A stretch of 63,580 nt of DNA, counting the filler, from Octopus bimaculoides (taxonomy: Eukaryota): assembly GCF_001194135.2 (NCBI RefSeq). It is 4 parts of 4 records of this genome, joined end to end, with 100 filler letters (N's around TTAATTAATTAA, not from the genome) between each part and the next. Parts side by side here need not be neighbours in the genome. Positions count along the whole stretch, not along the records: positions 55,102 to 63,580 come from NC_068987.1; 3 more parts are not named here. One strand, given 5' to 3'. The notes beneath the pieces were generated by a model. The model worked only from the letters and a program-made list of their open reading frames with translations, did no database searches and was not told the DNA's origin. Position numbers and translations under genes: made by a program. This document shows positions 1 to 63,580 of the stretch, piece by piece (the first letter of the stretch is position 1; every line of letters begins with the position of its first letter).

Positions 1-600
1 ATTTGCTTCGCCAATGTAATTTTCTTTGCAGTTGGGGTAGGTAATGCAATATATGAGGTTCTGTGTTTTGCAGTTCGTATCTGCATTTATTTTGAACGAG
101 AGTCCGCCCTTGAATTTAATGTGAGAACCACTTTCTAAGTATTTAAAGTTGTTGTTGCATGGTCCACATCTATCTACAAATTCTTTTACTAAGAATTCTG
201 ATTCATTCTCTGATGTGAATTCTGCTTTTGTGAGGTGTTTTTTTAAGATCTTTTGGTTGGCGTCTACTATTCCGTAAGGGTTTTTTTTCAATCAGTATTT
301 TCAGTTTGATTTTATGGCGTGAAAGATTTTGGTTATCTCAGGACCGTGTGTGTTAACAAACTGGATTGTGTGTTCATTAATATTTTTCCTTAGGTGTCCG
401 CAGTTGGGCGATGCTTAGTTCCATCGCCTTTTTAATTCTCTCCTTAATTAATCCTAAGGGGTATTTCTGCATTGTGAAGAAGTCTGAGTTCGTTGAGTCG
501 GATTTCGCATATTTTGGGGTCAGTCACTATAGCGCAGGTGCATATTGCCATGCTGTATGGAATGTTTTTTTGTTTTTGATGAGAGGGATGTCAAGAGTAT
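1..600 (-). mobile_element. Penelope-like retroelement remnant (RT C-terminus + GIY-YIG endonuclease), frameshifted
   Basis: My minus-strand translations give NIPYSMAICTCAIVTDPKICEIRLNEL and QKYPLGLIKERIKKAMEL (Penelope RT C-terminal region). Positions 180..1 give NCKTQNLIYCITYPNCKENYIGE (GIY-YIG motif). It runs off the window edge. Confidence 0.8.
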
Positions 601-898
601 ATATACTGGTGTTTTGTGTCTGTGTTCATCCCCCACCACAGTAAAAGCGAACAACAGAATAAGTACTGGGATCAATTCATTGGACTGAAAATTATTTAGA
701 CAGATACATACCCTGGTGGAAAAGGAAGAAGTTATGATAGTTAATTACTCAGACAGACAGATTGCTAGATAGATACGTTGGTGTGTTTATAGATAAATCA
801 ATAGACGTGTACGGAGCGAGAGATATTAAAAATATATACAAATAAATATGTAAACTTAATGAAACAATATCTATAAAATGCAGACAGTATCATCAAGT

Positions 899-971
899 GA
901 CCGCGTGGCCTAATGGACAAGGCGTCTGACTTCGAATCAGAAGATTGCGAGTTCGAATCTCGTCGTGGTCG
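899..971 (+). tRNA. tRNA-Arg-TCG: tRNA-Arg, anticodon TCG (copy 1, intact)
   Basis: 73-nt cloverleaf: acceptor GACCGCG/CGTGGTC, D stem GCCT/AGGC, anticodon arm TCTGA-CTTCGAA-TCAGA, T arm GCGAG-TTCGAAT-CTCGT, discriminator G. A and B boxes are intact. Confidence 0.95.
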
Positions 972-999
972 CAAATCACTTTCTGATGTTTCTTCAGTA

Positions 1000-1004
1000 T
1001 TTTT
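1000..1004 (+). terminator. Pol III oligo-T terminator for tRNA copy 1
   Basis: First run of at least 4 T (T5), about 28 nt downstream of the tRNA. Confidence 0.6.
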
Positions 1005-1517
1005 CTTCCCCCATAAATACATTTATATGTTATGAAAATTTGAGAAATTAAGAATTTTTTGCAACCCCGCTCCCTGCCTCCGATGGTTTCTGTTTGGAAA
1101 TTAAAATATTGGAGAGCCTGAGAAGGTCATTGCTGGCATTTATCCACAGTGATTTTAAAAAAGAGCTACGTAAACTTATAATTCATTTTAATAGGATACT
1201 TTTCGGTTAGAAAATGTTTTTCTTACACACACACGGCTTCGCTTGATTCAGGTGGATTACAAATTATTTTGTTGACTATAATCCACCAATGGACCACGCA
1301 TGTGTTACTTCGGCATCATCATTCCATAAAATGTGTTTAATGGGAGAAAAATATTGAAAAAAATATCAATACATGTGAGAGTGAAAAGGGAGGGTGGTTT
1401 GGATTGTGTTAGAAACAACAGCGAAACCTCCCTTGAATTTTTCACCTTTTCCTCTGAAAATATTTACAATTTTGCAAATGAATAGGGAATACACCGCAGT
1501 CAGTATAATAGATATTT

Positions 1518-1700
1518 AAATTTGTGAGAAATTGGAGTTAAAAAATTCAATAAACTTCAGAAATCGAAATTATAGGAAATTTCTTAGAACATGAATTTCT
1601 AAAAATATTTCCAGACGGTCAAGCTTTTAATATTGTTTTCTTTTAGTACTTTTAGTAATTGTTACATACCTAATTACTAAGTAGCTTTCTCCATTATTTT
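1518..1700 (+). repeat. Unclassified interspersed repeat (second copy at 62878-63050)
   Basis: Aligns by eye with 62878-63050: aatttgtga..tcgaaatta(t/c)aggaaatttctt(a/g)gaac..tttccaga(c/a)ggtcaagc. Confidence 0.7.
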
Positions 1701-1982
1701 TATGTAGATAGATATCGACATTGATAATTCTTGTTTATTATTAGTTTTAAATTCTCATCGGTATTATGATAACAGACAGATACATACACCGGTGGGAAGG
1801 AAAGTAGTTTTGATAGTTAATTAAACAGAAAGATAGATTGCTAGATAGATACGTTGGTGTGTCTATAGATATATCAATAAATGTGCACGTAGCGACAGAT
1901 ATTAATAAATATACAAAGAGATTTGTAAGCTTAATGAAACAATGTCTTGAAGATCTATAAATTAAAGTAAGTACCATCAGGT

Positions 1983-2055
1983 GACCGCGTGTCCTAATGG
2001 ACAAGGCGCCTGACTTCGAATCAGAAAATTGCGAGCTCGAATCTCGTCGTGGTCT
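1983..2055 (+). pseudogene. tRNA-Arg(TCG) pseudogene (copy 2)
   Basis: Same 73-nt body as copy 1. G10>T breaks the D stem/A box, T27>C gives a C-A mismatch in the anticodon stem, T54>C alters the B box (GCTCGA), and the discriminator is T. Confidence 0.85.
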
Positions 2056-2252
2056 GAACTTTAATCTTGATATCATGGTATAGTGTGTGTGGTTTAGCAG
2101 TTTGTTTCTCGACCACATAGTTTTAGGTTCAATCCCACAGTACGGCACTTCAGCCAAGTGTCTCTTATAGAACTTGGGCGACTAAACCCCTGTAGGAAAC
2201 ACGTGCCTAATGTGCTACACAGTCGGACTGAACCCAGTACCATATATATATA

Positions 2253-2464
2253 CAGTAATCCCTCGCCTATCGCAGGTGTTACGTTCCAAACCCCACCGCG
2301 ATAGATGAAAATCCGCGAAGTAGAAACAATACTGTACAGTAAATTTTTTTTATTATTTGTATATATTTATTCATTATAAATCCAAAACAACACCACCGAG
2401 CAATCGACATAAACTTAAATAAAAAACCGTGGTAGGTGAACCGTGATATGGTGAGGGCTTACTG
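2253..2464. mobile_element. Tigger/pogo-like MITE (Tc1/mariner superfamily), 212 bp
   Basis: Termini CAGTAATCCCTC / GAGGGCTTACTG (11 of 12 inverted match), flanked by TA on both sides (2251-2252, 2465-2466). Confidence 0.8.
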
Positions 2465-3256
2465 TAAGAAGGATTATGCAGGAGGGGTTATGTGGTAAGA
2501 AGCTTGCTTCCCAATAACATGCTCCTGGGTTGTGTGTGTCTGTGTTTGTTCCCCCACTTGACAACTGGTGTTGGTGTTTGCGTCTCCGTAACTTGGCGGT
2601 TCGGGAAAAGTGACTGATAGAATAAATACTAGGCTTACGAAATAAGTCCTTGGGTCGATTTGGGTCGATTTATGTCTGTTTTCATCTCTCACCACCGACC
2701 GCTTGACAACTCGGGTTGGTGTGTTATGTCCCCATATCCAAGCAATTCAGTAAAAGCGAACGATAGATTAGGTACCAGGCTTTAAAGAAAGTAAGCAGTA
2801 AGCACTGGTGTCAATTCATTGTTGCCCCTGTCCATCTACTCCGCGGGATATACTGACGAAGGGATATACTCCTTATGTTGCACGTCTCGTTTCACTGTTT
2901 TTTTTTTCGTTGTTCGAAAAAAAGTTCGTTTTCTGTTTTCGTTTCTCATTGTGTTTAACGTTTTTTTTATGTCCTGTACCCATATATACATGTATGTATA
3001 CATATAGATGTAGGTATGTACATATATGTATGGATATATGCATATATCTATATATTATATATATATGCTACTGAGTTTAGTCCCCCAGTGTAGGACACTG
3101 GGCAGGTGTTTTCTACAGGGATTTAGTTGCCCAAGTGCTATAAGAGACACCCGGCCTAGGTGCCGTACTGTGGGATTGAACCTAAAACCATGAAGTCGAG
3201 AAACAAACTCCCAAACCACACTCATATATATTATGATACCAAAATCAAAAACAGAG

Positions 3257-3329
3257 AGACCACGACGAAATTCGAACTCGCAATATTCCGATTTGAAGTC
3301 AGACGTCTTAACCATTATGCCACGCGGTC
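3257..3329 (-). pseudogene. tRNA-Arg-derived pseudogene with TCA anticodon (copy 3)
   Basis: Minus strand GACCGCGTGGCATAATGGTTAAGACGTCTGACTTCAAATCGGAATATTGCGAGTTCGAATTTCGTCGTGGTCT. The anticodon loop is CTTCAAA. The D stem GCAT/AGAC has two mismatches, while the acceptor and T stems still pair. Confidence 0.85.
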
Positions 3330-4399
3330 GCCCAAAGTCACCTCTTTTAATTTATAAATCTTCAAGACATTGTGTCATTAAGTTTACAAATCTATTTGTA
3401 TATTTATTAATATCTGTCGCTGCGTGCACATTTATTGATATATCTATAGACACACCAACGTATCTATCTAGCAATCTGTCTTTCTGTTTAATTAACTATC
3501 ATAACTAATTTCCTTCCCGCCGGTGTACGCATCTATCTATTCTCATAATACCAGTGAGCATTTAAACCTAATGATAAGAAAATCATTAACGTCGACACCC
3601 CAGTATGGGGTATCGACGGTAATGTTTTATGTCTCCGTACACTAGCGGTTCAGTAAAAGCGAACGATAGAATAAGTACAAGGCTTTTAAAAAAATAAGCT
3701 CTGGGGTCGATTCATTCAACTGGAAGAAACTGGAAGAAGCCCATTGTCAGTGTGTGTGAATGAATATTTTAATAGACGCTTCCAAACCACATTGTACCGA
3801 GTTGAGTCTCACTGCGTGGCACCTTCTGTGGAATCTTCCATGATCCCGGATTAAACAAGTCCTTGTGAGTGGATTTTGAAGATGGGAACTGAAAGTAGCC
3901 CGTCGTATATATACATATATATNNNNNNNNNNNNNNNNNNNNNNNNNNNNNNNNNNNNNNNNNNNNNNNNNNNNNNNNNNNNNNNNNNNNNNNNNNNNNN
4001 NNNNNNNNNNNNNNNNNNNNNNNNNNNNNNNNNNNNNNNNNNNNNNNNNNNNNNNNNNNNNNNNNNNNNNNNNNNNNNNNNNNNNNNNNNNNNNNNNNNN
4101 NNNNNNNNNNNNNNNNNNNNNNNNNNNNNNNNNNNNNNNNNNNNNNNNNNNNNNNNNNNNNNNNNNNNNNNNNNNNNNNNNNNNNNNNNNNNATATATAT
4201 ATATATATATACACATACACACACGTGTGTCTTATGTCTGTGTTTGTTCCCTAACAACGCTTGACAACTGGTCTTGGCGTGTCTACAGATACATCAATAG
4301 ATATGTGCAAGTAGTCAGATATATCAATAGTTATACAAGCAAATAGGTAAATTGGTAAAAAAGTATGACAACCTCGATTGTGGTTGGGCAGCGAAAAGT

Positions 4400-4448
<49 letters not shown>

Positions 4449-4490
4449 GCACAAACACATACATACACATATATACATATACATATTTAT

Positions 4491-5050
4491 GGTAATCTTC
4501 AAGTTTAGGGTGGTAAAAAAAGTAAATAAAAATATACAAGGGAAATAACTTAACGTCTTACTAGTGTTATCCGTACTACTCTGAAATGTGTTTTTTTTTT
4601 AGCTGTTTATAAATAAATCACACACGTGATTGAAGTTAACTCTTTATATATAAATTACACATGTCATTGAATATCATAGTACCAGCTGAGAGATCGAAAA
4701 TGCCTCGTGGAAGACCGGCTGCACAACTTATTGTTCCTCAAAATGAAATCCTCACTCGTCAATTAATATTAGAAGAATATTGGAATATTAGTGAGTTATG
4801 CAGCAGTTCAAAACACAAAATGTTGGAATGGTGCGCGCGCCGTCGGCTTATTAGGAATGAGTTTACCTGCGAGGATTGTTTAGTACCATGCGGACTTGTT
4901 AAAAAAAAAACGTGTTATTTATTTACAAACAGCTAAACAAAAAAAAAAAACACGTTTCAGAGTAGTACGGATAATACTAATAAGACGTTAAGTTATTTCC
5001 CTTGTATATTTTTATTTACTCTTTTTACCACCCTAAACTTGAAGATTACG
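4491..5050 (+). mobile_element. Internally deleted Merlin (IS1595/IS1016-like) DNA transposon, 560 bp
   Basis: ~135-bp near-perfect TIRs starting GGTAATCTTCAAGTTTAGGGTGG, with a 9-bp TSD CATATTTAT/CATGTTTAT. The internal ORF 4661-4936 (MLEWCARRRLIRNEFTCEDCLVPCGLV) resembles the N-terminal CxxC zinc ribbon of Merlin transposases and runs into the right TIR. Confidence 0.75.
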
Positions 5051-5208
5051 CATGTTTATATGTGTGTACGTGCATGAATGCGTTTTTTAGTTATCTTTTA
5101 TTTCTTAAAACTATAAAATTACAATTGCTGGCACAGTGGAAATGTTTAACTTAATGGAAGAATGCTATGAAGGTCAAGGTCTATAAATTAAAAGCTGAAT
5201 ACGTAATT

Positions 5209-5281
5209 GGCCGCGTGGCCTAATGGATAAGGCGTCTGACTTCGAATCAGAAGATTGCGAGTTCAAATCTCGTCGTGGTCG
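5209..5281 (+). tRNA. tRNA-Arg-TCG: tRNA-Arg, anticodon TCG (copy 4, intact)
   Basis: 73-nt cloverleaf: acceptor GGCCGCG/CGTGGTC, D stem GCCT/AGGC, anticodon arm TCTGA-CTTCGAA-TCAGA, T loop TTCAAAT. Confidence 0.93.
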
Positions 5282-5292
5282 AAAATTATTTA

Positions 5293-5298
5293 TTTTTT
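5293..5298 (+). terminator. Pol III oligo-T terminator for tRNA copy 4
   Basis: T6 run 12 nt after the tRNA. Confidence 0.7.
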
Positions 5299-5834
5299 AT
5301 TATGATATAAGTTCAGTAGTTTGCTACCTCACCGTGTAGTTTTAGCTTCCATTTCAAAGCATGGTACATTGACCAAATAAATGTCTTTTATATCACCAGC
5401 GCAACAAAATCTTTGTGATTGAATTTGGTAGGCGTCAACTGAAAGAAACTCGTCGTATATACATGTGCTTCTGTGTCTGAGTTTGTCCCTCCCACAACTT
5501 GGCAACTGGTGTTATGTCACCGTAACTTAGCAACTGGTGTTATGTCACCGTAACTTAGCGGTTCGGTAAAAGAAAACGATAGAATAAGTACCAGGTTTTA
5601 AAACAATATGAACTAGGATCGAAAAAAATGTCAGTTAAATTGTATGAAATAACTTCAGCAAATTACTGCTGATGTTACACTTTTATCTTTAGGTGTTCCA
5701 GACCAGAGGCTTTGGCCATACTGGGGCACCGACAATATTCATGTCTTTATTATTAGGCTTAAATGCTTACAGGTATTATGAGGGTATACATATAGATTCT
5801 TCGTCGGAACGGAAAGTACATGTAATACACTTTT

Positions 5835-6240
5835 ACTTTTTTACTTGTTTCAGTCATTTGACTGTGGCCATGCTGGAGCACCGCCTTTAGTCGAGCAGAC
5901 CAACCTCAAGACTTATTCTGTGGAAGCCTAGTCCTTATTCTATCGGTCTCTTTGGCCGAACCGCTAGGTTACGGGAACGTAAANNNNNNNNNNNNNNNNN
6001 NNNNNNNNNNNNNNNNNNNNNNNNNNNNNNNNNNNNNNNNNNNNNNNNNNNNNNNNNNNNNNNNNNNNNNNNNNNNNNNNNNNGGCTTCTTTCAGTTTCC
6101 GTCTACCAAATCCACTCACAAGGCTCTTGTCGGCCCGAGGCTATAGTAGAAGACACTTGTACAAGATGCCACGCAGTGGGACTGAACCCGGAACCGTGTG
6201 GTTCGTAAGCAAGCTACTTACCGCACAGCCACTCCTAAAA
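5835..6240 (-). mobile_element. tRNA-derived SINE, family A (octopus OK/OR-type; exact family not assigned), gap inside
   Basis: Head gtggctgtgcggtaagtagcttgctt..gggttcagtccc, core gcaagtgtcttctactatagcctcgggccgac, tail ..tgactgaaacaagtaaaa. More than 12 further fragments occur in the window. Confidence 0.85.
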
Positions 6241-7043
6241 ACATATTCTAGTCCCTGACCATCACCATTTTTTTTCATGCATAGTGTTTGCAGGACTTCA
6301 TTATTCAATTCGTCCTGACAATTTTGTAAAGAGGTTGGGTGTGACACGAACGAGATTTGGCTACTATTTCTAGCAGGTCAGTGATTATTTAGGCTCGTAG
6401 GCTTGTAGATTGTCAGCTTGGCAGTTCTTCATAGATATGCTTTCTCTTGTTCCAAATGTGGGAAAAACAAAATTATTTTCTAATTCAGCAGACCTACTAA
6501 TAAAACTCAGTGTATTTCTTTTGAAGACGATGCTAACATGGTCGAATTTCTCGTCATGAATTAACAGAACCGTGATGCTTTGGGACATTCTCTTACGAAA
6601 ATTTGGATAAGTGGATCTCTTGTTAATGATATATCACCTTAGCCATTGACAAGAATGCTGCTGTCCACCTTCGCTAAAGTATTCGATGTTGGATATCATC
6701 GTCAGTGTAGTACACACAGATACGCACAGACATACACAAAGACACAAATGTACATACAACCATAAGGCGTGCACACAAACATGCATAAACGAACTGACAC
6801 ACAGCGTGTTATGAATTTGTCACTAAATAATCCATAGTGAAGAGGAGATTTGTGTTAAGTTGACCATACATTGAGTATTGAATTAAATAATGTATTTGAG
6901 GTTGATTGTATCAAAGCGAAAATTCTAGTGTGAATTGGAGACCTACTTAGAGATATATACTTTATCTCCTGGCTGTCCTGGAATGAATAATACATCTTCA
7001 GAAATTTAAGAGCTATCAATACCATTGCAGCCTATAAAAATAA

Positions 7044-7205
7044 AAGGCAGCGAGCTGGCAGAATTATTAGCACGCTGGACAAAATGCTTAGAAACGTTTC
7101 TTCCGGTTCTAAGTTCAAATGTCGCCGATGTCACCGAGGGCCGACTTCGCTTTTCGGGGTCGATAAAATTATTAGCAATCAAGCACTGGGGTCGATGTAT
7201 TCGAT
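7044..7205 (+). mobile_element. SINE family B, degenerate copy
   Basis: aaggcagcgagctggcagaa..gttcaaat..cgagg..cttttcggggtcgataaa; homologous to 12114 and 40344. Confidence 0.75.
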
Positions 7206-7392
7206 GAGCACCACCATCATAATTTCAGGCTTTGTCCCTATTCTACAGGGTGTCCACAAAGTGTGGGTACATGGGGATTAACACATACTTTAAGAAATAA
7301 TATTTCTTAGAAAGAATTATATAATTATGGTGGGGCGACAAACACAGACATACAAACATATATACACACATACATATATATATATATACATA

Positions 7393-7550
7393 TATACGAC
7401 GGGCTTCTTTCAGTTTCCGTCTACCAAATCCACTCACAAGGCTTTGGTCGGCTCGAGGCTATAGTAGAAGACACTTGCCCAAGGTGCCAGGCAGTGGGAC
7501 TGAACCCGAAACCATGTGGTTGGCAAGCAAGCTACTTACCACACAGCCAC
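7393..7550 (-). mobile_element. SINE family A head/core
   Basis: Matches the other family A copies (22668, 10722, 55102). Confidence 0.85.
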
Positions 7551-8433
7551 ACACACATATATATTTGAAAAAACAAACAAAATGAATCACTTCACTGGTC
7601 GTTCTAATCAGTTTAATCTATTATTTTTATTTTTATTTTTTAGTAATATAAAATTTTACATTTTAGTTCTTGGATCTAGTAAGTTCTTTGATAACTTGGG
7701 TGGGAAGATTTAAAAAAAAATTCCTTGCGAACTTTTCTGAAGAGCTTTCTCGCATTCGTTGTCAAACAGATATGAGAGTTTGGGTCGTTGTGATTCTATG
7801 TATGAGATTTGGGTGTGTTTGAGGTGATTTTGGGTTTGTTAATCAGTTGTTAATAAGAGTGTTGATGAATAAGAGCTGAACGCAAATAATGAATGGTCAA
7901 AACAAGGGACTTGATTGGGGGTAGAGTTGGGAGGTGGTGGGGTGTTAAATGAGTGTTTTATGAAGCCATTTGAATAGTTGACCTTTGGTGAGAAATATAA
8001 TGGTCAGATGTTTTTCCAGATTCTTTCTCTGAGTAATTTTCTATGTTTTAGGTGTGTGACTGAGGTGGTGGTGTTAATGAGGTGTAAGATACATGCATTT
8101 TGATAAAAATGTTTGTTGATAGATAAGTTTTTTTATATATCGGTTTGGGAGGGGTGGTGTGGGAGATTATGCTAGCTCACATATTTACTTCCTTACATAT
8201 AATAGATAAGAAGTATATATACATCTCTCTCTCTTTCTACACACACACATATATATATATACATATATATACACACATAAATACACGTATATCTATCTAC
8301 ACACACACACATATATACACCAAATTATACATATATATACACCGAATTATACACATATATACACCTAATTATATGTATATATACACCAAATCATACATAT
8401 ATATATGTAGTGAAACTATCTACGGTTGTCCCT

Positions 8434-8485
<52 letters not shown>

Positions 8486-8621
8486 NNNNNNNNNNCACAT
8501 ATATACTTACATACATATACACACATATAATATACATACATATGCATACACACATATATAAACCTAAATGTATACACATACACATATATATACACACATA
8601 CATACCTACATACACATGTAT

Positions 8622-8698
<77 letters not shown>

Positions 8699-9759
8699 TT
8701 TGTACATACATCATGTGGACGATATTTTCAATCAAGACAGTTACAACCGTATCTGATTCTTCAAGTGCTTCAATTCTGTGTATGTACATTTATTTATGAG
8801 ATTGCAGACATTTAGCAACGGTTTCTCCCATTTTCTATCATTAATAAACTGTCGGCATTTTTTAGTATGCTAGTCGGATATAATTGTCATATATACCGTA
8901 TATTAACATCGTATGTGTTTATCGTAAACGCAACAAACAGTCAAAGCTCCTACATGAAAAAGGTTAGTGTCCTGAAGGCTACATTGCATAATGCTGTCTA
9001 AACTCTGAACTGCATGGTTACGAAACCACATGATTAACTCCAGAGTCATAACTGCTCCTATATTACTGATATATTTTTTAAAAATCTACATCTCAGTGAG
9101 ACTGTTAGTAAATTTCATTTAGTGGGACTGAGGATTCACGTTTAGGTATATGAAATTTTTCTGGTATAAGTATAACTTTGTTATACAGTGTATCAAGATT
9201 TGGTAGAGTTTGATAAATGTAGTCCTACTGCAGAATAATTATGGATAGATTATGTCTTGGATTTTATTCAATATTTAAGACTGTTTACTCTACATAAAGT
9301 GAATCGTAATAAATAAATCTGTCAAGGTAGAATTTACAGCTGTTTAACAAACAAGCTTTCTGAAACTGTCTCTTTTGACAGCACATTCAATGTTACCTAT
9401 GTGAACATTTGCACCGTCTAATGAATTAAAAGATTTCAAACAAAATGCAATTTCAAATGAAATGATATATTTCATGGTTTCCTATAAATTTTCAGTCATC
9501 TTGCTGTTTTCAAAACAACAGTGCAATTTCTACGGGCAATAATAAGACAGTTTAATTAGACGTCCATTTAAACGTGTCAAAATTTTATAAAATACATTTA
9601 ATCAATTGTAAACTACACCTGGAGATATCTCTAACGCAGGTGGATTTTACCTGAAGGATCAACTGAAATTTATTAACAGACATTTCCACTGTAAATTGTA
9701 ATAGTCTTGTTGACGACAGAGTGGAGATATTTCGGATTATTCAACTAGAATTACCGGCT

Positions 9760-10520
9760 GAATAGGTATCAAGACGGAAATTATTTTGAAATGTCGCCAA
9801 GAAAACAAATCTCTCTAGCAAATTACAGTAGAGAGAAAGAGAAACTGTTATGCAGCACTGAACACCAAATTTGATATATTTAGTTTTGAAAGCATTTTTT
9901 AAAAAGTGATATAACATTTAACGAAATCTGAGCGACAAATGCAGAATGTGTAGTGAGAAGGGTATGGCACATTATTAGTAAATGCTTGAAATTGGCACAA
10001 CGCAAGTAAAAAGGACGACAATGCGGTAAGAATGACCCATTGGGAACTCTGTGGAAATCACGGCCTACAAAGAGCAAAGACGTGATACGACGAAATCCCA
10101 GAAGGAGTTACCGAGAATGAAGACACTAAAATCCCCGTGAGATGCAATGATTCAGTGTGACCATCAGATCAGACATCGGAAACCTGACATTGTTGTAGTG
10201 AACAAAAGAAAAAAAAAGAATGAAAAAGAACTTGCATGATAATCGACATAACATGTCTCAGTGACAATAGAGTTAAAGAGAAAGAAGTAAAAACTGAACA
10301 TCTATGAAGGTTTGAAGTGAGAATATGCAGATTGTGGGCAATGGAGAGAATTGACGTGATATCAGTAGTAATTGGTGCGGTTGGAAGCGTCAGCATTCAA
10401 CTTGTTGAATTCAACAAGCTGAATGCTAACGCATTCAACTGCCAACATGACTCAAAAAGATTGGACGTCCATTGCTTGGAACTTAAAGAGTTCCCCGCAG
10501 GATTCATGAAAAATAATCAG
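9760..10520 (+). mobile_element. R4/Dong-like non-LTR retrotransposon 3' remnant (CCHC knuckle + restriction-like endonuclease)
   Basis: Frameshifted translation: DKCRMCSE..HIISKCLKLAQ..(H)DNAVRMTHWELC..RHRKPDIVVVNK..IIDITCLSD..VISVVIGAVGSV. This has the CCHC, RHN-like and PD..D RLE motifs. Confidence 0.8.
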
Positions 10521-10721
10521 TAAACAAGTGTCACCTTAGTGTGCTGGTTGTGGACACCCGACACTTTACATCATTCCCAACGAAATAAGCTGAGAGTTTT
10601 AATCAAATATTAATAAAAATTTCTTTATTGGCCATAAGGGCTGACCACAAAATAAAATGGGCCAATAAAAAACAAGGCACGAATGGGGCTTAGTACACCA
10701 AAATTTAAGCAATAAAATTCC

Positions 10722-10870
10722 TTCAGTTTCTGTCTACCAAATCCACTCACAAAGGCTTTGGTCGGCCTGAGGCTATAATAGAAGACACTTGCCCAAGGTG
10801 CCACGTGGTGGGACTGAACCCGGAACCATGTCATTAGGAAACCAACTTCTTACCACACAGCCACTCCTGC
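10722..10870 (-). mobile_element. SINE family A head/core
   Basis: Homologous to 7393-7550. Confidence 0.85.
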
Positions 10871-10939
10871 GCCTATATATATGTGTGTGTATGTGTGTGT
10901 GTGTGTGTGTGTGCGTGTGTATGTATGTATGTATGTATG

Positions 10940-10988
<49 letters not shown>

Positions 10989-24349: not shown

Positions 24350-25237
24350 GAGATAAAAAAACCAAGGCTGTGAAGATTTTAGAACATTTATAAATAGAAG
24401 GTCTTACAGCTGTTTCCAGGATATTTATTATATAAGGTACGAAATAGAGAGTCAAGTGGAGGAATGAAAATAGATGTGAGATATGCAGGGATATTGCATT
24501 TGTAGATCTATTATTTAGGCAGAATGGTATACATATAAGATTCCAATACCTTGTGAGTAAAATCCAATAGTATCTAAAATTGGCCATTCCAAGTATAGAG
24601 TTTGTACACAGTGCTATTGAATCAAGGGTATTATTTAAAGTGACCTAAAAGCAGGGAATGTATTTGTAAGGTCAAATCGAAAACAGGAAGAGAGGAAGAA
24701 AAGAGAAAAAAAAGAGAAGAAAAAAGAAAAAAAACACGAAGAGAGGAATAAAAAAACAAAGAAAAAAGAAAAAAGAAAATAAAGGAGTGAGATAATAAGG
24801 GAAAGTATACCAGTTAGTGGCCAGTCTCTATCACCCACATCTCCCCATTCCTACTTTCAAATTATCTTGACTGACCACTAACTGGTACACTTTCCCTTAT
24901 CTCTCTCCTTGTTCTTCTTGCTTCTTTTTTCCTTCTTTTCTTTATTCCTCTCTTCCTGTTTTCGATTTGACCTTACAAATACATTCCCTGCTTTTAGGTC
25001 ACTTTAAATAATACCCTTGATTCAATAGCACTGTGTACAAACTCTATACTTGGAATGACCAATTTTAGATACTATTGGATTTTATTCACAAGGTATTGGT
25101 TTCTTATATGTATAGCATTCTGCCTAAATAATGGATCTACAAATGCAATATCCCTGCATATCTAACATCTATTTTCTTTCCTCCACTTCACTCTCTGTTT
25201 CGTATCTTATCTAAATTAACTATTTCATAACCATTTT
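24350..25237. mobile_element. Head-to-head inverted pair of a Penelope pseudo-LTR-like repeat (foldback)
   Basis: Arms 24432-24826 and 24869-25210 are near-exact reverse complements apart from the purine tract, with a 42-nt spacer. A third copy lies at 58905-59185. Confidence 0.8.
24400..24433 (-). ncRNA. 3' half of a minimal hammerhead ribozyme motif
   Basis: Minus strand ataataaatatcctgGAAACAGCTGTAagacc. The CUGAUGA half is deleted relative to the 59084 copy. Confidence 0.5.
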
Positions 25238-25820
25238 NNNNNNNNNNNNNNNNNNNNNNNNNNNNNNNNNNNNNNNNNNNNNNNNNNNNNNNNNNNNNNN
25301 NNNNNNNNNNNNNNNNNNNNNNNNNNNNNNNNNNNNNNNNNNNNNNNNNNNNNNNNNNNNNNNNNNNNNNNNNNNNNNNNNNNNNNNNNNNNNNNNNNNN
25401 NNNNNNNNNNNNNNNNNNNNNNNNNNNNNNNNNNNNNNNNNNNNNNNNNNNNNNNNNNNNNNNNNNNNNNNNNNNNNNNNNNNNNNNNNNNNNNNNNNNN
25501 NNNNNNNNNNNNNNNNNNNNNNNNNNNNNNNNNNNNNNNNNNNNNNNNNNNNNNNNNNNNNNNNNNNNNNNNNNNNNNNNNNNNNNNNNNNNNNNNNNNN
25601 NNNNNNNNNNNNNNNNNNNNNNNNNNNNNNNNNNNNNNNNNNNNNNNNNNNNNNNNNNNNNNNNNNNNNNNNNNNNNNNNNNNNNNNNNNNNNNNNNNNN
25701 NNNNNNNNNNNNNNNNNNNNNNNNNNNNNNNNNNNNNNNNNNNNNNNNNNNNNNNNNNNNNNNNNNNNNNNNNNNNNNNNNNNNNNNNNNNNNNNNNNNN
25801 NNNNNNNNNNNNNNNNNNNN

Positions 25821-25851
<31 letters not shown>

Positions 25852-25945
25852 AAAAAACAATAACAAAAAAACAAAAAAACAACAAAGTGAGGACGTGATA
25901 TGGACAGTATTATTGGACGCTCAGGAAAGGAAAGAGAGAGTGTAT

Positions 25946-25972
25946 GACGTTTCGGGCGTAGCCCTTCGTCGG
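25946..25972 (-). ncRNA. Degenerate minimal hammerhead motif in a Penelope pseudo-LTR-like repeat
   Basis: CCGACGA-A-GGGC-tac-GCCC-GAAA-CGTC. The core has U4>C and stem I is poorly paired. Confidence 0.45.
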
Positions 25973-26084
25973 AAAGATGGAAAGTTCGGAGAATGGAAGT
26001 ATTATATATACATACACGTATATTTATTATTCGCGCCACACACACACGCACACACATACGGTCACACACACACATATAACAATT

Positions 26085-26388
26085 ATAACTGGCTCTCTGT
26101 CGGTTACTACGACGAGTGTTACATGATCCGGAGAACGGAACAGTTTGTTAGTGAAATTAACGTGCAATAACTGAGCAGGCGTACCCTAAACGTAGTTCTC
26201 ATGGAGATTTAGTGTGACACAGAATGTGACAAGGCTGGCCCTTTGAATTACAGGTATTACTCATTTTTGCCAGCTGAGTGGACTGCAGCAACAGGAAATA
26301 GAGTGTCTTGGTCAAGGACACAATGCGCTGCCGGGAATCAAACTCATGACATTATGATCGTGTGCCGAATACCCTAACCATGCCCCTT
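26085..26388 (-). mobile_element. SINE family C (shares 3' tail with 36472-36856)
   Basis: Shared gtgaaattaacgtg..acgtagttctc..aaggctggccctttgaattaca block; degenerate tRNA head near 26330-26385. Confidence 0.7.
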
Positions 26389-26429
<41 letters not shown>

Positions 26430-27526
26430 NNNNNNNNNNNNNNNNNNNNNNNNNNNNNNNNNNNNNNNNNNNNNNNNNNNNNNNNNNNNNNNNNNNNNNN
26501 NNNNNNNNNNNNNNNNNNNNNNNNNNNNNNNNNNNNNNNNNNNNNNNNNNNNNNNNNNNNNNNNNNNNNNNNNNNNNNNNNNNNNNNNNNNNNNNNNNNN
26601 NNNNNNNNNNNNNNNNNNNNNNNNNNNNNNNNNNNNNNNNNNNNNNNNNNNNNNNNNNNNNNNNNNNNNNNNNNNNNNNNNNNNNNNNNNNNNNNNNNNN
26701 NNNNNNNNNNNNNNNNNNNNNNNNNNNNNNNNNNNNNNNNNNNNNNNNNNNNNNNNNNNNNNNNNNNNNNNNNNNNNNNNNNNNNNNNNNNNNNNNNNNN
26801 NNNNNNNNNNNNNNNNNNNNNNNNNNNNNNNNNNNNNNNNNNNNNNNNNNNNNNNNNNNNNNNNNNNNNNNNNNNNNNNNNNNNNNNNNNNNNNNNNNNN
26901 NNNNNNNNNNNNNNNNNNNNNNNNNNNNNNNNNNNNNNNNNNNNNNNNNNNNNNNNNNNNNNNNNNNNNNNNNNNNNNNNNNNNNNNNNNNNNNNNNNNN
27001 NNNNNNNNNNNNNNNNNNNNNNNNNNNNNNNNNNNNNNNNNNNNNNNNNNNNNNNNNNNNNNNNNNNNNNNNNNNNNNNNNNNNNNNNNNNNNNNNNNNN
27101 NNNNNNNNNNNNNNNNNNNNNNNNNNNNNNNNNNNNNNNNNNNNNNNNNNNNNNNNNNNNNNNNNNNNNNNNNNNNNNNNNNNNNNNNNNNNNNNNNNNN
27201 NNNNNNNNNNNNNNNNNNNNNNNNNNNNNNNNNNNNNNNNNNNNNNNNNNNNNNNNNNNNNNNNNNNNNNNNNNNNNNNNNNNNNNNNNNNNNNNNNNNN
27301 NNNNNNNNNNNNNNNNNNNNNNNNNNNNNNNNNNNNNNNNNNNNNNNNNNNNNNNNNNNNNNNNNNNNNNNNNTATAGATCGGGCTTCTTTCAGTTTCCG
27401 CCTACCAAATCCACTCTTCCGTCTACCAACTCCAAGGCTTTGGTCAGCCCGAGGCTATAGTAGAAGACACTTGTCCAAGGTGCCACGCAGTGGGACTAAA
27501 CCCGGAACCATGTGGTTGGTAAGCAA

Positions 27527-27584
<58 letters not shown>

Positions 27585-29030
27585 GTGTGTGTGTGTCTTT
27601 GTGTCTATGTTTGTCGCCCCACAATCGGCAAAAGACACCGATAGTATAAGTTCTTGGATTTAAAAAATATAAATTGTTGGGTCGATTTGTTCGACTAAAA
27701 CCCTTTAAGGCGGTACTCCAGCATGGCCGCAGTCAAATGATTGCGGCAAATAAAAGAATAAAAGAACCAGTGAAGAACTGAAATCGATAGAATCTTCTCT
27801 ATTCTGAGGATGTGACCTTCCCTTTGATAAAATCCGTATTTTAGTCGCAGTAATACCATTGCAGTTTTACACCAGTATCGTGTTTCTTTTTTTCTATTCG
27901 TTAACTCTGACATCCATAATAATGGACTTCACCACTCTTGCCACAAACAAGTGCTAACACAAGGTGGACATGACCATAACGACTGCCACCATAAACAATA
28001 GTAGCACCATCATGAAAACTAGCGCTGCTGACGCCGCCATCACTGGCACAATTTCTAATGGAACTGAAATCATCACAAGCACCACGGGCGTTACCACCAC
28101 CACCACCGCCGCCTCCGCCGCCTCCGCCGCCTCCGCCGCNNNNNNNNNNNNNNNNNNNNNNNNNNNNNNNNNNNNNNNNNNNNNNNNNNNNNNNNNNNNN
28201 NNNNNNNNNNNNNNNNNNNNNNNNNNNNNNNNNNNNNNNNNNNNNNNNNNNNNNNNNNNNNNNNNNNNNNNNNNNNNNNNNNNNNNNNNNNNNNNNNNNN
28301 NNNNNNNNNNNNNNNNNNNNNNNNNNNNNNNNNNNNNNNNNNNNNNNNNNNNNNNNNNNNNNNNNNNNNNNNNNNNNNNNNNNNNNNNNNNNNNNNNNNN
28401 NNNNNNNNNNNNNNNNNNNNNNNNNNNNNNNNNNNNNNNNNNNNNNNNNNNNNNNNNNNNNNNNNNNNNNNNNNNNNNNNNNNNNNNNNNNNNNNNNNNN
28501 NNNNNNNNNNNNNNNNNNNNNNNNNNNNNNNNNNNNNNNNNNNNNNNNNNNNNNNNNNNNNNNNNNNNCGCATCCAGCACAGCAGTTTACATCGCCATCA
28601 CTATTCACTTCAAAACTACATACACGCACGCGTTAGACTCGCATACACAAAAGGTATCCTGCGGCAGTACACTCACACAAAACGAATTTCATTTATTCAT
28701 TTATTTACATGTTTACTGTGGTCATGCGACTTAGCTTAGCGGTCAGAATATTCACAATTCTAAGCTAATCATAGATGGTAGTAAGGCTGCTTTCTAATTT
28801 ATTTATCACAAATTGTCTTCAAATGCAGAGCAGTGTTCTTTTCTACAAAGACATTTCTTCGACATACCTAAACCTTCAAAAATGTGATGTTTAACCCCCA
28901 ACACATAAAATACTTCACAGACGAGTATCGGCTAAATGAAGATACAGTATTAGTAGGTGCGTATTTGTAACTACACGTGTGCTGTTGGCGACTTCTTTTT
29001 CGTTTCCTTTTTTGGACTTTTCCCTTTCTC

Positions 29031-29065
29031 TTTTCCTACGAAGAGTTTTGCTCAAAACGTCAAAA
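29031..29065 (+). ncRNA. Degenerate minimal hammerhead motif
   Basis: tttt-CCTACGA-A-GAGT-ttt-GCTC-AAAA-CGTC-aaaa. Stems I and II pair, and the core carries substitutions (G5, G12). Confidence 0.4.
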
Positions 29066-29220
29066 CCTCTCCTTTCACCGAGCGTCAAACCAATACATTT
29101 CTTATGCACGGCATCACGTTCATTTTCATTCGTTTTTTATTCGTTTATTTGGATTGACTATATATAAGTGTTACTGCAATTAAAATACGGATTTTATCAA
29201 AGGGAGAGTCACACACACGC

Positions 29221-29275
<55 letters not shown>

Positions 29276-29339
29276 TGTGTATATAGGTCGAACGAAGACC
29301 AATTGTACGAAGAACGAAGAACAATTGTATAGCATGTAG

Positions 29340-29670
29340 GATGACCCACCACAGGTTAACTGTAAGGTTAGGAAGATAGTGTGTAGCTTATGGTGTATTG
29401 AGGGACGTTGCAGAAACAAGACAACTACTTACATTGGAGAGACAGCAGACAGCATAGGGGAGCGTATAGGCGACTACTGGTGGGACCTCAAAGAGGAGAA
29501 GGCTTAGCAATGCTCTATCAACATACTCAAGTAGAACATAGAGGCTTGGTTAACAATGCAGAGGTTAAGGTATTATCAACGCATAGAACTGACATGACAC
29601 GTGGATAGATTAGAGGTTACACACAGAGCAATAGACAGACGGAACCTCAATAAATAGCAGGATTGCACTA
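29340..29670 (+). mobile_element. Penelope-like GIY-YIG remnant
   Basis: VNCKVRKIVCSLWCIEGRCRNKTTTYIGETADSIGERIGDYWWDLKEEKA*..LYQHTQVEH..STHRTDMTR. Confidence 0.75.
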
Positions 29671-30076
29671 ATAACGCCAAAAACCAGCACCAGTACCTGC
29701 ACCCCCCACCATCATCACCACCACCAACAACAACAACAACAACACGACGACTAAAAATAGAAGGTAGAAAAAAACAGATACAATACAAACAGTGTATTAT
29801 ACACACAATAGACAAATCTGCTCATACCTATGGTAAATATGAGATAGAGATAGAGAGATAAACAAACAAAAATATTGCCCAGATACAAACAACATAGCAA
29901 GCGAGCCAATATACACGCAAAACACACATACAGTGACTTCACAAACGGCCGCAACAACATCAACAACGCGACCAACAACAACAACAGCAGCAGCAGCAGC
30001 AGCATCACCACCACCACCACCACCACCACCACCATCACCATCACCACCATCACCAACACCACCAACAACAACGACG

Positions 30077-30108
<32 letters not shown>

Positions 30109-30823
30109 AGCAGCAACAACTACCGCGACGGCAGCACCGTGGGCGAATCCGCAAAAAACAGAGATACAGGAACGATACCAAAATGGGGTCAATGCCAAAA
30201 GTCGGGACGGGTTTGAGGGGAAGATTGTAGTGCTACTAAGAAGAACGCCAATAACGATGACAACAATATGATTAGCTGAAACAGGTATTCGATAAGTGCA
30301 CTGACAGAACAGTTACACGCACACACACGCACACACACAAACGATGGGCTTCTTTTAGTTTCCGTCTACCAAATCCATCCACAAGGTTCTGGTTGGTCTG
30401 GGGCTATATGAGAAGACGTTTACCCAAGTTAGTTCAAATATGTTTGTGACTTATCTTTTACTTGTTCCGATCATTAGACTGCGGCCATGCTGGGGCAGCT
30501 CCTTGAAGAATTTTTTATTACTAGTGCAATGTGATAAATCATGTTAAAACGTTTTCTTGCTGTAGTCTAGTAAATATACGCAGCTTTTAGCGACTAACCA
30601 ACAGCTCAGTCCGTCAAAAATTGGTACATACATCCAAACAACAATTGGTGACTTGGTTTTTACGTGGGAAGAATACACAGACTAACCAAGTATCCGTTGC
30701 TCACCTAACAAAACAATATATGTATTTAGTATATTCCTGTATGTATGTATGTATGTATGTATGTATGTATGTATGTATGTATGTATGCATGCGTAGATGG
30801 ATGGATGGATGGATGTAGGCACA

Positions 30824-31714
30824 TAAGATGGGGTACCCAAAAGAAACCAAATTTTGCAATGCTATTTTATTCACTTAGCTCTACGTGTTTATACTTTTAT
30901 CACCTTCAAAATATTCTCCATTTGAAACAATACATCGGTCTAGACGCGTTTTAAACTGTTCGAGGCAGTGCTGAAACTCTTGTGAAGTGATGCCTTTTAA
31001 CACCTCTGTCGCTTTCTTCTTCATTTCTTCCACATCTGCAAATTCCGTAGCACCAGTTTTCCTCACCAGTGATGACCTTCAAAAAAAAAAAAAAAAAGGT
31101 CTGGATCAACTTCCAGTTGTTCTTTCAGTTCCGACACGCATTTAGTCGTGACTGCTTTTGATCTTCTGTGAGTAAGCGAGGCAAGCATTTTGCTGTAACT
31201 CTTTTCATTCCCAATTCCTCGCTCAGAATTCCTTAGCAGAAGCCCCAGGACACACCAGTCATATCAACAAGTTATACAATTGTTCAGTGACGGTCCTCTA
31301 AGATCAATTCAGGAATGTTTTCTTTCGTTGAGGAGGTCGACGGTAGCTCTGAAAGAGGTTGGTCTTCAAGCGACAAGTGACCATTCCTAAAGCATGAAAA
31401 CCACTCGTAAATCTAAGTCTTGCTCATGGCAGAGTCCTTGTAAGGTGCTTCAATAATGACAACTGTTTCGGCCATCGTTTTCCCCAGCAGGAAACAGAAT
31501 TTCACAGAAGCACGCTGTTTCTTCGTTTCAGCCATCGCAAAAATCGACGACAGGGGAGGGGATGAAGCAGTACAAAACATAGACGCACCAAGTGACAGTA
31601 TGAAATCACTCGACGACCTGAGGATCGCATGAAGTGGTTTCTAGCGGCGAAGCCCGAGCTGCAATGTGCTTGTCCTACAGAGAACGTTTCTGGATACTTT
31701 TGGGCACCACCTTG
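30824..31714 (-). mobile_element. Internally deleted mariner element with both TIRs
   Basis: N-terminus MAETKKQRASVKFCFLLGKT..IYEWF..ELGMKRVTAKCLPRLLTEDQK..KVITGEENWCYG is joined directly to the C-terminus FADVEEMKKKATEVLKGITSQEFQHCLEQFKTRLDRCIVSNGEYFEGDK. The termini are imperfect inverted repeats sharing CCCAAAAG. Confidence 0.88.
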
Positions 31715-32816
31715 TGTGTATGTATATTTATATATGTATGTATGAATGTATGTAAGTATGTATGTATGTATGTATGTATGTATGTATGTATGTATGTATG
31801 TAGGTAAGTAGGTAGGTAGGTAGGTAGGTAGGTAGGTAGGTAGGTAGGTAGGCAATTAAGTAGGTAGGTAGGTCAGATAACTCAAGGGAAAATATACAAA
31901 TCATTTTCTGATATTTAGTCTATTCCTAGCTTTCAACGCAGTGTTTAGTTTTTGCAACATTCCCATAAAATGTTCTCCAAATGTAAAAATATTATAGCTT
32001 GGCTAACATGAAAGGAAAAATTATGTGAAGTTATAGATGTCATTGCAGTGTGACCATTAATTTCATATTCATTGCGACAGGATATGCTTTCGGATTGCTG
32101 GTTTTTAAAGTTACAACTTCTGTTCTCTACCCGGATTACAACTTTACTTTGCATCCGTGACAGTGGTAAGTTTCGTTGTTTTATTGTGTGTGTATGCAAT
32201 AAACTCGAAAGGATAAAATGTTCTCAAGCTAAGATATTGACCAGCTTACTAATATTCGTCTCAAATTCAATCTATGAACAATCAGTGAAAATATGCAAGC
32301 ATCAAGTAACAACACTTCACATGTTGTTAACCAAATTCTAGCAACAGAACATTGTTTCTATGTTACAACCCTGTCCTCGGCATTATAGTAAGAATTCAAA
32401 TAATTGGAAAATAAAGATAACATATCTCAACACTTAAAACACTTGCATGCACACATACACAAGTACACACACACACAGAGAAGTACACACATACTTAAGC
32501 AAACACGTATACATACTTATGTATGCGTGTGTTTATGCGATAAAGATTGTGTATGTGCGTGTAAGCCGATTGAGGATTGTAGATACATAGATAAATCTTG
32601 TTTAAACCACCCAAACTTGCAGATTGTATTCTTAGAAGAGCTGCCACCATTTTTCTGGAGAAACAAAAGCATGTAAGCTATTATGGATGTTTAAGCTTAG
32701 TTTGCAGAATGACTAAGCTCAAATATCATGAGTTAAGATTCAGAATTGAATACAATCATACACAGGAACACTGGTACGCAAGTCACACACACACACACTC
32801 ACACACACACACACGC

Positions 32817-32851
<35 letters not shown>

Positions 32852-33118
32852 CGCACAAACACACACACACAATAACACACACACATATACACACACATAC
32901 ACACACACATACACACACATACACACACACACTCTCATTATGTCTCTCGCTCTCTTTCTCTTTCTCTCTCTCTCTCTCTCTTCTCTATAGACATACACNN
33001 NNNNNNNNNNNNNNNNNNNNNNNNNNNNNNNNNNNNNNNTGTGGATATGCTGGATGTATGTGTGCATTATGTATGTGTGCAGATGTGTGTGTGAATATGT
33101 ATGAATTTAGTTATGCGC

Positions 33119-33119
<1 letters not shown>

Positions 33120-33205
<86 letters not shown>
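33120..33205. repeat. (CTAT)n microsatellite
   Basis: Direct inspection. Confidence 0.95.
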
Positions 33206-33206
<1 letters not shown>

Positions 33207-34259
33207 GCTTATCTAGTCGGTATCTGTCCAACCATTTCAGACCTGTGGGCTTATGTCGAATGGCTGTTGTCACGTGTAGGACGAATTCGGTTATCGGCCG
33301 AGTCTATCGTGAATATTGCCCCGCAACCTTCCTTTAACCGGGAAAGCAAGGCAGTTTTCATTGTACTGGTGGTTCTATGGTGAAAGAATGTGTGTGGTGG
33401 ACTCGTGTGAAAGATTTAAAGACAAACACTTTCCTCTCTGGCCAACCGTTCATCAACTTTTTCAAGTATCACTTGAAAAGAAAGGCGAGAATAGAGAGGG
33501 AAGTTTTGTGTCATAAAAGTTTCAATAAAAGGTGGATCAATGTAGCAAAANNNNNNNNNNNNNNNNNNNNNNNNNNNNNNNNNNNNNNNNNNNNNNNNNN
33601 NNNNNNNNNNNNNNNNNNNNNNNNNNNNNNNNNNNNNNNNNNNNNNNNNNNNNNNNNNNNNNNNNNNNNNNNNNNNNNNNNNNNNNNNNNNNNNNNNNNN
33701 NNNNNNNNNNNNNNNNNNNNNNNNNNNNNNNNNNNNNNNNNNNNNNNNNNNNNNNNNNNNNNNNNNNNNNNNNNNNNNNNNNNNNNNNNNNNNNNNNNNN
33801 NNNNNNNNNNNNNNNNNNNNNNNNNNNNNNNNNNNNNNNNNNNNNNNNNNNNNNNNNNNNNNNNNNNNNNNNNNNNNNNNNNNNNNNNNNNNNNNNNNNN
33901 NNNNNNNNNNNNNNNNNNNNNNNNNNNNNNNNNNNNNNNNNNNNNNNNNNNNNNNNNNNNNNNNNNNNNNNNNNNNNNNNNNNNNNNNNNNNNNNNNNNN
34001 NNNNNNNNNNNNNNNNNNNNNNNNNNNNNNNNNNNNNNNNNNNNNNNNNNNNNNNNNNNNNNNNNNNNNNNNNNNNNNNNNNNNNNNNNNNNNNNNNNNN
34101 NNNNNNNNNNNNNNNNNNNNNNNNNNNNNNNNNNNNNNNNNNNNNNNNNNNNNNNNNNNNNNNNNNNNNNNNNNNNNNNNNNNNNNNNNNNNNNNNNNNN
34201 NNNNNNNNNNNNNNNNNNNNTTGTCCCTTCTGTGTTCGGCCCTGCATGACTAATAAAGA

Positions 34260-34275
34260 TATCTATCCATTTATC

Positions 34276-34368
<93 letters not shown>

Positions 34369-34457
34369 GTCTGTCTGTCTGTCTATCTATCTGTCTGGCT
34401 GCCTGTCCGTCCGTCCGTCCGTCCGTCCGTCCGTCCGCTCGTCCATCTGCCCGTCAT

Positions 34458-34540
<83 letters not shown>
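34260..34540. repeat. Compound (CTAT)/(CTGT)/(CCGT) microsatellite
   Basis: Direct inspection. Confidence 0.95.
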
Positions 34541-34542
<2 letters not shown>

Positions 34543-35649
34543 TCAACCACATGTTTTGTGGTTCTGTCCCACTGTGTGGCATCTTGGGCAAGTGTTTTTC
34601 ACTTTTGTCTCGGGGCGACCAAAGCCTTGTGAGTGGATCTGGTAGATGGAAACTGAAAGAAGCCCGTCGAAATTGAAAGAAGCTCGTATATGTATATATT
34701 TATGTGCACGTGTGTCTGGGTCTGTCCTCCACCATCGCTTGACAGCCGATGTTGGTTTGTTTACGGCGACGCTCGAAATGGTGTATTTTACGTGCCACCT
34801 GCACAGGAGCCAGTCCAGCGGCACTGGCAACGAACTCGCTCGAATGTCTTTTCACGTGCCACTGGCACAATTACCAGGAAGGCGACGTTGGTAACGGTCA
34901 TATATATATAAATGGATATATGTATACTCATACATACATACATACAGTCATACAGACAGACAGAAACACACACATACAGACATACAAATAAGAGAAATGA
35001 AAACATTGAAAACTAAAAGTGATTAAGTAGGTGCGTATATATGTGTGCATGGGGATTTATGTACGCATGCATTTACGATACGAATGAATAGAAAATAGCT
35101 TTCTATGAAATTCTCTAAGTTCATGTGATAGTAAATATGGCCGCTCTTTGCCAAAATAGCATGCATTTATTAAGGAAGAAAGGGAGACAGAATGAGAGAG
35201 AGAGAGAGTGAGAGCAAGTGAGAGAGTGAGTGAGTGAGCGAGCGAGCGTGTAAGTGAGAACGTGAGTGAACCAGCAAGACCGAGCTGAGCAAAACAGTTG
35301 AGAGTGGCAAAAAATTGAATTAGTGAAAGAGGAGTTGTGAAGCGATGAGAGGAGAATTAGGGAAGTGGTGGGAGGAGTGTGTGAGAAGAAAAAGAAAGGA
35401 GAACATACTAGAAATGTTACCGTGAAACAGGAAGTTAAACTTATATATATATATATAGGTATAAGTTAGAGGTGTTTAAAACCTCTAAGGGATGGTTAAA
35501 TCCAAAGGCGCAGCTTATGTCTACCACCACAACTGGTAAACAGAAACGATCGTAAATGTACTATTACTACCACTTTTCTTAATTAATTAAATTAATGGCT
35601 TACTAGCACAAACGACCAACTTCCTGTTATTTTTCCTCCATTTTCTTCT

Positions 35650-35687
<38 letters not shown>

Positions 35688-35746
35688 GTTGACCAAACAC
35701 CATTCAATTTTTTTTCTCCGTGTTTTTCTCCTTGTTTTCTCCGTAT

Positions 35747-35783
35747 TCTTTCTGTTGAAGAGCGTAGCTCGAAACGATAAAGA
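35747..35783 (+). ncRNA. Degenerate minimal hammerhead motif in a pseudo-LTR-like repeat
   Basis: tcttt-CTGTTGA-A-GAGC-gta-GCTC-GAAA-CGAT-aaaga. Stems I and II pair; A6>U and the cleavage-triplet U is mutated. Confidence 0.5.
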
Positions 35784-35868
35784 CTTTCCGTATTCCCGAG
35801 CGTCATACTAATACATCCTTTTGTTGTTTACACCACCTGTCCTCGTCTGTTGTTTTTTTCGTACATTC

Positions 35869-36010
<142 letters not shown>

Positions 36011-36164
36011 CGTGTATGTGTATTTTGCGTGTGTATATTTGTGAGTGTTGTGTTTTATATATTCTATAAAATTTTAAACTTTTATGTACTTCTACATGTA
36101 CTTCTACATCCCCGAATTTATTTTATTCCCTGATCTCTATTTCATCTTTATTTTTCTATCTATG

Positions 36165-37500
36165 ATTGGGGTATGTGGAGGTACACCTCACATGCTGTCA
36201 CATCCATGCGCTGTGTACCTGGAATGTGGTAGACAGGAGTCCGTGAACGGAGGTGAAGGTAGCCTTCCCAGGAGAAGGAAATCTCTTATAAGAAAAACCA
36301 GCCGCGGAACTGAAATACTAAGTTGGTGTCTGGCGTGGGATAAATTTACCTCATGGCTAGGTAGAAGTCTCAAGCCTTAGACGGCAATCTCCTTTGGGAT
36401 GGTGTCTCGTATGTAAAAATACCCGGATGTGTGACTGGCGATCCACTTCTGTATCAGCTACCGAAAGAATTGATGGTGGCACTCCGTCGCTTACGACGTC
36501 GAGGGTTCCAGTTGATCCGATCAACGGAACAGCCTGCTCGTGAAATTAACGTGTAAGTGGCTGATCACTCCACAGACACGTCTACCCTTAACGTAGTTCT
36601 CGGGGATATTCAGCGTGACAGTGTGTGATAAGGCTGGCCCTTTGAATTACAGTTACAACAGAAAGAGGAAGTGAGAGTGAGAGAAAGCTGTGGTGAAAGA
36701 GTACAGCAGGGTTCGCCACCATCCCCTGCCGGAGCCTCGTGGAGCTTTAGGTGTTTTCGCTCAATAAATATTCACAACGCCCGGTCTGGGAATCGAAACC
36801 GCGATCCTATAACCGCGAGTCCGCTGCTCTAACCACTGGGCCATTGCGCCTCCACTCCGAAAGAATTACCATAACGTCTACTTACAGCACCAGGGTTTGA
36901 GCCCCTGCTTGTTCAGTTCCAAATTCTCACCTTGTTTCCCATGAAACGTATGACCAGCTACCTCTAAACTCTTTAGACCGGGGTAGCTGTGAAGAGGTAG
37001 ATGTAGATGGAGAAACAGCAAACAAACTTATGAAGTGCAAAAGACCTGTTCTCTACAGCACTTTTAACTCACAAACATTCTCAAGGACAAGCAGAAAACA
37101 AGAACTTCTGCATTGTGTAAAGAAGAACAAAGTTGATATCTTGAGCACCCAAAAACTCAGGTATCATCACTCTGACGCAGATTTGAAGTATGCCAACATT
37201 GATAGATACCAACTTATTACGACCTCTGCTATTAAAATCTCTTAGGGCTCTATTATTCTCCTGTCTTCAAGAGCCTCGGGGAACTTGCTCTCTATTGAGA
37301 AAATATCTGACCGCATAATTGTTTCATAGCTAAATAGTAACCCTCAAACCACATTCATTGCGTGTTACTGTCCAACTAACACAAGTGCTAAGAAACTTGC
37401 AGACGACTTCGACTCCGATCTGAAGGAAGTAACGGAAAGTGTCCCTTCCCACAACTTCCTTGTTATAGCAGGTGATTTTAATGGCCAAATAGGGAGGGAT
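36165..37500 (+). mobile_element. RTE/RTE-X-like LINE 5' remnant with AP-endonuclease domain, disrupted
   Basis: 37030-37500: STFNSQTF..KNKVDILSTQK..SIEKISDRII..TTFIACYCPTN..HNFLVIAGDFNGQIG, with in-frame stops. The 5' boundary is approximate. Confidence 0.8.
36472..36856 (-). mobile_element. Full-length tRNA-SINE (family C) inserted in the LINE 5' region
   Basis: Head ggaggcgcaatggcccagtggttagagcagcggactcgcgg..ggtttcgattcc; 11-bp TSD CCGAAAGAATT at 36461-36471 and 36857-36867. Confidence 0.9.
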
Positions 37501-38222
37501 GTTGCTCGGAACGGGATAAAATCGATTGATTTTGCTGTTCGAAGGTTATAATGGACACAGGTTCGTGTGTCATAGCTAGCTAGAGGCGATGGCCTCTTGG
37601 AGATAATCAATGGCAGCATTCGTCCTATTTTTCTGGACTGCCATGTTAGCTTGGCGATAACTATTAATATATACATGTATATATATATATATATATNNNN
37701 NNNNNNNNNNNNNNNNNNNNNNNNNNNNNNNNNNNNNNNNNNNNNNNNNNNNNNNNNNNNNNNNNNNNNNNNNNNNNNNNNNNNNNNNNNNNNNNNNNNN
37801 NNNNNNNNNNNNNNNNNNNNNNNNNNNNNNNNNNNNNNNNNNNNNNNNNNNNNNNNNNNNNNNNNNNNNNNNNNNNNNNNNNNNNNNNNNNNNNNNNNNN
37901 NNNNNNNNNNNNNNNNNNNNNNNNNNNNNNNNNNNNNNNNNNNNNNNNNNNNNNNNNNNNNNNNNNNNNNNNNNNNNNNNNNNNNNNNNNNNNNNNNNNN
38001 NNNNNNNNNNNNNNNNNNNNNNNNNNNNNNNNNNNNNNNNNNNNNNNNNNNNNNNNNNNNNNNNNNNNNNNNNNNNNNNNNNNNNNNNNNNNNNNNNNNN
38101 NNNNNNNNNNNNNNNNNNNNNNNNNNNNNNNNNNNNNNNNNNNNNNNNNNNNNNNNNNNNNNNNNNNNNNNNNNNNNNNNNNNNNNNNNNNNNNNNNNNN
38201 NNNNNNNNNNNNNNNNNNNNNN

Positions 38223-38261
<39 letters not shown>

Positions 38262-38676
38262 TGCAGTAAAGTTCATTTGCCAACATAACGTGGCAGTCCT
38301 GCATAGGACTATGTTACTACTTTTTACTCCATGGAAACACCTTTTCTAGCTGGTTATCGACACATGACCTGTGCCCGGGACATTCTGTAAGTAAAGAGGC
38401 TTACTGCTCCCTTCTAACCGTTAGCAGTACCTGCAGATTATGTGTCGAAAATCAATTGGAAAAGATGTTTTGTTGGAAAATAAACTTTACTACACGGTAC
38501 TGTTGATCTCATTCAGAGATTTAAAACTGGCTGTTTTACTCCTTACGAGATCAGTGACTGTCAGTTACTTCGATAAGTATATTCTGTGAGTAAGGTCGCG
38601 TGATTGCTGTCTGTAGCAGGACGGTTATCCATCACGTAAGACGGGAAATTACCTAGAAACCGTTGCTATGTTGGTA

Positions 38677-38718
<42 letters not shown>

Positions 38719-38818
38719 NNNNNNNNNNNNNNNNNNNNNNNNNNNNNNNNNNNNNNNNNNNNNNNNNNNNNNNNNNNNNNNNNNNNNNNNNNNNNNNNNN
38801 NNNNNNNNNNNNNNNNNN

Positions 38819-38852
<34 letters not shown>

Positions 38853-38958
38853 AACACACATATATATACACGCACACACACATATATATATATATATATA
38901 AACACATGCATGTATGCATGAATGAATGTATGTATCTATGTATATGTGTATGTATGTG

Positions 38959-38990
<32 letters not shown>

Positions 38991-39697
38991 TGTATGTATG
39001 TATGTATCTATCTATCTATCTACCTATCTATCTATCTATACATATATATATATATATATATTTAAGTATATAATTATAAATATATAATTATAATTAAGGG
39101 CGCTGGAGGGACAACGCTAATACGCTAGAAGTAGATGTCAACTGTCTACACGCTACTCTAAATTTTTTCTCCTTTTTGCAGAAGTCTTGTTATATAATTA
39201 TAATTATATATTTATAGTTATATACTTAAATATTAATTTATNNNNNNNNNNNNNNNNNNNNNNNNNNNNNNNNNNNNNNNNNNNNNNNNNNNNNNNNNNN
39301 NNNNNNNNNNNNNNNNNNNNNNNNNNNNNNNNNNNNNNNNNNNNNNNNNNNNNNNNNNNNNNNNNNNNNNNNNNNNNNNNNNNNNNNNNNNNNNNNNNNN
39401 NNNNNNNNNNNNNNNNNNNNNNNNNNNNNNNNNNNNNNNNNNNNNNNNNNNNNNNNNNNNNNNNNNNNNNNNNNNNNNNNNNNNNNNNNNNNNNNATATA
39501 TGTATGTATGTATATATCTGGATATGTTGATTTTGCAATATAGTTTTAGTGGGAAGGTGGGAGGCAATGTATACCTTATGATTCCCTGATTCTAATTTGA
39601 CTTTAAAAAAATAAACGTTTGAAAGGAAGCTTAAGTGTCTCTCAGTATGTGTGTGTGTGTGTGTGTAAGTATGTGGGTGCGCATAGTTATGTAATAG

Positions 39698-39930
39698 GGT
39701 AAGCTGAAAAGTTCATAGGATGACTATTAAGGCGTAATGCTAGAGCTGTGAAATTTAGCAGGCATTAATTTCAACCTTTTTTTGTTAATAACCTCATTAT
39801 TTAATTCCAGGTACACTGACATTTAACTGTTCAAAGAAGACTTCGCAAGTAGCTAGTAACGGCTTCTCTTGAAAATGGACAAAATTTGTCATCGTGATGT
39901 TGTCAATTACCAGTAGAAAATGGTTTATCC
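39698..39930 (+). mobile_element. mariner 5' remnant
   Basis: TIR-like agggtaagctgaaaagttcatagg, then MDKICHRDVVNY, resembling the mariner N-terminal MEK..HRAVIKY start. Confidence 0.55.
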
Positions 39931-40343
39931 CCCTCCCCACATACACAGACACACACACAAACCTCTTTGTTGAGAATGGTCTCACCACGAAGAAACTAGC
40001 TAACCATTTTCAATTCATGTTCCACGGATTTCGTCTGGTGGAAGAAACCTTTTATCAGTAACAGAATTGCGAATGAGAAGCATCCCAAACTAACATGAAA
40101 AGTGCTTTGCAGCAGAAGCATAAGTAGATGTTAAAGGAGTTCCAAAAATGTTTATTCTCTCTACTTGATATCCAATTTCAGAATAAGTTAAATGTAATTC
40201 TTCAACTAAAATTCAGTTTGTTTACTTCTCTTGTTATACTTCTTAATTCGCATTTTGCCAGTCATAAGAACCAAAGTTATTATAGGGTGGTTCGAATTTG
40301 TATCCCAGTCTGGTATATCAAAGTAGCATAGAAAAACTTCTGT

Positions 40344-40580
40344 TAAGGCGGCGAGCTGGCAGAAACGTTAGCACGCCGGGCGAAATGCTTAGTGGTATTT
40401 CGTCTGCCATTACGTTCTTAGTTCAAATTCCGCCGAGGTCGACTTTGCCTTTCATCCTTTCGGGGTCGATAAATTGAATACTAGTTACGCACTGGGGTCG
40501 ATGCAATCGACTTAATCCCTTTGTCTGTCCTTGTTTGCTCCCTCTATATTTAGCCCCTTGTGGGCAATAAAGAAATAAGA
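40344..40580 (+). mobile_element. SINE family B, full-length
   Basis: Near-identical to 12114-12335. Confidence 0.88.
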
Positions 40581-42697
40581 AACACTTCTGGGGTTAATTT
40601 GATTCCAGATATGTTATGTGAGGGTAGACACCAGTGGACTGAGTGCAAAAGCTAAAAGACCATGTAGGCACACACTCATAAATTTGAATTTATTAGTAAA
40701 GACATATGTTACTTAAATTTAAAGTCTGTACCTAGCTGAAGACCCGTTAGGCCAGAGCTTCCCCCGTTTCAGTTACATTTAATGACGGAGAGCAATAGAT
40801 ACCACACCTGTAGAGGACGCCAGCCCATCGCAGGGCTAACTTCCTACGTGTCACCGGTACTCATTTTCACCTGTTGGAAATGAAGTGAAAGCAAGTGATA
40901 TGAACTACTTTGTTTACGGGAACAATAACACAACACTCAGTCCAAGAATGGAATCCATGCCCTAATGATCTTGAACCAAACTCCCAAAGATAGATATGGA
41001 AAACGAGTGAGTAAGAGAAGGATGGAGGTGAAGGAAGGAGTATGAAAAGAGAAGCAGAGAGGGAAAGGAGTTTGGGAGAGGGAGAAAGAGGGAGAGAGGG
41101 AGAGAGATAGAAACAGAGGGAGGGGAGCGAGAGGAGCGGAAAGAGAGGGTAGCGAGAGAGAGGAGAGAGAGACATTTAAGATTCTGAGTCAAAGAATGCT
41201 TTGGTCGCTGTTAAGTGTCCGGTCTGTATTGATCTAAGCAGACTCGTTATTTTATTCTTGTATTCAATAATCTGGATCACCAAATCCAAAATCATAGCTT
41301 TAATAGCGACCGTCGATATTTATTTCAGTTCTGTACTTAATTTATCGATCATAACTGACGAACTATTAAGTTATAGGTCACAAAATAGGACGCTACAAAT
41401 ACGTGATTTTTAAGACATGGAAACAGACTGACAAACGTATGCATATACGCACACCTTGTGCTATGCGAGTGTGTGTGTGTGAGAGAGATAAATAAAGAGA
41501 GAGAAGGAGAGAGAGAGGGAGAAAGGGAGAGGGAGAGAGAGTGTGTTCGTGAGAGAGAAAGAGAGATGGAGAGAAAGTGTGTGTGTGTCCCGTGTTCTTC
41601 GATCTACGAATTCTGCAATTCACCGTCACTCGCTCTAATTGCGTAAGTAAATAACAAATGAACGAGAGCTGATCTAGGCTAAACAAGAATGTATTTGATC
41701 ATAATTTTAGTGGATGAGGGCGAGCCTAGGCGAAGCAATACAAATACCGGATATTGTATATGACAATATAAACCTGTCATATATGTTTGTAATATTCAAT
41801 GTGACTAAGAGAACAACAACTAGATTACAATCGATGAATGTAGCCATTTTGTTTTACATTACCCTACTAATGTCGTTCATAAAAAAAAAGAACGTCACAC
41901 TGTCTGATTTATTTTCTTATTTCTTTTCTGTTTTTTTTTTCTTTTTTTTTTACAAAAATGTATGGCCCTTTAATTATGATTACCCTCAATAACAAAAATA
42001 CTTATGTATGATTAGTTTTGAAATGTGTCATCTGTTTTGATGTACACTGCTATTGTTTTGTTCTTATATAACATGACACAATCTGTCCTACGCAGCAAGA
42101 TAACTATCAGAAAATATCACCGGATATACATAATACACATGAATATAGAGCAAAAAAGAAATATAAAAAAGAGAATATGGTTCGTGTTAAATAAACAATC
42201 TGTGTAAAAATGGATAAACAAATGTTTCAGTTTTGAACGATACAAATTCCAAGTTTTACTGGCGCAAAAGACGTAAAATAAATGAATAAAAGATTACACA
42301 CATTTTAGAATTAAAAAAAAAAAAAATATCGGTTTACGTATGTGTAAACACTCTATTGAATTTCTTTGGTCGGACAGAAATAGATATATCCCAGTCTCTG
42401 TTCATAGTATAGCATGATCAGGGGGGAAAAGAGAAAAAGAGAAAAAGAAATGGAAATAAATAGATTGACAGTAAAAAAAAAAAATGAACGGAAAATGCTT
42501 TCGTGTTTCTGAGAGAACAAGAGAGAAAGCGGGGAGAGAGAAAGAGTGAGAGAGAGAGAGAGAGAGGGGAGAGAGGAGGGAGGGAGGGAGAGAAAGAGAT
42601 GAGAGACATGGAGAAAGATAAATAAATAGAGAAAGGTAAATGAATAGTTATAGTGATAGATAGACAGATAGCTAGCTAACTAGATAGGTAGATAGGT

Positions 42698-42757
<60 letters not shown>

Positions 42758-43157
42758 ATAGATAGATGGATGGATAGAGAAGAATGCCAATAAAGAATAC
42801 TGGTTTTCGAACTGTTGGAAGATAAACAAGAATAAAATTTTCGGCAAGATAAGATGGCCGAAGGGTTAGAGTGACAGATCCTCTTTGCAGAGAACGAGAA
42901 AATGGACACCAGAACAAACCCCTTAATTGCATTCAAAATTCCAGCACCTCTCACAAAGTTTGTACAATGGCGTGTAATGAAATACAGCGCTATCCTGACC
43001 GAACTAGCACTGTTTCCGGAAGGATTACAGACGCCGAAAGCTGTGAGGGAGTGCACGACAACATCTGTGCCTTTCCGAGTTGTTAAAGACCGTGGCCCGA
43101 GGCACTGTGACGTCACGCAGGTTTTTCGGCAGGACGAAACAAGGAAACATTACTGAC

Positions 43158-43336
43158 GGTGTGTGTGTGTGTGTGTGTGTGTGTGCTTGTGTGTGTGTGT
43201 GTGCTTGTGTGTTTGTGCTTGTGTGTTTGTGTATTTTTGTGCGTGTGTTTGTATTTTTGTGCATGTGTGCGTGCGTGAATGTGTGCGTGTATGTATGCGT
43301 GAGCTGTCTTGTAATTTTGAGCGTTTGTGCGTCTGC

Positions 43337-43380
<44 letters not shown>

Positions 43381-43982
43381 GGTTCTATGTGTTTGAGCAT
43401 GTACGACTGACCGTATGCATGTGTGCGGGTGAATGTGTCTGTATATGTATGATGCGTGTAAATGCACATGTGTGCATATATGTCTACGTATGTAAGTTGG
43501 AGTGTGTATACAATGGTATGCATTAGTGAGTTTAAGGTGTATACGTGGGAGCATCTGCGTGTATATTACACATGTATTACTGTGTGTATGTATGTCTCCG
43601 TGTGTTACTGAATGCTTATTAGTGTGTGTGTATATATATATATGTGTGTGTGTGTGTGTATATATATGTGTGTGTGTGTGTGTGTATTAATGTGCATTTG
43701 TCTACAGTGTCAAAATGACTGATTATTGCGTTATAAGTGTACATCGTTGTTTATATGTCTGTCTGCGCTTACGCATGTACTACTATGTCAGTACGTGTGT
43801 GTGTGTGTGTGTGTGTGTCTTATCTGTGTGTTTGCGTGTGCACGCAGGTGTATGACAACGAGTGTGTACTTGTGTGTGCGTGCGTATGTGCGCATGTGTG
43901 TGTGTGTGCGTGTTCGGATATGTGTGTGCCTGCGTGTGTCTGTGGAGTGTGTGTGTGTGTGTGTATGATGATAGATAGATAC

Positions 43983-44045
<63 letters not shown>
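43158..44045. repeat. Long degenerate (TG)n tract ending in (GATA)/(GA)n
   Basis: Direct inspection; about 0.9 kb, mostly alternating purine-pyrimidine. Confidence 0.9.
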
Positions 44046-44145
44046 NNNNNNNNNNNNNNNNNNNNNNNNNNNNNNNNNNNNNNNNNNNNTTAATTAATTA
44101 ANNNNNNNNNNNNNNNNNNNNNNNNNNNNNNNNNNNNNNNNNNNN
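44046..44145. other. Artificial scaffold-join linker N44-TTAATTAATTAA-N44
   Basis: As at 24181. Confidence 0.95.
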
Positions 44146-44871
44146 TATATACACGCAGTCTTTCTCTCAGATGAAAATCACACACATACACAAGTAACCC
44201 AAATCTCCCAAATATCAAACTCTACTTTCCATTTCTATTTATACAGAAAATTTGAAAGGGACATCAGATGATATAGTCCTTGATACACTATGCCAGAGAA
44301 AAAAAATGGAAGCAGAAAATATTTAAGAACAATTGTAACACTTCTGGTCATGCCTCTGCTCAATGTGGACTGACCTAGGGTTAGACAAACGACAACAACA
44401 ACTGCTTGTCCCAGTTTCAACAAAAAGTAAAGTTAACGGAGAAAAGGAATCGAATCGAAACACACCCACCCATGCGTACATTCAATACATACACACACAC
44501 ATACTCACACATGTGTGTGCACATACACACATGCATACACAAATACCAACACACACACACACAGATTATTACATTCTGCCCACCTCTATCGTAGAAATGT
44601 CTCCATGTTGTCACTATGTTCTAAAGTAAACTCTAGATATTCGTTCTTGTAACCTACTAATGAAATCCTCTTTGTGGTACCCTAATTATTCAGACAGACT
44701 GACAGTAAGTCTAGCAACACTACACACCCACCTCCGCATATATATATGTGTGTGTGTGTGTGTGGGGGGGAATGTACGTACACACGCACATGTTGATGTC
44801 ATAAGATCTACAATTTCAAAAAAGATAGATATGTAAGCATGTATGTATGTGTGTGTATGTATGTATATATA

Positions 44872-44912
<41 letters not shown>

Positions 44913-46148
44913 NNNNNNNNNNNNNNNNNNNNNNNNNNNNNNNNNNNNNNNNNNNNNNNNNNNNNNNNNNNNNNNNNNNNNNNNNNNNNNNNNNNNNNNN
45001 NNNNNNNNNNNNNNNNNNNNNNNNNNNNNNNNNNNNNNNNNNNNNNNNNNNNNNNNNNNNNNNNNNNNNNNNNNNNNNNNNNNNNNNNNNNNNNNNNNNN
45101 NNNNNNNNNNNNNNNNNNNNNNNNNNNNNNNNNNNNNNNNNNNNNNNNNNNNNNNNNNNNNNNNNNNNNNNNNNNNNNNNNNNNNNNNNNNNNNNNNNNN
45201 NNNNNNNNNNNNNNNNNNNNNNNNNNNNNNNNNNNNNNNNNNNNNNNNNNNNNNNNNNNNNNNNNNNNNNNNNNNNNNNNNNNNNNNNNNNNNNNNNNNN
45301 NNNNNNNNNNNNNNNNNNNNNNNNNNNNNNNNNNNNNNNNNNNNNNNNNNNNNNNNNNNNNATATATATATATATATATATATATATAGATATATGTATA
45401 TATCTATACATGTATCTGTGTGTGTGTGTACAAAAACCTTTTGGCACACACACACGCAAATATATTCTGCAAACAAACGAGTCTTATGAATACAGCTTAC
45501 ATTGAATCGCTTGCCTCGGCATTCCAAGCTTCCAAATAATAAGAAAGAGAAACGAAGGAAAGAAATGGAGGAAGAGGGGTGGGGTGAGACTAATGGTGAA
45601 TGGACTGTTTACGTAACCATACCCCACCCCACCCCATGATACAGATACTTTCAACACACAGGGACTCTCATCTCTACCATATTTGTTGTCTTTGTCATCA
45701 TCATCATCATTTTAGCTGCCACTTTTCTATACTTGATTAGGTCAAATGAAATTTGTTGAGATGGATTTTCCATGGCTGGGATGCTGTTCCTATCGCCAAC
45801 CCTCACTAGATAATGTTTGTCCATTTGCCCTCTGAGCATCAAGTGGCGCAAATGGATGGATACGTCTTTCAGGGATCATTGCAAAAGAAACACTGTTTGT
45901 GTGATGGAGAAATGAAGACAAGATTCTTTCCAATTAATGCACAATACCGAGACAAGCAGATGCAAACACATACACACATCGACACACACACACACACACA
46001 CACATGTACATCATCATCATCACCACCCAATGACTGTTCATCATGATGGCATGGGCTGGACAATTCGACAGGAGTTGGTGAACCAGAAAACTGTGCGAAG
46101 CTTCAATGTTTGCTTTGGCATGGATTCTACAGATGGACGCCCTTCTCC

Positions 46149-46187
<39 letters not shown>

Positions 46188-46356
46188 ACTGGTGTAAGAC
46201 AGGCATGGCTGTCTGGTAAGAAGTTTGCTTCCCAACCACATGGTTCCAGGTTCAGTCCCACTGCATGGCACCTTGGGCAAGTGTCTTCCACTAGGTTCTG
46301 ACCGACCAAAGCCTTGTGAGTGGATTTGGTAAGTTCAAACTAAAAGAAGCCCATCA

Positions 46357-46398
<42 letters not shown>

Positions 46399-46821
46399 NN
46401 NNNNNNNNNNNNNNNNNNNNNNNNNNNNNNNNNNNNNNNNNNNNNNNNNNNNNNNNNNNNNNNNNNNNNNNNNNNNNNNNNNNNNNNNNNNNNNNNNNNN
46501 NNNNNNNNNNNNNNNNNNNNNNNNNNNNNNNNNNNNNNNNNNNNNNNNNNNNNNNNNNNNNNNNNNNNNNNNNNNNNNNNNNNNNNNNNNNNNNNNNNNN
46601 NNNNNNNNNNNNNNNNNNNNNNNNNNNNNNNNNNNNNNNNNNNNNNNNNNNNNNNNNNNNNNNNNNNNNNNNNNNNNNNNNNNNNNNNNNNNNNNNNNNN
46701 NNNNNNNNNNNNNNNNNNNNNNNNNNNNNNNNNNNNNNNNNNNNNNNNNNNNNNNNNNNNNNNNNNNNNNNNNNNNNNNNNNNNNNNNNNNNNNNNNNNN
46801 NNNNNNNNNNNNNNNNNNNNN

Positions 46822-47125
46822 GGTCAGTAGTCATCGCCTCGGTGAGGCCCAATGTACGAAGGTCTTGCCTCACCACCTCAGCCCAGGTCTTCCTGGGCCT
46901 ACCTCTTCCACGGGTTCCCTCAACTGTTAGGGTGTGGCACTTTTTCACGCTGCTATCCTCATCCATTCTCACCACATGTCCATACCAGCGCAATCGTCTC
47001 TCTTGCACACCACAACTGATGCTTCTAATGTTCAGCTTTTCTCTCAAGATACTTACACTCTGACGGCTATTCACATTGACATTACACATCCAACGGAGCA
47101 TACTGGCTTCATTCCTTGTGAGCTT
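46822..47125 (-). mobile_element. RTE-clade LINE ORF C-terminus
   Basis: MLRWMCNV..LREKLNIRSISCGVQERRLRWYGHVVRMDEDSSVKKCHTLTVEGTRGRGRPRKTWAEVVRQDL (typical RTE post-RT region). Confidence 0.9.
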
Positions 47126-47442
47126 ACGTATATATATATATATATATATATAAACAGAAAAATTTTTTGGGGTATTATTTATTCAACATTACATATGTTT
47201 CAATACTTATATGAGTTATATGAATATACAAAAGCATCCAGTCCGTACTGTAAAGTGGTTGGCATCGGGAAAGGCATTCAACAGTAAAAATCATACCAAA
47301 ATTAACCTTGCCTGCGCTTGAGCCACGTAAAATGCACTGAGTCCACTCTGCGGAGTGGTTGGTGTTAGGAATGCCCCCCCCCACCAACCATAAAAACCCT
47401 GTCAAAGCAGACACAGTAGCATAGTTGGAAGATGGACGTTAA

Positions 47443-47486
<44 letters not shown>

Positions 47487-47550
47487 ATGTAGAAAAATAT
47501 GGAAGACATCTTGTATTAGTAATTCTTCAGACCAAGAATTTATATATATG

Positions 47551-47586
<36 letters not shown>

Positions 47587-47994
47587 TACATACATATACA
47601 CACACATGATTGTTGTAAAGGAATGTCATTCATTTACAATATTCTGTGAAAACATGTCTGGCCACGGGGAAATATTTCCTTGCTTGGAAACATGTGAGGG
47701 TTGTTGACAGGAAGGGCATCCAGCTGCAACAAAACCTACCCCAAATAAACTCCATCTGAATCATGCCAACTAGGAAAAGCGAACATTAAAACGAAAATGA
47801 TGATGACGATGATGATGTTAATGATGGTGTTGGTAGTGGTAGTAGTAATGATGGTGGTGGAGGTGGTGGTTAATCACATTTGTGGTGTTAAACCTCCCAC
47901 ACACATGCTTCATCCTAGCAGTGTGATACATTACAATTGCTATCCATATGTAGATAGATGCATGCATAAAGAGAAAAAAACCCAAAAGAGCAGC

Positions 47995-48032
<38 letters not shown>

Positions 48033-48298
48033 TGATGATAATGATGATGATGATGATAATAATAATGATGATCATAATAATGATAATAATAATGATGATG
48101 ATGATGATGATAATAACGATGATGATGATGATGATAAGAATAATGATAATAATAATGATAATAATAATAATAATAATAATAATGATGATGATGATGATAA
48201 TGATAATGACAATAATAATAATAATGATAATAATAATGATAATAATAATAATGATAATAATAGTAATAATAATAATAATAATGATGACGACCACGACG
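47995..48298. repeat. (AAT/GAT)n compound microsatellite
   Basis: Direct inspection. Confidence 0.95.
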
Positions 48299-49194
48299 NN
48301 NNNNNNNNNNNNNNNNNNNNNNNNNNNNNNNNNNNNNNNNNNNNNNNNNNNNNNNNNNNNNNNNNNNNNNNNNNNNNNNNNNNNNNNNNNNNNNNNNNNN
48401 NNNNNNNNNNNNNNNNNNNNNNNNNNNNNNNNNNNNNNNNNNNNNNNNNNNNNNNNNNNNNNNNNNNNNNNNNNNNNNNNNNNNNNNNNNNNNNNNNNNN
48501 NNNNNNNNNNNNNNNNNNNNNNNNNNNNNNNNNNNNNNNNNNNNNNNNNNNNNNNNNNNNNNNNNNNNNNNNNNNNNNNNNNNNNNNNNNNNNNNNNNNN
48601 NNNNNNNNNNNNNNNNNNNNNNNNNNNNNNNNNNNNNNNNNNNNNNNNNNNNNNNNNNNNNNNNNNNNNNNNNNNNNNNNNNNNNNNNNNNNNNNNNNNN
48701 NNNNNNNNNNNNNNNNNNNNNNNNNNNNNNNNNNNNNNNNNNNNNNNNNNNNNNNNNNNNNNNNNNNNNNNNNNNNNNNNNNNNNNNNNNNNNNNNNNNN
48801 NNNNNNNNNNNNNNNNNNNNNNNNNNNNNNNNNNNNNNNNNNNNNNNNNNNNNNNNNNNNNNNNNNNNNNNNNNNNNNNNNNNNNNNNNNNNNNNNNNNN
48901 NNNNNNNNNNNNNNNNNNNNNNNNNNNNNNNNNNNNNNNNNNNNNNNNNNNNNNNNNNNNNNNNNNNNNNNNNNNNNNNNNNNNNNNNNNNNNNNNNNNN
49001 NNNNNNNNNNNNNNNNNNNNNNNNNNNNNNNNNNNNNNNNNNNNNNNNNNNNNNNNNNNNNNNNNNNNNNNNNNNNNNNNNNNNNNNNNNNNNNNNNNNN
49101 NNNNNNNNNNNNNNNNNNNNNNNNNNNNNTGAACGCAACTATTTTCAGTTACATATTCACGGCAAACAAATCAAACAAACCAAACAAACAAAAA

Positions 49195-49510
49195 GGCGAC
49201 GAGCTGGCAAAAACGTTAGCACACTGGGCGAAATGCTTTGGGGTCGATAAATTAAGTACCAGTTGTGTACTGAGGTCGATCTAATTGACTGGCACCCCGC
49301 CTTCCCCAAAATTTCGAGCCTTGTACCTAGAGTAGAAAAGAATATTATGCGTTTGTTAAGGCGGCGAGCTGGCGGAATCGTTAGCACGCTGGGCGAAATG
49401 CTTAGCGGTATTTTGTCTGCCATTACGTTCTGAGTTCAAATTCTGCCGAGGTCAACTTTGCCAGGAGACACTTGCCCAAGGTGCCATGCAGTGGGACTGA
49501 ACCTGGAACC
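49195..49510. mobile_element. Two truncated family B SINE heads abutting an opposite-strand family A core
   Basis: ggcgacgagctggcaaaaacg at 49196 and ggcggcgagctggcggaatcg at 49361; junction ctttgcc|aggagacacttgcccaagg near 49460. Confidence 0.7.
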
Positions 49511-50435
49511 TTGTTATCGTGTTGCAAACTTTTTTACACTACATGGTTACACAATATACTATGTTGAATTGTATGCTAGAAAATATGGCAAATAAATGCT
49601 AGAAATTTTGGGGGAAGTGAGCTGGTTGACTACATCAACCCCAATGTCCATCGTAGTGTACAGCTGGAAAACTCTCTATAGACAACAGCTGTTGGTGACA
49701 TAGTGACAGAGAGAAATCTTTGAATTTCCAACAGAGTGGTTGTAGTAGTGATGTATGGGCTGTTACCTGGTGAAATAATAATTTTTCAGAGCTTACTAAC
49801 ACACACACACATGCACATACACACAGTTGTAAGGTAGGGAACATTCGACACAGCTGTAAGAATAATATCAGGTGGAGAGGATCATATAACGAGATGCATG
49901 TTCAAATGCTTAATTCATAGTCATTGTATAAATTATAATTCATAAAATGAATACATTGCTTCAATCTACTCTTTAATATGAATATTAATAAGAATAGCTT
50001 CTGACATAATCTGATGTTTCTCGGCAGTTTTTTATTCTTTTTAGAAAAAATTTTTTTTATCAACTACACAAATACAATAAGCTGTTCAATAACAATACCA
50101 TAAAGGTTGGCTATAGTCGTAAGGAAAATATCAATATGACTTAGCAATACAGTCATACCTGCACTCTCAATCGGTTCAATCAAGATTGACCTGGGGTTAA
50201 AGAACAACAAGGAGGAAATTTCAGAGGGACCTTCATTTTGGGGAAGAAGGATTGGACATATTGAGAGTGAGAAGAGAGACCCAAACCAAGTGAAACAAAA
50301 GCTACTAATTCTGAAGGACAGAAGTCACTGTAGAACAGGCCAAAAAAAGGGAACAGCACATCAGTGGACCAGGGACTCCATGCTGATAATTCATGTGGTT
50401 ATTTGGAGAGGATACAGCTTAGCATGTCATGTAAA

Positions 50436-50693
50436 AGGGTAAGCGTAGGTAAGGTAAGGTAAAGTTACCTTCTTAAGTCATGGCGACTCAAAAGGGCCAG
50501 CGTCCTGGTTTCTGTGATGTATAAATTCTCCACCTGGACAGGACACTGGTCCATTACAGGGTTTACTCATTTTTGCTAGCTGAGTGGGCTGGAGCGGTGT
50601 GGAATGAAGTGTTTTGCTTAAGAACACAACGCGTCGCCCGCTCCGGGAATTGAAACCACAATCTTACCATCATGAGTGCAGCATCTTAACCAC
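50436..50693 (-). mobile_element. tRNA/CORE-type SINE with (TTACC)n-like tail
   Basis: Minus-strand head gtggttaagatgctgcactcatgatggtaagattgtggtttcaattcc; tail accttaccttacc; degenerate relative near 40735-40980. Confidence 0.65.
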
Positions 50694-51924
50694 AAATCTT
50701 TACAGTAAGCCTTGGGTATGACACTAAACTGCATCTGGTAGAGAGGCCCTCGTTTGGGAGCTCCAGAGTTTTGAGGAGTGTGGAAGCAGGTCTTAGTTAC
50801 TACTGTTCAGTGGTCTACTTTGCACCGGAGTAACAGCACCTGTCAAGGTCCCAGCTATAGGTTAATTAACATATTAGTGCTTGCGTACTTATGCATGTGA
50901 AGAGTGGATCTGGCAGTTTCTGGGGAAGAAACCCTCATGGTCCAATGGAAGGGAAGGCAACTGCAACAAGTAAGACCCCTGCATCTGCCTCCATCCCCTC
51001 TCATCTTGACCTGGTCTTGACACTGGATTGAAGATGGTCACAGACAAGAGAACGAGGCTGACTAGATGGTCGTCGTCACTCCAAAGGAAGAACAGGAAAT
51101 GGAGTAATAATGTAGCCACCCAACAAAGAATAAATTCGGGGTTGAAGCGCTGCCCAGGAATCTCTTAAATTGGTGACTTAACACCAGAAGCTGTTGTTGG
51201 TTTTATTGTTATTTCTGTGTCAGAGAAAGAAAAAAGAGAAAGGGACTTCAACACATGCGGCAATTGGAACAGGTATTAAGCTTGACCGCTCCACCTCAGC
51301 AAACAACTAGATATACATATGAGTGTGTGTGTCTGTGTGTGTGTGCGCATATATATTGTGGACATGAAAGCCAGACATTGAACCATAATAGCTCCACAAT
51401 CACACATGCACACAAGGAATGTGTGTGTGTGTGTGTGTGTGTGGCCATTCTAAAGTTACTGATATTACAATTATAAACAAGTAAACAGGTTGTACTAGTT
51501 TATATGTTTACCTGCTGAAAAACTATCCAGACAAAGTAACTTTGTTGTTAACCGAACCTTATACATAAATACAAACATTTATACACACACACACACATAT
51601 ACTTGCCCAAATCTACAAATATGCATACAAACACACACACACATGTATATATAAATTAATGTACATACATATACGTACACAAATATACAGGTACATATAT
51701 AGACATCTGCATACATATGGTGCACCAGCATGACCGCAGCCACTTGGCTAAAACCCATACATAAATAAATAAATAAATATACACACACAAATACGTTGTG
51801 AATATAATTTACATGGGCTTTTGTGTCATGAACTACCAACAAAATGAAAAGACGTGAAACAGGGATAGGTATTGAGGGCAGCCCTACAGGTGTCCATTAT
51901 AATCACATTAAAACCATTCCCTAC

Positions 51925-52035
51925 GGCTTCTCCCTGGCACAAACCCAAACTGTATCTCGTCTAAATTAACTCTCTCTCTAATTAGTTCGGTTATGGCCCT
52001 CTCCGTGATTTTCATTACCTGATCCAACAACGTGA
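51925..52035 (-). mobile_element. RTE reverse-transcriptase fragment
   Basis: LLDQVMKITERAITELIRERVNLDEIQFGFVPGRS (RT domain 1-2 QFGF motif). Confidence 0.85.
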
Positions 52036-52707
52036 CACCTCTTCAACAACTCCTTATATCTTTTGTCTTTTACTTGTTTCAGTCATTAGATTGCGGCCAT
52101 GCTGGGGTACTGCCTTACAAAAAAAAGTTTCAGTTGAATGAATCGACCCCAGTACTTTATAGATGNNNNNNNNNNNNNNNNNNNNNNNNNNNNNNNNNNN
52201 NNNNNNNNNNNNNNNNNNNNNNNNNNNNNNNNNNNNNNNNNNNNNNNNNNNNNNNNNNNNNNNNNNNNNNNNNNNNNNNNNNNNNNNNNNNNNNNNNNNN
52301 NNNNNNNNNNNNNNNNNNNNNNNNNNNNNNNNNNNNNNNNNNNNNNNNNNNNNNNNNNNNNNNNNNNNNNNNNNNNNNNNNNNNNNNNNNNNNNNNNNNN
52401 NNNNNNNNNNNNNNNNNNNNNNNNNNNNNNNNNNNNNNNNNNNNNNNNNNNNNNNNNNNNNNNNNNNNNNNNNNNNNNNNNNNNNNNNTTAACAGTGGCC
52501 AGCATATGAAAAATACCTTTTAAGGTGAAAATTATACAATTATAAATAAGAGCAAAAAAGAAAAAAATTTTTTTTTGCCTATATGGTGAAAAATAGATGC
52601 TAAATTGTCTAACCACATAAAAGATTTTCAGTTGTATTATTACACCACGTGCCTAAACAAGGAAAGCAAGCTAACAGAAATTCATAAAAATATAGTTATC
52701 CCTAAAT

Positions 52708-52761
<54 letters not shown>

Positions 52762-52763
52762 GG

Positions 52764-52970
52764 ACAATATGAGAGACCATTATGTGGATCTCCCTTGTGA
52801 GCTAAAAATAGATGTGAGACTATCTTACCACTATAACTGTGTTCTCAGCTTAGTAAGACGCTTGCAAACATCTAGCGTCTTACTAAGTTGAGAACACAGA
52901 TTTAGCGATAAGACGGTTTGACATCTATTTTTAGCATACAAGGGATCTACATAGTGATCTCTCATATTGT
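52764..52970. mobile_element. Palindromic hairpin MITE-like element
   Basis: ~98-bp inverted arms around an 11-nt loop (52863-52873). The inner 25 bp pair fully, with one G-U. Confidence 0.75.
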
Positions 52971-53114
52971 TTATGTTTAAATAGAATTCACGGTCCCAGG
53001 ACGTTTTTAAGTATGCTGACTGCTAGCTGAAATTGATATTATTTAATAATATTAATTAACAATATTAATTTCTACTCTTAGTACACACACACACACACAC
53101 ATATACATACATAC

Positions 53115-53335
53115 ATCATCATCATCATCATCGTTTAACGTCCGCTTTCCATGCTAGCATGGGTTGGACGACTTGACTGAGGACTGGTGAAACCGGATGG
53201 CAACACCAGGCTCCAATCTNNNNNNNNNNTGACTGAGGACTGGTGAAACCGGATGGCAACACCAGGCTCCAATCTAAATTTGGCAGAGTTTCTACAGCTG
53301 GATGCCCTTCCTAACGCCAACCACTCAGAGAGTGT
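53115..53335 (-). mobile_element. RTE-type 3' tail element ending (GAT)n
   Basis: gttggcgttaggaagggcatccagctgtagaaactctgccaaa..ggaaagcggacgttaaacgatgatg; related pieces at 47190-47485, 47660-47820, 45700-45810 and 46010-46145. Confidence 0.75.
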
Positions 53336-54685
53336 ACATATATATATACACACACACACACACACATGTATGAGTGAGGCGGGATAGAAACTGAAAGAGA
53401 CCTGTTGTCTGAGTGTGCATGTCCTCTCTGTTCCTTTTCCTTCTCAAAATATTAGCATTCAAAACTCTTCAATGTCACTACAACTTTCTACTTATTGCCG
53501 ACCCAGACGGTCATTTTCTTTGAATTCTGGACATAAATACGTGAGCACACACACACACACACACATATGGAGAGGGAGTGCATATATACATGTCTGAGTG
53601 TGTGTGTGTGTGTGTGAGAGAGAGCTACATACAAAAAACGCATACTGCTGTAACCAGGAAGCTGTTCAAAACACTACATTTTTTGTTTAATTTCTACACA
53701 ACTCCAATTCATAACGAAATACATAAATATTCTTTCTTTTATTCTTTTACTTGTTTCAGTCATTTGGCTAGGGCCATGCTGGGGCACCGCCTTTAGTTGA
53801 ACAAATCGACCCCAGGACTTATTCTTTGTAAACCTAGTACTTATTCTATTGGTCTCTTTCACCAAACACTAAGTTACAAGGACATAGACACACCAACACC
53901 AACACACACACACACACATTACATTGGTAGTGAATAGGAGCAGGAGATAAAACCAGACAAAAGAGGATGTTAAGGTTTCAAGTTTCTCAATTGTAGAGAT
54001 ATGAATTTGTATCTAAACACACACACACACACATGTATATCTATAAGCTGAGGCATGGTGGTGAGGTTAAGAAGTTTACTTAGTAACCACATGGTTTTGA
54101 GTTCAGTTCCATAGTACAGCACCTTGCTCAAGTGTCTTCTACTAAAGCCAAGGTCCAACAAGTGCTTTGTAAGTGAATTTTGTAAATGGAAACTGAAAGA
54201 AGCCTGATGTGTGTGTTTGTGTGAGTGTACGTCTGTTTGTGTTTAAACCCACACAGCCTCTTAACAACCAGTATTGAGTTCAAATTCTGCTGAGGTCGAC
54301 TTTGCCATTCAACAATTTTTTTAAAAAACCCAAAAAAGCCACCAATTTGTTTCGACTTTTATACATTCTTTAATATATAAACAAGTCAATTTCCTTATTT
54401 AAGCCTCATCAGAGCCAATGGTTTGGAGATAGACGAAATCCTGTGTGAAAAGACGGCTGGATATAATATTGGGTTCTCTTGCCCCTTTGATGAATGAGGG
54501 TTCAGGAAGATGTAGCTGCACAATGTTCTTAGAAGATTTTCCCTCCTGGTAGTTGCTACCATTCTGGGTCAGAGGAGAGCTGAGAAGAATAGAGACGAAA
54601 GAGTGGTTCCACACTGCTCAAAACCTTAGAATTCTTGAACCAACGTTCATAATTAGATATAGCTTGAAATATCTCCAAACTCGTT

Positions 54686-54720
<35 letters not shown>

Positions 54721-55001
54721 CTTCTCACGGACGTGCTGTCACATCGGCTGCGAAGGTAAACGTTTATTTGACCATTTACTGTCCACATTTTGTTGGGATT
54801 TTTAAATAATTTTGTTGCGAAGCACCTAGGCTTCATTTGTGTGTATTTTCAAGGGCAGGAATTGACCCCCAGGGGCAGTTTCGGCCCTAGCAAAATACAA
54901 AAATTTCCTTCTTGACATTTGAAAAATGTCGAGAAACATAATTTTGGAACGCTTGTCTTGTTCTTTTGACAAGCATTTCCCGAGGCTTCAGATGCCAGAA
55001 G

Positions 55002-55101
55002 NNNNNNNNNNNNNNNNNNNNNNNNNNNNNNNNNNNNNNNNNNNNTTAATTAATTAANNNNNNNNNNNNNNNNNNNNNNNNNNNNNNNNNNNNNNNNNNN
55101 N
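55002..55101. other. Artificial scaffold-join linker N44-TTAATTAATTAA-N44
   Basis: As at 24181. Confidence 0.95.
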
Positions 55102-55360
55102 TTTTGCCGAACCACTAAGTTACGGGGACCTAAACGCACCAGCATCGGTTGTCAAGCGTGGTTGGGGGGGGGGACAAACACAGCACACACATATATATAT
55201 ACGACGGGCTTCTTTCAGTTTCCGTCTACCAAATCCACTCACAAGGCTTTGGTCGGCCCAAGGCTATAGTAGAAGACACTCGCTCAAGGTGCCACGCTGT
55301 GGGACTGAACCCGGAACTATGTGTTTGGTAAGCAAGCTACTTACCACACAGTCACTCCTG
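55102..55360 (-). mobile_element. SINE family A (tail cut by the linker)
   Basis: Homologous to 22668-23059. Confidence 0.85.
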
Positions 55361-55364
55361 GACC

Positions 55365-55399
<35 letters not shown>

Positions 55400-55434
55400 C
55401 AATAATAATAATGATGATGATGATGATGATGATG

Positions 55435-55790
55435 TCATTTATTTGCCACGAGGGCGAAGGATGAGGAGGACATACAAATACGGACATGAAGTGTTGGGGT
55501 TTACATATAATAATGAAATGATAATAAAAAGGAAAAAAGGAAGTAAGTACAGAAGGGACATATGTGTAGCATACAAATGTAGGAAAAACTGGTGGGGAGA
55601 ATGATAGAAGTGCGGCCCTCCTGATACAGGAAGGCTTCTAGGAATAATCGAGGAACCCCACTGTCCGAGATTTCCCTGAATCCCCAGGAGCAAGTGCCCA
55701 CTCCAATTCCTTCTTTCCGACTCACTGGCCTACACTCAGAGAGGTCCCCTCCACGCTCGCCATTTTGTCAACTTTCACCCACTTCTTTTA
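55435..55790 (-). mobile_element. L1/Tx1-like LINE 3' end
   Basis: KKWVKVDKMASVEGTSLSVGQ*, then a 3' UTR ending aaataaatga followed by a (CAT)n(TAT)n tail. Confidence 0.55.
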
Positions 55791-57577
55791 TTTGCCGCTA
55801 GGGCCAGGGCGGGGGGGGATTAGTAATAATAATAGCCGTAACGACAATGATATAAGTACTAACGACAACAACAAAAACAATGATAATTCTTTCTACGATA
55901 GGCACAAGGCCAACAATTTAGGCGATTTCACCNNNNNNNNNNNNNNNNNNNNNNNNNNNNNNNNNNNNNNNNNNNNNNNNNNNNNNNNNNNNNNNNNNNN
56001 NNNNNNNNNNNNNNNNNNNNNNNNNNNNNNNNNNNNNNNNNNNNNNNNNNNNNNNNNNNNNNNNNNNNNNNNNNNNNNNNNNNNNNNNNNNNNNNNNNNN
56101 NNNNNNNNNNNNNNNNNNNNNNNNNNNNNNNNNNNNNNNNNNNNNNNNNNNNNNNNNNNNNNNNNNNNNNNNNNNNNNNNNNNNNNNNNNNNNNNNNNNN
56201 NNNNNNNNNNNNNNNNNNNNNNNNNNNNNNNNNNNNNNNNNNNNNNNNNNNNNNNNNNNNNNNNNNNNNNNNNNNNNNNNNNNNNNNNNNNNNNNNNNNN
56301 NNNNNNNNNNNNNNNNNNNNNNNNNNNNNNNNNNNNNNNNNNNNNNNNNNNNNNNNNNNNNNNNNNNNNNNNNNNNNNNNNNNNNNNNNNNNNNNNNNNN
56401 NNNNNNNNNNNNNNNNNNNNNNNNNNNNNNNNNNNNNNNNNNNNNNNNNNNNNNNNNNNNNNNNNNNNNNNNNNNNNNNNNNNNNNNNNNNNNNNNNNNN
56501 NNNNNNNNNNNNNNNNNNNNNNNNNNNNNNNNNNNNNNNNNNNNNNNNNNNNNNNNNNNNNNNNNNNNNNNNNNNNNNNNNNNNNNNNNNNNNNNNNNNN
56601 NNNNNNNNNNNNNNNNNNNNNNNNNNNNNNNNNNNNNNNNNNNNNNNNNNNNNNNNNNNNNNNNNNNNNNNNNNNNNNNNNNNNNNNNNNNNNNNNNNNN
56701 NNNNNNNNNNNNNNNNNNNNNNNNNNNNNNNNNNNNNNNNNNNNNNNNNNNNNNNNNNNNNNNNNNNNNNNNNNNNNNNNNNNNNNNNNNNNNNNNNNNN
56801 NNNNNNNNNNNNNNNNNNNNNNNNNNNNNNNNNNNNNNNNNNNNNNNNNNNNNNNNNNNNNNNNNNNNNNNNNNNNNNNNNNNNNNNNNNNNNNNTATGT
56901 GTGTATATATATGTAAATATGTATGTGTGTGTGGACGTTGAAACTATTCAGCTTAGTCAACACGTTGCCATATTTATTACAATGAAATTGTAGTGGGCGA
57001 AAAAAACAGAAAAATAAAGCGTTCAGTTCGAATATTACTTCACTGATCGCAGTCCACGCCGTTAAAATGGAATATTTCCGTAGTTGATGTTTATTTTATC
57101 CCTTTTCTCCTTCCTCTACAACCATTTTATTCTTCTTCTCCTTCTTCTTCCTTTTATTTCCGCGTATTTTTGCTTCGTTTTTGTTTTCACAGATATTTTC
57201 AATTGCTGCAGAATTCACATCATCATTAACATCAATGCGTTCGACAATATCAGCGCACGCGTCAATGGCGGCGATAAATCGTTGTTGTTGTTCTAGCGTC
57301 GGCTTCACAAGCAACAATATGCCAATGTTTAATGATTGCAGGTTGAAACAACATGAATGACCAGTAGCCTTTTGTTGATTTCAATAGCCTTTCGTTGGTG
57401 AATTAAATTTGTCCACATATGTTCTATTTATTGTTTACATCTGATGCTGTACAATTCGCAATATGCTTACATACAATACACATACATATATATATACGTT
57501 TACGTTTATAGACATGCATAAACACACAAACACAAACACACATACACATACATACGTATATATATATNNNNNNNNNN

Positions 57578-57611
<34 letters not shown>

Positions 57612-58751
57612 TATGTTTGTATGAATGGATGTATATATATAAGTACAGATTATTTAATATACATCTCTGATCTCTATCTAACCCTCTATTTATACATCTT
57701 ACGAATGTGTGTATGCGTCTATGTATACATAGGTATGTATGGGTATGTATACACATACACGCAAAAATGTACACTCACACACACACACACACACATATTA
57801 AATTTTAAAAGAAACATCTTCAATGTTTCAGCTTGCTCGCCTTCGTTAGACAGAGTCTACCACACTTTCCAAAAACAGAAGAATGCGTAGAGTGTGGTAG
57901 AAATATAAGCAAGTGTATGGGTGCAAGATTCTGTTGGCAGGGAAATGAGAGACGAAGAGAAAAATGGAGGTCATCAATTCGAGGGGTAATGCCCAGGTGT
58001 CGAAACCATAATGATAACTGTTTGGCAGCTGATGATAGATGTATACGTTTGATCTGCATGTTGATTGTTAATCTTTTGTATCACATCTTCTAGTGTTTCC
58101 AAGTTGTCCGGATCTTATATATATATATATATATATATATAGTTTTAGGGAAAATAACCAATTTTCAAGAACTCATCGATGAAAATCCACTATCACATAT
58201 AGAAAAATTAATAATTAAAAGCACAATAAATGAGTATAATATAAAGTAAAGTAAATATCATAAGATAAATATAATATAATATTATATTATATTATATTAT
58301 ATTATATTATATTTATCTTATGATATTTACTTTNNNNNNNNNNNNNNNNNNNNNNNNNNNNNNNNNNNNNNNNNNNNNNNNNNNNNNNNNNNNNNNNNNN
58401 NNNNNNNNNNNNNNNNNNNNNNNNNNNNNNNNNNNNNNNNNNNNNNNNNNNNNNNNNNNNNNNNNNNNNNNNNNNNNNNNNNNNNNNNNNNNNNNNNNNN
58501 NNNNNNNNNNNNNNNNNNNNNNNNNNNNNNNNNNNNNNNNNNNNNNNNNNNNNNNNNNNNNNNNNNNNNNNNNNNNNNNNNNNNNNNNNNNNNNNNNNNN
58601 NNNNNNNNNNNNNNNNNNNNNNNNNNNNNNNNNNNNNNNNNNNNNNNNNNNNNNNNNNNNNNNNNNNNNNNNNNNNNNNNNNNNNNNNNNNNNNNNNNNN
58701 NNNNNNNNNNNNNNNNNNNNNNNNNNNNNNNNNNNNNNNNNNNNNNNNNNN

Positions 58752-58783
<32 letters not shown>

Positions 58784-58904
58784 AGTTATGAGCGGTAGTG
58801 GTGTCAATGAGACCTAAAGGTGTCAGGTAATGATGAGTAAGTGCTATGGATAGACTATAGTTAAGCTCAAGGCTCGGTGATTATGCGAATAAGAGGTCCA
58901 ACGT

Positions 58905-59185
58905 AGGTATTGGAATCTTAAAATCATAAGGTATTGGAATCTCATATGTATACCATTCTGCCTAAATAATGGATCTACAAATACAATATCTCTGCATATC
59001 TCACATCTATTTTCGTTCCTCCACCTCACTCTCTATTTAGCATCTTATCTAAACTAACTATTGCTTAACCATCTTCTCACACAGTCTCTGATGAAGGGAT
59101 ATAATAAATATCCTGGAAACAGCTTTTAGACCTATTTATAAATATTCTAAAATCTACACACCCTTGGTCTTTTATCTCATTACGA
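58905..59185 (+). mobile_element. Penelope pseudo-LTR-like repeat (third copy of the 24350-25237 family)
   Basis: Aligns with the reverse complement of 24350-24560 and with 25075-25237. Confidence 0.8.
59084..59131 (+). ncRNA. Minimal type I hammerhead-like motif
   Basis: GTCT-CTGATGA-A-GGGATAT-aataa-ATATCCT-G-GAAA-CAGCTTTT-AGAC. Stem I GTCT/AGAC and stem II pair. Stem III and the cleavage site are mutated (GUA in the 24400 copy). Confidence 0.6.
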
Positions 59186-59194
59186 AAAGTAATT

Positions 59195-59298
<104 letters not shown>

Positions 59299-59437
59299 CA
59301 TATACATAAATATGTATATATGCGTATTTATTCTGAGTGCGCGTACATATATATGTACACATACAAACACATGCACACACATACACGCGCGCACACATAC
59401 ACACACACACACACATACATCTATACATATGTAAGGG

Positions 59438-59513
59438 AAACTGTGTGAACAGGCTCGCGTTGGCTGTACAGATCAGAAGGGCTGTATGAACGAATCAACG
59501 TCGGGGGTCACCA
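59438..59513 (+). pseudogene. Degenerate near full-length tRNA-Trp retro-copy including CCA, fused to an LTR end
   Basis: cgcgt..cagatcagaagggctgtatgaacgaatcaacgtcgggggtcaCCA aligns with metazoan tRNA-Trp (..GCGCGTCTGACTCCAGATCAGAAGG(C/T)TGCGTGTTC(G/A)AATCACGTCGGGGTCA+CCA, recalled consensus). The anticodon and TPsiC are altered. Confidence 0.7.
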
Positions 59514-59804
59514 ATTGTAAGGTACGACCGACGTCGGGGTCACCAATTGTAAGGGACGACCGTGCGAACTCAAAAAGGAGATATGGTGACGAATGGAAAA
59601 ACAGAGGACTCCTTTTATTTAAACGAGTCACACGGTCGAACATACAAATATATATATCAATGGATGATATACATAATATGTTATACGACGATAACATAGA
59701 TGACCAGCAATGAAAGACCACAACCGTATAAGATGAATAACAGAGATATTTATTATGGCGTTAAAGATGTATGTCTGTGTGAGAGTGTGAATGCGACATA
59801 TAAG
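59498..59804 (-). mobile_element. LTR U5 end + tRNA-Trp primer-binding site, junction tandemly duplicated
   Basis: Minus strand AATAAA (59619-59614), then 66 nt to ..CCCTTACA (59548), then AT, then TGGTGACCCCGACGT (15-nt PBS). The 32/33-bp junction unit is repeated at 59498-59530 and 59531-59562. Confidence 0.75.
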
Positions 59805-60469
59805 NNNNNNNNNNNNNNNNNNNNNNNNNNNNNNNNNNNNNNNNNNNNNNNNNNNNNNNNNNNNNNNNNNNNNNNNNNNNNNNNNNNNNNNNNNNNNNNN
59901 NNNNNNNNNNNNNNNNNNNNNNNNNNNNNNNNNNNNNNNNNNNNNNNNNNNNNNNNNNNNNNNNNNNNNNNNNNNNNNNNNNNNNNNNNNNNNNNNNNNN
60001 NNNNNNNNNNNNNNNNNNNNNNNNNNNNNNNNNNNNNNNNNNNNNNNNNNNNNNNNNNNNNNNNNNNNNNNNNNNNNNNNNNNNNNNNNNNNNNNNNNNN
60101 NNNNNNNNNNNNNNNNNNNNNNNNNNNNNNNNNNNNNNNNNNNNNNNNNNNNNNNNNNNNNNNNNNNNNNNNNNNNNNNNNNNNNNNNNNNNNNNNNNNN
60201 NNNNNNNNNNNNNNNNNNNNNNNNNNNNNNNNNNNNNNNNNNNNNNNNNNNNNNNNNNNNNNNNNNNNNNNNNNNNNNNNNNNNNNNNNNNNNNNNNNNN
60301 NNNNNNNNNNNNNNNNNNNNNNNNNNNNNNNNNNNNNNNNNNNNNNNNNNNNNNNNNNNNNNNNNNNNNNNNNNNNNNNNNNNNNNNNNNNNNNNNNNNN
60401 NNNNNNNGTACACGGAACAGTTCTCAAAGAGAAACTGGACCGAGACGAATTTGGCTGCCGAGTTGAAGC

Positions 60470-60710
60470 TATTTATAACAAACTATTGGCTCACCAGATG
60501 GTAGAAATATACTCTATCACGTGACCTTATTAGGGGCCGTGATTGGTCAGTTTGCGTTCTGGCGGGAACGGTTCGAAGAAGTTGCCGATTCGAATAATGA
60601 TCAGTCACGTGATGGACAAGGAATGGGTTCTCTACTACGCTCGCATTTATTTATATTTAAATGAGAAGATTGTATGTAATGGCGATAGTAGTTTGTATCT
60701 AATGGCGGGA
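60470..60710 (-). promoter_or_regulatory. Dense Pol II promoter-motif cluster (possible LTR U3 or host promoter)
   Basis: TATAAATA (minus, 60477-60470), CCAAT x2 (60485, 60542), TCACGTGA x2 (60517, 60605), GGCGGGAA E2F-type (60561), AATGGCG x2 (60678, 60701), in a CpG-rich unique segment. Confidence 0.55.
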
Positions 60711-61067
60711 GGTAGTTTCACTACACATATATATATATATATATATAAACATACGTATAACTTGACATAAAACAAACATTAATATATGTGTATAGGTGGA
60801 GGTGTAACAAAATAAGAATGACAAATCGTTCGTAAAATATTTTGCTAACCGAATATGAAGCAGACGATCTCTTTTATTTTGTATTATTTTAATGTATACT
60901 CTGTAACTTACCTAACTGCAGACAGCATCCAAATATTATATGACTTGTAATTTGAGTTTCAAAACGCACTCTAGATATATAAATGTACACGTGTTGTGTG
61001 CATTTGAATGTAGCGTGCGTGCGTGTGTTTGTTTGTAAGGGTGTGTGAGTACGTGTGTGTGTGTGTT

Positions 61068-61117
<50 letters not shown>

Positions 61118-61359
61118 TATTTACAAAAATCCTTACATTCAACAATAAAAAATTTCATTCACGTTTTTATGGCAATATCTGGAGCAGGAAGAAAGACAAT
61201 TGGCTTCGATTAACAAACAGCCTTGTTCTTAGTTTTTGCATTTTTTCATTCGTATACACTGCCAATAAATCGAATAGAATAGAACTGAATTGAATCGCAA
61301 TGAGGTAGGTGGTGTTAAATTAAACTTAGTTGTTGTACACTATAATTGAACTTCTTCAG

Positions 61360-62440
61360 CAACATGCGAGGGTTGTCCCGAAATTAACAGTGAACCTAAG
61401 TTCTTTTTCAACTGATCTCAGTCGTTCAAATTGCACGTGTTGATAGAATAAGTGTTTCTATCTACAAATACACTATTCAACATAGTCTCTATCTCAACTA
61501 ATGTACAGTAGGTGGGTGGGCGGGGAAACCACTGACAAAACCAATTCGCTGGTTGCCTGATTTGTTGCCAAATATATTTTGTGGCCGTGCGTTCTTATGG
61601 TGAATGGAGGTCATTTTCAGATTCTTCTTCTGTGTCTTCTCCCCCTTGTGATCTCTCTAAGCGTCTTGAGTTTCTCAGTTTATCATTCGCTATTCATGGT
61701 GCAGCCACTTTTCAGAACAGAGAGAATGGCACCTTTACCATCGTGAAAAACAAGTCACTTTTGGTGTCCATCATTTTATGACTTGGAGAAAAGGAGGTGA
61801 CACCATTCCATGGTCTGAGTATTTGTTTCCGGATCATTAATATACGGCCACGTGTTTTTCATTGGTTTCCTTCAAACTCTTCCTGAAGATCAAAGCAGAC
61901 TTCCAAATTTCTCTCATGCAAATCGATTGTCAACTGCCTAGATATCCACTTTGCACACATTTTCCCATACTCCAAACCTTCCACCAACATGCGAGGCCTG
62001 CCCCGAAACTTACAGTGAACTTAAGCTTCTTTTTTAACTGATCTCAGTTGTTCAAGTTGCTCATCTTGGTAGAATATGTCTTTCTCTCCACAAAGAAACT
62101 ATTCAACATATGTACAAAGGGCTCACGAAGTGTGATTACTCTGTTCACGCGAATCAAATCATCCCCCTGCCGGTGATTCGTGTTATTAGTCGTCCTTGAT
62201 TGCCTCAAACTGCGTGGTTTGTTTCCAGGGCTGGCATTCTCTTCCTTAAACTTCATCCATTTTGCACATTACCCATCCCAAAAGTGACATTTCCCTTAAC
62301 AACCTGTTGACGTCTGTGGATGTCGGACAGCCTACACCCCAAGTTTTCCTGCAAACTTCCATTTATGAAAAATCTCACTTGCTTAGTGAATATTTCTCTC
62401 AGTAATTTATTGTAGTTGTAATATATCTGTAATTTAAACA
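61360..62440 (-). mobile_element. Fragmented mariner remnants with a duplicated ~75-bp terminal-like block
   Basis: KFKEENASPGNKPRSLRQSRTT..DDLIRVNRVITLRE (mariner HTH) and GKMCAKWISRQLT; caacatgcgagg..cccgaaa..cagtgaac repeated near 61360 and 61985. Confidence 0.65.
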
Positions 62441-62877
62441 AACTTGAAGGTTTAGCATGCTAGAAATAGCATCGATTACATAGTTATTAGTGTAAGACTT
62501 ACAGCGTTCCAAACAGTCATACCAACAAAATCACTTCTTAATTTATTTTTTTTTCAACAGTAATACCAGTATATCAAAAAATTTTCATTTTATCAAAAAT
62601 AAGCCTGGAAGTTATACAGCTATTCTGTCTAATAGCATTCATTCATTCAATAAATAATTTCTTTACATTACGTGTATAGAATAAACTGTGGGTTTTGCAA
62701 ATAGTATATTTACACTTGAAATGAAAACATTGAAATGAATGTATATTAAATTATCAATAATGAAAATAGAGGCAAGAGAGAGTGAGGGACTGTTGCAAAT
62801 GAAAACGGAAAATTTCACCTGCAACGAATTAATATTGTTTATTAAAACTACTCTCCAGTGAATGCAACAAATTTTTT

Positions 62878-63050
62878 AATTTGTGAAAAACTTGTAGTTC
62901 AAATATGCAATAACCTTCAAAGATCGAAATTACAGGAAATTTCTTGGAACGTGAATTCATTAAAAAAATTTCCAGAAGGTCAAGCCTTTAATGATTCCTT
63001 TCTTTTAGTTATTGTTACATATTTAATCAATTAGCAGCTTTCTCTATTAT
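62878..63050 (+). repeat. Unclassified interspersed repeat (copy of 1518-1700)
   Basis: See 1518-1700. Confidence 0.7.
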
Positions 63051-63134
63051 AAGATAGGATACTATCATTATTATTACTACTGATATCATTGATATCATTA
63101 TTATTATTAGGCCGTGTGCCTATAGTAGAAACTA

Positions 63135-63176
<42 letters not shown>

Positions 63177-63186
63177 AATTATTATT

Positions 63187-63250
<64 letters not shown>
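63135..63250. repeat. (ATT)n(AAT)n inverted microsatellite
   Basis: An (ATT) tract is followed by its complementary (AAT) tract. Confidence 0.9.
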
Positions 63251-63580
63251 TCATTATAGACGGTAATCTTGCAATTATTCATATATCTGTGAAATTTGCT
63301 ACACACAGTCACAGTGGCACATATACGCATACATACGCACAGAGATTTACACGATTATACACTTTGATTATCATATACTGAAAGATGGGGAATATATACA
63401 TACATACATACATATATATACACACACACCTGAAAGAAAAGATAAGAAAATGGAGATAAGGAAGTTAATAAATGTTTATTCTTAACAAATTGGTCTTCTT
63501 CGCTTCTTACAGTATTTCCTTGGATGCAGCCATCCCTTCACGAGGTTACCATATCCTCTTATTAAATATATGAATATATA

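What the first reader, a model, noticed from the sequence alone, without database searches (positions are those of the whole stretch)
59430..59804. LTR end whose primer-binding site extends into a near full-length, CCA-bearing tRNA-Trp copy, with a duplicated LTR-PBS junction
Seen (minus strand): AATAAA, then ..CGGTCGTCCCTTACA-AT-TGGTGACCCCGACGT, then CGGTCGTACCTTACA-AT-TGGTGACCCCCGACGT, then TGATTCGTTCATACAGCCCTTCTGATCTGTACAGCCAACGCGAGCCTGTTCACACAG, then TTTCCCTTACA. The last block stays complementary to tRNA-Trp (recalled consensus) through the T arm, variable loop, anticodon arm and into the D arm, for about 75 nt, and is closed by a third CCCTTACA. Established: eukaryotic tRNA genes lack CCA, so this came from mature tRNA, and reverse transcriptase normally copies only ~18 nt of primer before stopping at m1A58. 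Inference: either read-through copying of the whole primer with repeated strand-transfer slippage, or a non-autonomous LTR/TRIM family that stably carries a whole tRNA-like module (extended primer annealing, self-supplied primer or Pol III promoter). There is no internal ORF between the PBS and the third LTR-like end. I am not aware of this being described in cephalopods, but could not search.
Basis: partly seen in the sequence, partly recalled or inferred. Interest (0 to 1): 0.8.

Follow-up and report, generated by a model that had tools for sequence, protein, structure and literature searches.

The report
LTR relic with copied tRNA primer
A dead fragment of a retrovirus-like mobile element carries, right after its primer-binding site, a decayed copy of about 40 more bases of the tryptophan tRNA that primed its replication; it is a fossil of reverse transcriptase overrunning its normal stop, a curiosity and not a working device.

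Summary
The quoted sequence is there. On the minus strand an LTR-like end (...CCCTTACA) is followed by AT and a perfect 15-nt tRNA-Trp primer-binding site (PBS) that includes CCA. This junction is repeated 32 nt further on. After the second PBS, the complementarity to tRNA-Trp continues in register through the T arm, variable loop and anticodon arm to about position 22. That stretch matches 31 of 40 positions, and no shuffle out of 5000 scored as well.

It is not near full length. Positions 1-21 of the tRNA are undetectable (p about 0.5). The last 21 nt are instead a third, diverged copy of the LTR terminus (18/22).

The stretch does not fold as a tRNA. It has no A box and a broken B box. There is no ORF, no polypurine tract and no second LTR. 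A self-supplied primer, a Pol III promoter or a TRIM are therefore not supported.

Best reading: the footprint of plus-strand strong-stop synthesis that ran past m1A58 into the primer tRNA, preserved in a dead LTR-element relic.

I could not test whether this happened once at this locus or is inherited by a whole family, because no cephalopod DNA was reachable. The PBS and LTR ends look younger than the tRNA stretch, and this is unexplained. The 32-nt duplication may be an assembly artefact.

The parts
59570..59804 (-). Body of the LTR-like sequence, cut off by the assembly gap at 59805-60407. It holds a TATA-like run at 59657..59648 and AATAAA at 59619..59614, about 65 nt before the LTR terminus.
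   Evidence: Sequence read directly. No second copy elsewhere in the piece (blastn).
59548..59569 (-). 3' terminus of the LTR (U5 end), GTTCGCACGGTCGTCCCTTACA, ending in CA.
   Evidence: CCCTTACA occurs 3 times against 0.15 expected.
59546..59547 (-). Two-base spacer AT between the LTR end and the PBS. This is the dinucleotide an integrase would trim from a linear DNA end.
   Evidence: The role is inferred from general retroelement biology.
59531..59545 (-). PBS copy 1, TGGTGACCCCGACGT. It is an exact complement of tRNA-Trp positions 62-76, including CCA.
   Evidence: unique, 0.01 expected. tRNA-Trp 3' end from papers.
59516..59530 (-). Second copy of the last 15 nt of the LTR, CGGTCGTACCTTACA (14/15 identical to the first copy).
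   Evidence: the repeat finder family D6.
59514..59515 (-). Second AT spacer.
59498..59513 (-). PBS copy 2, TGGTGACCCCCGACGT (15/15 plus one extra C).
59456..59497 (-). Diverged complement of tRNA-Trp positions 61 down to about 22 (T arm, variable loop, anticodon arm, 3' strand of the D stem). It is contiguous and in register with PBS copy 2. It has 31/40 matches, 8 mismatches and 3 indels. The 11-nt core CTTCTGATCTG is exact.
   Evidence: Reference sequence checked.
59451..59455 (-). Five unassigned bases (AGCCT) at the junction between the tRNA-derived stretch and the third LTR end.
59430..59450 (-). Third, diverged copy of the LTR terminus, GTTCACACAGTTTCCCTTACA (18/22 against the first copy). 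All differences fall on the three CpGs of the first copy. The non-repetitive element ends here.
59194..59429 (.). Flank made of TA, TG/CA and imperfect microsatellites. This is not part of the element.
   Evidence: The Rfam 'miRNA' hits here are low-complexity noise far below gathering scores.

Best explanation
This is a non-functional relic of an LTR retrotransposon on the minus strand. It looks Ty3/gypsy-like and uses tRNA-Trp as primer.

Its LTR ends in ...CCCTTACA and is followed by the 2-nt spacer AT and the PBS. Where a leader and gag-pol should follow, there are about 42 nt that are a decayed complement of tRNA-Trp positions 61 to about 22. Then come the last 21 nt of an LTR again, and then flanking microsatellite.

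The tRNA-derived stretch is the footprint of plus-strand strong-stop DNA synthesis. That synthesis normally copies only the 18 primer nucleotides up to m1A58. Here it ran on through the T arm and anticodon arm and stopped in the region of position 22-26.

The terminal 21-nt LTR end arose in one of two ways. Either a template switch back to the U5 end produced a dead-end DNA that was integrated or captured. Or a later deletion removed the interior of an old element up to the last 21 nt of its 3' LTR.

What is shown:
- the layout of the locus;
- the tRNA-Trp identity of the PBS;
- the significance and extent of the extension;
- the absence of tRNA structure.

What is inferred:
- the read-through mechanism;
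- the cause of the stop;
- the origin of the third LTR end.

Whether the read-through happened at the birth of this copy or earlier in its family is open, at roughly even odds.
For: - The LTR-end/AT/PBS architecture has an exact 15-nt tRNA-Trp complement including CCA, present twice. The tRNA-Trp sequence comes from papers.
- The collinear, in-register extension is significant: 0-6 of 5000 shuffles for the whole and 0 of 5000 for each of two sub-regions.
- CCA is not encoded in eukaryotic tRNA genes (established knowledge), so the template was mature tRNA.
- m1A58 is the normal plus-strand stop and m5Um54 a second one. Read-through yields DNA that cannot complete transfer (PMC8599865).
- Ty1 LTR cDNA intermediates that carry cDNA-only nucleotides are captured at chromosome breaks (PMC11372161).
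- Invertebrate Gypsy elements with a tRNA-Trp PBS are on record (Gypsy-32_NVi; PMC10886601).
- There is a third LTR terminus at the far end.
- There is no tRNA fold, no ORF and no second LTR.
Against: - Only one copy is available.
- The LTR's 5' end, the target-site duplication and the interior are unseen because of the gap at 59805-60407.
- The extension has 11 changes in 40 positions, while the two PBS copies have 1 in 30 (Fisher p = 0.009). The third LTR end has lost all three CpGs that the first copy keeps. A single event followed by uniform decay does not predict this age difference.
- The mismatches do not sit specifically on positions known to be modified.
- The reference tRNA is mammalian, not the species' own.
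- The 32-nt duplication has no microhomology at its borders. Its two differences (C/A, G4/G5) look allelic, so it may be an assembly or gap-closing artefact.
Confidence: 0.6

Rival explanations
1. A functional, family-level module. In this reading a cephalopod LTR/TRIM lineage stably carries a tRNA-Trp-derived block after the PBS. The block would be used for extended primer annealing, as a self-supplied primer, or as a Pol III promoter.
For: - The PBS and LTR ends look conserved while the extension has drifted. This is what is expected if the PBS is renewed or selected in each replication cycle and the rest is merely inherited.
- The contig breaks inside the LTR at a non-microsatellite position, as happens in multi-copy repeats.
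- TRIMs with tRNA-like parts exist (Helenus; PMC10886601).
Against: - There is no cloverleaf: ARAGORN finds 0 tRNAs, Rfam tRNA gives no hit at E<=10 even on 96 nt, and the MFE is no better than shuffles (z = 0.3).
- The tRNA's 5' third, which holds the A box, is absent, and the B box is mutated to GAACGAATC.
- The tRNA-like strand is antisense to the LTR transcript.
- There is no second LTR and no polypurine tract or ORF.
- In Helenus the tRNA-like part lies inside the LTR and is not complementary to the PBS.
- 23% divergence argues against selection on extended pairing.
Confidence: 0.12
2. A retroposon on the plus strand derived from minus-strand strong-stop DNA still joined to its primer. 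The order would be tRNA, CCA, AT, then the complement of U5-R. This is the intermediate proposed for CCA-bearing tRNA-derived SINEs of squid and octopus.
For: - Read on the plus strand, the order is exactly tRNA(22-76)-CCA-AT-TGTAAGG... (U5 complement), seen twice.
- The model was proposed from a squid SINE (Ohshima et al. 1993). The citation is confirmed. The content is recalled, because the paper was not held.
Against: - The linear sequence is identical to that of a plus-strand read-through, so the order alone does not discriminate between the two.
- The A-box third of the tRNA is absent, the B box is broken, and there is no recognisable SINE tail.
- The sequence continues at least 185 nt beyond the presumed R into U3-like sequence up to the gap.
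- A third U5 end sits 5' of the tRNA part, which this model does not predict.
Confidence: 0.07
3. The whole locus is an artefact or chance. Either the draft assembly joined unrelated reads, or the tRNA similarity is coincidental leader sequence.
For: - The piece is a gap-rich draft with four N runs.
- The 32-nt duplication has two allelic-looking differences and no microhomology at its borders.
- An extra CCCTTACA at 61034 shows that short matches to the LTR end do turn up elsewhere in the piece.
Against: - The extension is contiguous with the PBS inside one 1053-bp contig (58752-59804).
- The similarity is significant in two independent sub-regions and has the correct register and orientation.
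- Assemblers collapse repeats more readily than they create them.
- An artefact is plausible for the 32-nt duplication alone (my estimate is about 0.25-0.3), but not for the extension.
Confidence: 0.05
4. An LTR element happened to integrate next to a genomic tRNA-Trp gene or pseudogene, as tRNA-targeting elements do.
For: Some LTR retrotransposons do target Pol III genes (general knowledge; title of PMC5911963).
Against: - The tRNA-like stretch carries CCA, which is not gene-encoded in eukaryotes.
- It is joined to the LTR by exactly the PBS geometry (CA-AT-TGG), and this junction occurs twice.
- There is no T-run terminator, no 5' third of the tRNA, and no tRNA call.
Confidence: 0.02

Closest known systems
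Plus-strand strong-stop DNA read-through past m1A58 of the primer tRNA (studied for HIV-1 and tRNA-Lys3; PMC8599865)
   Same: DNA synthesis continues from U5 through the PBS into the body of the primer tRNA. This gives LTR-PBS followed by the complement of the T arm and beyond. The product cannot complete normal strand transfer.
   Different: The known cases are laboratory observations in cells that lack the modification. Here a product of that kind, or its descendant, is fixed in an animal germline. It extends to about position 22, is 23% diverged, and is closed by another LTR terminus.
Cloned circular retroviral DNA with tRNA sequence between the LTRs (Colicelli and Goff 1986, J Virol; recalled, not checked here)
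   Same: A copy of primer tRNA longer than the PBS sits next to a U5 end and is followed by LTR sequence.
   Different: There the tRNA lies between U5 and the start of U3 at a circle junction in unintegrated DNA. Here it is followed by a U5 end in the same orientation, and the whole is chromosomal.
Capture of Ty1 cDNA replication intermediates at chromosome breaks (PMC11372161 and the work it cites)
   Same: An LTR plus nucleotides that exist only in cDNA is inserted without the rest of the element. The present locus sits among microsatellites, which are break-prone.
   Different: The yeast inserts were not reported (in the passages I read) to carry long tRNA copies. An integrase-made end here (the element stops at CA) is equally possible.
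Helenus / TRIMp3 non-autonomous LTR retrotransposons (Kojima 2024, PMC10886601)
   Same: These are LTR-type elements that contain a tRNA-derived sequence. They occur in molluscs (bivalves) and are mobilised by Gypsy elements, some of which use a tRNA-Trp PBS.
   Different: In Helenus the tRNA-like part lies inside both LTRs, keeps the A and B boxes, and is not complementary to the PBS. Here it lies outside the LTR, continues the PBS, is antisense, has no boxes, and there is no LTR pair or polypurine tract.
Strong-stop-DNA model for the origin of CCA-bearing tRNA-derived SINEs (Ohshima, Koishi, Matsuo, Okada 1993 PNAS; citation seen, content recalled)
   Same: On the plus strand the locus reads tRNA-CCA followed directly by the complement of a U5. 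This is the postulated intermediate, and it occurs in a cephalopod-like genome.
   Different: There is no Pol III promoter, no evidence of amplification, and it uses tRNA-Trp rather than tRNA-Lys. It is a possible raw material for such a SINE, not a SINE itself.
PBSs complementary to internal tRNA regions (copia-type, Ty5, fungal Helenus/Copia)
   Same: Complementarity between an element and the anticodon region of a tRNA.
   Different: Those PBSs abut the LTR and pair with the 3' end of a tRNA half. Here the anticodon-arm complement is 30-40 nt away from the LTR and is simply part of a continuous tRNA copy.

Membership tests
LTR retrotransposon (5' LTR / PBS junction) | [quoted passage not shown] | tested here: met
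   ...CCCTTACA, then AT, then TGGTGACCCCGACGT, which is 15/15 complementary to tRNA-Trp 62-76. The junction is present twice.
LTR retrotransposon (5' LTR / PBS junction) | Two LTR copies with TG...CA termini, flanked by a target-site duplication | tested here: inconclusive
   No second LTR copy in the piece. The 5' end of the LTR is lost in the gap at 59805-60407. Only a 21-nt LTR terminus lies downstream. A TGTAAGG...CCCTTACA pair at 61137..61034 is unexplained.
LTR retrotransposon (5' LTR / PBS junction) | A polypurine tract before the 3' LTR, and gag/pol reading frames or their remains | tested here: not met
   No purine run in 59430-59497. No retroelement ORF in the piece. This fits a truncated or dead-end copy, not an intact element.
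LTR retrotransposon (5' LTR / PBS junction) | Multi-copy family in the host genome | not testable with these tools
   No cephalopod DNA collection is available. Scans of viral and metagenome contigs found nothing. The ORF-based search found nothing, but the control with a hyper-abundant SINE found only one protein, so that null is uninformative.
Primer-tRNA read-through product of plus-strand strong-stop synthesis | Complement of the primer tRNA continues beyond position 58, contiguous and in register with the PBS, directly downstream of U5 | tested here: met
   Positions 61 to about 22 match at 31/40, with 0 of 5000 shuffles reaching the score in two sub-regions.
Primer-tRNA read-through product of plus-strand strong-stop synthesis | The copy derives from mature tRNA (CCA present; mismatches at modified positions) | tested here: inconclusive
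   CCA is present. The mismatches (positions 30, 34, 50, 51, 54, 55 and indels) do not map specifically to positions recalled as modified. The species' own tRNA-Trp is unavailable.
   Positions 1-21 are not detectable. That space is occupied by a third LTR terminus.
Helenus / TRIMp3 (tRNA-bearing TRIM) | A tRNA-like sequence with conserved A and B boxes inside both LTRs, with the PBS and polypurine tract between two short LTRs | tested here: not met
   The tRNA-like part lies outside the LTR and continues the PBS. The A-box region is absent. The B box reads GAACGAATC. There is no LTR pair and no polypurine tract. Definition taken from PMC10886601.
tRNA-derived SINE | A 5' tRNA-related head with a Pol III A and B box, a body, and a LINE-related or simple-repeat tail, in many copies | tested here: not met
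   No head 5' third, a broken B box, and no tRNA-model or ARAGORN hit. Copy number is not testable.
Functional tRNA gene or tRNA-like structure | Cloverleaf fold recognised by tRNA models | tested here: not met
   ARAGORN finds 0. Rfam gives no tRNA hit at E<=10 on 505 nt or on 96 nt. MFE is -19.3 against -20.1 +/- 2.8 kcal/mol for shuffles.

The most novel reading that the evidence does not exclude
The extension is not private to this locus. Instead it is the inherited leader of a cephalopod LTR-retrotransposon lineage in which a roughly 55-nt copy of the primer tRNA-Trp, plus a repeated U5-end/PBS junction, became fixed after an ancestral read-through.

Such a lineage would show that primer read-through products can be heritable. 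It would also provide, in the very animal group where the idea was born, the tRNA-CCA-U5 intermediate postulated for the origin of CCA-bearing tRNA-derived SINEs.
Probability: 0.25. Interest if true: 0.65.

Novelty: new variant of a known kind. Interest (0 to 1): 0.35.

Why it matters
Reverse transcriptases of retroviruses and LTR elements are thought to stop 18 nt into the primer tRNA, at m1A58. Overruns are known from manipulated cells and from cloned unintegrated DNA. They are regarded as dead ends.

A germline-fixed LTR/PBS junction that runs about 40 nt further into tRNA-Trp shows that such products can reach the chromosome. If it is shared by a family, it shows that they can be propagated.

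It also has the exact tRNA-CCA-U5 order invoked three decades ago for the origin of some tRNA-derived SINEs.

As it stands, it is one decayed copy in a draft assembly: a well-documented curiosity, not a new system. In practice it is a reminder that CCA-bearing tRNA-like fragments next to ...CA/TGG junctions should be annotated as retroelement footprints, not as tRNA pseudogenes.

Tried and rejected
1. tRNA detection. ARAGORN and Rfam at lax thresholds on 505 nt and on 96 nt found no tRNA. The Rfam 'miRNA' hits are microsatellite noise.
2. RNA folding of 59435-59513 gave no excess stability, so a structured tRNA-like module is rejected.
3. A full-length tRNA copy is rejected: positions 1-21 are not detectable.
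4. Searching for other copies led nowhere.
   - A search of the 5.8-billion-protein collection with the 82-aa spurious ORF spanning LTR-PBS-tRNA found 0 hits.
   - An exact look-up of the 75-aa plus-strand ORF was not on record.
   - A positive control with an ORF across the abundant SINE at 55149-55331 gave a single hit. These nulls therefore say nothing about copy number. I left the third protein search unused.
5. A second LTR in the piece: blastn found only trivial matches.
6. Pfam on short ORFs of 61300-62450 and 57096-57317 found nothing.
7. The Ohshima et al. 1993 paper could not be read. Only its citation was confirmed.
8. Integration beside a tRNA gene is rejected because of the CCA and the duplicated junction.
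9. Microhomology at the two internal junctions was inspected by eye. None is convincing, except a possible GTT shared by the D-arm complement and U5.

Full report
**What is there**

The piece (55102-63580) is a gap-rich draft scaffold full of microsatellites. The finding lies in one 1053-bp contig, 58752-59804.

Read on the minus strand from 59804 downwards, the order is:
- an LTR-like sequence with a TATA-like run (59657..59648) and AATAAA (59619..59614), ending in GTTCGCACGGTCGTCCCTTACA at 59548;
- the dinucleotide AT;
- TGGTGACCCCGACGT (59545..59531);
- a second CGGTCGTACCTTACA (59530..59516);
- AT again;
- TGGTGACCCCCGACGT (59513..59498);
- 42 nt, TGATTCGTTCATACAGCCCTTCTGATCTGTACAGCCAACGCG (59497..59456);
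- AGCCT;
- GTTCACACAGTTTCCCTTACA (59450..59430);
- TG/TA microsatellite.

**The primer-binding site**

The 15-mer is unique in the window, with 0.01 matches expected even when two mismatches are allowed. It is the exact complement of the 3' end of tRNA-Trp with its CCA. This end is printed for mouse 3' tRNA fragments (ATCACGTCGGGGTCACCA), for a mosquito small RNA and for a full human tRNA-Trp template.

The geometry CA, two bases, TGG is the usual LTR/PBS junction. Invertebrate Gypsy elements primed by tRNA-Trp are on record. The junction is duplicated: 27 nt at 96% identity, period 32.

**How far the tRNA copy goes**

My recalled tRNA-Trp sequence differs from the printed human sequence only at the two engineered positions.

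With the last 15 nt removed, tRNA-Trp still aligns to 59441-59497 with a local score of 15-19. Shuffles gave 7.4-7.7 +/- 1.5, and 6 and 0 of 5000 reached the observed score. No other place in the piece scores as high.

Split by region:
- Positions 22-48 and 44-61 are each significant (0 of 5000). They include an exact CAGATCAGAAGG.
- Positions 1-21 are not significant.

So the copy covers about positions 22-76. The part beyond the PBS has 31 matches, 8 mismatches and 3 indels over 40 reference positions. 'Near full-length' is therefore not confirmed. 'Well beyond the m1A58 stop, through the T arm, variable loop and anticodon arm' is confirmed.

**The far end**

The similarity upstream of the shared octamer has p about 0.01-0.017 against shuffles and against all genomic anchors in the piece. 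CCCTTACA itself is over-represented, with 3 occurrences against 0.15 expected.

The element therefore ends, at CA, in a third U5-type terminus.

**What it is not**

- It is not a tRNA. ARAGORN finds none. The Rfam tRNA model gives no hit at E<=10 even when only 96 nt are searched. The fold is no more stable than shuffles (z = 0.3).
- It has no Pol III promoter. The A-box third is missing, and the B box reads GAACGAATC.
- It is not a TRIM of the Helenus type. Those carry the tRNA-like part inside both LTRs, keep both boxes, and show no complementarity between that part and the PBS. Here there is no LTR pair, no polypurine tract and no ORF.
- It is not an insertion beside a tRNA gene. The CCA and the doubled junction exclude that.

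**Most likely mechanism**

After minus-strand synthesis, the plus strand starts at the polypurine tract and copies U3-R-U5. It then copies the primer still attached to the minus strand, and normally halts at m1A58. m5Um54 is a back-up stop, and overruns give DNA that cannot finish strand transfer (PMC8599865).

The order LTR, AT, complement of tRNA 76 to about 22 is what such an overrun produces. The end near position 22-26 is where heavily modified purines of eukaryotic tRNAs lie; this is recalled knowledge and an inference.

The third LTR terminus can be explained in two ways:
- **(a)** A template switch from the blocked tRNA template back to a minus-strand DNA near its U5 end, with run-off there. 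This would create an end that an integrase can use, or a fragment that break repair can capture. Capture is seen for Ty1 LTR intermediates that carry cDNA-only nucleotides (PMC11372161).
- **(b)** An ordinary later deletion that removed everything from the leader to the last 21 nt of the 3' LTR of an old full-length element.

Under (a) the read-through is private to this locus. Under (b) the tRNA-derived leader belonged to the parent element and probably to a family.

**An unexplained heterogeneity**

- The two PBS copies show 1 change in 30 positions, while the extension shows 11 in 40 (Fisher p = 0.009).
- The third LTR end differs from the first only at the first copy's three CpGs (two CG to CA, one lost). 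The first and second LTR ends and both PBS copies keep all of theirs.
- The block 59498-59569 therefore looks younger than 59430-59497.

Possible reasons, none testable here:
- The PBS and LTR are renewed or selected at every replication cycle while an inherited leader drifts. This favours the family reading.
- Copying of a modified tRNA was error-prone, and the switch went to a decayed co-packaged template. This favours a one-off.
- Gene conversion from normal family members stopped where homology ends.

**The 32-nt duplication**

It has no microhomology at its borders. Its two differences (C/A, and a G-run length) look like allelic variants. I give about 0.25-0.3 to an assembly or gap-closing artefact. 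Otherwise it is replication or RT slippage. Removing it would simplify the locus to LTR, AT, PBS, tRNA extension, U5 end.

**Family question**

This is the decisive test, and I could not run it. No cephalopod DNA is searchable with these tools.
- Exact scans of viral and metagenome contigs found nothing.
- The trick of searching spurious ORFs in the large protein collection found nothing.
- The same trick applied to the piece's highly repeated SINE found one protein only. The collection barely samples such genomes, so the null carries no weight.

**Comparison with known things**

The closest matches are:
- read-through of the primer tRNA in plus-strand strong-stop synthesis;
- the cloned circular retroviral DNA with tRNA between the LTRs (recalled);
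- capture of LTR cDNA intermediates at breaks.

On the plus strand the locus also has the order tRNA-CCA-U5 complement. This is the order postulated by Ohshima and colleagues for the birth of CCA-bearing tRNA-derived SINEs from a squid example (citation; content recalled). However, it lacks every feature of a working SINE.

**Verdict**

This is a real and unusual but non-functional footprint of reverse transcription overrunning into tRNA-Trp, preserved in an LTR-element relic. It is a new variant of a known process and is of modest interest unless a family is found.

Noticed in passing
window 61034-61137 (minus strand): A third exact CCCTTACA (61041..61034) lies 96 nt downstream, in minus sense, of a TGTAAGG (61137..61131). 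Together they have the form of the inverted LTR termini TGTAAGG...CCCTTACA and enclose only AT-rich sequence and a (CA)n run. This may be chance or a gutted solo LTR of the same family. No further similarity to 59548-59804 was found.
   Followed up: partly
window 60408-60640 (minus strand): A Pol II promoter-like cluster abuts the gap. It holds two CCAAT boxes (complements of ATTGG at about 60486 and 60543), two CACGTG palindromes (about 60520 and 60607) and TTATAAATAG (about 60469-60478). It could be the U3 of the same LTR if the LTR spans the gap, or an unrelated host or TE promoter.
   Followed up: no
window 55102-55365: A tRNA-derived SINE-like repeat on the minus strand, with a B-box-like GGTTCAGTCCC, followed by (AAT)n/(GAT)n. 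From memory it resembles the abundant octopus SINE. An ORF across it gave the only hit in the protein collection (P0001, 77% identity over half the query).
   Followed up: partly
window 61357-61484 and 61982-62110: Two copies of a module of about 130 bp, 81-85% identical and 626 bp apart, in a region with short broken ORFs on the minus strand. One of these, GKMCAKWISRQLTIDLHERNLEVC, recalls mariner-type transposase N-termini. Pfam found nothing for the short ORFs.
   Followed up: partly
window 58255-58334: A near-perfect AT-rich palindrome with arms of about 34 nt (AAAGTAAATATCATAAGATAAATATAATATAATA and its reverse complement). It ends exactly at the assembly gap, so it may be a hairpin-forming site or an assembly fold-back artefact.
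   Followed up: no
window 59435-59441 (plus strand): GGGAAAC, a heptamer of the retroviral frameshift 'slippery' type, gave a 12-bit sub-threshold Rfam hit (RF01097, E = 4.4). There is no ORF here, so I consider it noise.
   Followed up: yes
window 59463-59469 and 59483-59489 (plus strand): GGCTGTA occurs twice, 20 nt apart, inside the tRNA-derived stretch. The upstream copy replaces the 5' strand of the anticodon stem. This hints at a small internal slippage or re-copying event during synthesis.
   Followed up: no
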